DNA of 64,000 nt from Candidatus Hydrothermarchaeota archaeon (GCA_015521615.1 WANW01000051.1:7918-71917), one strand, 5' to 3'. Shown: positions 1 through 64,000, numbered from the stretch's first letter. The notes: a model not told the origin generated them from the letters alone. A program made the numbers and translations.

Positions 1-3000
1 TGCCCTTAAGATTCTCCTTAAACAGCTCTGGCAACAGGGTGTAGAAGCTGCCGTCAAGGTACACATTGCCCAGCCTCTGGATGTAAATCTGAGCTATTTT
101 ATCTGTGCTCTCCCAGGTGTTGCTTGCCTCTGCTGCGGCTGCCACCCTTACGCCGTAGTCGCCGGGAGGCTCTGAGAAAATTCTTGCCATTGCAAGGCGC
201 TCTGCATCGCTGGTATTGTAACCCCTCGCAAGGAGCCAGCCTTTCATGGCAAGGTAGTTCTCCCTGACGTAGTTGGGGTAGCTTGAGTTTGAGGCGTTGG
301 CAGCCAGCATAACCGCCCTATCAAGAAGCTGGAGCTGGTAGGTGAAGGTATCCCTGTAGAGCCCCGAGGTGACTATCACCACATCTATCCTGGGTCTCCC
401 GAGCTGGCTCTCATTTATGAGCTGCACATCGTAGACCCTGCCCCTCTTCCACTTCGGCTCAACGCCCAGCAGATAGAGTATCTGTGCCTCGGCAACGCCT
501 CTGTGACGCATGGTTTCAGTTGCCCAGAGCAGGTAGGCGACCTTTCTCGGGTAGGTGCCGTGCCTCGCTACGTAGTCGCTGAGGAAGGCGTCTGTGAGAG
601 CCTTGCCAACCTTCCAGGCGGCAGTGGTTGGAATTCCGCGTGGGTCAAAGGAATAGAAGTTTCTGCCTGTTGGCAGCGCCTCGGGAGCGCGAAGCGGGTC
701 TCCGCCCACGTTGGGCTTTATGTATATGCCCTCAAGGGCGTCTAAGAGGGAGTCAACCTCCCGCGAGGTGCCATTCACCAGAAGGTCCGCATAGCTCAGA
801 GCAAGCTCAAGCTGCTCAGTTACATTTGCGCTCACATTACCCAAAAAGTCAATCTGTGTTTGATTTACATCAGAGCCTTTAAGCACAGCTTTCAGAAGCT
901 CAAAGCTGCAGCGCTCCTCGCAGGAGCTGTTCGCCTGTTTCGTTGCGCTGGTATAGTCCTTGCCCAGGATATTCATCACAAAAGTCACAAGAGCATCGCC
1001 CTCTGGAGGTATGCCAAAGGTGTGGAGCCCATAGGGTATGTTCTCATACTTTAGCTCGGTGAGGTAGTCTTTGAGCTCACCCAGGAAGGCTTCAAACTCG
1101 GCGTCGCTCATCCCATCCAGGGTGACATTCAGGTCCCTATCAAGGTGCTCAGCCTTTGCAAGCTGGAGTATCTCCTCCCTGTACTGCTGCATCAGCAGCG
1201 TCTTGTTGTTTGCCTTTGCATCCCTGTAGAGGTCTATCCTCTCGTAGATCTCGGAGAGGTTGCCGTAGAGCTCGCCGGGTATGAGCGCCGGTGTGAGATG
1301 GTCAATAATCGTTGCATACCCCCTGCGCTTCGCCTGCGTGCCCTCGCCCACGTTGTCCATCACGTAGATGTACGGGTGGGGTATGTCTGAGAGAAGCACA
1401 TCCGGCCAGGAGGTGTTGTCAAGCCCTACCTGCTTGCCTGGGGTCCACTCCACCGTGGCGTGGGTACCAACATGCACTATTGCACTGGGGTTAAACTCCT
1501 TCTTCAGCCAGAGGTAGAAGGCAATGTACTGATGATTCGGCGGCAGAGAGGTGTTGTGGTAGGTTTTGTCCTCGCTGTTCAGAAAGCCCCTGTAGGGCTC
1601 CGGTGCAAGCAGTATGTTGCCGAAGCGCACGCAGGGTATGACTATGTACCTGCCTGAGGAGTTCTCAAATACCATCTGCTCCCCTGGAGGAGAGCCCCAC
1701 TCCTCTATCACCTGCTGCTGGAGCCTCTCCGGCAGTGTGGAGAACCAGCTCCTGTACTTCTCCTCGCTTATCAGAACAACTGCACCACTCTCTGCAAGTG
1801 CATCCACATCCTCCTGTCTCCACACGCCTATGTTTCTTCCACTCTCCAGCAGAAGGTGCAGAAGGCTGCTGTTATCTGAGTAGCTGGCGTTTATGCTGAC
1901 ATTGAATCCAGAGAAGTTGCCCAGGTCGTAGCCCCTCGCTTTCATAGCATTGAGAATCATTTCAAGGCTTGCGGGGACGTTGAGGTACGATGCTCTTATG
2001 TTGTCTCTGCCGGGGGGATTGTTGTAGTAGATGAAGGCAATCCTCTTCTCGCTGTTGTTGAGCCTCCTGAGCTGTGCCCAGTTCAGTGCCCTGTTCACTA
2101 TCTTCTCAAGCCTGTCCTGAATCACAACCCTTCTGCCATCGCTGCCTCTTGCGGAAAGCACCGTGGGCTCTATTATTCCGTCCAGCTCTGGCATTGCCAC
2201 CTGCCATGCGATCTCGCTGGTGGTTATCCCCTGGGTTGAGTTCAGCCACTCACCCTCACTCTGATAGTACAGGGAGATTGCCTTGATCCAGGGCACAGAG
2301 ATGTTGCTCAGGTCCTCCAGCCCCTGCTCCGGATTGAAGTAGTTGTACCTGAAGGAGTGCTGGGTTATCACCGCATCCACAGTGCTCCTGCTACCGTTCA
2401 GGAAGAACTTCTTTACCGCACCGCTCGACTTTGTGACCGCTATTACATTTGCCCCTCTGCTCTCAATCTCCCCTATAAGGGCTATTACGTCATCGATATT
2501 GCTGCTGGTGTAGTAGGATTTGTAGAAGACTATGCCTATAGTTGGGGCACTTGCGTTGTACCTGCCCGTGCTCCTGTACCACTCCATGTAGCCGCTGAGG
2601 TTTGTGAAGATGCAGCTCGGGCACGGGTGCTCACCCTGCCTGTAGTCGGGATGAAAGGCGCCGTAGGGCACGGGGATTACAGGCAGTGCTGTTTCGTTTG
2701 CGCTGAGAACTTCAACCGCCAGGTATGTGAGCAGCCTTTTTATGTTCTCCTCGCCACCGTTATCTGCGTAGCTCTGGGCAGTCTTGAGCACAGTGCTGTT
2801 CACGGTTATTAAATCGTTGTAGTAGCTCGTGCTCAGGGCGATGAAGGCGGTGGTATTTGTGACATTCTCAATTTTTGCATAGAGGTTTTCTCTGTAGCCC
2901 ACCATGTACATCAGAATGAGGTCATAGCCTTCCAGGGTCTCATTGCCTGTGTCCAGCTCATCAGGGTCCATAAGCCCCAGCTCAAGAAGGGTGTTGTTCC

Positions 3001-3790
3001 ACTCCAGCGAGTCTTTTGCACCCTCCACAAGGCGCCAGAAGGTGCCCTGCTTTGAGGCTATGACCGCATATCTGAGAAGGGGAACCACCTTCAGAGAGAC
3101 GCTCCTGCTAAGCGTTGCCGAGGCTGAGGTGAGGGTTGCGTTTACCAGCGCTACCTCGCCGGTGAAGGCGTTTGTGCGGATGCTCAGATTTAGGCTAAAT
3201 CTCCCCGGGGTGAGGTTGAAGGAGGTGTTCTCAGCGATTAAGCCGCTCAGATTCAGGCTGAGCTCAGAGCTTTCGTTGGTGTAGCCTGTGAGGGTTATGT
3301 TAAAACTCTGGTTTTCATGCACCAGCGCGGGAGAGGTTATCTCCAGCATGGCTGGCTCAACAGCTACGGTGGCGCTCTGGTTCTGAAGCGTGTATACGGT
3401 GCCGTTCAGAGTGTAGTTCAGGTACACCCGGTTTGGAGGGATGCTCTCCCCAAAGGTGAAGTTGCCATCAGCGAAGGTGAAGTTTACCACCGTGGTGATG
3501 TTCACACTGCCGGCGGTGTCATTTAAAGCGCAGGTGAGGTTGCCCGAGGTGAGGTTGCAGGGCAGGGAGGAGTTAATGAATATGAGCCCATCTGACAGAA
3601 CATCCAGGAGCAAAAGATTGCCAGCATTTGCCTCAACCTCATAGGTTATTGTGTAGCCGAGCTCTTCTCCTGCATATGTGCTGTTAGTCCAGGGAGTTTT
3701 GACCAGCACCGCAGCGCCTGCATGAGAAACAGCCAGCAGGATTACTAACAGGGGCGCGACATAAGTTTTAACGCCTCTCACGGGTATCAC
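1..3790 (-). CDS. CobN/Mg-chelatase-H family large chelatase subunit, partial. The 3' end lies beyond the window start. It has a signal peptide and a roughly 330-aa N-terminal extension rich in N-x-S/T sequons.
   Basis: Reverse-strand translation is open from about 3790 to position 1. CobN motifs are present (HVGTHATVEWTPGK, RIDVVIVTSGLYRDTF). The N-terminus reads MRGVKTYVAPLLVILLAVSHAGA from a GTG at 3781 or 3790. No ATG is in frame near the start. Confidence 0.8.
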   Translation of the reverse strand, partial: MIPVRGVKTYVAPLLVILLAVSHAGAAVLVKTPWTNSTYAGEELGYTITYEVEANAGNLLLLDVLSDGLIFINSSLPCNLTSGNLTCALNDTAGSVNITTVVNFTFADGNFTFGESIPPNRVYLNYTLNGTVYTLQNQSATVAVEPAMLEITSPALVHENQSFNITLTGYTNESSELSLNLSGLIAENTSFNLTPGRFSLNLSIRTNAFTGEVALVNATLTSASATLSRSVSLKVVPLLRYAVIASKQGTFWRLVEGAKDSLEWNNTLLELGLMDPDELDTGNETLEGYDLILMYMVGYRENLYAKIENVTNTTAFIALSTSYYNDLITVNSTVLKTAQSYADNGGEENIKRLLTYLAVEVLSANETALPVIPVPYGAFHPDYRQGEHPCPSCIFTNLSGYMEWYRSTGRYNASAPTIGIVFYKSYYTSSNIDDVIALIGEIESRGANVIAVTKSSGAVKKFFLNGSRSTVDAVITQHSFRYNYFNPEQGLEDLSNISVPWIKAISLYYQSEGEWLNSTQGITTSEIAWQVAMPELDGIIEPTVLSARGSDGRRVVIQDRLEKIVNRALNWAQLRRLNNSEKRIAFIYYNNPPGRDNIRASYLNVPASLEMILNAMKARGYDLGNFSGFNVSINASYSDNSSLLHLLLESGRNIGVWRQEDVDALAESGAVVLISEEKYRSWFSTLPERLQQQVIEEWGSPPGEQMVFENSSGRYIVIPCVRFGNILLAPEPYRGFLNSEDKTYHNTSLPPNHQYIAFYLWLKKEFNPSAIVHVGTHATVEWTPGKQVGLDNTSWPDVLLSDIPHPYIYVMDNVGEGTQAKRRGYATIIDHLTPALIPGELYGNLSEIYERIDLYRDAKANNKTLLMQQYREEILQLAKAEHLDRDLNVTLDGMSDAEFEAFLGELKDYLTELKYENIPYGLHTFGIPPEGDALVTFVMNILGKDYTSATKQANSSCEERCSFELLKAVLKGSDVNQTQIDFLGNVSANVTEQLELALSYADLLVNGTSREVDSLLDALEGIYIKPNVGGDPLRAPEALPTGRNFYSFDPRGIPTTAAWKVGKALTDAFLSDYVARHGTYPRKVAYLLWATETMRHRGVAEAQILYLLGVEPKWKRGRVYDVQLINESQLGRPRIDVVIVTSGLYRDTFTYQLQLLDRAVMLAANASNSSYPNYVRENYLAMKGWLLARGYNTSDAERLAMARIFSEPPGDYGVRVAAAAEASNTWESTDKIAQIYIQRLGNVYLDGSFYTLLPELFKENLKG

Positions 3791-3953
3791 CGGGCAAGTG
3801 GTTGGCAACCTGACTTATATATGTTCCTTTTTGGTTAAGAAATGTTAACCAAAGTGGAAACTATGCTAAAAAAGAGTTGGAAAGAATGGCTCAGAAATGG
3901 GCATTCTATATAAATTTGACTCTAATTGAGATAAAAGCAAAAATCAGGAGAAG

Positions 3954-4088
3954 TTATTCTTTTTCAAAAGCCTCTTTGGGCGCATTGCACACCGGGCAGT
4001 GCCAGTCATCTGGAAGCTCGTCGAAGGGTTTTCCCTCTGCCTCCTCATCGTAGATGTAGCCACAGACAGTGCATCTGTACTTTGCCAA
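3954..4088 (-). CDS. rd: Rubredoxin, 44 aa, TTG start. It is not in the ORF track.
   Basis: Translation is [44 protein letters not shown], with CxxCG and CPxC motifs. A GGAGGTGA RBS lies 4 nt upstream and overlaps the FprA stop. A T-rich tract follows. Confidence 0.7.
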
Positions 4089-4099
4089 TTTCTCACCTC

Positions 4100-5305
4100 C
4101 TATTTAAACCTGCTGTGGTACTCCCTAACTTTCTGGGCAAACATCCTGCCAAAGTCGTAGCCCTGCTCATAGTCTTTCTTGTCAGGGCGGTAGTTCACCT
4201 CATAACCCGGCTCGACCACCTCCAGCTTCATGGACTTGAGCACCTGCAGCGCTTCTCTCACGCCTCCGCCACCCCAGCCATAGCTACCAAAAGCGCCGGC
4301 TATGCGGTTCGACGGACGAAGTCCACGGAGATGCTGGAGGAACTCCGCAACAGTGGGGAACATAACATTATTCAATGTCGGGGTACCCACAAGTAAGCCG
4401 CGATACTTCCAGAATTGCTTTATTGCCACACTCATTGGTGTCTCTCTGAGCTTTATGACCTCTGCATACATGCCCTCATCGAGTATGCCATCTAGAACAG
4501 CCCTGCTCATCTTCTCTGTAGAGTGCCACATTGTATCATAGACTATAACAATGCCCTCCTCTGCTTTGCCATTTGCCATGTCCAGGTACATGTTGATAAC
4601 CTTTTCCGGATTCTTTCTCCAGATAACGCCATGATCGGGGGCGATCATGTCTATCTCCAGTCCAAGCTTCTGAAGCTCGGCAATTTTCGCTTTAATCAGC
4701 CTCCCAAAGGGCATCAGAATGTTGGCATAGTAATCTATGACTGCATCTTCCAGGGTCTCCTGGGGCACAAGGTCGTCAAAAAGAACCGCCTGCGCAAAGT
4801 GCTGGCCGAAGGCATCCTGAGAAATTAAAAGCCTGTCCTCCTTTACGTAGGTCATCATGCTATCCGGCCAGTGGAGCATGGGCGTCTCTATGAACATCAG
4901 TGTCTTCTCGCCGAGCTTCAGGGTGTCACCAGTTTTAACAGTCTGAATATCCCAGCCAGTGGTGTCGAAGTGTCTCTCCAGCCCCTGTTTCCCGCGTTCT
5001 GTAGCATAGAGAGTTATATTTTCACACCTTTCCACCACCAGATCCCAGGAGCCTGCATGGTCCAGCTCAATATGATTTATTATTCCCACCTCAATCTTCT
5101 CAGGCTCTGTCAAACAACGGATGCGGTCAAACATAACGTCGGCGAATTCCCGCTTTACCGTGTCCACCAGGGCTATTTTCCTGTCCATGATGAGAAAGTT
5201 GTTGTAGGTTGTGCCCCTGGGCGTGACGTAGCCATGGAAGTCTCTAACATTCCAGTCTATGGCGCCAACCCAGTATATTCCCGGCTTTATCTGCTTCGCC
5301 TTCAT
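4100..5305 (-). CDS. fprA: Flavodiiron protein: type A flavoprotein / rubredoxin:oxygen oxidoreductase (FprA)
   Basis: 401 aa. A metallo-beta-lactamase-like diiron domain (HIELDHAGS) is followed by a C-terminal flavodoxin-like domain. Confidence 0.9.
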
Positions 5306-5314
5306 GCGCCCACC

Positions 5315-5677
5315 TTAGAACCTAACCTCCTTCTTACCCTGCCAGAGGCCGTGGAGGTTGCAGAAGGCAAAGGCTCTGAGAGTGGTAGGCTCATCCAGGG
5401 TTATGGTGAACCTCACCTTCGGATGGCTCACCACAGGAGCAAGGGTCGCCATTCCCAGGAAGGTGTACTGTTCGTCGTAGAGGGCCACCCAGTTTATGTA
5501 ATGGCCCAGCTCATTTGGATGTTTTAAAAGCTCTCCAACCACAATCTTCACGCTGAAAGGCTCTCCCGCCCTGATATCATCCGGAACGTGAATCACAGGG
5601 GTGTGCTTTTTCTCCAGGTCGGTAAGATTTTCAGGGTCTTTGGGTTTGTTCACACCTTTAAGGGAAAATTCCGCCAT
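5315..5677 (-). CDS. sor: Superoxide reductase, 1Fe neelaredoxin type
   Basis: 120 aa. There is no N-terminal CxxC domain. His ligands and a C-terminal CNLHG motif are present. Confidence 0.8.
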   Translation of the reverse strand: MAEFSLKGVNKPKDPENLTDLEKKHTPVIHVPDDIRAGEPFSVKIVVGELLKHPNELGHYINWVALYDEQYTFLGMATLAPVVSHPKVRFTITLDEPTTLRAFAFCNLHGLWQGKKEVRF

Positions 5678-5689
5678 TTCATTGGCCTC

Positions 5690-6232
5690 CTAAAATTCTC
5701 TAAAGGCATTGCCTCCAGCACCACAAACGGGACACCGCTCTGGAGCATCCCCTATAACCGTATGCCCGCACACCGAGCAGATGTTTACCTTCTCTATCTC
5801 CAGGTCCTTCCCTTCCTCTGCCAGCTTTTTCGCCTCAGAGTAGAGCTCCGCGTGGATCTTTTCCGCCTCTATCGCGTAGCGTATACTCCTCTTCGCCTTC
5901 TCCTCCCCCTGAAGCTCTGCCACAGCGTTGTACGCGGGGTACATCTCCTCCACCTCGAAGGTCTCCCCCTCTATGGCAGAGTTCAGATTCTGAGGGCTCT
6001 TGCCAAGCATACCCAGTGCCTTGAAGTGATTTGTGGCATGCACCTGCTCCGCATATGCTATTGCCCTGAAGAGCTTTGCGATGTTGGGAAGCCCATCCCT
6101 CTCTGCCTGCTTTGCGAAGATTAAATACTTCATATGTGCCTGGCTCTCGCCAGCAAAAGCTGCCTTGAGGTTCTCTTCCGTCATCTTCCTCATCTCAACA
6201 CCTCCTGAATTAACTAATTGCTCATCTGCCAA
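5690..6232 (-). CDS. rbr: Rubrerythrin
   Basis: 180 aa. A ferritin-like diiron domain (ExxH repeats) is followed by a C-terminal rubredoxin-like CxxC...CxxC domain. Confidence 0.9.
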   Translation of the reverse strand: MADEQLVNSGGVEMRKMTEENLKAAFAGESQAHMKYLIFAKQAERDGLPNIAKLFRAIAYAEQVHATNHFKALGMLGKSPQNLNSAIEGETFEVEEMYPAYNAVAELQGEEKAKRSIRYAIEAEKIHAELYSEAKKLAEEGKDLEIEKVNICSVCGHTVIGDAPERCPVCGAGGNAFREF

Positions 6233-6275
6233 TTAATAACTTTCTGTTGTTACATCTCGTAACCAGCATTTAGAA

Positions 6276-6446
6276 TCAATTTTCTGCTTCACATTTTGGG
6301 GTGTGCATGTGGTAGTACGGGTTGCCAATCTCTGCGCCACAGCTTTCACAGTTTATTGCAGCTTCGTCGCTGAAAGCTTCATTCTCGGCGCCACAATGTG
6401 TGCAAATTAAAATGTGGAGAGTGGGACCCCTGCCGGGGTCACACAC
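6276..6446 (-). CDS. Small Zn-ribbon / rubredoxin-like protein, 56 aa. It is not in the ORF track.
   Basis: A GTG start follows an AGGAGGT RBS by 7 nt. The start overlaps the stop of the upstream rubrerythrin by 1 nt. Translation is MCDPGRGPTLHILICTHCGAENEAFSDEAAINCESCGAEIGNPYYHMHTPKCEAEN, with two CxxCG knuckles. Confidence 0.45.
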   Translation of the reverse strand: MCDPGRGPTLHILICTHCGAENEAFSDEAAINCESCGAEIGNPYYHMHTPKCEAEN

Positions 6447-6950
6447 CTAGGCTACCTCCTTGAACATCTCTCCCGGAGCACCGCAAACGGGGCACCGCTC
6501 TGGTGCTTCTCCTTCGACAGTGTAGCCACATCCCTGACAAACGAGTAGTGAGCCAAGCTCTGCATCTTTACCTGCCCTCACGGCCTCCATTGCCCTAGTG
6601 TAAAGCTCTGCATGAACCTCCTCTGCTTTAATGGCCCAGGTGAATGTCCTCTCAGCCTCAGTATTGCCCTCTTCTCTGGCCGCGTTTATGAACTCCGGAT
6701 ACATCTCAGTTTTCTCGTAGGTCTCGCCCTCATAGGCAACCTTGAGGTTCTCTGCTGTGGATTTAACGCCGCCCATGACCTTGAGGTGGTTCAGAGCATG
6801 TATGGTCTCACTCTCTGCGGCTGCCCTGAAAAGCCTGGCTACATTTGGGTAGCCATCTTCTTCTGCCTTTTTCGCAAAGGCGAGGTAACGGCGGTTTGCC
6901 TGGCTCTCGCCTGCAAAGGCTTTTGCAAGATTTTCTTCTGAATTTCCCAT
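6447..6950 (-). CDS. rbr: Rubrerythrin, second paralog
   Basis: 167 aa. A diiron four-helix-bundle signature is followed by a C-terminal CQGCG...CPVCG motif. Confidence 0.9.
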   Translation of the reverse strand: MGNSEENLAKAFAGESQANRRYLAFAKKAEEDGYPNVARLFRAAAESETIHALNHLKVMGGVKSTAENLKVAYEGETYEKTEMYPEFINAAREEGNTEAERTFTWAIKAEEVHAELYTRAMEAVRAGKDAELGSLLVCQGCGYTVEGEAPERCPVCGAPGEMFKEVA

Positions 6951-6962
6951 TTTTTCTACCTC

Positions 6963-7145
6963 CTAGCTTTCAACAGGTGCGTAGTAGCACCTCTTCGGGG
7001 AGTGAACCCTCCCTTCCTTCTTGAGTTCACTGATTACCTTTGAAACCTCCTTGCTTTCAACACCCAGCATTTTGGCTATGTCTCCCGGCCTCACCGGCTT
7101 GCCGGCACTTTTCATCGCCTCAAGCACCTTTTCCTTATCCACCAT
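6963..7145 (-). CDS. Mini winged-helix DNA-binding protein, 60 aa
   Basis: The wHTH pattern is GDIAKMLGVESKEVSKVISELKKEGRV. It sits 13 nt upstream of the first rubrerythrin on the same strand. Confidence 0.5.
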   Translation of the reverse strand: MVDKEKVLEAMKSAGKPVRPGDIAKMLGVESKEVSKVISELKKEGRVHSPKRCYYAPVES

Positions 7146-7334
7146 TCATATCACCTCAATTTTTGTTATGTATTTCGTTATTATAAGTACTGATATATAA
7201 AATTTTGGTATGGAATTCGCAATCATAAAGACAATACCGTGCGAATTTCGAACTTATTTATAAGTGTGCAACAACTTGACTGCTTTTTAAATTCAAATTT
7301 CGTTATAATTATTGTAGATATCGTTACAATTAAT

Positions 7335-7781
7335 ATGAATCATGATATGATACTCGACGAAAAAGACCTGAAAATAATAGAGATTCTGCGCAGGGATGCG
7401 AGGACGCCATTCACAGAGATAGCCAGGAGGCTTCACGTAAGCGAGGCGACGGTAAGAAAGCGTGTCGACGCCCTTGAAAAGATGGGGGTTATAAAGGGTT
7501 ACACTATAGTTGTGGACCCTGCTAAAATGGGCTTTTCTACCGTGGCACTTGTAGGTATAAACACAAACCCTGACATGTTTCTCAGTGTGGCTGAGAAGCT
7601 CACCGAATTTGAGGAGGTGCGCTTTGTTGCAACCTCAACGGGTGACCACATGATTATGGCCGAGGTCTGGACACGGAATGGTAAAGAACTCTCATCTCTT
7701 ATATCCGAGAAGATAGGAAAGCTGGAAGGAATAACCCACATAAGACCTGCAATAATCCTTGAAAAGCTCAAAGAGGTTTAG
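7335..7781 (+). CDS. lrp: Lrp/AsnC-family transcription regulator
   Basis: An N-terminal HTH ([34 protein letters not shown]) is followed by an AsnC/RAM domain. The track ORF starts at GTG 7239. An ATG at 7335 or 7347 is the more plausible start. Confidence 0.85.
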
Positions 7782-7865
7782 TCTCCCAACCCTGAACTTC
7801 TTTTTTCTGGCCTCCTTCCAAAAGTTTTAAATCTCTGCTGAGCAAATGCATGCCGAGGGCGTGCT

Positions 7866-9062
7866 ATGAAGGCGCTTGTTGTTGTTTGTGATGGTCTTGC
7901 AGATAGACCTGTGAAGACGCTCGGAAGAAGAACCCCCCTTGAAGCAGCGGATACACCACACCTGGATGAGCTCGCAGAGAGAGGAATAACAGGCATTGTG
8001 GATCCAGTTGCACCGGGGATCAGGGCTGGGAGTGATACCTCCCATCTGGCAATACTTGGCTACGACCCCTGCAAGGTTTACACGGGGCGTGGACCCTTTG
8101 AGGCCGCTGGTATGGGAATTGAGCTGCGTGAGGGTGACATAGCCTGGAGATGCAACTTCGCCACCGTAGATAAGAACCTGGTGGTAGAGGACAGGCGTGC
8201 CGGCAGGATAGAGGACACCTCTGAGCTCATAGACGCCCTGCGCAGCATACGCTTGGAGGGTGTAGAAGTAAAGCTCGCCTCGCTGGCGTACCGCTGCGCC
8301 CTGGTTTTTAGAGGCAAAGGACTCAGCCACATGGTGAGTGACACTGATCCGCATGCTACGGGGGTAAAGGTACACCCCGCACAGCCTCTTGACAACAGCG
8401 CCGAGGCAAGGCGCACCGCCCAGCTTCTTGAGGAGTTCTCGAAGCGCGCGCATGAAATTTTGGAGAAGCATGAGGTCAACACAAGGCGCAGGAAGCACGG
8501 ACTGCCTCCGGCGAACTACCTTCTTGCCAGAGGCGCTGGCGTGGTACCTACGCTGGAGGATTTCCACAGGCGTTACCGCATGAGAGGCGCCTGTATAGCA
8601 ACCACAGCGATTATTAAAGGCATCGCCCGCTTGGCTGGAATGAAGGTAATAGAAGCTGAAAAGGACTACATCGCCAGGGCAAAGCAGGCGCTTCTTGCAC
8701 TTGAAGATGTAGACTTTCTGCTGATGAATATCAAAGAAGCTGACGAAGCCGGGCACGATCACTCACCTGAAAGGAAGGTGGAGGTTATCGAGGCAATTGA
8801 CGCGATGGTGGGTGAGTTTTTAGACTTTGCAGAGGAGAACTATGTGGTGGTGATGTCAGACCATACAACGCCCTGCAGCGTGGGTGACCACACGGGTGAT
8901 GTGGTGCCAGTGCTCATCGCAGGCCCCGAGGTGAGAACCGATGAGGTCACACAGTTCAATGAAAGAGCATGCGCAAAGGGCGGGTTAAATCGCATTAGGG
9001 GCATGGATATAATGCCGATACTGCTCGATCTCCTGAATAAGAGCGAGAAGTTTGGTGCTTAG
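7866..9062 (+). CDS. apgM: Archaeal 2,3-bisphosphoglycerate-independent phosphoglycerate mutase
   Basis: 398 aa. The N-terminus reads MKALVVVCDGLADRP and metalloenzyme motifs are present. Confidence 0.85.
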   Translation: MKALVVVCDGLADRPVKTLGRRTPLEAADTPHLDELAERGITGIVDPVAPGIRAGSDTSHLAILGYDPCKVYTGRGPFEAAGMGIELREGDIAWRCNFATVDKNLVVEDRRAGRIEDTSELIDALRSIRLEGVEVKLASLAYRCALVFRGKGLSHMVSDTDPHATGVKVHPAQPLDNSAEARRTAQLLEEFSKRAHEILEKHEVNTRRRKHGLPPANYLLARGAGVVPTLEDFHRRYRMRGACIATTAIIKGIARLAGMKVIEAEKDYIARAKQALLALEDVDFLLMNIKEADEAGHDHSPERKVEVIEAIDAMVGEFLDFAEENYVVVMSDHTTPCSVGDHTGDVVPVLIAGPEVRTDEVTQFNERACAKGGLNRIRGMDIMPILLDLLNKSEKFGA

Positions 9063-9063
9063 A

Positions 9064-10311
9064 ATGCGCGCCTTAATTCTGGCAGCAGGCAAGGGAACGA
9101 GGCTTGAGCCGCTAACAGAGACACAGCCCAAGGCTATGCTTCCCCTGGTTGGCAAACCCCTGCTGCAGCATGTGGTGGAGGCGGTAAGAGAGGCGGGGAT
9201 TAAGGAGATTACCATAGTAACCGGCTATCTTGGCGAGGCAATACGTAGCTATTTTGGCGACGGCTCTGCACTGGGGATAAGCATTGATTACCTCACGCAG
9301 GAGCAACGCCTGGGCACAGCGCATGCAATAGCACTGGCGCGATTCGATGAGGACTTTCTGGTGCTCAACGGCGACACCCTGGTGGACAGCGAAGATATAG
9401 CCAGAATTATTGCTGCGCACCGCGGCGTTGCCACTATAGCATGCCACCGTGTTAGCGACGCTCGGGGCTACGGAGTGGTGACACTTGACAAAGACGGCAG
9501 GGTTGAGAGGATAGAGGAGAAGCCGGCTGAGCCTGAGAGTAACCTGATTAATGCAGGCATCTATGTATTCTCACCCGAAGTCTTTGAGGCTATTGAAAGG
9601 ACCCCTTTATCGCCACGAGGGGAGTATGAGATAACCACAACACTGGAGCTGCTTCTGCGCAGGGGCGAAGTGAGAGGAGTTGAAATAGCCGGAAGGTGGC
9701 TGGACATAGGCACCCCCTGGAATTACCTTGAAGCGAGCAGGGTTCTGCTTGAGGAAATGCACCACCACATTGCCGGAGAAGTTGAGGGAAGGGTGAGCAT
9801 AAGAGGAAAGGTCTACCTTGCCGAAGGCGCAGTGATAAGGTCAGGAAGCTACATAGAAGGTCCGGTCTACATAGGTGAAGGGAGTATCATCGGCCCAAAC
9901 ACCTACCTTCGTAGCTTCACCGCAATAGGCGATGGATGCAGGCTGGGCAATGCGGTGGAAGTTAAGAACTCAATAATTATGGACGGTACACACATAGCAC
10001 ACCTGAGCTATGTGGGCGATTCCATAATCGGAAGGAACTGCAATTTTGGAGCCGGAGCCAAGGTGGGCAACCTCCGCCTGGACAACGCAAATGTGAAGAT
10101 GCGCATAAAGGGGGAGCTTGTGGATACCGGCAGGCGAAAGATGGGCGCTGTCATCGGGGACAATGTAAAGTTGGGTCTGAACGTTATGATAAACGCAGGA
10201 CGAAAAATAGGCTCTGGTTCAATGATAGGCCCTGGCGTAATAGTCTACCGCGACGTGCCCAGAAACAGTTTCCTCCTGCTGAGGCAGGACCTTGAGTTGA
10301 GGGAGATGTAA
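9064..10311 (+). CDS. Sugar-1-phosphate nucleotidylyltransferase fused to a left-handed beta-helix acyltransferase (GlmU-like)
   Basis: A LILAAGKGTRL NTP-transferase motif is followed by C-terminal hexapeptide repeats. A start at 9064 avoids overlap with apgM. The track start is 9052. Confidence 0.8.
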   Translation: MRALILAAGKGTRLEPLTETQPKAMLPLVGKPLLQHVVEAVREAGIKEITIVTGYLGEAIRSYFGDGSALGISIDYLTQEQRLGTAHAIALARFDEDFLVLNGDTLVDSEDIARIIAAHRGVATIACHRVSDARGYGVVTLDKDGRVERIEEKPAEPESNLINAGIYVFSPEVFEAIERTPLSPRGEYEITTTLELLLRRGEVRGVEIAGRWLDIGTPWNYLEASRVLLEEMHHHIAGEVEGRVSIRGKVYLAEGAVIRSGSYIEGPVYIGEGSIIGPNTYLRSFTAIGDGCRLGNAVEVKNSIIMDGTHIAHLSYVGDSIIGRNCNFGAGAKVGNLRLDNANVKMRIKGELVDTGRRKMGAVIGDNVKLGLNVMINAGRKIGSGSMIGPGVIVYRDVPRNSFLLLRQDLELREM

Positions 10312-10312
10312 C

Positions 10313-10810
10313 TCATGGCGTAATCCTCTCCACCGCATAGTAGGTGACGTCGCCCTCCCCGTCTACGACCGCAAAGATCATCTTTTTCCTGACACCGTGT
10401 GCGAGGCGCACCGCGCGCGCCAACTCTGTAAAGCTTATCTCGCTATCCTCGCTCACCGCATGTACCAGATAGCGTGAGTGCTCCTTTGGAAAGGCACCAC
10501 GCTCATAAACACGAAAATGTGAGCCAAACTTGAAGCCGGTTTTCACAACATAGCCACGCTCTCGTAAGTCGCGGTAAACCGCATACCTGATCAAAAGCTC
10601 CTCCTCGTTCGCTGCCAGAAGCTCCTCATGACTTAAAGAGCGGTTTTTGCTAAACACCTCCAGCTTGCCCTTCTCCACAAGGTACAGCGCCTCAACCAGT
10701 GAGAGGTAGAGCTTGCCCTCCTTCTTCTTCCCATAGCCCTTCTGCACAAGCTGGGAAATCGCCTTCTGGTCAGAGATAATCACATACTTTTCTACAAGGT
10801 AGCCTTTCAT
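10313..10810 (-). CDS. endA: tRNA-splicing endonuclease catalytic subunit (short, homotetramer type)
   Basis: 165 aa. Architecture and composition match the EndA family. Confidence 0.7.
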   Translation of the reverse strand: MKGYLVEKYVIISDQKAISQLVQKGYGKKKEGKLYLSLVEALYLVEKGKLEVFSKNRSLSHEELLAANEEELLIRYAVYRDLRERGYVVKTGFKFGSHFRVYERGAFPKEHSRYLVHAVSEDSEISFTELARAVRLAHGVRKKMIFAVVDGEGDVTYYAVERITP

Positions 10811-10889
10811 ACAGAGATATTCTCGAGGAAAATATTTAAAAATACTCCACAGATAATTAACCCATCAATTTTTAAGGAAGGCTCTGGTT

Positions 10890-11378
10890 ATGGAGTGTGA
10901 AGTGTGCGGGCGCAAAATCTGGGGAAAGCCTGTTTCAGTGGTAATTGAGGGCACAGAAATGAAGACCTGCAAACAATGTGCACGCTTTGGCAGGGAGGCA
11001 AAGACCTGGTCACGGGTGCCGAGAAGAGAGCCCGGAAAGCCGGTTGCAGTTACCAGAAAAAGGTATCCCTATGGCGGTAAGCGCGAACCCATACTTGAGG
11101 TTGTGGAGGACTACAGCAGTATAATACGGCGCGCAAGGGAGGCGAGGAAGCTTACCCAGGAAGAGCTGGGCAGAAAGATAAATGAGAAGGTCTCTGTTAT
11201 AGCGCGCCTGGAAGCGGGTAAAATGAAGCCCAGCGTTGAAATCGCAAAAAAGCTTGAGAGGGCACTGGACATCAAAATCCTCGAGGAGATTACCGAGGAG
11301 GAAGAGTACTCCACCTCAGGCAAAGCTTCCGGAGAGCTGACAATTGGAGATATTATCAAGATAAAGAAAAAGGGGTAG
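10890..11378 (+). CDS. Archaeal MBF1-like transcription factor with an N-terminal Zn ribbon and a C-terminal HTH_XRE
   Basis: A CEVCG...CKQC ribbon is followed by a QEELGRKINEKVSVIARLE helix-turn-helix. Confidence 0.8.
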   Translation: MECEVCGRKIWGKPVSVVIEGTEMKTCKQCARFGREAKTWSRVPRREPGKPVAVTRKRYPYGGKREPILEVVEDYSSIIRRAREARKLTQEELGRKINEKVSVIARLEAGKMKPSVEIAKKLERALDIKILEEITEEEEYSTSGKASGELTIGDIIKIKKKG

Positions 11379-11383
11379 GAGAA

Positions 11384-12520
11384 ATGCTTAAGCGAGAGGA
11401 AATTCAGAAAATCGCCGCAGATTATGGCAAGGATATAACCATAGGAATTTTCGGCTCTCACTCCGCCAAGGAGATAGGCGCTGCCGCAAAGATGGCCGGT
11501 TTTCGCACAGCAATAGTGGTGCAGAAGGGCAGGGACAAGCTTTATACTGTATACAACCGCCACCTCTACGACGAGATAATAACTGTAGAGAAATTCAAGG
11601 ACATGCTCAATGAAGAGGTGCAGGAGCGCCTTCGCGAGCTGAACACCATCTTTATTCCCAACCGCTCTTTTGCAGTTTACGTGGGATACGACGGTATCGA
11701 GCGCGAGTTTCGTGTACCAATATACGGTAACCGCTTTATGCTGCGCGCAGAAGAGCGCGAGTATGAGCGGGGGCAGTACTACCTTCTTAAAAAGGCCGGG
11801 ATAAGAACGCCGAAACATTTTGAGAAGCCGGAGGATATAGACCGCCTATGCATAGTTAAGGTGCAGCAGGCCGCAAACCCCCTCGAGAGAGCCTTCTTCT
11901 ACGCCGACTCCCCGGAGGACTTTTACAAACAGGCAGAGGAACTTCTGAAGCAGGGAATAATAAGCGAGGAGACGCTGAGCAGGGCGAGAATAGAGGAGTA
12001 TGTGCTTGGTGCACGCTTCAACGCCAACTTCCATGGTTATGCGTTAGAGGATATCTTTGGCGATTTTGACCTGGTAGGCTTCTCGGACAGAAGACAGGTC
12101 AATCTGCAGGGATTCCTCAACCTTCCGGCAAAAGACCAGCTGAAGATCCGCGTGCCAGTGACAAATGAAGAGATTGGACACTTCGGTGTAACCATGCGGG
12201 AGAGCAAGCAACACCTTGTTTACGACGCAGCCTACCGCTTCCGCAGGGTGGTCGAGGAGGAGTACCCGCCGAAGATGATAGGCCCCTTTGCGCTTCAGGG
12301 GGCAATAGCATACTCACCCGAGGACAATAAAACACTGGAGTTTGTGGTCTTTGATGTCTCTCCTCGGGTGCCCGGAGACCCAGCAATGGGACCCACATCG
12401 CCGGAGATGCGCAACCTGAGCATAAAGTACGGCAGGCGAATAGAAGACCCGCTTGACCTGGCCATGATGGAAATTGGAGAAGCAATAAAGCTCGATAGAC
12501 TGGAAGAAATCGTGACGTAG
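11384..12520 (+). CDS. purP: 5-formaminoimidazole-4-carboxamide ribonucleotide synthetase (PurP)
   Basis: 378 aa. A GSHSAKEI N-terminal motif is followed by an ATP-grasp fold. Confidence 0.8.
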   Translation: MLKREEIQKIAADYGKDITIGIFGSHSAKEIGAAAKMAGFRTAIVVQKGRDKLYTVYNRHLYDEIITVEKFKDMLNEEVQERLRELNTIFIPNRSFAVYVGYDGIEREFRVPIYGNRFMLRAEEREYERGQYYLLKKAGIRTPKHFEKPEDIDRLCIVKVQQAANPLERAFFYADSPEDFYKQAEELLKQGIISEETLSRARIEEYVLGARFNANFHGYALEDIFGDFDLVGFSDRRQVNLQGFLNLPAKDQLKIRVPVTNEEIGHFGVTMRESKQHLVYDAAYRFRRVVEEEYPPKMIGPFALQGAIAYSPEDNKTLEFVVFDVSPRVPGDPAMGPTSPEMRNLSIKYGRRIEDPLDLAMMEIGEAIKLDRLEEIVT

Positions 12521-12528
12521 GTGAGGGC

Positions 12529-13614
12529 ATGCTTGAAAGAGAGGATATTCTGGAAATCTACAGGGGCTATGACAGGAGCAATATCGCTATAGCCACGCTG
12601 GGCAGCCACTCAGCGCTCCAGATTCTGAAAGGGGCGAAGGAGGAAGGCTTCAGGACAGTTGTGGTCTGCAAGCGAGACAGGGCAGAGCTATATCGCCGCT
12701 TTCGCGTAGCTGATGAAATAATAATCCTAGATAGTTATTCGGAGACGATCGCTGAGAAGACTCTGGAGAAGCTCAGAAAGCTCAACGCCCTCCTTGTGCC
12801 CCACGGTTCACTAATAGCATATGTAGGCGTGAGAAACATAGAGGAAAAGCTTCGCATACCTCTCCTTGGCAATCGCCACATACTGCGATGGGAGGCGGAC
12901 CGCAACCTTGAGAGGCAGTGGCTCACCAGAGCGGGAATAAAGATGCCAAAGGAGACAAAGGACCCCCACGATATAGACCGTCTCAGCCTGGTCAAGTTTC
13001 CTGGTGCTCGTGGCGGGAGAGGCTACTTCATAGTCGCAAGCTACAAGGACTTTAAACGCAAGGCAGAACGCCTGATACGCAAGGGAAGGATTACCCGCGA
13101 AGACCTGGAGAAGGCAACAATTCAGGAGTACATACCAGGGGTAAACATGTACCTCTCGTACTTTTACTCACCTCTCACAGATGAGGTGGAGCTGTTCGGC
13201 ATAGACCGCAGGTACGAGGCTAACATCGATGGTCTGACAAGGATACCGGCGATAGACCAGACAGAGACATATATTGAACCAAGCTATGTCGTTGTAGGCA
13301 ATGCCCCTCTCGTTGCGAGGGAATCTCTCCTGCCCAGGGTGCTTGAGATGGGCGACCGCCTGGTGGAGGTCTCCAGGGAGATAGCCCCGCCCGGAATGCT
13401 CGGCCCCTTCTGCCTTGAGACCATGGTCACTCATAACCTGGAATTCATAGCCTTTGAGATTTCAGCGCGAATCGTCGCTGGAACCAACCCCTTCATATCG
13501 GGCTCGCCCTACAGCTATCTTCTGTACGGAGATAACATGAGCATGGGCCGCAGAATTGCGAGAGAGCTGCGCCTTGCTCTAGAGCAGGAGAGGGAGGAGC
13601 TCCTCATAACATGA
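12529..13614 (+). CDS. purP: PurP paralog (FAICAR synthetase-like ATP-grasp)
   Basis: 361 aa. It carries a GSHSALQI motif and sits in tandem with the preceding gene. Confidence 0.8.
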   Translation: MLEREDILEIYRGYDRSNIAIATLGSHSALQILKGAKEEGFRTVVVCKRDRAELYRRFRVADEIIILDSYSETIAEKTLEKLRKLNALLVPHGSLIAYVGVRNIEEKLRIPLLGNRHILRWEADRNLERQWLTRAGIKMPKETKDPHDIDRLSLVKFPGARGGRGYFIVASYKDFKRKAERLIRKGRITREDLEKATIQEYIPGVNMYLSYFYSPLTDEVELFGIDRRYEANIDGLTRIPAIDQTETYIEPSYVVVGNAPLVARESLLPRVLEMGDRLVEVSREIAPPGMLGPFCLETMVTHNLEFIAFEISARIVAGTNPFISGSPYSYLLYGDNMSMGRRIARELRLALEQEREELLIT

Positions 13615-13625
13615 GGGCTTAGGGT

Positions 13626-14318
13626 ATGGCTGTGTTCAGATACCTCCTGCTGCTGCGCAGGCATGCATGGTTCCTGCTGGGCACGGGGCTTGCTTTTTTT
13701 ATACTCTTCTTCTATCTTTCTGATTTCATCATACAGCACATGAAACAGGACCTCCTCCCGGAGAGTGCAAGACTGATCGCCACCGGGATGCTTGAGACAG
13801 TGATGGTCAAGCTGCAGATAGCGCTTGTGCTCACCGGTGTGGTGATTATTCCCATTATCATCCTCATCATTCTGCGAACACTGCACTTCAGGATCAGGGC
13901 AGGCATCCTGCTATGGCTCATCGCCGCACTTGTCCTCTTCCTCTTTGGCTTTGGCTTTACCTACTTTCTGCTCTTACCAACTGCTGTGAAGGTGCTGACA
14001 GCGCTAACCACCGAGGCGGGGGTGCTCGCATACTACAGCATTAACCAGTTCATATTCTTTGCCTTCCTCACCACAGTCATATTCAGCCTGCTCTTTGAGC
14101 TGCCACTTGTGGTAACCTGGCTGGCGCTTCGCGGCTTCGTGAGCATAGAATCTCTAAAACAGAAGCGGAAATTCGTCTACGTGGGTATAGTAACCCTCGC
14201 CGCGATTATAACCGCTGACCCGACGCCGATGAGCCAGCTTCTCCTATCCTTCCCCTTAATAATACTCTACGAAATGAGTATTCTCGTAGCAAGCTTCCTA
14301 CTAAAAATCAGGGAATAA
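13626..14318 (+). CDS. tatC: Sec-independent translocase subunit TatC
   Basis: 230 aa polytopic membrane protein with a TatC-like helix pattern. Confidence 0.75.
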   Translation: MAVFRYLLLLRRHAWFLLGTGLAFFILFFYLSDFIIQHMKQDLLPESARLIATGMLETVMVKLQIALVLTGVVIIPIIILIILRTLHFRIRAGILLWLIAALVLFLFGFGFTYFLLLPTAVKVLTALTTEAGVLAYYSINQFIFFAFLTTVIFSLLFELPLVVTWLALRGFVSIESLKQKRKFVYVGIVTLAAIITADPTPMSQLLLSFPLIILYEMSILVASFLLKIRE

Positions 14319-14454
14319 GTCTCCAGTTCCCCTCCTGAAGTGACTTCTGGAGCTTCTTGAGCTTGGCCGCATCCAGGTCGTACTTCTTGAGCAACGACTC
14401 TTCTGACTTCACAAGTATGCTAATCAACTCGTCCACGCGCAGTCTCAGTTTCAT
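14308..14454 (-). CDS. Hypothetical small protein, 48 aa
   Basis: An ATG follows AAAGGAGAGAAGG. Translation is MKLRLRVDELISILVKSEESLLKKYDLDAAKLKKLQKSLQEGNWRLIP. It overlaps the tatC stop convergently by 11 nt. Confidence 0.2.
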   Translation of the reverse strand: MKLRLRVDELISILVKSEESLLKKYDLDAAKLKKLQKSLQEGNWRLIP

Positions 14455-14543
14455 CCTTCTCTCCTTTAAAATATTTTTATAATTGTTTAAGATATAACCA
14501 CAGCAAACTTTGCTGTTATATCAGGAAAAAAGGAGAGAAGGGG

Positions 14544-15104
14544 TTACGCCTCGCTTTTTGAGAGCTTGTAGTAGGCTATAGCGAATATCGCCGCCTGCAC
14601 TATGCCAACTGCAATGGGCGGAACCCCACCGAGCAGGTCATTGAGCCAGACCAGGCCATAGTCGTATCCCAGGAAGGTATACCCGGGGTAGAAGAAGGAG
14701 TAGGGGGCAATGTTGAAGAGCCAGGAGCCTGCGATTATCCCCACGAGCATGAATATTACGCTTGCAACATAGTTCCACTGTCCTTCTCCTATCCTGTAGA
14801 AGGTCGACGTAACGCAGCCTCCACCAAGGGCCATACCTATTCCGAAGATTATCCCGCCTACGAAGGTGAACCAGCCAGCAGGCACCAGGGTGGGGTTGAA
14901 TATGCCGTAGGTCAGGAAAAGTGTATAGAAAAAGGTTATTATGGCAAGCACTATCAGTGTCATCTGCAGGTTCCTAGTAATTCCAAACAGGAAGTAGTCA
15001 CGTATTGCACCTGTCATGCAGTAGCGGGAGCGCTGCACCACAAAGCCGAGCAGCAGACCGAAAATTATCGCACCGGCGTAATTTGCAAGCGTATAGTCGC
15101 TCAT
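14544..15104 (-). CDS. YeeE/YedE-family (Sulf_transp) membrane protein, one half of a split pair
   Basis: Motifs RSRYCMTGAIRD and GGGCVTST are present. Confidence 0.65.
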   Translation of the reverse strand: MSDYTLANYAGAIIFGLLLGFVVQRSRYCMTGAIRDYFLFGITRNLQMTLIVLAIITFFYTLFLTYGIFNPTLVPAGWFTFVGGIIFGIGMALGGGCVTSTFYRIGEGQWNYVASVIFMLVGIIAGSWLFNIAPYSFFYPGYTFLGYDYGLVWLNDLLGGVPPIAVGIVQAAIFAIAYYKLSKSEA

Positions 15105-15114
15105 TTACCTCACC

Positions 15115-15606
15115 TCACATTGTGCGCTCGTATATCTTTGCCCCTATGTAGGTACCAATCACCAGTCCTATCGCCGCGATGTAGCCGCCGAGGCTGAGCT
15201 GTGGCATTGAGTTCAGGAAGATGCCTATGTTGCAGGTGGTTATGAGCACTATGCCAACACCCATGAGGAAGCCACCGATTATCTGGTAATGAATGGTGGA
15301 CCTATCCCAGGTGTTTACAAACTCTCCATTTATCTTCGCAGCTATAAAGCTGCCCACCACAAAGGCAACCAGAAATATAAATACAAGCATTGGTGACTTA
15401 ATCAGAGTCCAGAAATTATTGGTGAGCAGCGAATATGCGCCTACGCTCTCAAGTATCTTGTAGTCCATCCAGCGCAGACCACCGGCAAATGCCCATGCTC
15501 TCCCATAACCAAGAGCAGGGATTACTAAAAGCACAAGTATAATCCCCAGAGCAAGACCGCCCTTCTTTTCATCCAATGGTTCATGAATAAGCTCCTTCAC
15601 TCCCAT
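15115..15606 (-). CDS. YeeE/YedE-family (Sulf_transp) membrane protein, other half of the split pair
   Basis: A TTCNIG motif is present. It is adjacent to, and co-oriented with, the partner gene. Confidence 0.65.
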   Translation of the reverse strand: MGVKELIHEPLDEKKGGLALGIILVLLVIPALGYGRAWAFAGGLRWMDYKILESVGAYSLLTNNFWTLIKSPMLVFIFLVAFVVGSFIAAKINGEFVNTWDRSTIHYQIIGGFLMGVGIVLITTCNIGIFLNSMPQLSLGGYIAAIGLVIGTYIGAKIYERTM

Positions 15607-15740
15607 CTTCTGGACCTCCTTAGGCTTGACCCGGTTTAAAACTCAAGCGAGCGCTATTTAAGTTTTTCTAAATTATGCATGGGTTTGGAAATCTCATACA
15701 CACCCGAATATTTATTATAGCGTTTTTCTATAACCAGCCT

Positions 15741-16658
15741 ATGGCGCTCCATTGCATCGCCCACAAGAAGGACCTGGACGGCCTGGGGAGCCATGCAATA
15801 GTGCGCAGGTTTGCCCGTGAGACCGGAGAGCACATAACCCATTACTTCGCCGACTACGATGACCTCGCTGAGATAATTGTAAAACTCAGCAAAGAGATAA
15901 AGGGTGAGAAGATAATTATCGCAGACCTGGGATATAACTCACGGGTGCTTTCTACAAAGGATGCACTGGCCGAGCTCTGCACAGCAAACGAGGTAACCTG
16001 GATAGACCACCATGACTGGCAGGGAGGGGAGGAGATTCTGAAGCTGAAGCTTCGCTTTATTCACAGCACAGAGCTATGTGCGGCAGAGCTGGTGCAGCGG
16101 GAGTTCATGCCCCACGACGAGGTCTCACAGGAGATTGCGCGTCTTGCCCATGCCCACGACTTTCGTGAGGAAAGTGAGCTTGCCTGGAAGCTGTACGATG
16201 TGATCTCCTCAGGCTATAACAAGCTGAGCTTTGTTGAAGCGCTTTCGCGGGGCGAGTTCTGGAATGAGGAGTTTGAGGAGGCTTACAGTAAGTACCAGCG
16301 GGCAAAGGAGAAGGGCTATGCTTATTTAGAGGAGCACATGGAAGTTTTCAATGTCAACGGCTACACCTGTGCAATGGCTCTGTCCAAGAAGTATCTGAGT
16401 TCAACCCTGGCTTCGCTCTACCTCCAGGAGAAAGGTACCGACTTTGTGATTGTGGTTTATCCGGACGGCAAGCTGAGCTTCCGCAGAAACAATCCTAAAA
16501 TAAACCTCCGAAAAATTGCCCAGCTCTTTGGTGGCGGTGGCAGAGAAGTCGCAGCAGGCGCAAAGATCGATGAGGCTGTAACAGAGGAGAACTATCCGCA
16601 GGTGTTCAGGAGCATAATAGACAGGATACTCAGAAGCGGGGTTCTTAACGGGAGCTGA
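15741..16658 (+). CDS. DHH/DHHA1-family phosphoesterase (NrnA-like)
   Basis: An ADLGY DHH region and a GGGGREVAAG DHHA1 motif are present. An ATG at 15741 (MALHCIAHKKDLDGLG) is the likely start. The track start is 15675. Confidence 0.75.
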   Translation: MALHCIAHKKDLDGLGSHAIVRRFARETGEHITHYFADYDDLAEIIVKLSKEIKGEKIIIADLGYNSRVLSTKDALAELCTANEVTWIDHHDWQGGEEILKLKLRFIHSTELCAAELVQREFMPHDEVSQEIARLAHAHDFREESELAWKLYDVISSGYNKLSFVEALSRGEFWNEEFEEAYSKYQRAKEKGYAYLEEHMEVFNVNGYTCAMALSKKYLSSTLASLYLQEKGTDFVIVVYPDGKLSFRRNNPKINLRKIAQLFGGGGREVAAGAKIDEAVTEENYPQVFRSIIDRILRSGVLNGS

Positions 16659-16698
16659 GCCTGCAAAAGGTTTTTTTACAACAACACGGAAAGAAGTA

Positions 16699-16950
16699 TT
16701 GACCATGTACAAGGATGAGGAGCTTTTGGGGAAGGAGGTTATAGATGCTTCCGGCGAACTTCTGGGCGAGGTGCTGGAGATAACCATGGTTGACGACGTT
16801 CCCTGCATGCTGGTTGGTGAGCGAAAATTCCTGGCCTCAAAGGAGCGCGTGGTGCGCTACAATGCAATCAAGGTGCCCTATTATGAGATTGCCTCTGCGG
16901 ATGATGTGATAATACTCAGAAAAAGCAGAAAAGAGATTCGTATCCTCTAG
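16699..16950 (+). CDS. PRC-barrel domain protein
   Basis: 83 aa. The GKEVIDASGELLGEVLEI pattern matches the PRC barrel. Confidence 0.55.
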   Translation: MTMYKDEELLGKEVIDASGELLGEVLEITMVDDVPCMLVGERKFLASKERVVRYNAIKVPYYEIASADDVIILRKSRKEIRIL

Positions 16951-17081
16951 CGCCTTCTCCTCAGCCTGCTTAGCAGTGCACGCTTCCTCAGCAGCCTCCT
17001 TGCATGGTATGCCAGGTTTATCAGAATCAGACCCAGTATTAGTGTCAGGAGGAGGTCAATCAGGTACTCTGTGGCCTTCAT
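16947..17081 (-). CDS. Hypothetical 44-aa membrane protein translationally coupled to the NFACT gene
   Basis: Its ATG overlaps the NFACT TGA stop (ATGA). Translation is MKATEYLIDLLLTLILGLILINLAYHARRLLRKRALLSRLRRRR, a TM helix with an Arg-rich tail. Confidence 0.25.
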   Translation of the reverse strand: MKATEYLIDLLLTLILGLILINLAYHARRLLRKRALLSRLRRRR

Positions 17082-19078
17082 TTTTCATCCTCCACTATAT
17101 CGCTTGTACCGGGTGGTAGAAACGCCTGGATATCCTCTATTGGTATCCCCTCTATTTTCCTGCGCACCTCTTCGCCCAGCTTCTTTATGAACTCTCTTTT
17201 TATGCGCTCGGCAACCTCTTTGCTCTTGCTTCTGCCAGGTGCGAGGAGTACGTACGCATCGGCTCTATCTCTTATAGCAGAGGGGGGCCCGCCTATTACT
17301 CGTGGCACTTCATTCAGCACCACGCCTATTGCCACGCGAACCCTGCCTATACCGTAGTTACGCTTACCACGAATCACAAAGGCGCCCTTCGCTACATATT
17401 CGCCGCTCTCAGCACGCTTGCTGACCTGCTCTGGCTTAACCCAGTAAACCTCTAGGCTCGCGAAACCGTGCTTCCAGGCACGGGAATAGCTTGCTGCAAA
17501 ATCAAAGGCTTCCTGAATTGTAGTCTCCGGCACCTCCCTTCCTTCAGTCCTTATAATCACCGCGGGTGCGCCGTGAATGTCGGCGTGCACAAATATATCG
17601 TCCTTGCCCAAGTGCTTCTTAACAAGCACCTCGTTGCTCACCGCATCCCTGCCGCCAAGCACCAGAAAGCCGTCGCTGGAGACGAACCACCGGAACTTCT
17701 CGTACCATTCCCGCTTCCTCTTCACCCGCTTCTGCGGTGCCTTAAGCTCTGCTTCAGAGGCCTCAACGCCCCTCTCCTTAAGCTCGCGTATCTCCTTAAC
17801 AGTCTTCAGCACAGCCTCCCTTGCGCTGATTGCCTTGCTTCTGAGCTTCTTGCTCCTCTCATAAAAAAACTCAGCATTCTCAGCTGCGCTCTTCCTTATA
17901 TCGAGGGTAACCTCCCTGCCATCGAGGGTAAGCACCACCTCTCCTCGCGATGGGCTGAGCCGCTTTATAAGCTCCGCCTCCTTCACCTTACCTTTGCCCT
18001 GTTTTATCCTCTCCTCTATCTCCTGCCAGGAGTACTTTTCCCGTGCGCTTCTCAGCACGCTGAGGATGCGCTCCACCTCATTAAAGTGAAGATAAATCGC
18101 ATCCCCCTTGCCGCGCAGCTCCTTCTCCTCCTGCAGGTACTTCTTTATCGTCTGAGTCTGGGATTTAAGGCGGAAGAGCAGCCGGTTGAGCTCAGTCTTA
18201 AACTTCTCCTCCCTCTGCTTTGCCAGCCTCTCCACTTCATGCTTTGTAAAGTATTCGTCCAGCGCCTGGTTAAAGCTCGCGAAGCTCTTTCGCTCATGCT
18301 TGGCATAGATTCTCAGGGGCAATGGGGTGATGTCTATCGCAACACCGGAGTCGAAAACAATTTCAGGCTTCTCCACACCCACTTTTGCCCTAAGCTCTTC
18401 AAGCGCTGCCTTAACTCTAGAAGCTTCTTCAGTGTCTATCTCCCTGGCATTCTTATCAACACCTGCGCGGAGGCAGGTTTCCTCTGCGTACAGACCGCCC
18501 AGACCCAAATCCCTCGCGAGAGCGCGCACCAGGTCGCCCTTAGACTCGCTAACCACCCGCGCTATCTCCTCAGCGCTAAGCTCAAAGGGGTTTGCCCTCG
18601 CAGGCGGGAGTTGGTATTTTGCCCTGCCAACAAGCTCACGTGTAGAGTATCGCCTGGGCAGCATAACCGCAAGAATCTCGTAGCTATCGTTTGTCAGTAT
18701 AATATTTCCCTTGCCGAAAAGTTCGGCGATGAGGTTGTACCTCTCGCGATTTCTGCCCGTGAAGCTGAGAATTACTATCCTATCGAAGCCTACCTGCTTA
18801 ATCTCCTCAAGCAGAGCATTGCCAAGATGCTTGCGCAGTGCCATGGCGAACATCGAGGGTTGCTGTGGCGCCGGCCTCGGGTAAGCGGTCAGGTGAATCC
18901 TTCTACCGGCCTCTATCACCAGATCCTCCCTTCCCCTGCCTCTGACGTTTAAGGTTATTCTAAGCTCACTCGGGGTGGGTTGAAAAACTTTATTAACCCT
19001 GGCACCTATTATCTCCTGAAGTTCCCTGACCACCGCGAGAATATCAAAGCTGCTCATACTGGTCTTCATAATCACCAC
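17078..19078 (-). CDS. NFACT-family protein (archaeal Rqc2/NEMF/FbpA homolog)
   Basis: 666 aa. An NFACT-N domain, a coiled coil and an NFACT-R/DUF814 domain (FVHADIHGAPAVIIR) are present. The true start is probably the ATG at 19069 or 19057. Confidence 0.8.
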   Translation of the reverse strand: MVIMKTSMSSFDILAVVRELQEIIGARVNKVFQPTPSELRITLNVRGRGREDLVIEAGRRIHLTAYPRPAPQQPSMFAMALRKHLGNALLEEIKQVGFDRIVILSFTGRNRERYNLIAELFGKGNIILTNDSYEILAVMLPRRYSTRELVGRAKYQLPPARANPFELSAEEIARVVSESKGDLVRALARDLGLGGLYAEETCLRAGVDKNAREIDTEEASRVKAALEELRAKVGVEKPEIVFDSGVAIDITPLPLRIYAKHERKSFASFNQALDEYFTKHEVERLAKQREEKFKTELNRLLFRLKSQTQTIKKYLQEEKELRGKGDAIYLHFNEVERILSVLRSAREKYSWQEIEERIKQGKGKVKEAELIKRLSPSRGEVVLTLDGREVTLDIRKSAAENAEFFYERSKKLRSKAISAREAVLKTVKEIRELKERGVEASEAELKAPQKRVKRKREWYEKFRWFVSSDGFLVLGGRDAVSNEVLVKKHLGKDDIFVHADIHGAPAVIIRTEGREVPETTIQEAFDFAASYSRAWKHGFASLEVYWVKPEQVSKRAESGEYVAKGAFVIRGKRNYGIGRVRVAIGVVLNEVPRVIGGPPSAIRDRADAYVLLAPGRSKSKEVAERIKREFIKKLGEEVRRKIEGIPIEDIQAFLPPGTSDIVEDEK

Positions 19079-19091
19079 CGGAGGAAATACG

Positions 19092-19373
19092 ATGAAACAT
19101 GAGATAGAGCGGAAGGTAAGTCTTATTCATGCTTTAGCGGGTGCAACATTTGGTGTCGTCTCACCCTTCTTATTCACCAGAACATTAACCTTTGTCTCAG
19201 TAATTATCGCCGGCTTCCTGTTCGCCTACCCTCTGTATATTTTAACCCGCAGGATATTCAATCTACCGGAAAAGGAGTTTGACCTGAAAGAGTGGCTTGG
19301 TAAGGGTTTTCTGTACTTCTTTGCAGCCTGGATTCTGGTATGGACTATAGCGTACAATTTTATAAATGCCTAA
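19092..19373 (+). CDS. Small membrane protein
   Basis: 93 aa with 2-3 predicted TM helices. Confidence 0.35.
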   Translation: MKHEIERKVSLIHALAGATFGVVSPFLFTRTLTFVSVIIAGFLFAYPLYILTRRIFNLPEKEFDLKEWLGKGFLYFFAAWILVWTIAYNFINA

Positions 19374-19407
19374 AAATAGGAAAACTGAAAAAGAAAAATA
19401 GAGAGGC

Positions 19408-19728
19408 TCAGCCGAAGAGTGCTCCCAGTCCCTCGAGAGCCTCCTCCTCGCTGGGCTCTTCCTCCTCTTTCTCTTCCTCCTTCTCCTCTGCAGGGGCTTC
19501 CTCTGCAGCTGCTGGAGCGCCAGCTGCCGCAGGGGCTGCTGCTACAGGCGCAACCGCAGCCTGCTTGATAGCCTCATCTATGTCGATGCCCTCAAGGGCA
19601 GCGACAAGAGCTTTCACCCGAGCCTCGTCAACATTTATCTTTGAGGCTTCGAGCACAGCCTTGACGTTCTCCTCATTTATCTCCTGCCCTGCAGCATGGA
19701 GAAGCATGGCAGCGTAAACATATTCCAT
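19408..19728 (-). CDS. rpl12: Ribosomal stalk protein P1 (L12)
   Basis: It starts [26 protein letters not shown] and ends in a poly-Ala/Glu tail, [12 protein letters not shown]. Confidence 0.95.
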
Positions 19729-19741
19729 TTCTTCACCTCCA

Positions 19742-20764
19742 TTATCCGAACAGTGCTCCTAACCCTGCCGCAGCCTCCTCTTCGCTCGGCTCCTCTTCCT
19801 TCTCTTCCTCTGCTTCTGGCTGTGGCTCCTCCTTCGCTGGTTTCTCACTTGGTGGCGCAGCAGTCTGAGTTGCGCTGAGCAATTGCCTCAGCTCATCATC
19901 CAGCGCGTCATCGCTGAGCTTAGACGCCAAGGATAACATCTGCAAGTGAGCCTTCGCAATAAGCTTGTCCACCACGTCCGGCTCCGGTATCGCTGCTTCA
20001 AGCGCAAGGGCAAGCGCCTCGCGGTATGCCTTGGCAATTGCAAGAGGTGCCGTTTCCCTGGTGAGGAAGCCAGAGTTAATGCTGAGATTAACAGCCTGCT
20101 GGTATGCCAGAGCAAGCTTTGCCTTTATCTCCTCTTCATCCACACGAAGCACATCTGGCAGAAAAACTGTACCATCTTCGTAGGCTGCAATCAGGTCCAG
20201 ACCGACCTCCATGGGCTCTATACCGAGACGGCTAAGTATATTCGCCAGCTTCGCATCAATTACATCGCCCGCCTTCGCTACAACAGTATCCTTCTTTACA
20301 GCAATCTTGCCACCCTTTATCTCCGTCTGTATCCCAAGCGCCTGGAGTTCACCAAGCAGCGGACCTGGAGCAAAGGGAGTCTCGCCCTTGGGCACAACAA
20401 TATCGCGTGGGGCAATGCTGTTCGGCTTAGCCGGTGCTGGAACCTTGTTCTCCTCCAGTATCCTGTACAGCTTGAAGGGATTAATCCTGGAAAATATGAA
20501 TGCTGGCTGACCGCGAAGCTTATCCTTCAAACCCTCGAGGCTCTTCTCCTCCCTCGCGGCCTTCTCAATTGCGTGCTGCATTATGGACTTCTTTGACATT
20601 TTGATGAGAACTTCCCCGCGCAGCTTGGCACGCATCTTCTGCAATGTTCTCGCAGGGATGTTCTCCATATTCACTATACCCACGACAGGATAATCCTGTA
20701 TGAGCTTTGCAAGCTCCTCAACCTTCTCCAGCTTCCACTTAGCTACAGCACCAGAGGCACGCAT
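19742..20764 (-). CDS. rpl10: Ribosomal protein P0 (L10)
   Basis: 340 aa. The C-terminus is P0-like ([12 protein letters not shown]). Confidence 0.95.
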
Positions 20765-20766
20765 TT

Positions 20767-21414
20767 TCAGACCTCCACCCGTACGCTCGGCCCCATTGTG
20801 GTTTTTATATACACACTCTTTATGTTACCCATACCCTTATCCAGCTTTCTCTCCAGATGCGAGAGCACAGCCTCAACATTCTGGGCAATATCCTCGTCAC
20901 TCATGTCCTCGCTTCCTACCGCCACATGTATCACCGGCTTATCCTTGGTGCGCAGCCTCACCGTCCTTCGCAAGCGCTCCACTATTGCCGCGATGGGCGC
21001 ATTGGGGGGCACGGGCTTTGGCATCTTGCCTCGAGGACCAAGCACAGGGCCAAGAAATCTGCCTATGAGAGGCATCAGCTCAGCCTGGGCGATAAAGAAG
21101 TCAATATCGTTAGCAATCTTTTTCGCTTTCTTCTTATCCTTGGCAAGCTCTTCAAGCTCCTCCTTGGTTATCACCATATCAGCATGCTCCTTTGCGGCAA
21201 GAGCAAGCTCATCGCCAGCAATAATCGCCACCTTGACATGCTTACCTCTGCCCTTCGGCAGAACAACCTCCTCATTGAGGCGATTCTCAGGCTTGGACAT
21301 GTCTATGTCACGGAGGTTAATCGCCAGGTCAAAGCTCTGGGTAAAGTTGCGCTTTTTCGAGGCTTTTCTGGCCTCTCCTACAGCTTTCACAATTTTTTCT
21401 GTAGTGACCGCCAT
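20767..21414 (-). CDS. rpl1: Ribosomal protein L1
   Basis: 215 aa with conserved L1 sequence. Confidence 0.95.
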
Positions 21415-21418
21415 TTTT

Positions 21419-21898
21419 TCACCCCTCGAACTTATCGTCGTACTTGCCTTCGTCTATCTCCCGCTGAACCTCCTTTGCAGGCTTGCCTTCCACAGTCACC
21501 CCCATGGAAACGCATGTGCCAAGAACCTCTTTGGTCGCTGCCTTGAGGTCTGCGGCAAGCATTCCATCGCGCTTCATCCTTGCTATTTTGATCGCCTGCT
21601 CTATGCTCAGGTTGCCCACTATGCTCGACTTTGCATCGCTTGAACCCTTCTCTATGCCGAGTTCTTTAATTATAAGCGCGCTCGTCGGCGGAGTGCCCAC
21701 CTCTATCTCAAAGGCTTTTGTCTTGGGGTCTACAATGACCTTCACAGGAACCTTCATGCCTGCAAAGTCCTTTGTCTTCTCGTTGATCGCAGCCACCACT
21801 GCGGATATGTTAACCCCAAGCGGACCAAGTGCTGGCCCAAGAGGTGGACCTGGCGATGCCTTGCCGCCTTCAACGAGACTCTCAACCACCTGTTTCAC
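21419..21898 (-). CDS. rpl11: Ribosomal protein L11
   Basis: 159 aa. The N-terminus reads [27 protein letters not shown]. Confidence 0.95.
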
Positions 21899-22361
21899 TT
21901 TCCGACGCCTCCTTTCTAATCACCTTGATGCTCTCGCCCTTCACCGTAACCGGGATAGGCACAGTAGCTTCAAAGAGTTCTACTGTAATTTCCTCCTTCT
22001 TAAGGTCAACCCTGACCACTCTCGCTTTTTCACCCTTGAAGGGGCCGCTTATCAACTCAACTATGTCGCCCTGCTCAACCTTGGTCACCATTGGCTTGGG
22101 CTCAAAGAATCTCTCTATGTCTGCAATGGGGATCTCACCAGGCACAATACCTTTATTGTGAGCAACACCGCGCAGCGCCTTCTCTATCTCCGTCTTGTCC
22201 TTTGCCTCCACGAGAATGTAGCCTCTTATGTCGTGAGGCACGAGTACAGCGTAAACCTCAAAGCCCTCCTTCTCTATTCTGGCACTCATCATATCTGCTA
22301 CGTTTCTCTCCTGCCCTATGGTTGTGCGAACCGCGTAAATTTTAGAATCCATGACCTTCAC
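21882..22361 (-). CDS. spt5: Transcription elongation factor Spt5 (NusG)
   Basis: An NGN domain is followed by KOW ([18 protein letters not shown]). The start may be the internal M at about 22352. Confidence 0.85.
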
Positions 22362-22439
22362 CGGGTTAAAAATTTAAAAACAGGCTTAGGTAGTCTGAGC
22401 CTTTATTCTATATAAACTTTTTGCCTAACGGATTCAAAC

Positions 22440-22643
22440 TTACTTGATAATGGAGCTGGCAAGATGTATTGCCAGGCGTATGAGGAAGGCCACGGCACCG
22501 ATAATAATCATACCAGCGCCGGTAACCTTGGCAACGCCCAGATACTCACTTTTGCGTGGCTTCCGTGAGAGCTTTATTACTCGCTCCCACTCCTTTATCT
22601 TCTCACCCAGCTTTAACTTCTGAGACACTGCAACCTGTACCAT
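22440..22643 (-). CDS. secE: Protein translocase subunit SecE (Sec61 gamma)
   Basis: 67 aa with a C-terminal TM helix. It sits in the conserved secE-nusG position. Confidence 0.8.
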
Positions 22644-22649
22644 GCTGCA

Positions 22650-23771
22650 TCAGTCCAGAAAATCTATTCCAAGCTTTGTTTTCAGGTCTTCCTTTTCCTC
22701 CTCGACAAAACCTTCCTCTGAGCCCAGGATCTGCTTTGAGCGCACGCCTGTTACCACGAGCATAACCCTGAGCACGCCCTTCAGGTCGTCCTCTATCTGC
22801 GCGCCCCAGATGATGTTGGCTCTGGGATCAAGGCGCTCTGACACCACCTGCACCACCTGCTGCGCCTCTGCAAGGGTTAAATCTTCGCCGCCGACGACAT
22901 TTATCAGCGCGCCCTTCGCACCGGTTATATCCACATTGAGCAGTGGGCTGTTAATTGCCTTTTCTATCGCCTCCACGGCTCTGTTTTCGGTGTCGCTTTC
23001 ACCCATGCCTATCATCGCCACACCGCCGCCCTCCATTACAGCGCGCACGTCCGCGAAGTCCAGGTTTATCAGCCCTGGCTTTGTTATCAGCTCGGCAATG
23101 CCCTTGACAGCGCGCACCAGAATCTCGTCCGCCACCTTAAAGGCTGCCGGCAGAGGGAGGTTGGGCGCTATTTCAAGAAGCTTGTCATTGGGGATTACTA
23201 TTACAGTGTCGGTCTCCCTGCGCAGCTTCTCCAGCCCCATCTCGGCATTGCTCCGCCTGCGCATGCCCTCCATGGCGAAGGGGAAGGTGACTATAGCCAC
23301 TGTCAGCGCCCCAAGCTTCTGGGATATGTTGGCAATCACCGGTGCACTTCCCGTACCCGTGCCACCTCCAAGGCCGCAGGTGATGAACACGATGTCTGCG
23401 CCCTCCAGAACCTCCTTGATCTCCTGCTCACTCTCCTTTGCCGCCTCCTCACCAATCTGGGGCACTGACCCGGCGCCCAGGCCACCGGTCAGCTCCTTTC
23501 CTATGAGCAGCTTCCTGTGCGCCATCGTGTTGAGCAGGTCCTGTGCATCAGTATTTATTGCTACAGTCTCTGCCCCCTCTATGCCAACTTCCATCAGGCG
23601 AGTCATGGTATTGTTTCCTGCGCCCCCTGTACCCACAACCACAATCCTCGCCTTGGTCTGTGATAGTATGTTCTGTAACTCCTCGTCTATCCCGGTTCTT
23701 CCTGTGACAGACGTATTTTTATGAGAAACTTCACCAGCCCTCTTTATGGCTTCCTCAATGATGCTGTCCAA
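22650..23771 (-). CDS. ftsZ: Cell division GTPase FtsZ
   Basis: [10 protein letters not shown] and GGGTGTG tubulin signatures are present. Confidence 0.95.
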
Positions 23772-23800
23772 AGCGATTCCTCCTGCTGGTTTATGAATGG

Positions 23801-25069
23801 CTACCGCCGGTATTTAAACGTTTTCCTTAGCACTCCAAGGGTGCGCTGCTCTGCTATGGGTATGCGTATTTTCCTCCTGGAAAGCACCATCTCTGGCGTT
23901 ATTGTCTGTTCACCTACAACCACGCTCTCCCCCCTGCTGAGCTTCGCATACTCCGGACCTGGCCTGAGTCCGAGCTTCGCCGCCTTGGCCGGGTCGAAGG
24001 CTTTGTAGGTGAGCACAAGCTCATTACCATTAAAGGAAAGCTCACCCCTGGAAGAGAGGATATCCACACATGCCTTAACAACCTCCTCGCCTGCGTCACG
24101 CTCTGAAAGCAGCCTCTTTATCCTGCCACTCACATCACGCTCCACCACTATGCCCAGCGAGCTGAACACCTGCTTCACCCGCTTTGAGTTGAGCTTTTCC
24201 GCAGCCCTCACCAGCTCCAGGTCCACCCACAGGGGCGTTAACGCAGAGCTCTGCGCCTGGAGCTCGCGCCTCCGCTTCACAGGCACGCCAAGCTCCTCCG
24301 CCAGAGCGAGAGCCTTCTCCCTTTCCTCCCGCTTCATTCCCTTCCAGTCCAGGTAGACGAAGCCGGCGCCGCTCTTCTCCACCGCCTGTGCAAAGACCTC
24401 TAACGTGAGCTGAGCTATCGCGTAGCTTGGAATTATGTGCCCCACAGCGTACTGCGTCTCCTGGGCAAGCTCAGTGTGCCTCGGAGCGTAGTGCGTACCC
24501 CCTACGCCTACGCATGCCTCGTAGCTCTCCTTGCACAGCGCCGCCTCCAGCGCGGCTTTTGCAACGGCACGCACCGCCTGCAGGTCGCGCCACTCTTTCT
24601 CGGTGGAGCCGACCTCCACGAAGAGCACCGGCTTCAAAAGCTGCGTTGGTCCGTGGTGCGTCGCCTCAAAGGAAACCTCATAGTCCAGGTTGAGCTCCCG
24701 CCTCGCGCGCTCCAGAGCGAGAAGCGCAACCTTCATTGCACTGGGATGAGCATACGCAAGCGTCTCGGGTGAGCCTCCAACCTTAGCCTCCCTGCCAAGG
24801 TTGCCGGTGACGTGCACAGTAAGCGTTCTGCGCTCCGCCTGAGCTTTGTGCCTGGTTGCAAACACGTAGTACTCGGCTTTTGGGAAATGCTCGTCCAGGT
24901 GCTCCGCTTCAGTCTGCCTCCGCTCCGTAGCTATGGCGACAACCTCGCCCCTCTTCAGCAGGGGCATGCCCTCAAACTCTCCAGCTTCCGCGAACCCCAG
25001 CTCCTCTCTGAGCACGCGGAAGATGTTCCTGCCTGCGATGTCCTCCTGTGAGGTGACGATTACTCGCAC
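23801..25069 (-). CDS. dtdA: D-aminoacyl-tRNA deacylase (archaeal DtdA family) with an extended C-terminal region
   Basis: 422 aa. The N-terminus ([16 protein letters not shown]...) is DtdA-like. A C-terminal stretch of about 150 aa has no domain I can name. Confidence 0.6.
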
Positions 25070-25644
25070 AGCCTAGCCACCACCTCTTCCAGCTCTCTCA
25101 GGTCGTGAAGCACAAAGTCAGCCCTGCTCAGGTACTCCTTTGAAAACCTGCCGTCGAGCAGCGCTATTCTAACTCCTGCGCTTCTCGCAGCGAGGTAGTC
25201 GAAAGCGTGGTCGCCAACGGCGAGGGCTTGCTCCGGAGCTGCCCCGAGCAGCTTCAGGGCGAGCTGGAACTGTGCCGGTGAGGGTTTTGGCTCCGCATCT
25301 TCCCGGGTTACCACGACATCAAAGGCGAGGGAAAAGCGCTCCGCCACCACCTCCCAGGCCTGCCTGCAGTTCCTCGTGGCGAGAGCGAGGGCAATTCCGC
25401 GGGAGCGCAGGCTTTGAAGCACCTCCCTGGCGCAGGACTTAAGCTCCGCCCGCCTGGCGGCGCTAACCTCGTGCTCCACCACCCTTGCGAGGGCTTCCTC
25501 CCTCTCCCTGGAGGGCAGCGCCTCTATCATCTCCAGCAGGGGCTGCTCCGCATCGAAGCCGAAGATTTCCATTTTGATTCGTGCAATGTCCAGGTTGAAG
25601 TCCACCAGCGTACCATCGAGGTCGAAGATAACCGCGCGGAGCAT
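25060..25644 (-). CDS. HAD-superfamily hydrolase (phosphoglycolate phosphatase-like)
   Basis: Motif I is VIFDLDGTLVD. Confidence 0.8.
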   Translation of the reverse strand: MLRAVIFDLDGTLVDFNLDIARIKMEIFGFDAEQPLLEMIEALPSREREEALARVVEHEVSAARRAELKSCAREVLQSLRSRGIALALATRNCRQAWEVVAERFSLAFDVVVTREDAEPKPSPAQFQLALKLLGAAPEQALAVGDHAFDYLAARSAGVRIALLDGRFSKEYLSRADFVLHDLRELEEVVARLCE

Positions 25645-25703
25645 GTGCTAAGGGTAAGGGTTAACCTAAGCAAATTCCGCAATCAGAGAAGGACATATTA
25701 AGC

Positions 25704-26933
25704 ATGAGGAAACTACTCTGGCACATGGGTGAGAGGCGAGCGCTGCTTGCAAGCTTTCTCGTGGTATTTATTGCAAGCGTGGCCTTCTACCTGATTAAGC
25801 CCGCGCTGGCGCTCAGACTTAGAGCCGAGCTCGGTGCCACGGCCCTTGAGGTCACCGCCCTTACCTCCGGCTTTATGGTGGCGCGCGCCCTGGCAGCGCC
25901 CCTCACCGGCTTTGCCGGCGACAGGGCGCCTCTGCTCAGGGGCAGGATTGCCAGGCTGTGCCTCCTTCCCGTGGCCCTGCTCAGCGCCGCCTACGCCTTT
26001 GTGCCCGAGGCTCTTCTTGCGGTGCTTCTGAGCGCTGTGCACGGCTTCTTCTCCGGCATGTTCTGGCCCACTCTCCAGGTTATTGTTGGCTTCTCGGCGC
26101 CTGAAGATAAGAGGGGAGCCTACCTGGGCGCCTACTTCACCCTCGGCGCCCTCGGCTCAAGCATCGGCTACGCCCTCTACGGGTTGCTGCCCCTGAGCAG
26201 CACTTTTCTCATACTTGCAGGCGCAGCACTGTATGCGCTCTCCGCAGTGCTCGCCCTGCTTCTGTTTTCCGCCTCCTGCACCCCTGCGATGCCTGCTGAG
26301 CAGAAGAAGGAGGTAAAGCTCCAGCTGAGCAGCCTTCCGCCCCTTGCGATTTGGGTTCTGGTGATTTCCTTCGCCATCGGCGGAGTTATGGGGCTGATGA
26401 ACGAGTACCTCTACCTCTTCCTCTACGAGGTGCACGGCATGACGAGGGCTGAGCTGGGGTATGTGCTCACCGCTGCAGCCCTTCTGAGTGTTTTCAGCGG
26501 CATCTTTTCGGGTTTTCTTTCGGACAGGCTTGGGATTCGCAGAGTCCTAGTTGCAATTCTGCTGCTGTGTTCCTTGGGTCTTCTCTCCCTTACGCTCTCG
26601 CCTGGAAGGCTGATTGTTGCCCTTTCCCTCGCCACAGTGCTACTGGCAGTCAAGGCGACGCTGCCCCTTACGCGAAACATCGCCGTGGCGGGAGGCTCCG
26701 GGCTTGCGGGCACAGTGGTTGGCCTTGCGAACACCTTCTCCAGCGCAGGTGCGGCTGCGCTTCCGCTGGTGGCGGGGTACCTCTACGACGCTCTCGAGGG
26801 AGAGGTGGTGCTCGGAATAGACGGCCGTGCAGTTCCTCTCATTCTGTCTTCGCTCGCGGTGCTTTTCCTTGCTCTTATTTCGCCTCTGGCGGGAGGGAGG
26901 AGACGCGGTGAGAGACCTATTCCTCCGGATTAA
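25704..26933 (+). CDS. MFS transporter
   Basis: 409 aa with 12 TM-like segments and MFS loop motifs. Confidence 0.8.
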   Translation: MRKLLWHMGERRALLASFLVVFIASVAFYLIKPALALRLRAELGATALEVTALTSGFMVARALAAPLTGFAGDRAPLLRGRIARLCLLPVALLSAAYAFVPEALLAVLLSAVHGFFSGMFWPTLQVIVGFSAPEDKRGAYLGAYFTLGALGSSIGYALYGLLPLSSTFLILAGAALYALSAVLALLLFSASCTPAMPAEQKKEVKLQLSSLPPLAIWVLVISFAIGGVMGLMNEYLYLFLYEVHGMTRAELGYVLTAAALLSVFSGIFSGFLSDRLGIRRVLVAILLLCSLGLLSLTLSPGRLIVALSLATVLLAVKATLPLTRNIAVAGGSGLAGTVVGLANTFSSAGAAALPLVAGYLYDALEGEVVLGIDGRAVPLILSSLAVLFLALISPLAGGRRRGERPIPPD

Positions 26934-27046
26934 AGGTATTTAATCCCTCAGCTTTAGCTGCTCTCAGCAGATTTTCGTCATAGCAGATAAATTCATTTAC
27001 CTCAGGCGTCCATGTAAGGGCGGTATAGAGATGTATCCCCCATATC

Positions 27047-27061
27047 GTGTACATTGTACAC
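27047..27061. promoter_or_regulatory. Perfect 7-1-7 palindrome GTGTACAtTGTACAC about 35 nt upstream of the RHH gene, a putative operator
   Basis: Read directly from the sequence. A TATA-like AAATATAAAGG lies between the palindrome and the ATG. Confidence 0.4.
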
Positions 27062-27098
27062 CAACAAATATAAAGGTTTCGCCTAAACACAATAAAAG

Positions 27099-27260
27099 AT
27101 GGCTAAGATTTACATAGCGACCAGAATTGAAAAGAAAGAGTATGATAAGATTGAAAAGCTAGTTAAAGAAACTAAATTGAAGCGAGCGGAGATAGCCAGG
27201 AGGTTGATTCTTATCGGTCTAAAACATGTCAAAAAGCCGGAGGACCTGATTAAAATTTAG
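27099..27260 (+). CDS. Ribbon-helix-helix (CopG/Arc-like) small DNA-binding protein, 53 aa. It is not in the ORF track.
   Basis: Translation is MAKIYIATRIEKKEYDKIEKLVKETKLKRAEIARRLILIGLKHVKKPEDLIKI. The beta-strand plus two-helix pattern fits the RHH fold. It lies in an AT-rich islet of about 35% GC. Confidence 0.45.
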   Translation: MAKIYIATRIEKKEYDKIEKLVKETKLKRAEIARRLILIGLKHVKKPEDLIKI

Positions 27261-27310
27261 CGTAATTTTTCAGATGTTGCTCTATATTTACGATTACCTT
27301 TAATTGTCTT

Positions 27311-28408
27311 CTACAACTCCCACCTCTTAAAAACCCTCAGCTTGAAGCAGGAGAGGCGAGGCTTTCGCATGCCCTTATACTGCACCAGCACTTTGAAAAT
27401 CTCGCCCATGCTTCCCGGCATGAGCAGCCTCTTCAGCGGGAGGAGTGTCCGAAGGTAGGCCTCCTCGCCCTTCTCCTCCCTTATCCTCATCATCTCCTCC
27501 TCCAAGCCCAGGCTGAGCAGGAAGCTCGCCAGGTCGGTGAAGCCGGCGACTTCGAGCCCGAGCTTTCTCCCGAAGTGCGCCAGGGCGGAGAAGTTCACAT
27601 GCGAGGTAATGTCCTGCTCGCCTATGTTCACGTAGGGGCTCTCCACAACGCGGTGGCGGTGGTAGCACAGCAGCGTACCCGCGCTGCGGTAGCTCGCGTA
27701 GAGTTCCTTGCTCGGGTAGCCGTAGTCTATTGTAAGCAGGAAGCCGCGCTTCAGCACCTGCGAAACTTCGCCGAGCCAGCGCAGCGCCTCCAGGTTAACC
27801 TCTGTGCGGAAGCCCTCCTCGAGCTCCACGCCGAGCTCGCGGAAGTATCTCCTGAGCTCCTCCCCCGCCAGGAGAAGCACCTCCCTGAATTCACCTTCCC
27901 TCAGGGTAACGTACACCTCCCTGAGCTCGCCCTCCCGCATCTCCACCACGTGCACCGGGAAGGCGTCCACCAGCTCATTGGAGAAGATGCACCCCTCTAT
28001 CTCGCCCAGCTCTCCTAGCGACTCCACAACCTCCACCCTCCCGCCAAGTGCCGAGCGCTGCCTTCGCCTCATGCTGGGGGAGCGCTCCACTATAACGTAG
28101 CGCACCTCTCCACCAAGTGAGGAGAGCACATCCCCGGCGAGCAGTCCTGTGCCCGCGCCCATCTCCACCAGGGTAAACCTCTCGCTCGCGAGAAGGCGGC
28201 GCATCTCCTCAAACTGCCTCGCAAGCATGGCGCCGAAGAGGGGCGAGACGTTGCTGGCTGTGAAGTAGTCGCCCCGCTTTCCTATCCTCTCCCGCGCAGA
28301 GCAGTAGTAGCCATAGCGCTCGTGGTACAGCGCAAGCTCCATAAAGTCCCTGAAGGGTATCGCTCCCCGCCTCTTAATCTCCTCCACTACAACCTCACGC
28401 GCACTCAT
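27311..28408 (-). CDS. MidA/NDUFAF7-family (DUF185) SAM-dependent methyltransferase
   Basis: MidA motifs FRDFMELALYHERYGYY and GAGTG are present. Confidence 0.65.
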   Translation of the reverse strand: MSAREVVVEEIKRRGAIPFRDFMELALYHERYGYYCSARERIGKRGDYFTASNVSPLFGAMLARQFEEMRRLLASERFTLVEMGAGTGLLAGDVLSSLGGEVRYVIVERSPSMRRRQRSALGGRVEVVESLGELGEIEGCIFSNELVDAFPVHVVEMREGELREVYVTLREGEFREVLLLAGEELRRYFRELGVELEEGFRTEVNLEALRWLGEVSQVLKRGFLLTIDYGYPSKELYASYRSAGTLLCYHRHRVVESPYVNIGEQDITSHVNFSALAHFGRKLGLEVAGFTDLASFLLSLGLEEEMMRIREEKGEEAYLRTLLPLKRLLMPGSMGEIFKVLVQYKGMRKPRLSCFKLRVFKRWEL

Positions 28409-29028
28409 AGCAGCCTCGCCTTGCCCACCAGTGTTGATAAGGTTATTCTCCTGCCTCCCCCTTTAAAGTACTCCATCAGCCTGCTCCACTTCTCCTCGCT
28501 CCACTTCCTCTTAAAGCCTATAAAATAGCTCAAAGCATCCTCGAAGGAGTCAAAGGTGAGCGCCTCCCTCTCCACCACTAGGCGCTCCACCGCAAAGCCG
28601 TTCTCTGTGAGGAGCCTCCTCATCCCGCGCTCAGAGTAGGCGAACCTGGAGCGCCAGCCGATCTCGCGAAGGTTATCCTCCTCTATACATGCGAAGCAAA
28701 CACATTCGCCCCGCTCAAGAGCGTGGGCAGAGTTGACCACGACGCTGTCGTCCATGAAAAAGTGGGCCACCACCATGTCCGGAGCAAAGGCGGAGTAATC
28801 GCACTTCAGGGCGTCACAGGTGCAGAAGACGACGTTGGCCATGCCCATGCGCCTGGCGAGCCTTCTAGCCCTGTCAATCTCCTCTGCGGAGATGTCTATA
28901 CCCACCACAAACTTCGCCAGAGGCGCAAGCTCCAGGGCAAGGGCTCCGCTTCCGCAGCCCACGTCCAGGATGCGCATTTCCGCAAGGGGCTCTTCACTGA
29001 TAAACTCAAGAAGCTTCTGATTTACCAT
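28405..29028 (-). CDS. Class I SAM-dependent methyltransferase
   Basis: Motif I is ILDVGCGSG. Confidence 0.75.
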   Translation of the reverse strand: MVNQKLLEFISEEPLAEMRILDVGCGSGALALELAPLAKFVVGIDISAEEIDRARRLARRMGMANVVFCTCDALKCDYSAFAPDMVVAHFFMDDSVVVNSAHALERGECVCFACIEEDNLREIGWRSRFAYSERGMRRLLTENGFAVERLVVEREALTFDSFEDALSYFIGFKRKWSEEKWSRLMEYFKGGGRRITLSTLVGKARLL

Positions 29029-29091
29029 GGTTAATTAGCACAAAACTACCGAAGTAAGGTTTTGTAAATTTTTAGAAAGAAACCCATCACA

Positions 29092-29110
29092 GTTTCATTA
29101 AAAATGAAAC
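29092..29110. promoter_or_regulatory. Inverted repeat GTTTCATT-aaa-AATGAAAC in the histone gene promoter
   Basis: Read directly from the sequence, 67 nt upstream of the histone ATG. Confidence 0.35.
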
Positions 29111-29176
29111 CACACACAAAAACAGGCGAAAGATTTATCTTTAATGAGGTGAAATCAAATTGTGAGGTGATTATTT

Positions 29177-29377
29177 ATGGGAGAACTGCCAGTATCCGCA
29201 TGCGGTAGGATAATAAGAAACGCAACAAACATGCGTGTTGGAAGAGACGCCGCTGTTGTTTTAGCTGAGATGCTTGAGGAGATAGGCGAGGAGATAGCCT
29301 CAGAGGCAGGAAAACTAGCCAAGCATGCGAAAAGGAAGACAGTGAAAGCCTCTGATATAAAGCTGGCTATTAAGTAA
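29177..29377 (+). CDS. Archaeal histone (HMf-like)
   Basis: 66 aa. The sequence is histone-fold ([16 protein letters not shown]...ASDIKLAIK). Confidence 0.9.
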
Positions 29378-29391
29378 ACCACCTGCCCGGA

Positions 29392-30192
29392 TTATACCCC
29401 GGGTAACCACGCACCCATTACGTCGTCTCTATCTATTATTCCCACCACTTTTTTATTTTCCACAACAGGAAGGCGGCCTATATACTTTTCAACCATAATT
29501 TTTCCGGCCTCGCGTACATCGGTTTCCCTGTAGACTGTAACCGCTGGCGTCGTCATCACCTTCTCAACACTCGGTGGATTCCTCGCTTTACCTTTGTCGT
29601 CTTCGCGGGATATTCTTGCAAATCCTGAATCTATTATATCCTTTCTGGTAATTATCCCGATTATCTCACCATTTTTTACAACCGGGATACCGGAAAAACC
29701 GGTGTCGTCCATTTTTGCCCAGACCTTTGTCACCGGGTCGTCGTAGCTGCAGGTCACCACCTCTGTGGTCATAATGTCCGCAACCCTCTTTTTAATTGGC
29801 TCATGCCCGCTCTCGAGAAGTGCCTTGATGATGTCGTGAGCACTTATTATCCCACAGAGGGTTGAATCAGTAGCCGAGGCGACCACAGGAAGGCGCTCCA
29901 CATCCAGACGAATCATCTTCCTCGCAGCGTCTAAAATACTCTCCTCTGGCAGGGCAGTATCAACACTTGTTGACATAAGCCCGCCCACAAGTATATTTGA
30001 CCTGCTGGAGGTTATCCTCATTATATCCCCACGGGTTATTATCCCTATAAGCCTGCCCTCACTGTCAACCACAGGAAAGCTCCTGTATCCATATTCTCTG
30101 AAAAGGGCCCTTGCCTTAGTGGCTGGTTCATCCTCATGCACAGTTACAACGCTGGTGGTCATTACATCTTTAACCTTCGGAAGCTCGCTCAA
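29392..30192 (-). CDS. CBS-domain protein with four CBS repeats
   Basis: Repeated CBS sequence patterns are present. Confidence 0.8.
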   Translation of the reverse strand: MSELPKVKDVMTTSVVTVHEDEPATKARALFREYGYRSFPVVDSEGRLIGIITRGDIMRITSSRSNILVGGLMSTSVDTALPEESILDAARKMIRLDVERLPVVASATDSTLCGIISAHDIIKALLESGHEPIKKRVADIMTTEVVTCSYDDPVTKVWAKMDDTGFSGIPVVKNGEIIGIITRKDIIDSGFARISREDDKGKARNPPSVEKVMTTPAVTVYRETDVREAGKIMVEKYIGRLPVVENKKVVGIIDRDDVMGAWLPGV

Positions 30193-30204
30193 CCTACCGC
30201 CCCC

Positions 30205-30759
30205 TCACTCACCCATTAAGTCTTCCTTGCAGCTCTCGCACACAAAAATACCATTCACCTCGTAGAGGGTTACGCCGTAGTCACCGCAGTTCTCACAGGT
30301 GCCCTTCTCAGGCACCTCCTTGGGCATGCTCTCACCCTCCTGCTTCATCGCAGCAAGCTCGCGGAGCACCTCTATCTGCTCGGGGGCTATAGCAAGGATA
30401 TCCTTATTTGTGATTATTCCCACAAGCTTCCCGTTCTCTATAACAGGAAGCCGGCGGATGTTATACTTTGCCATTATTCTTGATGCTTCTGTAAGAGTTT
30501 TATCTGGCGAAATGGTGCGAAGATTTTTGCTCATTATATCCTTGACCTTGACCATAGAAGGCTTCAGATCAGTGGCGGCAACGCAGTAGGCAACATCCCG
30601 CTCTGTAATAATTCCTATGGGCTTATCCCCCTGGACCACTACCACGCTTCCTATGTTGTTGTCTGCCATAAGCTTGGCTGCTTCCTGAACTGTGGCATTT
30701 GGATCAGTAGTTACCACAGGCCGGGTCATAGCTTCTCTGACCTTGACCTCTGTATCCAT
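30205..30759 (-). CDS. CBS-pair protein with a C-terminal Zn ribbon
   Basis: Two CBS domains are followed by CENCG...CESC. Confidence 0.8.
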   Translation of the reverse strand: MDTEVKVREAMTRPVVTTDPNATVQEAAKLMADNNIGSVVVVQGDKPIGIITERDVAYCVAATDLKPSMVKVKDIMSKNLRTISPDKTLTEASRIMAKYNIRRLPVIENGKLVGIITNKDILAIAPEQIEVLRELAAMKQEGESMPKEVPEKGTCENCGDYGVTLYEVNGIFVCESCKEDLMGE

Positions 30760-30831
30760 AGCTTTACCTCCTTCTACGATTGTGGATTTATGTATGGGAT
30801 ATAAATATTTTGTTCTCAGAAATATAAAGAC

Positions 30832-31314
30832 ATGCAGTTTGTCGCTGATGCGATGCTGGGCAAGCTTGCAAGGTGGCTTCGCCTGAGTGGCTACGATGTT
30901 TATTACAGCAGAAATGCCAAGGATGAGGAATTGTTAAATGTGGCCCGGCACGAGGGGAGAGTCCTGCTGACAAGGGACATAACCCTCGCAGAGAAAGCGA
31001 GGAGGCTGGGGATTAAGGTAGCACTGGTGGAGAGCAACTCCATTGAAGACCAGCTTATCCAGCTAAAAAGAGAGCTCGGGCTGAGATATGAAAGAACACC
31101 TGAAAAAGCGCTGTGCCCGGGGTGCAACGGCTCCCTAGAGGAGGTGGGCAGGGAGGAGGTCGCAGAACTCCTGCCCCGGGGAGTGCTTGAGGCTCATAAA
31201 GAATTCTACCGATGCACGCAGTGTGGTAAGATTTACTGGCAGGGCAAACACTGGCAGAGCATAGCCAGGAGAGTGGTGAGGATTGAAGACAAAGTATCGT
31301 CTTCCGGGAAGTAA
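30832..31314 (+). CDS. Mut7-C (DUF82) PIN-like RNase-domain protein
   Basis: The N-terminus MQFVADAMLGKLARWLRLSGYDV is followed by a Zn ribbon (CPGCNG...CTQCGKIYW). Confidence 0.7.
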   Translation: MQFVADAMLGKLARWLRLSGYDVYYSRNAKDEELLNVARHEGRVLLTRDITLAEKARRLGIKVALVESNSIEDQLIQLKRELGLRYERTPEKALCPGCNGSLEEVGREEVAELLPRGVLEAHKEFYRCTQCGKIYWQGKHWQSIARRVVRIEDKVSSSGK

Positions 31315-31666
31315 CATTGTTGTTAGAGCAGCGCGGGATGTGCTCAAAAAAAGAGGGGAGGTTAATTCCCTGGCTCAGATGCACTCTCTGGTGCTGGAGA
31401 GATTGAGGAGGGAAAATCCAGAATACAGGCTTTCCAGAGCGAGATTGCTAAAAATTCTTGCCCTATCGCCGAAGGTGAGAATTAAAGTAGAGAAGCGCAA
31501 GGCAAGACGAAGCCCAAGGCTCTGTCCTCTGTGCGGCTCTGAGATGGAAGACCTCTACGGCATGAACCTCTTCGGCAGAAGGGTAAAGCTCGGAAAAAAG
31601 TGTGCAAACTGTGGATACAGTGTTGAGAGGAGACTGGAACCAAGGAGGTATGTATTCTACCTTTGA
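31283..31666 (+). CDS. Hypothetical Zn-ribbon protein overlapping the Mut7-C gene
   Basis: The ribbon is CPLCGSEM...CANCG. An internal ATG at about 31376 is an alternative start. It overlaps the upstream gene by 32 nt in a different frame. Confidence 0.35.
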   Translation: MKTKYRLPGSNIVVRAARDVLKKRGEVNSLAQMHSLVLERLRRENPEYRLSRARLLKILALSPKVRIKVEKRKARRSPRLCPLCGSEMEDLYGMNLFGRRVKLGKKCANCGYSVERRLEPRRYVFYL

Positions 31667-31852
31667 GCCGAAAGCCATATATATGCACCCGGGGCACGGA
31701 TTTTTCGGGGTTTAAATGAAGCTTAAATTCAGACTGATAGACGTGCTAAGGGCAAAATTGGGGGAAACGGAGGATATTGATAGGGAGCTTATTGACAGGT
31801 TTGAGGATATTGAGAAGAGCCTGGAAAGGGGGAGCTGGCGCATCGTTGCACC

Positions 31853-32935
31853 CTAGAGCACCTCTTCCAGCGTCTCCACGAACCTCCTGTTCTGTTCAGG
31901 TGTGCCCACGCTCACCCTGACGTAGCGTGCATCCAGGCCGGGAAATGACTCGCAGCCACGTGTTATAATACCTCGTTTCATTAGCTCCTCTACAAGCCCC
32001 TGCTTATCTGTCCTGAAAAGCACAAAATTGGCATGAGACCTGAATGCCTTTATCCCCAGCTTCCTCAGCTGCTCTATGATGTACCTCCTGCCCTCCCTAA
32101 CAACCTCAACACTCCGCCTTAGGAAATCTCTGTCATCAAGCGCCGCAATAGCAGCAAGCTGGGCGAGAAGGTTCACGCTGAAGGGCTGCCTAACGCGCGC
32201 CAGATAGTCCACAACCTCCTCACTTGCCAGGCAGTAGCCCACACGTAGCCCTGCCAGACCGAAGGCTTTTGAGAAGGTTCTGAGCACCACCAGATTCTCA
32301 TAATGCTCAACGAGGTGGGCGAAGCTCGTGCCGGAGAACTCAGCGTATGCCTCATCGAGCACGACAATCACGTCCCTCTCCAGCATCTCCCGGAGCAATG
32401 CCTCAGGTACAAGATTTCCCGTGGGGTTGTTGGGTGAGCAAATAAAGAGGAGCTTCGCCTGCTCGGCTGCGTCGAGCAGGGCTGCCTCATCAAACGAATA
32501 CTCGATTTCACCCTCTTTAAGCTGGACCTCAATGCACCGTGCACCGTACATGGTTATTAAAATTTTGTAGTAGGAGAAGGTGGGTGGTGTTATTACAGCG
32601 CCCTCGCCCCGGGAGAGGAAAACCTTAACACACTGCTCCATAACGTCGTCGCTGCCATTGCCAACCAGAATGTTCTCTGGAGATAAGCCCACGTAGTGGG
32701 AGAGCGCCTCCCGTAGTTCGTCAGCCATGGCTTCTGGATAAATATTCACCCTTCCGGCATTTGCACGAATCGCCTCTATCGCCTTTGGCGACGCACCCAG
32801 GGGATTCTCATTGGATGCGAGCTTTATTATCTCCTCTGGAGGCAGAGAGTAGGTTCTTGCAATCTCCTCAATGCCTCTCCCCGGGATGTAAGGCGGCACG
32901 CGCTTTATCTCCTCTTTTACCAGCCTCTCTATCAT
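31853..32935 (-). CDS. hisC: Histidinol-phosphate aminotransferase
   Basis: Class II aminotransferase with LASNENPLG. The start is probably MIERL at 32935. The track start is 32974. Confidence 0.8.
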   Translation of the reverse strand: MIERLVKEEIKRVPPYIPGRGIEEIARTYSLPPEEIIKLASNENPLGASPKAIEAIRANAGRVNIYPEAMADELREALSHYVGLSPENILVGNGSDDVMEQCVKVFLSRGEGAVITPPTFSYYKILITMYGARCIEVQLKEGEIEYSFDEAALLDAAEQAKLLFICSPNNPTGNLVPEALLREMLERDVIVVLDEAYAEFSGTSFAHLVEHYENLVVLRTFSKAFGLAGLRVGYCLASEEVVDYLARVRQPFSVNLLAQLAAIAALDDRDFLRRSVEVVREGRRYIIEQLRKLGIKAFRSHANFVLFRTDKQGLVEELMKRGIITRGCESFPGLDARYVRVSVGTPEQNRRFVETLEEVL

Positions 32936-34110
32936 TCTGGCACCCCTTTTAGTATCCCGCCCAGCCTCGAGCACACCTGGTCTATCTGTTCCTTTGTTAT
33001 CACCAGGGGCGGGGCAAACCGCAGCACCCTCTCATGGGTGCAGTTGAGAAGCAAACCGTGCTCAAGACCCTTTTTCACAATCTCAGCGCAGGGTATGCTG
33101 AGTTCAACACCTATCAGCAATCCTCTGCCGCGCACTTCCTTTATGACCTCATGCTCCCTCTGAAGCTGTCCGAGCTTTTCCATAAAGTACTCGCCCAATT
33201 CACGGGCGCGCTGAGCCAGGCGCTCCTCCTCAACTATCTCAAGCACCACCTTCGCCACGGCACACGCGAGCGGGTTGCCCCCAAAGGTTGAAGCATGGTC
33301 ACCCGGTGAGAAGGAATCCATAACCTCAGGCTTTGCAAGCATTGCACCAATGGGAAATCCAGCACCAAGCGCTTTTGCAAGGGTAAAAACATCCGGCTCA
33401 ATACCAAGACCCTGCCAGGCAAAGAGCGTGCCTGTGCGTGCTATACCTGTCTGCACCTCATCAAGCACTAGAAGCACATCTCTTGCATCGCAGAGTTCGC
33501 GAACCTCTTTAAAATAATCTTCCGGCGGAATAATGACACCACCCTCTCCCTGTATCGGCTCGAGAATTACAGCGGCAGTGTCTTTTGTTATTGCCTTTCG
33601 CAGTGCCTCAATGTTGCCATATTCAACGTGCTTAAAACCAGGTACGAGGGGTTTAAAGGCTGTGCGATATTTTTCCTGCCCCGTCGCCGATAGGCTCCCC
33701 AGGGTTCGCCCGTGGAAGGAATTCCTGGCCGCTATTATCTCACGCTTGCGGCTGTGCTTTCTCACCAGCTTTATCGCAGCCTCCACAGCCTCTGTACCCG
33801 AGTTGCAGAAGAAGCTCCTGTAACCCCCGGTTAGCTCACACAGCTTCTCGGCGAGCTCCACCTGGGGCGGGATGTAGTAGAGGTTGGAGACATGCATGAG
33901 TTTTGAGGCCTGCTCCTGAAGCGCGCGGAGCACCCTGGGGTGGGAGTGCCCCACATTTAATACAGCTATGCCCGCGATGCAGTCTATGTACTCCTTCCCG
34001 TGGATGTCCCTCACCAAAGCACCTCTGCCCTCGACCAGCGCAACTGGCAGGCGAGAATACGTCTGAGCAACACAGCGCCTGTCCAGCTCCACAAGCGTTG
34101 AGAAGTCCAT
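32932..34110 (-). CDS. argD: Class III aminotransferase (acetylornithine/LysW-aminoadipate semialdehyde aminotransferase)
   Basis: 392 aa. PLP motifs and an LVxDEVQTGIARTG region are present. Confidence 0.8.
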   Translation of the reverse strand: MDFSTLVELDRRCVAQTYSRLPVALVEGRGALVRDIHGKEYIDCIAGIAVLNVGHSHPRVLRALQEQASKLMHVSNLYYIPPQVELAEKLCELTGGYRSFFCNSGTEAVEAAIKLVRKHSRKREIIAARNSFHGRTLGSLSATGQEKYRTAFKPLVPGFKHVEYGNIEALRKAITKDTAAVILEPIQGEGGVIIPPEDYFKEVRELCDARDVLLVLDEVQTGIARTGTLFAWQGLGIEPDVFTLAKALGAGFPIGAMLAKPEVMDSFSPGDHASTFGGNPLACAVAKVVLEIVEEERLAQRARELGEYFMEKLGQLQREHEVIKEVRGRGLLIGVELSIPCAEIVKKGLEHGLLLNCTHERVLRFAPPLVITKEQIDQVCSRLGGILKGVPE

Positions 34111-34178
34111 GCAGAGAAGTGGTGGCGGAGAAATAAAAAGTTTGCCTCTCTGTAAGCTGCCTTTCGGACTGGTCAGAC

Positions 34179-35048
34179 CTACTCCACGGGAAACTTCTCG
34201 TACAGCACCTTCCTCCTCGCCTCCAGCATTAGCTCCTCTTTGCCCGCAAACTCTGCGGCACTCACCACGCGCTTGCCAAGCTTTGTGGCAACGTCAAAGA
34301 CTTTACTGAGCTTCTGCCGCCATTCCAGGTCACGCAGCAGATGATGGTCGAGTATCAGATTCTCCACCTTTGTGGTCTCAAGAATTTTTACCAGATTCTC
34401 CACCGACTTATTGAGGCTCGCCTGTGCATAGCGGTAACCCAGCATGTAGCTCATGGGACCGTCGATATAAATCGTGTCCGGATTCTGTCTGAGAATAAAC
34501 TCTGCCTGATCGTCTATACTCGGCCCTTCGACGTCGCTGCTGAAAACAAAGCACTCGTCATCGCGGCGCACTGCAATCTCTGTAACATATCCCAGCCTCG
34601 GATTGGTGCCGTGGTACACCGCCTTGGAGAACACCAGCTCAGTATCGCCGAAGGAGAAGCTTCTGCCGTCGCAGTACTCCAAGCGTTCCGGGAGTTCGCC
34701 GAGCTTCTCAATAAAGTACTTGGCCCTCCCCCTTTGACTACGGTTTATATTTTCTGTAGGGTGCTTCAGCAGCACAAGCTTGCCTTCGTAAATCTCCGGC
34801 TCCTCCGGCGAGTGGTGGTCGTAGTGGTAGTGGGTGACCACCATCACGTCGCTGCGCTCCGCATAGCTCTTGATTCGCTTCCAGTCCTCCTCCAGCTTTT
34901 GATACTCAAGCGGGTGCGGAGGAAGCCCGTACCTCCTGGGCCCAAGCGCAACACCGGGGTCTATTAACACCCTAACGTCGTCGGTTTCAACGTAGGTGGC
35001 CATACTCCTCGTGCCCATCGAATCACTCGCCAGAAGTTCTATTTTCAT
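34179..35048 (-). CDS. Metallo-beta-lactamase-fold protein (archaeal UPF0282-like)
   Basis: An HYHYDHH motif is present. Confidence 0.6.
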   Translation of the reverse strand: MKIELLASDSMGTRSMATYVETDDVRVLIDPGVALGPRRYGLPPHPLEYQKLEEDWKRIKSYAERSDVMVVTHYHYDHHSPEEPEIYEGKLVLLKHPTENINRSQRGRAKYFIEKLGELPERLEYCDGRSFSFGDTELVFSKAVYHGTNPRLGYVTEIAVRRDDECFVFSSDVEGPSIDDQAEFILRQNPDTIYIDGPMSYMLGYRYAQASLNKSVENLVKILETTKVENLILDHHLLRDLEWRQKLSKVFDVATKLGKRVVSAAEFAGKEELMLEARRKVLYEKFPVE

Positions 35049-35133
35049 GCCTCTCCCTTCTCCCTGCGTTGCACCTTATTTATATTGCACTGCAGGAATA
35101 TTAAATTATGCAGATACCAAAGAGGCGGAGGGT

Positions 35134-35904
35134 ATGACGTTTAATATACCTTTCAATAAAAACGAGAAGCTCCGTGAGGTGGTTAGAAGGATAGACAGGA
35201 GCGAGAAGATAAGAGCCTACATTGAAGCGGCGAACGTCACGGCGATAGCCAGGCTGGGCTACAATGACCACGGTTATGTGCACTCAAAAATCGTAGCCAA
35301 CCTTGCCCTGAAGATGCTCCGCGTGCTGGTGAAACATGGGCTAAAGCCGGGTATTGTTAAAGACCATCACCTCACTGAGAATGATGCTGAGGTAGTGGTG
35401 GTGCTCGCCTCAGTATTTCATGACATAGGCATGGCGGTGCACAGGGCAAATCATGTCGAATACGGCACTGCTATAGCCTTTCAGCTCCTCAGCGAACTCC
35501 TGGAGGGCATCTATGATGAACGCTCCAAGGCTATAGTGGTGAGTGAGGCTCTGCATGCTATTTCAAGTCACGAGGTGGGCGTAAAGCCACTAACCTTGGA
35601 GGCAGGCATTGTTACAGTAGCCGACGCTCTGGACATAGCCGGTGGAAGGGCAAGGATACCCTTCTCAAAGGGCAAGATTGACATACACAGTGTCTCAGCA
35701 ATGGCAATTGAGGGTGTTGAGGTTAAAGAAGGAGATGAGGTGCCACTGAAAATCAAAATAAAGATGAGCAACTCCGCGGGAATCTTTCAGATTGACGAGC
35801 TTCTAAAGCCCAGAGTGCTGGAGTCGGGTCTCAAAGACTACCTCCACATTGAGGCAGAGATTACAGGAGAGGAGAAGAGGATTCTCAAAAAAATTGAGCT
35901 GTGA
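35134..35904 (+). CDS. HD-domain phosphohydrolase
   Basis: HD motifs H...HDIG are present. A start at 35134 (MTFNIP) follows a GGAGG. The track start is 34996. Confidence 0.7.
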   Translation: MTFNIPFNKNEKLREVVRRIDRSEKIRAYIEAANVTAIARLGYNDHGYVHSKIVANLALKMLRVLVKHGLKPGIVKDHHLTENDAEVVVVLASVFHDIGMAVHRANHVEYGTAIAFQLLSELLEGIYDERSKAIVVSEALHAISSHEVGVKPLTLEAGIVTVADALDIAGGRARIPFSKGKIDIHSVSAMAIEGVEVKEGDEVPLKIKIKMSNSAGIFQIDELLKPRVLESGLKDYLHIEAEITGEEKRILKKIEL

Positions 35905-35949
35905 AAAGGCGTTACCTATATATCACCGGCTTTCCCCAGTAATACTACT

Positions 35950-36789
35950 ATGCAGGACTACACCGGCTTCTTCGGCTCCCTCATATGGTGGCTTTTTATC
36001 TTCTACCTTGTGCTGGGTCCGCAGCTCCAGCACCGAAGTCTCCAAGCTGCACGGCAGAGGCTGCTCAGAAAGCTGGGTGAGAAGCGGGGAAGCAATGTGA
36101 TAACCCTTATTCACAGGCAGGAGAGCATTGGCCTGTTTGGCATACCCTTTTACAGGTTTATCGACATAGACGACTCGGAGCAGGTGCTCAGGGCGATACG
36201 CTCCACCCCCAGTGATAAACCCATAGACTTAATAATAAACACCCCGGGCGGGCTTGTGCTTGCGGCCAGTCAGATAGCAAGGGCGATTAAGGAGCACAGA
36301 GCAAAAACCACGGTGATTGTACCCCACTATGCTATGAGCGGCGGCACACTAATTGCCCTTGCAGCGGACGAGATACTCATGGACCCCAATGCTGTGCTCG
36401 GGCCTATCGACCCGCAGATTAAGGAGTTTCCAGCACCCTCTGTGCTGAAGGCTGTGGAGAAGAAGGGTGCGGACAAAGTGAAAGATGAAACGCTCATTAT
36501 GGCGGATATCGCAGAGAAGGCGATAAGACAGATTCAGGAGTTCGTATATGAGCTTCTGAAGGATAAGTACGGTGAAGATAAGGCAAGGGAGCTTGCGAGG
36601 GTGCTAACAGAAGGCAGGTGGACTCATGACTTTCCGATAACTGTGGACGTGGCCAGGGAACTGGGACTTAGGGTTAGCACTTCAGTGCCAGAGGAAGTTT
36701 ATTCCCTGATGGAACTCTATCCACAGCCCATAACAAAACGCCATCCAAGCGTTGAGTTTATTCCCACGCCCAGCAAGCAGCAGAAGTGA
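35950..36789 (+). CDS. SDH-family ClpP-fold serine protease with an N-terminal membrane anchor
   Basis: A TM helix is followed by a Clp/SppA-like INTPGG...GxSGG-like core. Confidence 0.6.
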   Translation: MQDYTGFFGSLIWWLFIFYLVLGPQLQHRSLQAARQRLLRKLGEKRGSNVITLIHRQESIGLFGIPFYRFIDIDDSEQVLRAIRSTPSDKPIDLIINTPGGLVLAASQIARAIKEHRAKTTVIVPHYAMSGGTLIALAADEILMDPNAVLGPIDPQIKEFPAPSVLKAVEKKGADKVKDETLIMADIAEKAIRQIQEFVYELLKDKYGEDKARELARVLTEGRWTHDFPITVDVARELGLRVSTSVPEEVYSLMELYPQPITKRHPSVEFIPTPSKQQK

Positions 36790-36791
36790 GC

Positions 36792-37445
36792 CTATTTCAG
36801 GATTACTATGTTGCCCCTGCCCTTTTTTATCTTTTTGATTTTGCCTCTGTGCTCCAGGTCAGTCAGCATCAGGCTGAGCTTTGCTTCAGAGCATCCGAGC
36901 CTCTTCCGCAACTCACTCTGCTTTACCCTTCCTCCTTCCTTTCTTATAATCTCCAGCACCTGGACAAGGTCCTCAGGCAGCGGCTCCGGTTCTTCCTCCT
37001 TTCTCCTCCGTTTCAGATAAAGATAGCCTGCAAAAATTGCCAAAATAATGAAAACGACGATGAGCATAAACAGATAACTGTTACTTTGCTTCCCCTCTTC
37101 GAGGATGCTCACATCGATATCATCAAAGAGAAGTTCCTCCTCGAGAGTCGGAAAGAGTATCAGATCTATTCTGTAGCTACCATTCTGGGGAACCTCAAGC
37201 TCTTCCTCAGTCTCAAGCTTCAGAAGATTGTTCTCGTAATACCTTGCCTTCAGCAGATAGCTTCCCCCAGGTACAGAAAATGAGTAGCTTCCATCTCTTG
37301 ATACAAGTACTTGCTCTGGCGTGGTATTTATCTCCACAACCACCCCGCTGAGGGGCTCAAGGGTTTCCCAGTTGTAGAGGTTACCATAAATTTGAGCTGC
37401 ATAAGTTAATGGCATGCTAAGGAGCAGAAGCAGCAATACTCTCAT
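36792..37445 (-). CDS. Membrane-tethered transcription regulator: signal peptide, extracellular beta-sandwich (carboxypeptidase-regulatory-like), TM helix, cytoplasmic winged helix
   Basis: The signal peptide is MRVLLLLLLSMPLTYAA. The TM helix is LFMLIVVFIILAIFAGYLYL. The C-terminal wHTH is LEIIRKEGGRVKQSELRKRLGCSEAKLSLMLTDLEHRGKI. Confidence 0.55.
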   Translation of the reverse strand: MRVLLLLLLSMPLTYAAQIYGNLYNWETLEPLSGVVVEINTTPEQVLVSRDGSYSFSVPGGSYLLKARYYENNLLKLETEEELEVPQNGSYRIDLILFPTLEEELLFDDIDVSILEEGKQSNSYLFMLIVVFIILAIFAGYLYLKRRRKEEEPEPLPEDLVQVLEIIRKEGGRVKQSELRKRLGCSEAKLSLMLTDLEHRGKIKKIKKGRGNIVILK

Positions 37446-37589
37446 ATGGGATTAGTAACTCCTCTCTCAATTAAATAATTTTCTATGAAGTAAAATAAAT
37501 AAAAAATTTGGCTCATAAACCGAAATAAAGTATCATAAAGCTTTAAATTTTCTGAGTCAAAAGTAAGCTTATATCAATCAAGCGCCGAG

Positions 37590-38786
37590 GTGTTGGCGGA
37601 GGTGATGAAAATGAAGGCGGCAAAAGTGCTCTCAATTGCCCTGGCGGCGATGCTTGTGCTCAGCCTGCTCCCGGCGGGCTATGCGCAGCCGCCTATGAAA
37701 AAGGTAGAAGAGAGGTATAAGGTTGCAAAGGCAAACTACCTCAAGGCACTCGAGGTCTACAAGAGCGCCAGACAGGACTACCTGAAAATGAGGGAGATGG
37801 CAAAGCGAGAGCCGGTGCCCTTTGAGAAGGCAAAGAACTTCCTGCTGCGCAGCATTGACGCGATGATAGCGCACCTCGAGATGGTCAAGGCGAGGGTGGA
37901 TATTACCCGCAGCCTTAGCGAAGAGGAGAAGGCAGAAATCACAGAAACTCTGGATAGCTACATATCCTGGCTGGAAGAGAAAAGACAGGAAGCAGAGCAG
38001 GCAGAGAACAGGGAGGAACTCATCGATATAGCAAAAGAGGTCAGGAAGGAGTGGGCAGAAGCCAGAGTAGAGATCAAGAAAATAACTGGGAAAATCATCA
38101 TATCAAAGATAGATTATGTGCTTGAGAAGGGAGAAGAGATAGGGGACAGACTCGAGGCGAGGATTGAGGCTCTTAAGGAGGAGGGCTACAGCACCCAGGA
38201 GCTCGAAGCCCTTCTGGCTGACTACAGAGAACACCTCAGCTTAGCCAAGGAAAAGAGGGACATGGCCAAGGAGAAGTTTGAGGAGATCTCCTCGGTGGAA
38301 GACGCCCGTATACTCTTCAGAGAAGGCAATGCCTTCGTTAGAGAGGCAAACAAGCACATACGCGAGATGTTCAAGGACCTTAGGCAGATTATAAGAGAGG
38401 TAAAGAGAGGAGAAGCAGAGATCAGAGGGATAGGCTTTCTCTATGCGAAGGGCAACGGCAGCGCAGTGATACAGGGCAATGGTAGCATTTTTGTGAAAGG
38501 AGAGGGCAACCTCACCGTAAAGGTGGTCAATGGAACAGTCCGTGTGGCTGGTGAGGGAGAGAAGCAGGAGAACAGCGATGGCAGCATAACATACATCGGC
38601 TTTGGACGGGCGAGAATTTCAGGCAAAGACCTGTATGTGAGCGTCGAGGGTACAAACCTTGAAATCAGGGCTAGGGGTGCTGGAAAAGCGACACTTACCG
38701 GAGAAGGCTTCTACCGCACGGTAAAGGGCGAGGAGGAGTGGAACGCAGAAGAAGTGGCCTACGGAGGTGCTCAGAATGAGAGCTAG
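37590..38786 (+). CDS. Secreted coiled-coil protein with a C-terminal beta-rich Gly-repeat domain
   Basis: A signal peptide (…LLPAGYAQ) is followed by about 250 aa of Glu/Lys/Arg-rich helical sequence. The C-terminus has Gly repeats (GNGSAVIQGNGSIFVKGEGNLTVKV...). Confidence 0.5.
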   Translation: MLAEVMKMKAAKVLSIALAAMLVLSLLPAGYAQPPMKKVEERYKVAKANYLKALEVYKSARQDYLKMREMAKREPVPFEKAKNFLLRSIDAMIAHLEMVKARVDITRSLSEEEKAEITETLDSYISWLEEKRQEAEQAENREELIDIAKEVRKEWAEARVEIKKITGKIIISKIDYVLEKGEEIGDRLEARIEALKEEGYSTQELEALLADYREHLSLAKEKRDMAKEKFEEISSVEDARILFREGNAFVREANKHIREMFKDLRQIIREVKRGEAEIRGIGFLYAKGNGSAVIQGNGSIFVKGEGNLTVKVVNGTVRVAGEGEKQENSDGSITYIGFGRARISGKDLYVSVEGTNLEIRARGAGKATLTGEGFYRTVKGEEEWNAEEVAYGGAQNES

Positions 38787-39024
38787 GCTGGCTCTGCTGG
38801 GCATCCTCCTGCTGGGACTCCTCCTTCCTGGATGTACATCTAAACCAGAGCAGAAGGCGAGCACTGCCGTGGCACCTGCACCGGAGAAGGTAGAAACAGC
38901 AGCACCTGAGCCGGTGATTGGCGACGATGATGCAGAAATCGATGCCCTCATACAGGAGGTACAGGAGCTGGAGGATTTTCTAAGCGACGTGGAGAGCGGT
39001 GAGATGCTGGACACCGGCATCTAA
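38767..39024 (+). CDS. Small acidic lipoprotein
   Basis: The lipobox is LLLPGC. It overlaps the preceding gene by 20 nt. Confidence 0.45.
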   Translation: MLRMRARLALLGILLLGLLLPGCTSKPEQKASTAVAPAPEKVETAAPEPVIGDDDAEIDALIQEVQELEDFLSDVESGEMLDTGI

Positions 39025-39039
39025 TTTCTCTTTTTTATT

Positions 39040-39801
39040 TTACAAAAAGGTTACAGAACACTTTACCTTCGCAGACATACCTAATTTTGCTGCTATTTCT
39101 TCAGCAATCATTACACAGGTATCATTAAGTTCATTTCTCAACAATTCTTCAAAGTTTTTATCCTTTGTACCTATTACACCCTTGGAGTACTTTACAACCG
39201 CAATTACAATAAACTCAAGCACCTGACCATCTATATTTGGAACAACCCTGATGCTCAATCTTTTTACCCTCTGGTTCCGATTAAGCCTGCTTCTAAGCTT
39301 ATCCCTGAACTCCCTGGCTATGTCAGTTGTATTTCTTTCATGAACGAGATATTCTGTAACAATAAAGTTCAGAAGACCGTCGAGTGGTTCTTCTTTATAG
39401 GATGTATCTTCAACTTCTGGAAGAGGTGGCTGGACAGTTTTCTGGTGGTGCTGGAGAGTTATATTTCCAACGATCTTGCGAAGATACATATTAAGAAGGG
39501 GTATGTTGGGCTTCTTGTTGAACTCCATATAGACTATACTGTCTCCAAAGAGCTTAACATAGCTCGCTCCATTTGCCCCCTCAATCAGGATCTCTTCAAG
39601 ATTTCCCAAGTCAAAAAGTATTGATAGCTTGAAGGCAAGTCCCTCCCCGTCCTGAATGCCACACGCAGCAATTTCACCATCTCTGGATAGAAGAGCACAG
39701 CCCTTTATATATTTAAAGCTTTTCTTTAGCTTTTCAAGGTGACCTGCAACATCTGCCTTCTCATCAGCTTTACCTTCAGCTACTTCCAGATGCATCTGCA
39801 C
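39040..39801 (-). CDS. Roadblock/LC7-domain protein with a roughly 140-aa C-terminal extension of unknown function
   Basis: The N-terminal Robl pattern is KGCALLSRDGEIAACG...GASYVKLFGDSIVY. Local GC is about 40%. Confidence 0.55.
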   Translation of the reverse strand: MQMHLEVAEGKADEKADVAGHLEKLKKSFKYIKGCALLSRDGEIAACGIQDGEGLAFKLSILFDLGNLEEILIEGANGASYVKLFGDSIVYMEFNKKPNIPLLNMYLRKIVGNITLQHHQKTVQPPLPEVEDTSYKEEPLDGLLNFIVTEYLVHERNTTDIAREFRDKLRSRLNRNQRVKRLSIRVVPNIDGQVLEFIVIAVVKYSKGVIGTKDKNFEELLRNELNDTCVMIAEEIAAKLGMSAKVKCSVTFL

Positions 39802-39820
39802 ACCCGCCAGTATCTAAAAA

Positions 39821-40147
39821 TCATATTGAAACTCCTGAGATTATATCGGCAACATCGGAAAGCATCACAGCCTCCGGAGTATTTTTGTCGAAGAATACCA
39901 CCAGCTCTGCCTCCTCATGCCTCACCACCACTGCTTTGCAGTCAGAGAACCTCAGTTTTGCTGTCGTGTACTCTTCACATAGCTCGCTGATCAGAGCTAC
40001 AGGTATGACTGCCATCTCCTTCAGGTCCTGCTTTTCCTCTGCACCAATAATCTCCCCATCTTTAATAACATAGCAGGATATCACATTTTCCAGTTCGGCT
40101 ATGTCACTCGCCAGCTTATGTGCTATAATATCCTCCAACTTCATCAC
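39821..40147 (-). CDS. Roadblock/LC7 (MglB-like) domain protein
   Basis: 108 aa. The VISCYVIKDGEIIGAEE...AELVVFFDKN pattern is present. Confidence 0.55.
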   Translation of the reverse strand: MMKLEDIIAHKLASDIAELENVISCYVIKDGEIIGAEEKQDLKEMAVIPVALISELCEEYTTAKLRFSDCKAVVVRHEEAELVVFFDKNTPEAVMLSDVADIISGVSI

Positions 40148-40682
40148 CGAAGGCGTGCTGTATTATCATATCTATCTCCTCTTCCGTCGGCTCCTTAAGC
40201 TTAAGCCTCTTAAGCACCTCCTCCCTGGTCACTGAAGCCTCTTCTCTGAGAACACGGTAGATGTCCAGAATTGCCCTGCTCTCCTTCAGTAGCTGGTTGT
40301 AGTTACCATTGCAGTAAACAAGATTGCCATTCCTGTAAACAATATAGACTCTCTTCAACCTCTTGGAAAAGGCCCCGACCACCACATGCGAATGGCTCTG
40401 AGCTATTTTTTCAAGGTCTTCCTTCACACTGTTGCTAATCCTAGTTTCAATTTTGTTCACAGAGTATTCAATGTTGTCAAGCTTAATCCTCTTCTGAGCG
40501 CTGTAAAGAGCAATCACCATCTCCTTCTTATGTTCGGGCGGATCACCTCTCGTTGCAACAATTTTCCTCCCCTGGACTATAATCATCGACTTTCCATCGG
40601 TGGCCTTTACCAGATATTTCTCAGAAAGATTTAACAGATCTTCTATATCCACCCCCGCTTTATACACTTTTACCGGCTTCAT
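40116..40682 (-). CDS. Hypothetical protein, possibly a divergent Roadblock-like N-terminal domain. First gene of the low-GC operon.
   Basis: 188 aa with no P-loop. ATDGKSMIIVQGRKIVATRGD resembles the Robl beta-hairpin. Confidence 0.35.
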   Translation of the reverse strand: MKPVKVYKAGVDIEDLLNLSEKYLVKATDGKSMIIVQGRKIVATRGDPPEHKKEMVIALYSAQKRIKLDNIEYSVNKIETRISNSVKEDLEKIAQSHSHVVVGAFSKRLKRVYIVYRNGNLVYCNGNYNQLLKESRAILDIYRVLREEASVTREEVLKRLKLKEPTEEEIDMIIQHAFGDEVGGYYST

Positions 40683-40764
40683 AGCCCGCCCCGCTGAATT
40701 TCAATTTGGTTTTTCTAATTATGTCAATTTTTATTATATAAATTTAACGCTCTTGTTTATTTAC

Positions 40765-40784
40765 AATGGACAAAATTGTCCATT
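40765..40784. promoter_or_regulatory. Inverted repeat AATGGACA-aaat-TGTCCATT in the promoter of the Roadblock operon
   Basis: Perfect 8-bp arms, read directly. It lies 83 nt upstream of the first ORF start at 40682, in AT-rich DNA. Confidence 0.4.
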
Positions 40785-40834
40785 ATTATAAAAGTAAAAA
40801 ATTATAAAGTAGAATTTAATAAAATTAAGATTGT

Positions 40835-41311
40835 TCATTTCATTATAACAGTCGCCCAGTTACGGGCAACTGCAAGGATATTGCTGGGAGAATTGTCCAC
40901 AATCTCTCTCACTGTGCTCCCGGTTATTTCAGGATGTCTGGAGTTTATCCCCAGAACAAGAAGGTCCACATCCTCCTCCTTTGCGGTCTTTACTATTTCC
41001 TCAGCTGGCAGGCCAACTCTTATAATCTCCTTTGCATTAACACCACTGTTTTTAAGGCAGAGTTTTGCCGCCTCAATTGCCCTCTTCCCTCTGTCATCCA
41101 GCAGATTTTTTATGTCCTTCCCCTCCTCAAGAAGGGACTCTATAGTACCCTTGAACTGAGCCTCCCCGAGGAGGTCATGGTGAAAGATATCACCAATATT
41201 TGCCACATAAATATACTGAAGCTCTGCATCAAATTTCCTGGCCAGTTTTACCCCAGTAAGTAACGCTTTGATTGATACATTACTCCCATCAAAAGCAACA
41301 AGCACCCTCAT
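40835..41311 (-). CDS. Universal stress protein (UspA family)
   Basis: The sequence pattern VLVAFDGS...DLLVLG...GSTVREIV is present. Confidence 0.8.
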   Translation of the reverse strand: MRVLVAFDGSNVSIKALLTGVKLARKFDAELQYIYVANIGDIFHHDLLGEAQFKGTIESLLEEGKDIKNLLDDRGKRAIEAAKLCLKNSGVNAKEIIRVGLPAEEIVKTAKEEDVDLLVLGINSRHPEITGSTVREIVDNSPSNILAVARNWATVIMK

Positions 41312-41434
41312 AACATTGTTAACTTATAACATTCTATATTTATATCTTTCGAATTACCCCCATAAAACACTTACATTATTAACAAAAACTTTTATATATT
41401 TACTACAAAAAATGGTAGTGGCGGAGGAGACTTT

Positions 41435-42211
41435 ATGGGGGTCTCTATTACGATAGCCTCTGGAAAGGGCGGCGTTGGGAAAACAATGCTTACCAGCAAC
41501 CTTGGCATTGCTCTGGCTCAGTTCGGTAAGAATGTAACAATTCTCGATGCTGATTTACAGATGGCGAATCTGGAACTTCATCTCGGGATGGAGGGGATGG
41601 AAATCACCCTTCAGGATGTACTCGCCGGAAAGGCAGAGATATCTCATGCAATATACCGTGGACCCGGCGGAATAAATGTGGTTCCAGCAGGAATAAGTCT
41701 GGATGGTCTCAGGGAAGTGGATATGAATATACTGGAGAAGGTGCTCGGGAAGCTTCTTGAGGAGACAGAGATACTGCTTATAGATGCCCCAGCAGGTCTC
41801 GGTAAGGCTGCGGTTACTGCTCTCGCATCAGGGGAGCACCTTCTGCTGGTCGCAAATCCCGAAATCTCATCCCTCTGTGACAGCCTCAAGACCGCAATGG
41901 TTGCCCGGAAACTTGGAACTAAGGTACTTGGTGTTGTTCTGAACCGGATGAGTTTTGAGAAAGGTGCAATGAATGTCAGAGATGTGGAGTTTATCCTCGA
42001 AACAAAGGTGGTTGCCACAGTTCCGGAGGATCCGGAGGTGAGGAGAAGCACAACCTATGGTGAGCCGGTGATGATAAGAAGCCCTCACTCACCGGCAGCA
42101 CAGGCAATAAAAAAGCTGGCTGCAGACCTACTGGGGAGAAGATATGTTGAATCCACTAAAAGAGAGGGTTTCTTCAGACGGTTATTGGATGGGATATTCG
42201 GAAGGGTTTAA
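41435..42211 (+). CDS. MinD/ParA-family deviant Walker-A ATPase
   Basis: The deviant Walker A is [13 protein letters not shown] motif is present. Confidence 0.85.
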
Positions 42212-42236
42212 TAGTTTCTAGAAGCATACTCCTATC

Positions 42237-42782
42237 ATGTTCGCCACAATTGTAATAGTACTTATAAATATCATAATCTACATATTCTTCGCCGCAAAAG
42301 CTCCGTCTCCCCTAACAATAAGCGAATTCTCCCCCGCCATGGCACTTACACTTGAAACCCTGAAAGAGGGGGAACTCAGCAGACTTATAACCAATTTCTT
42401 CTTTCACTTCGATTTACCCCACCTCGGGTACAACATGCTATTTTTGCTGATATTCGGAAGCAGGTGTGAGGAGATTTTTGGCACCCGGAGGTTTCTGCTA
42501 ATCTATTTTGTCTCTGGCATCTTCTCCTCACTTTCCATATTCTTTTACCCTCCGGGCAGCTCGCTTGCTGGTGCAAGCGGGGCAATCTTTGGTTTGCTTG
42601 GAAGTGTACTTGTTGCCCAGCGTACCCTCTATGCCCACGGCTTTGCAACCTCGCTGCTCTATGGCATGGTGTTCTTCATCATAGCCGTCACCACAGGCTT
42701 CATGGCCCATCTTCTGGGCCTGATAATGGGTTTTGTGCTGGGCTATGTTTTCACCTATGGTGAGGAGAGCCATGACGAATAA
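42237..42782 (+). CDS. Rhomboid-family intramembrane serine protease
   Basis: GASGAIFGLLG and AHLLGLIMG motifs are present. Confidence 0.75.
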   Translation: MFATIVIVLINIIIYIFFAAKAPSPLTISEFSPAMALTLETLKEGELSRLITNFFFHFDLPHLGYNMLFLLIFGSRCEEIFGTRRFLLIYFVSGIFSSLSIFFYPPGSSLAGASGAIFGLLGSVLVAQRTLYAHGFATSLLYGMVFFIIAVTTGFMAHLLGLIMGFVLGYVFTYGEESHDE

Positions 42783-44760
42783 GCCCCTCCAGCCTTGCTC
42801 TCTCCTCACGGGAGCCGAAGACTATAAGCACATCCCCAGCGTGAAGCCTCTCCCCCGGTGTGGGATTATGGATTATCTCCTCCCCACGCGCTATTGCTAG
42901 AATCGTCGCACCCGTGCGCTCCCTTACCCTGAGCTCAGAGATGCTCTTTCCTGCTGCAAAATCTCCCTCGGCAACATATATCTCATCAATAACCTCCCCC
43001 TCCCTCATTCCCTGGAGTATCCTGACCTTTGCACTGCTCTCCCCTCTGAGCACACCCTCACTGCTGAAAACACTTTCTACCATCTTCTCCACACCATAAT
43101 AGAAATTTCTAACAGTGCGCCATGAAAGGTAGAGCCCTGCAAGGAACAGAAAGAGCACCGCCAGCGAAATCGCCGCGCCGCTGGTTGTGAGGTAGCTGAG
43201 AAGGGGCGGGAGGAAGTATAGGGCAGAGAAGAGAAGCATCAGAAGCACTGCGAGGTTCCTGAAGGTTGCCCTCAGAAGATCGCTGCCGATGGGCAGATAC
43301 CTCCTTCCAAAGATTTTTATCAGGATATCCACCATGTCCAATGCCCGCTGTAACGCTAGGTAGAGGGGCGGAAGTATCAGAATAAAAGCGACCATAAATA
43401 TGAGTTCTCTGCTGAGACTAAGCTCAGCACCCGCATACTTTACAGCCTTTAATATCAAAAACACCAGGGTAAGGTTAATGAAAACCCGCAGAGCCTTTTT
43501 CTTTATTAAAATATACTCCTCACCTTTCCCTGAAAGCCTGTATCTTGCCTGTCCCAGCCAGGTCGCAGAATAACTGAAGAAGTTCTTCACCGTAGATGGG
43601 GCAAGTTTATCAAGCAGCACTGCTATATTTTTGGAGGATTCCAGGGAATATGGTGCTATAAAGGTGGTTACCGCAGCCACCGCCACAACAACAGGATAAA
43701 GAAAGCTGCTCGCAACTCCAAGGTCTATACCCTGCTTCACTATTGCAAAGGAAAACTCGCCTATTGGCACCAGACCCAAGCCAACCGCCAGCGATGTTTC
43801 GCCCTTAACGCCGAGCAGGTAACATGGCAGACTTCTGCTTGCCACTTTGGAGAGTATTACCACTGCAGTCACCACAGCAACAATCGGGAAGTACTGGAGG
43901 AGGTATCTGATATCAATTAGCATTCCCACACTCACAAAGAAGAGCATAACAAACATGTCCCTTATAGGTGAGACGCTCCTGACAATCCTCCCTGCGAGAA
44001 GACTCTCGGAGACTATCGCTCCCATCACGAAGGCGCCCAGCGCCAGAGAAAAGCCAAGCATCTGTGCAAATACAGCAAAGGAGAAGCACAATGCAAGGGC
44101 GGTAATGAGGAGCACCTCACCGGTGCCGCTCCATCTCTCAACCACCTCAAGCAGTGTTGGAACAATCTTCACCCCAAGCACATAGGCTATAAAGAAGAAA
44201 AGGAGAATTTTTGCCACAACCTCCAGCGCCGCCTGAATGGATAGGGGTGTGAGGAGGGATATACCTGAAAAGAGGGTTAGAAGCACAACAGCTGCGACGT
44301 CCTCAACCACCAGTATGCCCAGCATTATAGGCGCATACTCCCTGTGGAGGAGTGCTCTGTCGGTAAGGAGCTTAACAACAATAGCAGTGCTGCTTACTGC
44401 AAGAGCAGCACCCAGAAATGCCGCGTCTATGGCATTAAATCCCAGCGCAATGCCCAGCGTTTGCCCCACGCCTAAAAGAAAAAGCACTCCTGAGACAGAG
44501 GCGATTATGGATACAGCCCCAACCCTGCGGAGCTTTCTTATGTTGAACTCCAGACCCAGGGAGAACATGAGAAGCACCAGCCCCAGATCGGCAAAGGCAT
44601 TGACAATCTCCAGGTTCTTAACCAGCTTCAAAGCGTAGGGCCCGGAGGCGGCGCCTGCCAGGATATAGCCAAGCACAACTGGCTGGCGAAGTCGCGAGAA
44701 GACCGCACCTATTGCAAAGGAAAGAAGGAGAACCACAGCGAGGTCGCGAAGTATAAGCAT
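42751..44760 (-). CDS. CPA2 (Kef-type) cation/H+ antiporter with a C-terminal TrkA-C/RCK_C domain
   Basis: 669 aa. An N-terminal antiporter core is followed by a C-terminal RCK_C domain. Confidence 0.75.
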   Translation of the reverse strand: MLILRDLAVVLLLSFAIGAVFSRLRQPVVLGYILAGAASGPYALKLVKNLEIVNAFADLGLVLLMFSLGLEFNIRKLRRVGAVSIIASVSGVLFLLGVGQTLGIALGFNAIDAAFLGAALAVSSTAIVVKLLTDRALLHREYAPIMLGILVVEDVAAVVLLTLFSGISLLTPLSIQAALEVVAKILLFFFIAYVLGVKIVPTLLEVVERWSGTGEVLLITALALCFSFAVFAQMLGFSLALGAFVMGAIVSESLLAGRIVRSVSPIRDMFVMLFFVSVGMLIDIRYLLQYFPIVAVVTAVVILSKVASRSLPCYLLGVKGETSLAVGLGLVPIGEFSFAIVKQGIDLGVASSFLYPVVVAVAAVTTFIAPYSLESSKNIAVLLDKLAPSTVKNFFSYSATWLGQARYRLSGKGEEYILIKKKALRVFINLTLVFLILKAVKYAGAELSLSRELIFMVAFILILPPLYLALQRALDMVDILIKIFGRRYLPIGSDLLRATFRNLAVLLMLLFSALYFLPPLLSYLTTSGAAISLAVLFLFLAGLYLSWRTVRNFYYGVEKMVESVFSSEGVLRGESSAKVRILQGMREGEVIDEIYVAEGDFAAGKSISELRVRERTGATILAIARGEEIIHNPTPGERLHAGDVLIVFGSREERARLEGLIRHGSPHHR

Positions 44761-44762
44761 CT

Positions 44763-45230
44763 CTAACCCACAAGCTCCTTGAGCTTCTGAATTTCTTCAA
44801 GTTTGCCAGCTGCTATTAACACATCCCCTGCTTCAATTTCTGTGTCTGCGCTAGGGTTGGGAATAGTCTCCCCACCTCTCACTATGGCTATTACACTCGC
44901 CCCAGTGCGTCGCCTTATGTCCAGCTCACCTATGGTTCTTCCAGCACCTTTTCCAGCGCGAATCCACTCTATTTTCACTCTGCCAGCGAGGGCACTGCTC
45001 AGCGCTTCTACGGGTGTAGGCTTAAAGTACGCTCCTGCAAGTATTAATCCCACCTTTCTTGCCTGCTCGTCGCTTAGAGTAATTATTACAGGCTCCCTTC
45101 CCGACGTCTCGTAGTAAATCTCCCTGCGCCCATCCTCATGTACCACTATATCAAGGGTGCTCTCCTCATCCAGTTTCAATGTATACTTCTTCCCCACTCC
45201 GGGCAGTTCAGCCTCAAATATCTCCTCCAT
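44763..45230 (-). CDS. TrkA-C (RCK_C) domain regulatory protein (KhtT-like)
   Basis: 155 aa. It lies immediately upstream of, and co-oriented with, the antiporter gene. Confidence 0.65.
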   Translation of the reverse strand: MEEIFEAELPGVGKKYTLKLDEESTLDIVVHEDGRREIYYETSGREPVIITLSDEQARKVGLILAGAYFKPTPVEALSSALAGRVKIEWIRAGKGAGRTIGELDIRRRTGASVIAIVRGGETIPNPSADTEIEAGDVLIAAGKLEEIQKLKELVG

Positions 45231-45246
45231 AGTGCACCTCCTTTAT

Positions 45247-45750
45247 CTACTCCTCCACCTCATCCTCCTCCATACTCTTGCATATCAGAAAACCTCTCGC
45301 ACGCTCTGCATATTTATACTCATACACCTTCTTCCAGAAGGCCTTGGAGTGATTGGGATATAGCAGGTGCGCCATCTCATGGATGAGCACATAGTCAAGC
45401 ACCCACTCAGGCATGTGCTTCAACCTCTCGCTAAGCCTTATTGTTCGCCGCTTGGGATTGCAGCCACCGAAGCGGGATGTCATCCTCTTAGAGAACTCAA
45501 TCTTTTCCACCTCCAGCCTGCCATCAAAGTAGCGCCTGTTAAAAGCCTCAAACTTCCTGCGCAGATATCTGTCATCCCTTCCCATGCCGAGCTTCTTCTC
45601 AAACTTCCTCACAAAAAGCTTGACCCATTGCTCCTCCTCACCTTTTGTGGCGCTTGCTGGTATATAGACAAAAAGCTCTCTACCTCTGAGCTTTGCCTCA
45701 ACAGTCTTCTTCCTTCTCGGACTTCGTATAACTCTGACCGAAAAGTCCAT
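45247..45750 (-). CDS. DUF45/YgjP-family (SprT-like) Zn-metallopeptidase
   Basis: The HEMAHL motif is present. A start at MDFSVRVIRSPRRKK (45750) is likely. The track ORF extends to 46074 through antisense sequence. Confidence 0.65.
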   Translation of the reverse strand: MDFSVRVIRSPRRKKTVEAKLRGRELFVYIPASATKGEEEQWVKLFVRKFEKKLGMGRDDRYLRRKFEAFNRRYFDGRLEVEKIEFSKRMTSRFGGCNPKRRTIRLSERLKHMPEWVLDYVLIHEMAHLLYPNHSKAFWKKVYEYKYAERARGFLICKSMEEDEVEE

Positions 45751-45821
45751 AAAGATATGTGGCCCCTGGGGGAAATAAGGTTTTCGTGTCGTTTTGCGTT
45801 TGATAACACCTGTAGAATATA

Positions 45822-46334
45822 TTGATGCTCTCCTCGAGGTATATACCCTGGAGGAGAGTAAGAAGCTGGCACTGTGTTGCCTGCGGAGAGTGTTGCAGCA
45901 GGTTTTCTGTACCCCTTGGCGCAGGAGAGTACACCAGGCTGACCTCCCTATACGGAGAGCAGGTGGTGAGGCTAATTCTCGGTAAACCCTATCTGCGCAG
46001 GGTGGGAAGAAGGTGCATTTTTCAAATAGGAAGGCTGTGCTCACTGCAGAATACCGGGTTAAAGCCATACGCATGCAGAATCTTTCCTTTTCTTGTAAGA
46101 ACCTGCGAAAAGAAAAACAGAAAAGAAGCCGAATTCTGGTATAAAGACAGGGATTTCTACGTCTATGTTAATACAGGATGTAGGGAGGTAAAAATTGGCG
46201 AGCCTGACCCATGGCTCATAAATGTAATGATACCCGAGGCGATAGAACTGTATCTGAACAGGAAGAGGAAGGTTATGTGGCTCACCTCAAATATAACAAT
46301 GCAAGGGCCGCACTCCGCGTATGGAATTGTATGA
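45822..46334 (+). CDS. YkgJ-family (CxxCxxCC, UPF0153) Fe-S/Zn-binding protein
   Basis: CVACGECC and GLKPYACRIFPF motifs are present. Confidence 0.65.
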   Translation: MMLSSRYIPWRRVRSWHCVACGECCSRFSVPLGAGEYTRLTSLYGEQVVRLILGKPYLRRVGRRCIFQIGRLCSLQNTGLKPYACRIFPFLVRTCEKKNRKEAEFWYKDRDFYVYVNTGCREVKIGEPDPWLINVMIPEAIELYLNRKRKVMWLTSNITMQGPHSAYGIV

Positions 46335-46339
46335 GCCCT

Positions 46340-47170
46340 CTACTTCCTGAACACTATGCCCGCGTATGCCACAACGCTTCCATAATCACCTGTAACATCG
46401 CCACTGTTTCCATACTTCAGAAGCTCTGCTCTTGTTGCACCCCGCTTCCTGGCGGCTGCTATGGCTGTTGCTATTGCACCGTAGCCACATGCAGAAATGC
46501 GGTGCTCATACACGCGCCTGAGAAACTGCTCCTCATCCAGTGCAAGAATTGCCTCTATTGCAAGAGTATCCTTCTGCTTGGCCAGTGAGGCGCTCTCATA
46601 GTGGGTGAAGTCACTGGAGGCGAGAATTAAAATGTCCTTCTCAACCCTTGCCAGGCAGGAGGCAATCTCCCGCGCCACCTCCAGGTCCTGGAGACCCAGT
46701 GAAATTGCCACAAACTTGAACTCCCCGTAGATGTACTGCAAAAAGGGGAGCTGAACCTCTATGCTGTGCTCGTACGCATGTGCAGTCTCATCACTGTCAA
46801 TAACATCACAGCTCTTCCAGAGGTACTCAGCAAGTTCGCGGTCACACTTCACAGCACCCAGAGGGGTTTCCCAGTCCTGCTGAGAGACAGCAACCAAGCT
46901 GCCCATACCCGTGTGATTCGGACCGAGAATAACCACACTCTCAGGCTTCTCCTGCATCGCCAGAGCATAGTAGACATGCGCCGCCTCATAGCCGGAATAT
47001 ATGTAGCCCGCGTGAGGAACCACCGCAGCCACAATATCCCTGGACACCTCCGCATCGCGCACAGGAAGCTTCCCCGGACCCAGCGCATGGAGAAAACACT
47101 GCTCAATCTGCTCAATTAAAGCCTCTCTGGAGGCAGGATAAAACTGCCCGGCCACTGCAGGGCTGCGCAT
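46340..47170 (-). CDS. MEMO1-family protein (AmmeMemoRadiSam system protein B)
   Basis: 276 aa with Memo-like sequence. Confidence 0.75.
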   Translation of the reverse strand: MRSPAVAGQFYPASREALIEQIEQCFLHALGPGKLPVRDAEVSRDIVAAVVPHAGYIYSGYEAAHVYYALAMQEKPESVVILGPNHTGMGSLVAVSQQDWETPLGAVKCDRELAEYLWKSCDVIDSDETAHAYEHSIEVQLPFLQYIYGEFKFVAISLGLQDLEVAREIASCLARVEKDILILASSDFTHYESASLAKQKDTLAIEAILALDEEQFLRRVYEHRISACGYGAIATAIAAARKRGATRAELLKYGNSGDVTGDYGSVVAYAGIVFRK

Positions 47171-47206
47171 GGATAATAGATTTGCCCTCCTCCCCTAAAT
47201 AGTTTG

Positions 47207-47794
47207 TTATATCTCCCCCTCAAACTCCTCAAGGGGCATAAAATTCTCCACGTCCATACCCTTTGCTCTAAGAATCTCCCTGGCGAGGAGCCAGTAAACA
47301 AGAGCAAGAGCTTTTCTTCCCTTGTTGTTGGTGGGTATCACTATGTCAACACCCGAAGCACTGTTATCAGTGTCGCACAGTGCCACAACTGGTATTCCTA
47401 TCTCACCGGCCTCACGCAGTGCCTGCTCATCACCGCGTGGGTCAGTGACCAGGAGCACATCCGGCTCAACAAAGTGCTTCAGATTTGGATTTGTGAGTGT
47501 GCCAGGGATAAAGCGCCCGGCTATTGCCTTTGCACCCACAAGGCGCGCAAGCTGCTCAATAGGGCGCTGACCGTACTGCCTCCGCGAAACCACCAGGATC
47601 CTGCTGGGTTCAAACTTCGCAAGGAACTTCGCCACTGTAGCGATGCGCTCGTCTGTCTTCTTAACATCAAGCACATACAGCCCGTCAGGACGAACGCGGT
47701 ATATGTAGGGCATCATGTCTGCATTCTTCTGCTGCGTACCTATATGCACCCCGGCTGCGAGATAGTTATCCAGAGAGGTAAGCTTCGTTTCCAT
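47207..47794 (-). CDS. rps2: Ribosomal protein S2
   Basis: The [11 protein letters not shown] motif is present. The start is probably the ATG at 47794. The track start at 47863 would overlap eno. Confidence 0.9.
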
Positions 47795-47807
47795 ACTACG
47801 CCTCCTT

Positions 47808-49058
47808 TCACAATTTTGGAAGTCTTGCAAGCTTTGCTCTGCTCTGGGTGAGCTCCTCTGCAATGCGAATTAGCTCATTGAGCTTTGCTATTCTCTCCCC
47901 GCCGATAACACCTGTCTTAATTATTGGGATATTGAAAGCCACTGCGAGGTGGGCTATGCTCTCATCTGTGGTTTCGCCAGAGCGGTGTGAAATCACCGGC
48001 ACGAGCTTCTCATTCTTTGCCAGATTTATTGCCCTGAAGGTATCTGTAAGCGTGCCGCACTGGTTGGGCTTTATCAGCACCGCATTGGTTGAGCCCTTCT
48101 CTATACCCCGCCTCAACCTCTCAACGTTTGTGACATAGAGGTCATCACCACAGATAAGAGCCTTAACACGAGATGTGAGCTCAGCAAAGGTCTCAAAATC
48201 CTCCTCCTGCACAGGATCCTCAACATAGTAGAGGTTGTAATCCTCTATTAAGCTTGCAATGTAGTCCACCTGCTCCTCGGGTGTGCGCTCCTTACCCTCA
48301 CGGGGATAAACATAGCGCTGCTTCTTTTCATTCCAGAACTGGCTCGCTGCCACATCCAGACCCATGCGGAGCTTAACCCCGGTCTCCTGCGCTACAATGT
48401 CGCACACCTCGCTCAGCACATTGAGGGCTTCCACATCGCTTATCGATGGCGCCCAGGCACCCTCGTCTCCCTTGCCAAGAGTTCCACTGCTGCGCTTGAC
48501 AAGCTCGCCTTTAAGCTTTTTGTGAACCTCTGCGTTTGTGCATATAGCCTCGGCAATATCACGTGCTCCAACAGGAATGACCAGGAACTCCTGAATGTCT
48601 GTGGCATTGTTTGCGTGAGCACCGCCGCCAATAACGTTACCCAGAGGGTAAGGAAGCTCACAGGAGAAGTTGCCTCCCAGAAACTGGAACAGGGGGATGC
48701 CATATGAAGCCGCTGCCGCCTTGGCATTGGCAAGAGAAATTGCCACTGCAGTGTTGCCACCAATATTTGAAAAATTATCTGTGCCGTCAATCTCCCGCAA
48801 AGTGCGATCTATTTCCTCCTGGTTTATAGCATCCATACCGCGAAGCTCGGGCGCTATAGTTTCCTCCACCTCAATTATCGCCTTGTCCACGCCTCCGTCG
48901 GGAAAGGCCTTTGCTTCATACTTGCCAGTGCTCGCCCCACTGGGAGCGGCGCATCTTCCCACGCCATAGTCGGTTATAACATCAACCTCAATGGTCCAGT
49001 TTCCGCGAGAATCAACAATTTTTCTCGCCTTAACATCCTCTATTATCGTCGGGATCAT
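47808..49058 (-). CDS. eno: Enolase
   Basis: 416 aa with conserved enolase sequence. Its ATG overlaps the rpoK TGA stop (ATGA). Confidence 0.95.
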
Positions 49059-49258
49059 CCTTCTTCACCCAGCATCTTCTTCTCAGGCATCCGTCTGCGC
49101 ACACTTATTGGTATAACACCCTTCTCAAGCTCCTTTATAGCTATTATTATCGGATCCTGCATGTCCTCTGAGAGCCTTATCAGGGGCGGAGCACCCATGG
49201 AGAGCTGCAACGCTCTTGCGCCAATAATGCGGGCCTTCTCATACTTCGTGAGCTTCAC
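49055..49258 (-). CDS. rpoK: RNA polymerase subunit K (Rpb6 homolog)
   Basis: The [20 protein letters not shown] motif is present. Confidence 0.85.
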
Positions 49259-49290
49259 GCTTTTTCCTCCTTTTGCTGTGAGGAAGGGTA

Positions 49291-49365
49291 TGGGGCCGCT
49301 GAGATTTGAACTCAGGTCACCAGCACCCCAAGCTGGGAGGATAGTCCAGGCTACCCTACGGCCCC
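49291..49365 (-). tRNA. tRNA-Pro (anticodon GGG or UGG, depending on how the anticodon stem is drawn)
   Basis: Reverse complement is GGGGCCGTAGGGTAGCCTGGACTATCCTCCCAGCTTGGGGTGCTGGTGACCTGAGTTCAAATCTCAGCGGCCCCA. The acceptor stem pairs perfectly. GTTCAAATC T-arm is present. The loop TTGGGGT sits between CCAGC and GCTGG stems. Confidence 0.8.
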
Positions 49366-49558
49366 TTCTCCTCGAGTTTAATTACATCGTCGATGAAATC
49401 ACGGTGGCTCAGCAGCATTCTGCGGCAGCAGTAACGAGTAACCCCAAGCTCATCGAGCACCTGCTTGGGGTCCTCGTTCTCCTCCACTCTGCGCCTGAAC
49501 TCCTCATACTTGTCGGCGATTACTGCGCCGCAGCTGAAGCATCTTACAGGCACTATCA
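49356..49558 (-). CDS. rpoN: RNA polymerase subunit N (Rpb10 homolog)
   Basis: A GTG start follows GGTGA. It begins [11 protein letters not shown] and carries the CCRRM motif. The last three codons and the stop lie inside the tRNA-Pro 5' acceptor stem. Confidence 0.85.
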
Positions 49559-49563
49559 CGGGA

Positions 49564-49962
49564 TCACCTGTACGACTTCTGGAACCTCGCTCTTGCTCCA
49601 CGCCCGCCGTACTTCTTGGGCTCTGCCCTGCGTGCATCGCCCTTTATAATTGTGCGGTCGTAGCTCATGAAGGTTTCCTTGAGTTTCAGGTCACCGGTAT
49701 ACTCCACCAGACCTCGCCCTATTGCGGTGCGCACTGCTTCAGCCTGACCCATGAAACCGCCACCGCGAACGCGCACATCTATGTCCACCTTGTCCCTGAC
49801 ATCGCCGGCGAGCTCAAGTACCTCCATTATCTTTAATCGAGCCATTTCCGGTTCAAGAATCTCCACAGGGACCTTATTTATCCTGACTCTCCCCACTCCT
49901 GGTCTGATGGTAGCCCGCGCAATTGCGGTTTTCCGCTTGCCCACGCTGTGAACTATCTTCAT
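49564..49962 (-). CDS. rps9: Ribosomal protein S9
   Basis: 132 aa. It ends in the S9-typical RKKPQFSKR-like C-terminus (ARFQKSYR). Confidence 0.9.
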
Positions 49963-49971
49963 TCAATCACC

Positions 49972-50403
49972 TCAAAATTTTGCGCCAAGGAAGGTGCTGA
50001 GCTCCTCAAGGGTGACATACTTGGGAATCTTGAGTTTGGTGTAGCTTGCGTCTGGGAAAGTGATCTTCTCTGCATCAGCATACTCCTCGGGCACGCCAAC
50101 ATACACACGAAGGCGCTTGAAGGCGCTCCTGCCACGCTCCTGCTTATACGGGAGCATTCCCCGTACCGCGCGTTTCAAAATTCGCTCAGGCCGGCGCGGG
50201 TAATGCGGCCCATGCCGGCGGGGGTTGACTATACTCTTCCTCTGCCTCCTAGCACTGTACTTGGCAAAGATGCTCGCCCTGTTACCTGAGATTACCGCCT
50301 TCTCGGCATTGACCACCACTACCTCCTCACCTTCCAGCAGGGCTTTCGCCACATAGCTTGCTAGGCGACCCATTATTAAGCCAGAAGCGTCAATCACCTT
50401 CAT
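49972..50403 (-). CDS. rpl13: Ribosomal protein L13
   Basis: 143 aa with conserved L13 sequence. Confidence 0.9.
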
Positions 50404-50407
50404 GCTA

Positions 50408-50770
50408 TCACTCCATGATTTTTATATTCGAGCCCTCCGGGACTTCCTGCATTAGCTCCTTCAGGGTAAGGCAGCGCCCACCTGCGGCGGTTATCTTCTG
50501 CCTTGCCTTCTCCGAAAAGGCAAAGGCCGCAACAGTGACAGGGTGAGCAATCCTACCTGCGCCAAGCACTTTACCGGGCACAGCGACAATATCGCCCTTC
50601 CGGGTATATCTCGCTATCCGGCTTACATTGACCTCTGCACGGCGCGACTTTGAACGAGCCAGCCTCTCCGCAAGGTCGCGCCAGATAGGTGAACCTACCT
50701 CATGAGTCTTCTTTGCCAGGTCAACAATTATATTCCTGAGCACTGGGTTGGTGGTTCTGCTCATCTTCAT
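50408..50770 (-). CDS. rpl18e: Ribosomal protein L18e
   Basis: L18e family. The ATG at 50770 (MKMSRTTNP) is the likely start. The track uses a TTG at 50803. Confidence 0.8.
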
Positions 50771-50951
50771 AGATACTGTGCCTCCTTGCTGCACCGTTTG
50801 CAAGAATTATTATAGGCCAAACTTCAGAAAGTTTGACCGTCAGATTGCGGTATTTTCGCTATCGCTCAATTCCGCTATGTTTCCATATGCATTTTTCTAT
50901 CCCTGTCGGGATGGGTATACTGGAGGGGGAAGGCCACCGGATGAGATTGTA

Positions 50952-51036
50952 TGCGGGGGAAGGGATTTGAACCCTCGCACCCACTTAGGGACAGGACCCT
51001 CAATCCTGCGCCTTTGTCCAACTCGGCCACCCCCGC
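50952..51036 (-). tRNA. tRNA-Leu (anticodon GAG), type II with a long variable arm
   Basis: Reverse complement is GCGGGGGTGGCCGAGTTGGACAAAGGCGCAGGATTGAGGGTCCTGTCCCTAAGTGGGTGCGAGGGTTCAAATCCCTTCCCCCGCA. It has a 7-bp acceptor stem and a 3-bp D stem. The anticodon loop is TTGAGGG. Confidence 0.85.
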
Positions 51037-51054
51037 ATGGTAACCGCAATATCT

Positions 51055-51828
51055 TTATAACAATGATACCATCTTCTCAGCTTTTTTGGAGATTTCCCTG
51101 CACGCTGCACGAAATACTTCCAGCGCTGGTAGTGAGCCGTTGCTCTCAATGGTGAATATGAACCGCGTTGAGTCTCCCTTTACACTTATTGCTTCTTCTT
51201 CGCACGACTGGGCACACGCTCTGCACAGGGTGCATGCCTCTATGTTCTTAACCACCACTCTGTCCTCTTTGATGGTCAGCAGATCCCTGGGGCAGGCTTC
51301 CACACACTCACCGCAGGCGGTGCACTTTTCATTAACCTCAATCACCGGATAATACTTGTAGCCAACCACAGCGGGCTGCCATTTGGCATGCTCCTTGCCC
51401 TTACCCAGCACCGCCTCAGCCTCAAGCCTGAGGCGCTGACCCTTTCCCAGCTTCACAATGGGGATACCCTCCACAGGTGTGAGCTCTGGGTCTGGGGACT
51501 TCAGGTCATGAGAGTACACAACCTTGGGGCCCTCTTCCTCAAGGGTAAGCGTGAGGGTGCAGCTCGGGCAGCCTGCGCCACCACATACACAGGAATCGCG
51601 GAAGTTGAACCTCTCCAGGTCTGTGCGTATGGGCACTAAGCCAAGACGATGGGCAAGTATTTCATCGTAGAGCGAGGATGTGTTCTCATATATTATTACA
51701 TCCTCTATTGCCAGCGTCGGCACCTCACTCAGCATTGCCCTGCGAAGCGCATTGGCATAACTGGGATTTGCATTCTCAAGTAGAATCTTTATTTTATTGC
51801 CCTCGCCCTCAAGAACACGTACTTCCAA
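51055..51828 (-). CDS. rpoD: RNA polymerase subunit D (Rpb3 homolog) with a 4Fe-4S insertion
   Basis: 257 aa. A CTACGECVEACP ferredoxin-like segment is present. Confidence 0.9.
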   Translation of the reverse strand: MEVRVLEGEGNKIKILLENANPSYANALRRAMLSEVPTLAIEDVIIYENTSSLYDEILAHRLGLVPIRTDLERFNFRDSCVCGGAGCPSCTLTLTLEEEGPKVVYSHDLKSPDPELTPVEGIPIVKLGKGQRLRLEAEAVLGKGKEHAKWQPAVVGYKYYPVIEVNEKCTACGECVEACPRDLLTIKEDRVVVKNIEACTLCRACAQSCEEEAISVKGDSTRFIFTIESNGSLPALEVFRAACREISKKAEKMVSLL

Positions 51829-51830
51829 GG

Positions 51831-52229
51831 TTATACTCTCCTCCCGCGCTTACCACCTTTTCTCTTGGTTCCGTCGTGGGGTATGGGTGTTACATCCTCT
51901 ATGCGGCCAATCTTGAGCCCTGCTCTCGCAAGGGCACGTATTGCAGGCTGAGCTCCAGGCCCGGGGGTCTTGGGGCCACTTCCACCAGGCGCACGAACCT
52001 TGATGTGCACCCCGACGATACCCTTCTCCATGGCCTCTTCTGCGGCACGCATCGCAGCCTGCATCGCCGCATATGGCGATGATTCATCACGATGAGCCTT
52101 GACTATCCTGCCACCGGACCACCTGCTTATTGTCTCCGCTCCCGTCAGGTCAGTTATGTGGATAATTGTGTTGTTGAAAGATGAATAAATATGCGCTATT
52201 CCCCAGTGCTCCTCCTGCTTCTTTGCCAT
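51831..52229 (-). CDS. rps11: Ribosomal protein S11
   Basis: 132 aa with conserved S11 sequence. Confidence 0.9.
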
Positions 52230-52760
52230 TTACGCCGCCTCCTGCTTTGCTTCTTCCTTTCTCACTATCTGGATGTTTCGTATTGGAGAGTTTTCAGCAT
52301 AGGCTATGGTGTCCTCCTCATCGGCGCGCACCAGATAGCTCGGTGCGGTTACCTTTCTTCCGGCGACGGTTATATGACCGTGCACAATGAACTGCCTGGC
52401 CTGCTTTATGGTGGAGGCGAGGCCCTTCTTGTACACAAGTGTCTGAAGCCTCCTGTCCAGAATATCACGAACTGTGAGAGCAAGCACGTCATCAAGGCTG
52501 GCATCCTCTTTGAGAAGATTGAGCCTTCGCAGGCGTCCCATAAGTAACTCTTCCTGACGCCTTGCCTGCTCGCCCCGCTTGCCGAGAAGCTCTCTCGCTT
52601 GGCCGCGAATACCGCGCAATATGGCCAGAGCCTTCCAGATTTCGCGCTTATTCTTTAACCCATACTCAGCAAGCAGCTTCTTCTCTTCCTGGATACGGTC
52701 CGCCTGCCATGGATGCGAGGGGGTGTGATACTTCTTCCGGATTCTGCGAGGATCACCCAT
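52230..52760 (-). CDS. rps4: Ribosomal protein S4
   Basis: 176 aa. The N-terminus is MGDPRRIRKKYHTPSHPW. Confidence 0.9.
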   Translation of the reverse strand: MGDPRRIRKKYHTPSHPWQADRIQEEKKLLAEYGLKNKREIWKALAILRGIRGQARELLGKRGEQARRQEELLMGRLRRLNLLKEDASLDDVLALTVRDILDRRLQTLVYKKGLASTIKQARQFIVHGHITVAGRKVTAPSYLVRADEEDTIAYAENSPIRNIQIVRKEEAKQEAA

Positions 52761-52769
52761 GAAATCACC

Positions 52770-53273
52770 CTACTTTTTCTTCTTGGAAACGCCCACAGTT
52801 ATGCCACGCCTGAAGCTCGTGCGTGTGCGCTGGCCACGCACAGGTAAGCCTAGCTCGTGCCTTATTCCACGATAGCTTCTTATCTTCCTCAGGCGGTTGA
52901 GGTCCTCTCTCAGCGCTATCGCAAGGTCTGAGCCAATGACATGCAGGTCCTTGCCGGTCTCATAATCCTTGCGGCGGTTGAACAGCCAGCTCGGCACCTT
53001 CTGATTCTGAAAATCTGTAACCAGCCTGTCCAGCTTCTCCACCTCTTCGTCGGTGAGATAGCCTATCCTCTTCTCAGGGTCAACTCCTGCGAGGTTGCAT
53101 ATCACCTCGCCCGTTCTCACCCCAATCCCTTTTATAAGCGCAAGGCCTACGGGCACCTTCTTATTACCATCTATGTCAGTACCACCTATCCTCACTAGGT
53201 ACTTGAACTCCTCTTTCGCTTCCTCGCTGCCTTTAGCCACTACTATTCCTCCGTTGGTATGAGGTAATATCAC
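52770..53273 (-). CDS. rps13: Ribosomal protein S13
   Basis: S13 family. An internal start is possible. Confidence 0.85.
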   Translation of the reverse strand: MILPHTNGGIVVAKGSEEAKEEFKYLVRIGGTDIDGNKKVPVGLALIKGIGVRTGEVICNLAGVDPEKRIGYLTDEEVEKLDRLVTDFQNQKVPSWLFNRRKDYETGKDLHVIGSDLAIALREDLNRLRKIRSYRGIRHELGLPVRGQRTRTSFRRGITVGVSKKKK

Positions 53274-53343
53274 CTATATATAATACTTTTGGACTTTCAA
53301 AATCAAGCTCCTCTCAATTGGAAAAGTACCATGGTAAAGATTT

Positions 53344-54306
53344 ATGCAAAGCTTGCACGAGGGAAGCTTTTTATCCCAGCCCACGGAAGTCTTTAATGTG
53401 ATAAAGGTAGTTTCCCCTGCAACGAGCGCCAACCTTGGGTCCGGCTTTGATGTATTTGGTCTGGCGCTAAGCTCGCCTGCTGATGAGATGGGCTTCAGGG
53501 AGATTGAGGAGGGTGTGAGGATTAAAGTTAGAGGGTATCCCGTGCCCGAGAGCAGCGAGGAGAACATCGCCGGCTACGTCGCGGCGCGCGTGCTTTCAGC
53601 AAAAGGCTTGGAAACTGGCGTGGAAATCTCTATAAATAAAAAAATACGGCCAAAGAGCGGTCTCGGCTCAAGCGCAGCTTCGGCGGTTGGTGCAGCGTAT
53701 GGTGTAAATGAGCTTTTTAATCTGGGGATGAGCCGGGAGGAGATTCTCCACTTCGCCCTCATGGGTGAGAAATACTTCTCAGGTGCTGAGCATGCAGACA
53801 ACATTGCCGCCTGCCTGTACGGTGGCTTTACCTGCGTCTCCTATGCACCGCTGAAGGTGCTCTCTATCACTCCGCCTGAATTTCTGGAGTACGCCATTCT
53901 CCTGCCAGAGGTTGAGGTGGAAACGCGCTCCGCAAGGGCGATGCTCCCCGGGAAAGTGCCCCTGGCTTCGCATGTGCGCAACCTTGCCAATGCCGCCTTT
54001 CTGGTAGCTGGTATGCTGCGAGGCGATGACAATGCCATACGCACAGGAATGCGCGACGAGATTGTGACACCTCTGCGCAAAAACTACATACCTTACTTTG
54101 AGGAGCTGAGCTCAGCTGCCCTTCAGGCAGGTGCTCTGGGATTTGCGATAAGTGGCTCGGGCCCGGCATGCATAGCGCTGTGCAACTCATCCGTAATAGC
54201 TGGCGAGGAGCTGGCAGGTGTGCTTAGGGAGGTTTACCAGAAGCATGGCTTAAAATGCACCACTTACACAGGGAGGATAGGCAGAGGATGCAGTATAATA
54301 AGATGA
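53344..54306 (+). CDS. thrB: Homoserine kinase (GHMP family)
   Basis: The PATSANLGSGFDVFG motif and a GHMP SGLGSSAASAV motif are present. A GTG start at 53398 (MIKVVSPATSANLG) is plausible. Confidence 0.8.
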   Translation: MQSLHEGSFLSQPTEVFNVIKVVSPATSANLGSGFDVFGLALSSPADEMGFREIEEGVRIKVRGYPVPESSEENIAGYVAARVLSAKGLETGVEISINKKIRPKSGLGSSAASAVGAAYGVNELFNLGMSREEILHFALMGEKYFSGAEHADNIAACLYGGFTCVSYAPLKVLSITPPEFLEYAILLPEVEVETRSARAMLPGKVPLASHVRNLANAAFLVAGMLRGDDNAIRTGMRDEIVTPLRKNYIPYFEELSSAALQAGALGFAISGSGPACIALCNSSVIAGEELAGVLREVYQKHGLKCTTYTGRIGRGCSIIR

Positions 54307-54312
54307 GAAATT

Positions 54313-54828
54313 TCACTCTTTGCGCTGCTCTGGGAATTCACGTGAGCGGCGTCTTTTACCACGCCTTCTGAAAATGTCCCTCAGCTCTGTGTGGATAAAG
54401 CCCTTCTCCTCAACGTCGGCACGCTCTTCTTTTACTGTGAGCTTTATCACAACCACCAGTGCGAGGATAAAGAAGGTTGCCATTGCAAGGGTTAGAGGCT
54501 GTATCTCCAGGGCGCCTGTAAGTATGACCTCTCTGAGCACAGCCACCAGTGCGATCTCTGCCATAAAGCTCACCGCAACCCGGTGCTCCTTGAGGTAGAC
54601 GATGAGCATGCGGTAGGTCTCAACGAGTATCATAATGTACAGAATTTCAGAGACAACACGCTTGAACTCAAAAGCATGGGAAATCTCAAAGATTATCCCC
54701 AAAAGCACCTTTATGCTTACATAGAAAACAATTACAGAAAGAGCTATGATTATCAAATCCTGGATTGTCTCCAGGGTCTTTCTGAACACGTCGTGCACCT
54801 TTCGGTAGAGTATCTGCTCCTCTGTCAT
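54313..54828 (-). CDS. PsiE-like (phosphate-starvation-inducible E family) membrane protein
   Basis: 171 aa with four TM helices and a basic C-terminal tail. Confidence 0.45.
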   Translation of the reverse strand: MTEEQILYRKVHDVFRKTLETIQDLIIIALSVIVFYVSIKVLLGIIFEISHAFEFKRVVSEILYIMILVETYRMLIVYLKEHRVAVSFMAEIALVAVLREVILTGALEIQPLTLAMATFFILALVVVIKLTVKEERADVEEKGFIHTELRDIFRRRGKRRRSREFPEQRKE

Positions 54829-55973
54829 TTCCTCCCACCGAGCTTTGCCCTGGTCTTCATAACCTCGCCGCCGCGTATGAAGGTTATCTCTATCTCCTGG
54901 CCCACCTTCTTCCTGGAGATTATATCAACCAGCTTCTCCATGGAGTCTACCTTTTCCCCATCTATAGCTATGATTATGTCGCCACCTATTGTCAGGACAT
55001 AGCCCCTGTAGATTATCTGCACCTCTCCCGCATGAAGCCCCGCTTTGTCAGCAGGACTCCCGGGCACGACCTCAACAATCATGGCTCCCTCCTTTACGGG
55101 AAGATTGAGCACTCTTGCGAGCTCCTCTGTGACGGTAATCCCACTGATCCCCAGCCAGGGCCTGCGCTCAATCTCACGGTCCTCTTTTATCATCTCCTGC
55201 ATTATAGCCCTTGCCCTGTTTATGGGTATGGCGAAGCCTATTCCAATACTTCCACCGCTGGTGGTGAGTATGGCGGTGTTTATGCCGATGACCTCACCTG
55301 CCAGGTTGACAAGTGGGCCACCGCTGTTCCCGGGATTGATTGAGGCATCCGTCTGTATGAGCCCGTGCATTATGTAGCCCTTCTCGCTCTTTATACTCCT
55401 GTTAAGGGAGCTGATTATCCCAAGCGTCGCGGTACGGTCAAGGCCAAAGGGGTTGCCAATTGCTATTACAAACTCACCCACACGGAGATTTGATGAATCT
55501 CCCAGAGGCGCCACCGGCAGGTCTTCGGGTGGGTTGAGGATTTTTATCACCGCTATGTCATTGGCAGGGTCACTGCCCACAAGCTCCGCCTCGTACTTCT
55601 CACCATTGCTCAGCGTTACTTCAATCTGCTCGGCATTCTCAATAACGTGGTTGTTGGTGAGAACATAACCATCACGGGAGACCACTATGCCAGAGCCTGT
55701 ACCGCGCTGGGGTATAACCTCAAAGAAGAACCCCCTCTTCAGTACAGTGGAGGTTATGTGTACCACGCTCGGCGACACCCTCTGATATGCACGGTTGACC
55801 ACCTCATCGATTGAGCCGGTGACGTTAATAATCTCATGCCTTTCCACCTTGACCTCCTCATGCTTTGGCACAGATACTGCTGCAAAGTAGCCTCCCGCCG
55901 CGCCAGCAACCAGGGCAACAAGAAGGAATGATATAAATTTAATCGCCTTTTTCGAACCCAATTTTCCCACCAC
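54825..55973 (-). CDS. HtrA/DegP-family trypsin-like serine protease with a C-terminal PDZ domain
   Basis: A GNSGGPL catalytic motif and a PDZ domain are present. There is an N-terminal TM anchor. Confidence 0.85.
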   Translation of the reverse strand: MVGKLGSKKAIKFISFLLVALVAGAAGGYFAAVSVPKHEEVKVERHEIINVTGSIDEVVNRAYQRVSPSVVHITSTVLKRGFFFEVIPQRGTGSGIVVSRDGYVLTNNHVIENAEQIEVTLSNGEKYEAELVGSDPANDIAVIKILNPPEDLPVAPLGDSSNLRVGEFVIAIGNPFGLDRTATLGIISSLNRSIKSEKGYIMHGLIQTDASINPGNSGGPLVNLAGEVIGINTAILTTSGGSIGIGFAIPINRARAIMQEMIKEDREIERRPWLGISGITVTEELARVLNLPVKEGAMIVEVVPGSPADKAGLHAGEVQIIYRGYVLTIGGDIIIAIDGEKVDSMEKLVDIISRKKVGQEIEITFIRGGEVMKTRAKLGGRK

Positions 55974-56060
55974 CTGAGCGAGAGCTGGCCTTTACTTGTT
56001 TAACTTTTTGTTCTACTATAAAATCCTATTGGACGTATCATCATAACATGGTTACAATTT

Positions 56061-56083
56061 TTTAGTAACATTATGTTACTAAA
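56061..56083. promoter_or_regulatory. Palindrome TTTAGTAACATTATGTTACTAAA matching the Pyrococcus Phr heat-shock-regulator consensus as I recall it (TTTA..T..C.....G..A..TAAA). It sits upstream of the tandem hsp20 genes.
   Basis: Read directly from the sequence. It has perfect dyad symmetry. A TATA-like CTATAAAAT lies about 35 nt upstream. Confidence 0.55.
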
Positions 56084-56141
56084 ATTTTTGACAGTGTGAG
56101 GGCGCATATATTAGTATAGTAACAAAAGGTGACTAAAGGAG

Positions 56142-56657
56142 GTGATGCGCATGTGGAGGAGAAGGAGGATATTTGATGATTTCTTCAGGGAGCTTGACGA
56201 AATAGACAGGCTCTTTGACAGGATGTTTGAATCAATGCGCTCCTGGCGCGGCATTGAGGGCATAGAAGAGCAGCCCCTCTACTGGGGATTTTCAGTGCGC
56301 CTGGGTCCTGAAGGCGTGCCCGAGATTCAGACCTTTGGCAACGTCGAAGCCGCACCGACGCTGCGCACAGGTGTTCGCGAACCTTATGTGGAGACAATGG
56401 TTGACGAGAAGAACGGCGAGCTTGTGGTAACCGCCGAGCTTCCAGGTGTTACCAAGGAGGACATAAAGATCAACGCTACGGAGAACAGTGTTGAGATCGT
56501 CGCAGAGCGTGATGACAGGAAGTACCGCAAAGTTGTTGCCCTCGACGCTGAGGTAGAGCCCAGCTCTGCAAAGGCGAGGTACAACAACGGTGTGCTCGAG
56601 ATAAAGTTCAAGCTCAAGTCACCGCCCAAGAAGGGCGTTAACATAAAAGTTGAATAA
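56142..56657 (+). CDS. hsp20: Small heat-shock protein (Hsp20/alpha-crystallin family)
   Basis: An alpha-crystallin domain and a C-terminal I-x-I/V-like VNIKVE motif are present. An AGGAGGTGA RBS precedes it. Confidence 0.85.
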   Translation: MMRMWRRRRIFDDFFRELDEIDRLFDRMFESMRSWRGIEGIEEQPLYWGFSVRLGPEGVPEIQTFGNVEAAPTLRTGVREPYVETMVDEKNGELVVTAELPGVTKEDIKINATENSVEIVAERDDRKYRKVVALDAEVEPSSAKARYNNGVLEIKFKLKSPPKKGVNIKVE

Positions 56658-56670
56658 GGAGGTGGTGGGA

Positions 56671-57111
56671 ATGATGCCAGCTATATGGGAGGAGCTTCGC
56701 AGGCTTGAGGATAGAATGAATCAGCTCTTCCGCGAGCTGTGGAGCAGCTTTCCGCGCACAGAGGAGCGTTTCCCCAGCTTTGCAGGGGTGCGCAGCCCCT
56801 TCTGCGACGTGCAGGAGACTGATAAGGAGATAATTATAACAGCAGAGCTTCCAGGGGTTGACAAGGAGGACATAAAGATCAACGCCACTGAGCACGAGGT
56901 GGAGATAGAGGCAGAGGTAAAGAGGGAGGAGGAAGAGAAGAAAGAGGGATACTTCCGAAGTGAGAGGCAGTACTCAAAGTTCTACCGCTGCCTTGCTCTG
57001 CCCGCAGAGGTGGACCCGAGCAAGGCCAAGGCAACCTACAAGAACGGAGTGCTTGAGCTTCGCCTGCCAAAGGTGAAAACAGAGACGAAAACCAGCATAA
57101 AAGTTGAGTAA
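56671..57111 (+). CDS. hsp20: Small heat-shock protein (Hsp20 family), tandem copy
   Basis: The ATG at 56671 follows AGGAGGTGGTGGGA. The track uses a TTG at 56650. The sequence is alpha-crystallin-like. Confidence 0.85.
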   Translation: MMPAIWEELRRLEDRMNQLFRELWSSFPRTEERFPSFAGVRSPFCDVQETDKEIIITAELPGVDKEDIKINATEHEVEIEAEVKREEEEKKEGYFRSERQYSKFYRCLALPAEVDPSKAKATYKNGVLELRLPKVKTETKTSIKVE

Positions 57112-57113
57112 CT

Positions 57114-57890
57114 CTATCTCCTTTTTTCTTTCCACTGTTTGAGCATACTTTCGTGCCGGGGGCAGAGTTCGGGCTGTGAAAACTGTGCTTCTATGAGTTC
57201 TTCCTGCCAGTGAGCATTATAGAGTCTGCACCGCTTATCTTCACAGAAAGCTTCGCCAAAGAGCTGGTAAAAGAGGGCCTGAAGAGCGTAACCTTTAATC
57301 ACATCTCCCATGCGCACGTCCCCATAATCTAAAATTTTCTGCCCGAATTTCTGCTTGAGCTGAGCTTCTGCCAGAGGATCCTCTCCGAGGAGGCGGCGCT
57401 GGAGATAAAACTCCCTCGGCTTTGCCGGTGCTTCCACAATGCCTGAGGTGGAGATTATCGCCGGATAGCCCAGGACAATAGCTCGAAGATGGTAGCGTCT
57501 GTCCCCCTCATCAAAGGTCGCAATCATGCGCGAGGTTATTACCAGGTGGAGCTTCTCAAGGCTGACCTCCTGCCTCGGGAGGAGGCTGCGCATGTAACTC
57601 TGCAGGGCTATCCCATCGTACAGCACGCCCCCGGCCTTTGCTTTGCTGGAGAGCACGCGCTGTTCATACTTAACCTCGCCATACAGGGGCTCTTCCTGCG
57701 CTATTTTCCTGGTAGGGTCGAAGATGCGCATTCCTGCGAGAGATTTCGCCACGTCATCCAGGCTATGAGCAAATCTTGAGAAGAAGCCTCCCCTTACCTC
57801 CACTCTCGCACCCTTCTCCTTCAGGTAGTGGGCCAGCTCCTGGAAGTTGACTGCTTCTCCACCCTGTTCGTCGTAGATAAAAATCTTCAT
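57114..57890 (-). CDS. Conserved hypothetical protein with a C-terminal Cys cluster (CEDKRCRLYNAHW...CPRHE)
   Basis: 258 aa from MKIFIYDEQ. I could not assign a family. The track start at 57986 would overlap thi4. Confidence 0.4.
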   Translation of the reverse strand: MKIFIYDEQGGEAVNFQELAHYLKEKGARVEVRGGFFSRFAHSLDDVAKSLAGMRIFDPTRKIAQEEPLYGEVKYEQRVLSSKAKAGGVLYDGIALQSYMRSLLPRQEVSLEKLHLVITSRMIATFDEGDRRYHLRAIVLGYPAIISTSGIVEAPAKPREFYLQRRLLGEDPLAEAQLKQKFGQKILDYGDVRMGDVIKGYALQALFYQLFGEAFCEDKRCRLYNAHWQEELIEAQFSQPELCPRHESMLKQWKEKRR

Positions 57891-57891
57891 C

Positions 57892-58683
57892 TTACTCTTT
57901 TTCAAGCATCTCCAGCGCAACCTCTGCGGCACGCTTGCCAGAGAGGAGCATAGCCCCGAAGGTCGGGCCCATGCGTGGCAAACCATACACGGTGGAAACC
58001 GCCATACCCGCGACGATTAATCCGGGGTGTGCCTCGCCGGTGTGCTCCACTACTGCGTCTTCACTGCGCTCCACCCACATGGCACCGTAGCCGCGCACCT
58101 TCATAAGCCCCCTTCTCACGAGGGCACTGACCACCTCTGCATCGTGACCCGTGGCGTCTATGACCACCTTAGCCTGAAGCGACACCGGATCAACGCAGGT
58201 TATTTCGCGGGGAAGAGCTGAAATGGGTGTCCAGTTTATGACCACCCCCGAAACGCGATTGCCCTCGCGCAATACCACATCATCAACTTTGGTCATGTTG
58301 AGAATCTTTGCACCTGCATCACAGGCGGCGGCGATAAGCTTTGAGCATGCATGTGGGCCGTCTGTAACATAGAGCCCCTTCACGTACTCCTGGTAGGGCA
58401 CGCCTATCTCATCCAGCACCTTTTCGCCGGGGGCACGCACTGTAACCTTGTTCATCAGATAACCGCCTATCCAGAAACCCCCACCCAGGTAGTTGTTCCT
58501 CTCTATTATGAGCGTTTTTACACCCTTTGAGGCAAGCTCCTTGGCTGCGGTTAAGCCTGCAGGACCACCTCCTACTATTATAACATCACTTTCAGCATAC
58601 TCGCTCAGCATTCTCGAAAACTCACCAACTATCGCCTGAGTAACATCCTTTTCCTCTACCTTCTCGAAGAGCATGGCTATCAA
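57892..58683 (-). CDS. thi4: Thiazole biosynthesis enzyme Thi4 (archaeal type)
   Basis: An FAD-binding [13 protein letters not shown] motif is present and the rest is Thi4-like. Confidence 0.85.
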
Positions 58684-58733
58684 CCTCTGAAGCTTTCCTT
58701 AGCTTAACCTGCACAGCAATATTAAAAGAAGTC

Positions 58734-58751
58734 AGGGGTCTTGCGACCCCT
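58734..58751 (-). terminator. Hairpin AGGGGTC-ttgc-GACCCCT followed by a T-rich tract, 5 nt after the tRNA-iMet 3' end
   Basis: A 7-bp perfect stem is followed on the minus strand by TTCTTTTAAT. Confidence 0.35.
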
Positions 58752-58755
58752 TGTA

Positions 58756-58831
58756 TAGCGGGGGGTCGATTTGAACGACCGCTCTCCGGGTTATGAGCCC
58801 GGCGGGATGGACCTGGCTACCCCACCCCGCT
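58756..58831 (-). tRNA. Initiator tRNA-Met (anticodon CAT)
   Basis: Reverse complement is AGCGGGGTGGGGTAGCCAGGTCCATCCCGCCGGGCTCATAACCCGGAGAGCGGTCGTTCAAATCGACCCCCCGCTA. The A1:U72 pair and three G-C pairs closing the anticodon stem are initiator features. Confidence 0.85.
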
Positions 58832-58911
58832 ATGGTGCCAGTGCTATGATATGGGGTAGAGATTACCATCATTATCCAAATATATAATCTTTTCCCTCGA
58901 ATGTGCCCGCC

Positions 58912-59904
58912 TCAGTGGGATATCATGCTGCGCAGGGGTATGTAGTACGCATACTCCTGGTAGGAAATCCCTGAGTTCCAGTGCCCTGTGAGCTTTGCCA
59001 AGATTACAAAGGCAAAGAATGTGCCTAGCAGCAGGGCAGCGTAGGTGGTCTTCCGCAGGGATAGAAATCCCGCTACCGACATGGAAAGAGCCCCTTTAGG
59101 ACAGGTATCCACGCAGGTGAAGCAGGCATTGCATTCAGGGCTGCGAACCACCTGTTTTTCATGAACCCTTATGCTGCTGTGGCATGCACGCGTGCATAGT
59201 TTGCAGCTGTTGCACTTCTCAACATCCCTCCTGACGCCCGTTAAGCCAATAAAACCCAGCACGCCGAGAAGTGCACCGTAGGGGCACAGATATCTGCACC
59301 AGAAGTTTTTAAACACCAGGGAGAGGGCAATCATCGCCGAAATGAAAGCTACTGTGTTCCTGCCCGGATGTAGCCAGAAATCCAGCAGCTTGGCGTCCAC
59401 CACCTTGTAGTACGGGGACTGGAGAAAAGCTGCCACCGCCTCTGCACTCATGTCCACGATAATAAGCTTAACAAAGAAGAGGAGAATGAGGTACTTTACC
59501 AGCCTGAGTGGTATGTCCACCGCAGGAGGAAGCCTGAAATTTCTTCCCAGTATCCTGGCCCCGGCTTTTCCCAGCGCCTCGGAGAGCGTACCCACAGGGC
59601 AAATCCAGCCACAAAAGCCACGGCGGAAGAATAGGGAAACAGTAAGAATCGCGAGGAAAATCACAAGCGCAGCTGGATGCACAACATCTATGGTGCGGTT
59701 AACCATGAGGTGCTTAAATGCGACGAGCGCTCCCACAGGCATAAAGGCGTCCACGCTTTCAGGTCTGGGGACATAGGGAGTTGCGCCTCCAGTATCAAAA
59801 TGTCTGACGAAGAGGTAGAGGCGGTACCATATGTAGATGGAGAATATGACAAAGAAGGCCTGGACGTAGACTCTCAGCCGTCCTTCATTTAATTTTACTT
59901 GCAT
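58912..59904 (-). CDS. Membrane-bound polyferredoxin-like 4Fe-4S protein (NapH/MauN-like)
   Basis: CGWICPVG, CRYLCPYG, CNSCKLCTRAC and CNACFTCVDTCP motifs are present. The ATG at 59904 (MQVKL) is the likely start. Confidence 0.7.
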   Translation of the reverse strand: MQVKLNEGRLRVYVQAFFVIFSIYIWYRLYLFVRHFDTGGATPYVPRPESVDAFMPVGALVAFKHLMVNRTIDVVHPAALVIFLAILTVSLFFRRGFCGWICPVGTLSEALGKAGARILGRNFRLPPAVDIPLRLVKYLILLFFVKLIIVDMSAEAVAAFLQSPYYKVVDAKLLDFWLHPGRNTVAFISAMIALSLVFKNFWCRYLCPYGALLGVLGFIGLTGVRRDVEKCNSCKLCTRACHSSIRVHEKQVVRSPECNACFTCVDTCPKGALSMSVAGFLSLRKTTYAALLLGTFFAFVILAKLTGHWNSGISYQEYAYYIPLRSMISH

Positions 59905-59995
59905 CGCATATAAGTTATTTTTATTAGTTCTTCTCCCTTTTCTCGAACATGTTCGCACAAAAAAGCTTTACAACGTTCTTTTCACAGCGCTGGGA

Positions 59996-60301
59996 ATGCT
60001 CGAAGTTCTGGTAAACGGAGACACCCATGAATACCTGTACTGGAGCACTGCCGAGGTCATAGCTCGTGCCGTCGTGGTGGAGCGCGAAGAAGAGGCAGAG
60101 ATAAAGCTGATAAACGTTGCCCGTCATCGCAGAGGCGAGGGGATAGGCAGCCTAATATTAGAGAAAATTATCTCAGACTTCGCCCATAAGAACATAACCA
60201 CCTGGACCTTTAACGGAAGAATCTCCTGGTATGAAAGAAATGGATTTGAGGTTGCTGAAGAGCGCGCATCTCTGCTGAAAATGGTCAGAAAAAATCAGTA
60301 G
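59996..60301 (+). CDS. GNAT-family N-acetyltransferase (short)
   Basis: The acetyl-CoA motif is RRGEGIGSLILEKI. Confidence 0.55.
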   Translation: MLEVLVNGDTHEYLYWSTAEVIARAVVVEREEEAEIKLINVARHRRGEGIGSLILEKIISDFAHKNITTWTFNGRISWYERNGFEVAEERASLLKMVRKNQ

Positions 60302-60831
60302 TAGAGAAGCTCCCTGAGTTCCTCAATGGCAACCTCTTTCTTTATCTCCTCGCGAATCTCCCGCTGGAGGTACTCCACGACGCGCTTGGCCTCATTTATC
60401 TTCTCGTGCTCCTTCATAAGCTCATGGTAAAGCTCCCTGAGCCTCTCGACACGCTCCCACCCACGCATACGAGAGGTTTCATCAAGGCGATGCACAACCT
60501 CTGCAAGCTTCGGGAAGGATGTGAGCACCTCCTCGTTAATCTCCGGGAGAAGCGTCTCGATGTAGAAGTGGTGGGGTGATATCTTCACCTCAATAAGGAT
60601 ATCTTCGCTGATGTGGTAGTATTTCCTGGGCCTGCCCTTATCTATCTTCTCCAGTCTGGTCTCCAGTATACCTGCCTGGCGCATAAGCTCAAGATGCTCA
60701 ATAACCGCCTTCTGCCCAATATTCAGCGTCTGAGAGAGCTCACTGACATAGCATGGTCTCTCAGATAGCAGCTGGAGAATCTCTCTCCGGGTTTCATTTC
60801 CCAGCATATTCAGGAGAATCTCCAGATTCAT
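60295..60831 (-). CDS. phr: Phr/HSR1-type archaeal heat-shock transcription regulator (ArsR-like wHTH)
   Basis: The N-terminus is MNLEILLNMLGNETRREILQLLSERPCYVSELSQTL...KGRPRKYY, with a C-terminal coiled coil. The ATG at 60831 is the likely start. The track start is 60903. Confidence 0.75.
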   Translation of the reverse strand: MNLEILLNMLGNETRREILQLLSERPCYVSELSQTLNIGQKAVIEHLELMRQAGILETRLEKIDKGRPRKYYHISEDILIEVKISPHHFYIETLLPEINEEVLTSFPKLAEVVHRLDETSRMRGWERVERLRELYHELMKEHEKINEAKRVVEYLQREIREEIKKEVAIEELRELLYY

Positions 60832-60865
60832 GCCTATTAAAGCGGGCGTTAACAATGTAAAAATT

Positions 60866-60888
60866 TTTATTAACCAAAGGTAAGAAAA
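60866..60888. promoter_or_regulatory. Near-consensus Phr site TTTATTAACCAAAGGTAAGAAAA in the phr/hsp20 divergent intergenic region
   Basis: It fits TTTA.T..C.....G..A. with one mismatch in the final TAAA. Confidence 0.4.
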
Positions 60889-60942
60889 AGTTTCTTTCCG
60901 CAAGATATTTATCTCTAAACTATAAAATGTAGATATAGGGAG

Positions 60943-61380
60943 GTGGTAAGGATGTGGAGAGACCCATTTGAAGAGCTTAGAAACCTAGAGAGGAGAATGA
61001 ATAGACTTTTTGAGGAGCTCCTGGGGGAGTACAGACCGGCGCTACGCGCTCCCGAGGTGCGGCAGCCCTTTGCGGACATCATTGATACGGGAAAGGAGAT
61101 TAAAGTGACAGTTGAGCTTCCAGGAGTAGATAAGGAGAACATTCAGATTAATGCCACAGAAAATATGCTTGAGATTAGAGCTGAGGTAAAGCGCGAAGAA
61201 GAGGAAAAGCGGGGCGACTATCTGCGAAAGGAAAGGAGCTACCGCATGTTTCAGCGAAGCTTCTCACTTCCAGCAGAGGTGGACCCGAGCAGGGCAAAGG
61301 CCACATACAAAAATGGCATCCTTGAAATAACCCTGCCCAAGGTTAAAGAGGAGAAAAAGAGAAGCATAAAGGTGGAGTAA
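60943..61380 (+). CDS. hsp20: Small heat-shock protein (Hsp20 family), third copy
   Basis: 145 aa and alpha-crystallin-like. It is transcribed divergently from phr. Confidence 0.85.
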   Translation: MVRMWRDPFEELRNLERRMNRLFEELLGEYRPALRAPEVRQPFADIIDTGKEIKVTVELPGVDKENIQINATENMLEIRAEVKREEEEKRGDYLRKERSYRMFQRSFSLPAEVDPSRAKATYKNGILEITLPKVKEEKKRSIKVE

Positions 61381-61421
61381 TCTCCACCTTTTAATATTTC
61401 TTACTAAAGGTAAGGAAATTA

Positions 61422-61444
61422 TTTAGTAACAAAAAGTTAGTAAA
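61422..61444. promoter_or_regulatory. Phr-consensus site TTTAGTAACAAAAAGTTAGTAAA upstream of the grx-like/cdc48 genes
   Basis: It fits TTTA.T..C.....G..A.TAAA exactly. An imperfect palindrome TTTCTTACTAAAGGTAAGGAAA lies at 61397-61418. Confidence 0.5.
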
Positions 61445-61457
61445 AAGGAGGTATAGA

Positions 61458-61718
61458 ATGGAGGAAGGCATACTCATCGAACTCTTCACATCACCCACGT
61501 GTCCCTACTGTCCGCGCGCCAAGGAGGTTGCAGAGAGGATAGTCAGAAGGATGCCCGGAGTGCTTCTCATAGAGAGAGACGTTTCCCAGCCAGAGAATGC
61601 AGAGATAGCGCGGAGCTATGGGATTCAGGGCGTACCGGCTATGGTCATCAATGGCAGATATAAGATTCTGGGGGTGCCAAGAGAGGAGCAACTTCTGCAC
61701 TACCTCTCCACCCTTTAA
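61458..61718 (+). CDS. Glutaredoxin/thioredoxin-like small redox protein (CPYC)
   Basis: 86 aa. It carries a CPYC active site and a Grx-like fold pattern. Confidence 0.7.
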   Translation: MEEGILIELFTSPTCPYCPRAKEVAERIVRRMPGVLLIERDVSQPENAEIARSYGIQGVPAMVINGRYKILGVPREEQLLHYLSTL

Positions 61719-61740
61719 AAATTAAAGGAGGTGGTTTTTT

Positions 61741-63939
61741 ATGACAAAGGAGATAGAACTCAAGGTTGCAGAAGCCAGGTCCAACGATGTCGGACGGGGA
61801 ATAGCCAGAATTGACCCCCGTGTTATTGAGGAGTTAGGTCTCACCTCTGGTGATGTCATCCAGATTATAGGTAAAAAGAAGACTGTGGCAATAGTCTGGC
61901 CCGGCTATCCCGAGGATGCTGGCCTGAGGATAATCCGCATTGACGGCTTCACCAGGAAGAATGCCGGTGTGGGGATAGATGATAAGGTAAAAATTCGAAA
62001 GGTTACTGCGCAGCCCGCAAATGTGGTGAAGCTTGCTCCAACTGAGCCTCTGCGCATCGTCGGTGGGGAGGCCTACCTGAGGCAGTACCTGGAGAACCGG
62101 GCAGTCTCGCGGGGAGATATGATAGAGCTCAACATAATGGGCAGGAAAATCGGCCTAGTGGTGACCAGTATACAGCCACCTGCTGATGCGGTCATAATAA
62201 ACTATGCAACACGGGTTGAGATAAGCGAGAAGCCAGCGAAGATTACAGAAACAAAGATTCCACGCGTGACCTACGAGGATATAGGCGGGCTCAAGGAGGA
62301 GATACGAAAAGTTCGCGAGATGATCGAGCTTCCGCTGAAATATCCCGAGATTTTCGAGCGTCTCGGCGTAGAGGCGCCAAAGGGTGTGCTTCTCCATGGG
62401 CCACCTGGTACTGGCAAAACGCTTCTCGCAAAGGCTGTGGCTAATGAGACCAACGCCAACTTCTACAGCATCTCCGGGCCAGAGATTATGAGCAAGTACT
62501 ATGGAGAGAGCGAGGAGAGGCTCAGGGAGATATTCAAGGAAGCTGAGGAAAACGCCCCCAGCATTATATTCATAGACGAGATAGACTCCATAGCGCCCAA
62601 GCGGGAGGAGGTGACGGGCGAGGTGGAGCGGCGCGTCGTTGCGCAGCTGCTCGCGCTGATGGACGGGCTTGAGAGCAGAGGGCAGGTCGTGGTTATAGGT
62701 GCGACGAACCGTCCGAACGCTCTCGACCCGGCGCTGCGCCGACCTGGAAGGTTCGACCGCGAGATAGAGATAGGCATCCCCGACAGAAACGCAAGAAAGG
62801 AGATACTGCTCATCCATACCCGTGGAATGCCACTGCCAGAGGATGAGGAGGAGCGCAGGCGCATAATAGAAGACTTTGCCGACAAAACCCACGGCTTCGT
62901 CGGAGCTGACTTAGAAGCTCTCTGCAAGGAGGCGGCGATGCGCTCCCTGCGCAGAATCCTGCCCGAGATAGACTTCGAGCTGGAGAGCATCCCCGCCGAG
63001 ATTCTGGACAAGATACAGGTGACCTACCAGGACTTCGAGGAGGCGTTCATGGACATCGAGCCGAGCGCAATGCGCGAAGTGCTTGTGGAAGTACCGGACG
63101 TAAAATGGGACGACATAGGCGGACTTGAGGAGGTGAAGCAGGAGCTCCGCGAGGTTGTGGAGTGGCCCCTCAAGTATCCCGAAGTGTTTGCCCACATGCG
63201 AGCTCAGCCGCCTAAGGGCATACTCCTGTACGGACCTCCCGGCACGGGCAAGACGCTGCTCGCCAAGGCGGTGGCAAACGAGAGCGAGGCCAACTTCATA
63301 AGCGTCAAAGGCCCGGAGTTCCTGAGCAAGTGGGTGGGTGAGAGCGAGAAGGCGGTGCGCGAAACCTTCCGCAAGGCACGCCAAGCGGCGCCCTGCATAG
63401 TCTTCATGGACGAGATAGATGCAATAGCACCCACGCGCGGCTCTGGCCTCGACTCCCACGTCACAGAACGCGTTGTGAGCCAGATACTCACAGAGCTCGA
63501 CGGCCTGGAGGAGCTGCGCGGGGTTGTGGTTATTGCTGCGACCAACCGCCCCGACATAATCGACCCCGCTCTGCTCCGCCCTGGCAGGTTCGACCGCCTG
63601 ATATTCATACCTCCGCCAGACAGAAAGGCGAGAGAAGAGATATTCAGGATTCACACCCGCGGCAAGCCCCTCGCTGAGGACGTGGACATAGCAAAGCTGG
63701 CGGAGATGACGGAGAACTACACAGGCGCAGATATAGCTGCGGTGTGCAACGAGGCGGTGATGCTGGCGATACGCGAGTACATAAGCGAGGGCAGGCCTCT
63801 GGACAGAGAGGTCATGAAGAAAGAGCTCAAGCTGAAGATGAAGCATTTCGAACAGGCGATGAAGAAGATAAAGCCCATCTCCAAGGAGGAGCTGGAGCAG
63901 TACCTGCGAATAGCAGAGAAGTTCAAGACGGTGGCATAA
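61741..63939 (+). CDS. cdc48: AAA+ ATPase Cdc48/VCP homolog with two AAA domains
   Basis: 732 aa. An N domain is followed by two Walker A motifs (GPPGTGKT) and SRH regions. Confidence 0.95.
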
Positions 63940-64000
63940 GAAACATGGCCCTCTTTACAACAACAAATTTTAAAGGCACAGGGATGAATATTAATTAGCG

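Follow-up and report, generated by a model that had tools for sequence, protein, structure and literature searches.

A probable Phr/HSR1-type heat-shock regulon in an uncultured member of the Hydrothermarchaeota

We describe a stretch of 64,000 nucleotides (the window) from an uncultured member of the Hydrothermarchaeota, represented solely by metagenome assemblies and closely related to Ca. Pyrohabitans jungbluthii JdFR-16, in which a distant homologue of Phr is encoded among hsp20, thioredoxin and cdc48 genes, with palindromes of one type standing far above chance in the intervening promoters. The locus is probably a Phr/HSR1-type heat-shock regulon; it clearly adds a further case to a known system and does not constitute a new type.

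Results

The predicted Hsp20 genes, a tandem pair and a third copy, are confirmed: Pfam HSP20 recognises hsp20A (56151-56657, + strand), hsp20B (56671-57111, +; E=8e-22) and hsp20C (60952-61380, +; E=5e-25), with PF00011 scores of 39.3, 77.7 and 87.9 bits, respectively, all above the cut-off of 20.8. hsp20A is of the archaeal Hsp20 equivalog type (NF041800, 166.7 bits against a cut-off of 140). At the amino-acid level hsp20B and hsp20C are the closest pair (63% identity), followed by hsp20A and hsp20B (45%) and by hsp20A and hsp20C (33%). The tandem genes are separated by 13 nt and are probably co-transcribed; hsp20B has its own Shine-Dalgarno sequence. Divergent from hsp20A lies htrA, encoding a Do/DegP-family serine protease (54825-55973, - strand; NCBIfam degP_htrA_DO, E=2e-103). 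The gene at 61741-63939 (+) was correctly identified as encoding the AAA+ ATPase Cdc48/VAT: its product scores 1155 bits on TIGR01243 (cut-off 802.65) and carries CDC48_N, CDC48_2 and two AAA domains. It starts 22 nt after trx (61458-61718, +), with which it is probably co-transcribed.

The small trx product had been labelled Grx-like. It is a thioredoxin-fold redoxin with a CPYC motif, and either name, Grx or Trx, may apply. Its best PDB matches are 1FO5, the MJ0307 thioredoxin (E=1e-17), and 1NHO, and it scores 87.9 bits on the MJ0307-family thioredoxin model TIGR00411, whose cut-off is 92.75. Nor is it an unusual insertion, as had been supposed: trx-cdc48 beside phr recurs in 9 of 27 Hydrothermarchaeota loci, and the insert is hsp20C. 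Apart from the window, loci L001-L003 are the only ones to have this gene between phr and trx, and it looks like a later, lineage-specific insertion with a promoter of its own. A hairpin with a T run over its stop codon (61368-61397, +), a likely terminator, is present in the window and L001 and absent from L002 and L003.

The regulator gene, phr (60295-60828, -), encodes an ArsR-type wHTH with a long C-terminal helix, and its assignment to the Phr type is borne out over the full length by sequence and fold. In phmmer, residues 3-164 align to residues 5-168 of Pyrococcus Phr (PDB 2P4W; E=4.9e-26), the next match being SurR (E=9e-10), and the AlphaFold2 model (pLDDT 89; wHTH at residues 1-93, long helix at 124-175) has 2P4W as its top Foldseek match (157 columns, 39% identity, E=8e-12). 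Pfam reports HTH_5 (E=8.7e-14) and also HTH_20. The best NCBIfam family is Phr_regulator (NF053602, E=1.9e-32), on which the regulator scores 112.4 bits, under the cut-off of 320; proteins of the Thermococcales (Thermococcus) reach 303-343 bits. As NF053602 is a narrow "exception" model, the low score rules out naming at the ortholog level, not membership of the family, and on sequence grounds the regulator is best placed as a distant Phr family member and not as an ortholog-level Phr. Its gene has no Shine-Dalgarno sequence, and the mRNA is probably leaderless.

The Phr consensus used in the original prediction, TTTA..T..C.....G..A..TAAA, is 25 nt long, but the sites span 23 nt, with TTTA/TAAA one base nearer the core. 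In the 25-nt register the sites need two mismatches, and the four matches obtained against 1.8 expected are no better than chance; only when TTTA and T are set one base apart instead of two, which gives a 23-nt version, are the "perfect" and "one-mismatch" calls valid. Scanning with the 23-nt palindrome (at most 3 mismatches) gave 3 matches where 0.02 were expected, and also turned up a site at 56115-56137 that had been missed. A PWM trained only on the more distant Hydrothermarchaeota loci L004-L027 puts O1 (33.5 bits), O4 (31.6), O2 (26.0) and O3 (18.4) in the first four places of the window; for shuffled windows the top score is 7.5 bits on average and 15.7 at most, and a null of intergenic composition predicts 0.01 matches of at least 18 bits. 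The palindromes are far beyond chance.

O1 (TTTAGTAAC-ATTAT-GTTACTAAA, 56061-56083) is a perfect 9+5+9 palindrome. It lies in the spacer common to htrA and hsp20A, and htrA is a possible member of the regulon. O2 (TATAGTAAC-AAAAG-GTGACTAAA, 56115-56137; 2 mismatches) has its centre 25 nt ahead of the hsp20A ATG and at a distance of 54 bp from O1; with both sites preceding hsp20A-hsp20B, the proposal that the tandem pair would be under the same operator type agrees with the sequence. O4 (TTTAGTAAC-AAAAA-GTTAGTAAA, 61422-61444), centred 25 nt before the trx ATG, has one asymmetric base (1 mismatch). At 26 bp from O4, the operator-like O4' (CTTAC-TAAAG-GTAAG, 61396-61418) has an exact T[AT]AC-N5-GT[AT]A core and scores low, 5.7 bits, on the TAAC-based PWM. 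O3 (TTTATTAAC-CAAAG-GTAAGAAAA, 60866-60888), reported as a near match, has 4 mismatches to O1 but fits the family core exactly, reading TTAC-CTTTG-GTTA on the phr strand. The local operator consensus is TTTAGTAAC-N5-GTTACTAAA.

The promoters also hold palindromes with a 3-nt spacer (P2). One, TAAC-N3-GTTA, is on the htrA side of O1 (56044-56054, -; GTTAC-TAAAAAATTG-TAACCATGTTA on the - strand); phr promoters have this module too, and L001 keeps it with 1 mismatch. Another, TTAC-ATT-GTTA, sits between the A/T run and the start of phr (60850-60860, -), and recurs at equal offset in the phr promoters of L001-L003, L007, L009, L010 and L016. Over 266 kb, 19 of 23 P2 elements adjoin an N5 core.

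Comparison with other genomes shows that these sites are conserved at the promoters concerned. Against L001-L003, footprinting finds the operators conserved and the neighbouring spacer divergent: O1 is retained in L001 although the htrA-proximal spacer diverges, O2 is likewise retained there (L008 has the same two-site hsp20A layout, 53 bp apart), O4 is retained in all three with changes confined to spacer and flank, O4' falls within a block conserved in the window and all three, and in L002 and L003 the place orthologous to O3 is occupied by a perfect TAAC-N5-GTTA core. More widely, the core T[A/T]AC-N5-GT[A/T]A precedes phr homologues in 18 of the 27 Hydrothermarchaeota loci, and also in Thermococcales, with bona fide Phr, and Methanobacteriales. 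For the Thermococcales proteins with 303-343 bits on the Phr model, cT[TA]AC-N5-GTTAg follows the TATA box of their own gene and precedes its start, and the Methanobacteriales homologues have TTAC-N5-GTTA, often twice. In the 202 kb of the 27 Hydrothermarchaeota loci, every exact TAAC-N5-GTTA core (27/27) is in A/T-flanked, promoter-like DNA, nearly always beside phr. PWM matches of at least 17 bits are all intergenic and precede phr, hsp20, trx, cdc48, thermosome or grpE genes; about 200 kb contain no such match inside a gene or at a promoter of another kind.

The position of O3, which is conserved relative to the phr ATG, bears on which gene it serves. It is 49 nt upstream of the phr ATG, and the phr-proximal sites of other Hydrothermarchaeota loci are 39-46 nt upstream; from the conserved BRE/TATA-like element of hsp20C (CCGCAAG-N-TATTTATC, 60898-60915, +), part of a conserved promoter block, it is at least 50 nt upstream, and the presumed core promoter of hsp20C has no overlapping operator. 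Its placement marks O3 as the regulator's own, autoregulatory operator, and control of hsp20C by O3 is doubtful. The sites would accordingly place hsp20A and hsp20B, but not evidently hsp20C, under operator control.

Discussion

Based on these results, we propose that a dimer of the regulator would bind palindromes with the core T[A/T]AC-N5-GT[A/T]A and, at normal temperature, would repress its own gene through O3, hsp20A-hsp20B through O1 and O2, and trx-cdc48 through O4' and O4; heat would release the regulator and transcription would start. The arrangement of the promoters suggests how. In each, one operator appears to abut the upstream edge of an A/T run that we presume to be the TATA box, as O1 abuts CTAAAATTTTTG (56079-56090, +) at hsp20A-hsp20B, and the order operator-TAAAAT-TTTT recurs at the hsp20A promoters of L001, L008, L022, L011 and L014. 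An operator so placed would overlap the BRE. A second palindrome follows just downstream of the run; its spacer is N5 at hsp20A and trx, whereas phr and the htrA side of O1 have the N3 form. With palindromes on both sides of the TATA box, bound repressor would bracket it, excluding TFB/TBP and/or RNA polymerase.

In archaea, the placement of a factor upstream of TATA can also mean activation, and several archaeal factors bound upstream of BRE/TATA recruit TFB/TBP. The regulator could accordingly be an activator, or a dual regulator, that recruits these factors during stress, and such a role fits the way in which O1, O3 and O4' precede the conserved A/T run, unlike the Thermococcales site downstream of TATA. 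We consider it quite unlikely: these operators end 1-2 nt from the run and so overlap the BRE and do not lie upstream of it, O2, O4 and the N3 palindromes are downstream of the run, divergent autoregulation is typical of repressors, and both homologues that have been characterised, Phr and HSR1, repress their targets (PMC9133787).

Repression by a Phr homologue could also answer to a signal other than heat. The regulator has a lone cysteine in its HTH, Cys26, kept in 31 of 38 homologues (alignment A1, homologues found with the window regulator) and replaced by Tyr in Thermococcales Phr and by Arg in Methanobacteriales; its position is presumably that of the ArsR metal-binding cysteine. With a thioredoxin gene as a conserved regulon member in the phylum and SurR as the second-best structural and sequence relative, one may imagine, by analogy with SurR, that the primary signal is a thiol/redox or other proteotoxic cue, sensed by Cys26 and reset by the thioredoxin. 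Against this stand the single cysteine, with no CxxC pair, and a set of targets typical of heat shock, with Hsp20 and Cdc48 in the window and thermosome and GrpE in its relatives; the candidate sites upstream of a rubrerythrin gene, the one further hint of the combined redox regulon first suggested, are weak, within the range of chance and without comparative support. We regard this signal as very improbable.

It is extremely unlikely that the regulator does not bind the palindromes and that they merely accompany strongly expressed chaperone genes, as parts of the promoter or as targets of some other factor. The outer TTTAG/CTAAA flanks are TATA-like and the N3 palindromes are further conserved elements of the same promoters. 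Against this reading, the core is the same at phr-homologue promoters in three archaeal orders, dyad symmetry with a fixed N5 spacer suits a dimeric wHTH protein, sites of at least 17 bits are absent from genes and from unrelated promoters over about 200 kb, and binding of Thermococcales Phr to its own promoter is published (PMC9133787, PMC6316755).

The heat-shock regulon that we favour could have a wider reach. In this extension, the Hydrothermarchaeota Phr homologue would have become a master switch for stress, wider in scope than its counterparts in Thermococcales or Archaeoglobus, with N5 and N3 palindromes bracketing TATA, a regulon that some members extend to thermosome and grpE(-dnaK) and this genome to HtrA, and the lineage-specific C26 together with a regulated thioredoxin integrating thiol-oxidative stress with heat. 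We hold this to be speculative and unlikely.

Among known systems, the closest is that of Phr (PF1790) in Pyrococcus furiosus and Thermococcus kodakarensis. The window shares with it a homologous regulator, for which 2P4W is the best match in sequence and fold, a site for autoregulation in the regulator's own promoter, targets that include hsp20 and a Cdc48-type AAA+ ATPase, and half-sites whose cores, T[TA]AC / GT[TA]A, stand 5 nt apart; the Phr elements have been given as TTTA, TGGTAA and AAAA (PMC9133787, PMC6316755). There are clear differences as well. Identity to Phr is only about 39%, far under the NCBIfam Phr cut-off, phr is clustered with its targets in the window, whereas in Thermococcales loci over 6 kb separate the two, and the outer TTTA/TAAA is one base nearer the core. 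In the window, moreover, the operators come in pairs, an N3 palindrome is added to them, the regulon takes in a thioredoxin and the HTH has the lone conserved Cys. The main operator appears to abut the upstream side of the A/T run, whereas the Pyrococcus site is downstream of TATA and over the start site; the step that is blocked may therefore differ.

HSR1 (AF1298) of Archaeoglobus fulgidus is likened to the window by motif and gene content: its motif, CTAAC-N5-GTTAG (PMC9133787), has the TAAC-N5-GTTA core of O1 and O4, and it is an autoregulated regulator clustered with hsp20 and cdc48. The original comparison with this operon stands for gene content and fails for layout, as AF1298-cdc48-hsp20 is one co-directional operon, whereas the window regulator is divergent, trx separates it from cdc48, and another two hsp20 genes are found 4 kb away. 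SurR (PF0095), the redox-switched ArsR-type regulator of Pyrococcus, has the same wHTH-plus-helical architecture, but it works through a CxxC switch on sulfur and hydrogen metabolism with a different DNA motif, and the regulator of the window, encoded in the midst of heat-shock genes, has a single Cys. Finally, bacterial HrcA/CIRCE and HspR/HAIR may be seen as analogous, each a dedicated repressor on inverted repeats in chaperone promoters, often autoregulated and released by heat, although the proteins are unrelated, the promoters are of the sigma-70 type and activity is coupled to chaperone titration.

Results

We mapped the locus from the ORF listing together with Pfam, NCBIfam and PDB sequence searches. 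It carries htrA (54825-55973, minus strand), hsp20A (56151-56657, plus) and, 13 nt from it, hsp20B (56671-57111, plus), both with a GGAGGTG Shine-Dalgarno, the gene of the regulator, phr (60295-60828, minus; 177 aa), hsp20C (60952-61380, plus), a CPYC thioredoxin-fold gene, trx (61458-61718, plus), and cdc48 (61741-63939, plus). Between hsp20B and phr lie a DUF6775 gene, thi4, a tRNA-Met gene, a Fer4 membrane protein gene and a GNAT gene, all apparently unrelated, and an Rfam scan of the entire window returned three tRNAs and nothing else. Hsp20A is of the "archaeal Hsp20" equivalog type, with a score exceeding the cut-off, and Hsp20B and Hsp20C, which share 63% identity, are of another subtype. 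The protein first described as "Grx-like" is a redoxin with a CPYC motif, but its best matches are the small MJ0307 and MTH807 thioredoxins (it scores slightly below the TIGR00411 cut-off). In relatives, a second Cdc48 paralogue (~58-63% identity) is encoded directly 3' of cdc48 (L001:658-2802, L002:725-2881, L003:736-2880, and also in L009, L012 and L019); the corresponding place is beyond window position 64000, and the window, stopping 61 nt past the first cdc48, truncates the tandem pair.

Among PDB sequences the regulator matches P. furiosus Phr best (2P4W, E=4.9e-26 over residues 3-164 of 177), with SurR second (9e-10). Of the NCBIfam models Phr_regulator ranks first, with a score of 112 bits vs a cut-off of 320 (the Thermococcus proteins compared reach 303-343 bits). 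An AlphaFold2 model (38 homologues, pLDDT 89) has a wHTH and, after it, a long C-terminal helix, and a Foldseek search of the PDB with this model again put 2P4W at the top (39% identity). Sequence match, NCBIfam score and modelled fold therefore point to a distant member of the Phr family and not to an ortholog-level Phr. The sole cysteine of the protein, residue 26 (in "ERPCYVSEL"), coincides in location with the CVC metal site of ArsR. It is kept in 31 of the 38 homologues found with this regulator (alignment A1); its counterpart is Tyr in the Phr of Thermococcales, and Arg in Methanobacteriales.

Reference genomes scanned with the alignment of regulator homologues gave 80 loci, compared over ±6 kb around phr; L001-L030 are from MAGs of Hydrothermarchaeota or related, and those from L031 onward are mostly from Thermococcales and Methanobacteriales. 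The top locus, L001, is on a contig of 394 kb from the MAG "Candidatus Pyrohabitans jungbluthii JdFR-16" (Hydrothermarchaeota); it is closely related to the window but not identical to it in sequence (amino-acid identity of 99% for the regulator, 97% for Cdc48, 87.5% for Hsp20A and 81% for HtrA). One Hydrothermarchaeota MAG, CAZDSM01, holds two phr paralogues (L009 and L020; 53% and 49% identity to the window protein), each with paired operators 54-55 bp apart.

The consensus given in the original prediction has 25 positions as typed, whereas the sites have 23, and in the 25-nt register a match needs two mismatches, which is chance level. A palindrome scan of the window found three matches vs 0.02 expected. 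O1, upstream of the hsp20A-hsp20B pair (56061-56083), is a palindrome without mismatch; O4, before trx-cdc48 (61422-61444), is asymmetric at one base; and O2, nearer to hsp20A (56115-56137), is an additional site that had not been listed before. The window has six exact copies of the relaxed core T[AT]AC-N5-GT[AT]A (1.4 expected), four of these in the three promoters, including O3 before phr (60871-60883) and the conserved O4', the companion of O4 (61401-61413). A 23-nt matrix (PWM) trained solely on exact-core sites of the more distant Hydrothermarchaeota loci L004-L027 ranks O1 (33.5 bits), O4 (31.6), O2 (26.0) and O3 (18.4) highest in the window, with the next match at 13.8; across 30 Markov shuffles the top score had a mean of 7.5 and a maximum of 15.7, and an intergenic-composition null predicts 0.01 matches of at least 18 bits.

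The Hydrothermarchaeota loci, 202 kb in total, hold 27 exact TAAC-N5-GTTA cores, all intergenic and A/T-flanked, and nearly all adjoin phr, on which these loci are centred. PWM matches of at least 17 bits are likewise all intergenic and lie 5' of phr, hsp20, trx, cdc48, thermosome or grpE genes. The phr-proximal site is found 39-49 nt 5' of the phr start in 18 of 27 Hydrothermarchaeota loci, and L002 and L003 have a perfect core at the equivalent place; since O3, at 49 nt, falls within this range, it is predicted to be the orthologous autoregulatory operator.

Alignment of the window promoters with those of L001-L003, and with the hsp20A promoters of L008, L022, L011 and L014, revealed a conserved order of operator, CTAAAAT-(A/T)TTT and second palindrome. 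In phr promoters, as on the side of O1 that faces htrA, this second palindrome is T[AT]AC-N3-GTTA, starting 8-15 nt (mostly 14) past the GTTA of the N5 operator, with the A/T run between; such palindromes occur in the window (60850-60860 and 56044-56054) and in L007, L009, L010, L014-L016, L019-L022, L025 and L026, and 19 of 23 in 266 kb sit 14-26 bp from an N5 core. The N3 palindrome may act as a second type of operator or as an element of the promoter. At hsp20A an N5 operator, O2, takes the downstream place, 54 bp from O1 (54 bp in L001 and 53 bp in L008). The two trx sites, O4' and O4, are spaced by 26 bp, with GAAATTATTTAG in between; O2 and O4 are each centred 25 nt 5' of the start codon, just before the Shine-Dalgarno. 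Should the A/T run be the TATA box, the predicted repressor sites would flank it at each promoter, phr (which lacks a Shine-Dalgarno and has its ATG 43 nt past the operator's GTTA) would be leaderless, and transcription would begin near 56110 for hsp20A and near 61446 for trx. As the hsp20A TATA box we prefer the A/T run after O1 to ATATATTA (56106-56113), which is not conserved in L001, L008 or L022. In the phr spacer, a candidate second site that overlaps O3, GTAAGAAAAAGTTTC (60880-60894), is not kept in L002 or L003, and a sigma-70 promoter scan was uninformative for an archaeon.

About 40 nt before its ATG, hsp20C carries a conserved block of its own, CCGCAAG-N-TATTTATC, which closely resembles a BRE/TATA, and O3 lies at least 50 nt 5' of this block. 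In the promoter (60898-60942) and in L001-L003 the conserved block reads CCGCAAG-N-TATTTATCT, and TATTTATCT ... AGATAAATA forms an imperfect inverted repeat just 5' of the Shine-Dalgarno, with a loop variable in length and sequence. An RNA thermometer or 5'-UTR hairpin here was rejected, as the fold z-scores (-1.9, -0.7, -0.9 and +0.1) are not significant and there is no common structure. Around the hsp20C stop codon lies a hairpin, GGTGGAG-TAA-TCTCCACC, with TTTT after it (61368-61397). The window and L001 share this hairpin; it is missing from L002 and L003, where hsp20C runs into the trx promoter. Elsewhere in Hydrothermarchaeota phr is directly divergent from trx-cdc48 (L009, L015 and L016/L018), with two operators 50-55 bp apart in the spacers of L009 and L015, or, in a similar layout, from cdc48 (L012 and L019). 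As hsp20C stands between phr and trx solely in the window and L001-L003, the redoxin gene, at first taken for an insertion, is rather the conserved neighbour, and hsp20C the insert. The simplest reading of these gene orders is that hsp20C is an hsp20B-type duplicate inserted between two operators, not necessarily repressed.

Past O1 on the minus strand, toward htrA, come TAAAAAAT and then a perfect TAAC-CAT-GTTA, kept in L001 with one mismatch in a spacer that has otherwise diverged; htrA shares this spacer, and 56044-56083 holds the full operator, A/T run and N3 module. This conserved palindrome suggests, from two genomes only, that O1 may act in both directions and that heat may regulate htrA through the same factor. 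An htrA-proximal site (55996-56018, 8.5 bits) is not conserved in L001. Among relatives, the same operator module precedes a thermosome gene divergent from phr (L010:4174-5826 and L014:4115-5785, minus strand) and grpE (L017:4912-5517, L021:1661-2296 and L025:2079-2543, minus strand; also L026), which hints that thermosome and GrpE belong to the regulon in Hydrothermarchaeota; reviews place thermosome (and GrpE) outside the Phr and HSR1 regulons.

Weak operator-like sites at 6232-6262, TAAC-TTTCT-GTTG (13.8 bits) and TTAC-ATCTC-GTAA, lie 40-70 nt 5' of a rubrerythrin gene (5690-6193, minus), which has a superoxide-reductase-like gene just 3' and a second rubrerythrin upstream. Rubrerythrin was rejected as a regulon member, the site score being one that chance can give, and among 80 metagenome loci with rubrerythrin relatives there was one match in 228 kb and no support for a rubrerythrin operator. 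A perfect TAAC-ATT-GTTA (41311-41321) overlaps the start codon of a universal-stress-protein-like gene (40835-41311, minus), with no N5 operator beside it.

Discussion

Our analysis indicates that the original prediction is real and was in essence read correctly. The best explanation, and in our judgment a probable one, is that the regulator would act by Phr/HSR1-type repression, released by heat. Activation or dual control by the regulator, which would accord with main operators lying upstream of the A/T run, is improbable. Slightly less probable still is a redox rather than thermal signal, received via Cys26 and the regulated thioredoxin, although the lone Cys26 is conserved and the thioredoxin gene is among the predicted targets. 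That the sites are not bound by this regulator is very improbable. With the promoter layout seen here, the step blocked by the repressor may be either TFB/TBP binding or polymerase recruitment.

This is a predicted regulon of a known kind, found in a new phylum. Its local peculiarities are paired operators, N3 palindromes and clustering with trx-cdc48, and it may take in htrA in the window and, among relatives, thermosome and grpE. With essentially zero false matches in ~200 kb, the operator PWM allows regulon prediction straight from MAGs.

For the published motifs our comparison rests on two reviews (PMC9133787; PMC6316755) and on sites derived from Thermococcales phr promoters. The HSR1 motif is CTAAC-N5-GTTAG (PMC9133787), and around the start site Phr has the elements TTTA, TGGTAA and AAAA (PMC9133787; PMC6316755). 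Together with the Hydrothermarchaeota, Thermococcales and Methanobacteriales sites, these motifs argue for an operator core common to the whole regulator family, which supports the idea of Phr-type operators near the heat-shock genes even though the consensus first given for them was shifted in register. Thermococcus phr promoters carry cT[TA]AC-N5-GTTAg between the BRE/TATA (CCGAAAAG-CTTAAAG) and their own start, and Methanobacteriales homologues have one or two TTAC-N5-GTTA sites immediately 5' of a TATAAA box; the layout in the window thus differs from that of Thermococcales, where the site is 3' of TATA. To our knowledge, dedicated archaeal heat-shock transcription factors have been characterised only in Pyrococcus (with Thermococcus) and Archaeoglobus. 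The regulator family and its operator core now reach an uncultured phylum and Methanobacteriales, and the value of this locus is that of a clean, testable example, no surprise, which leaves the known picture of how such repressors work unchanged.
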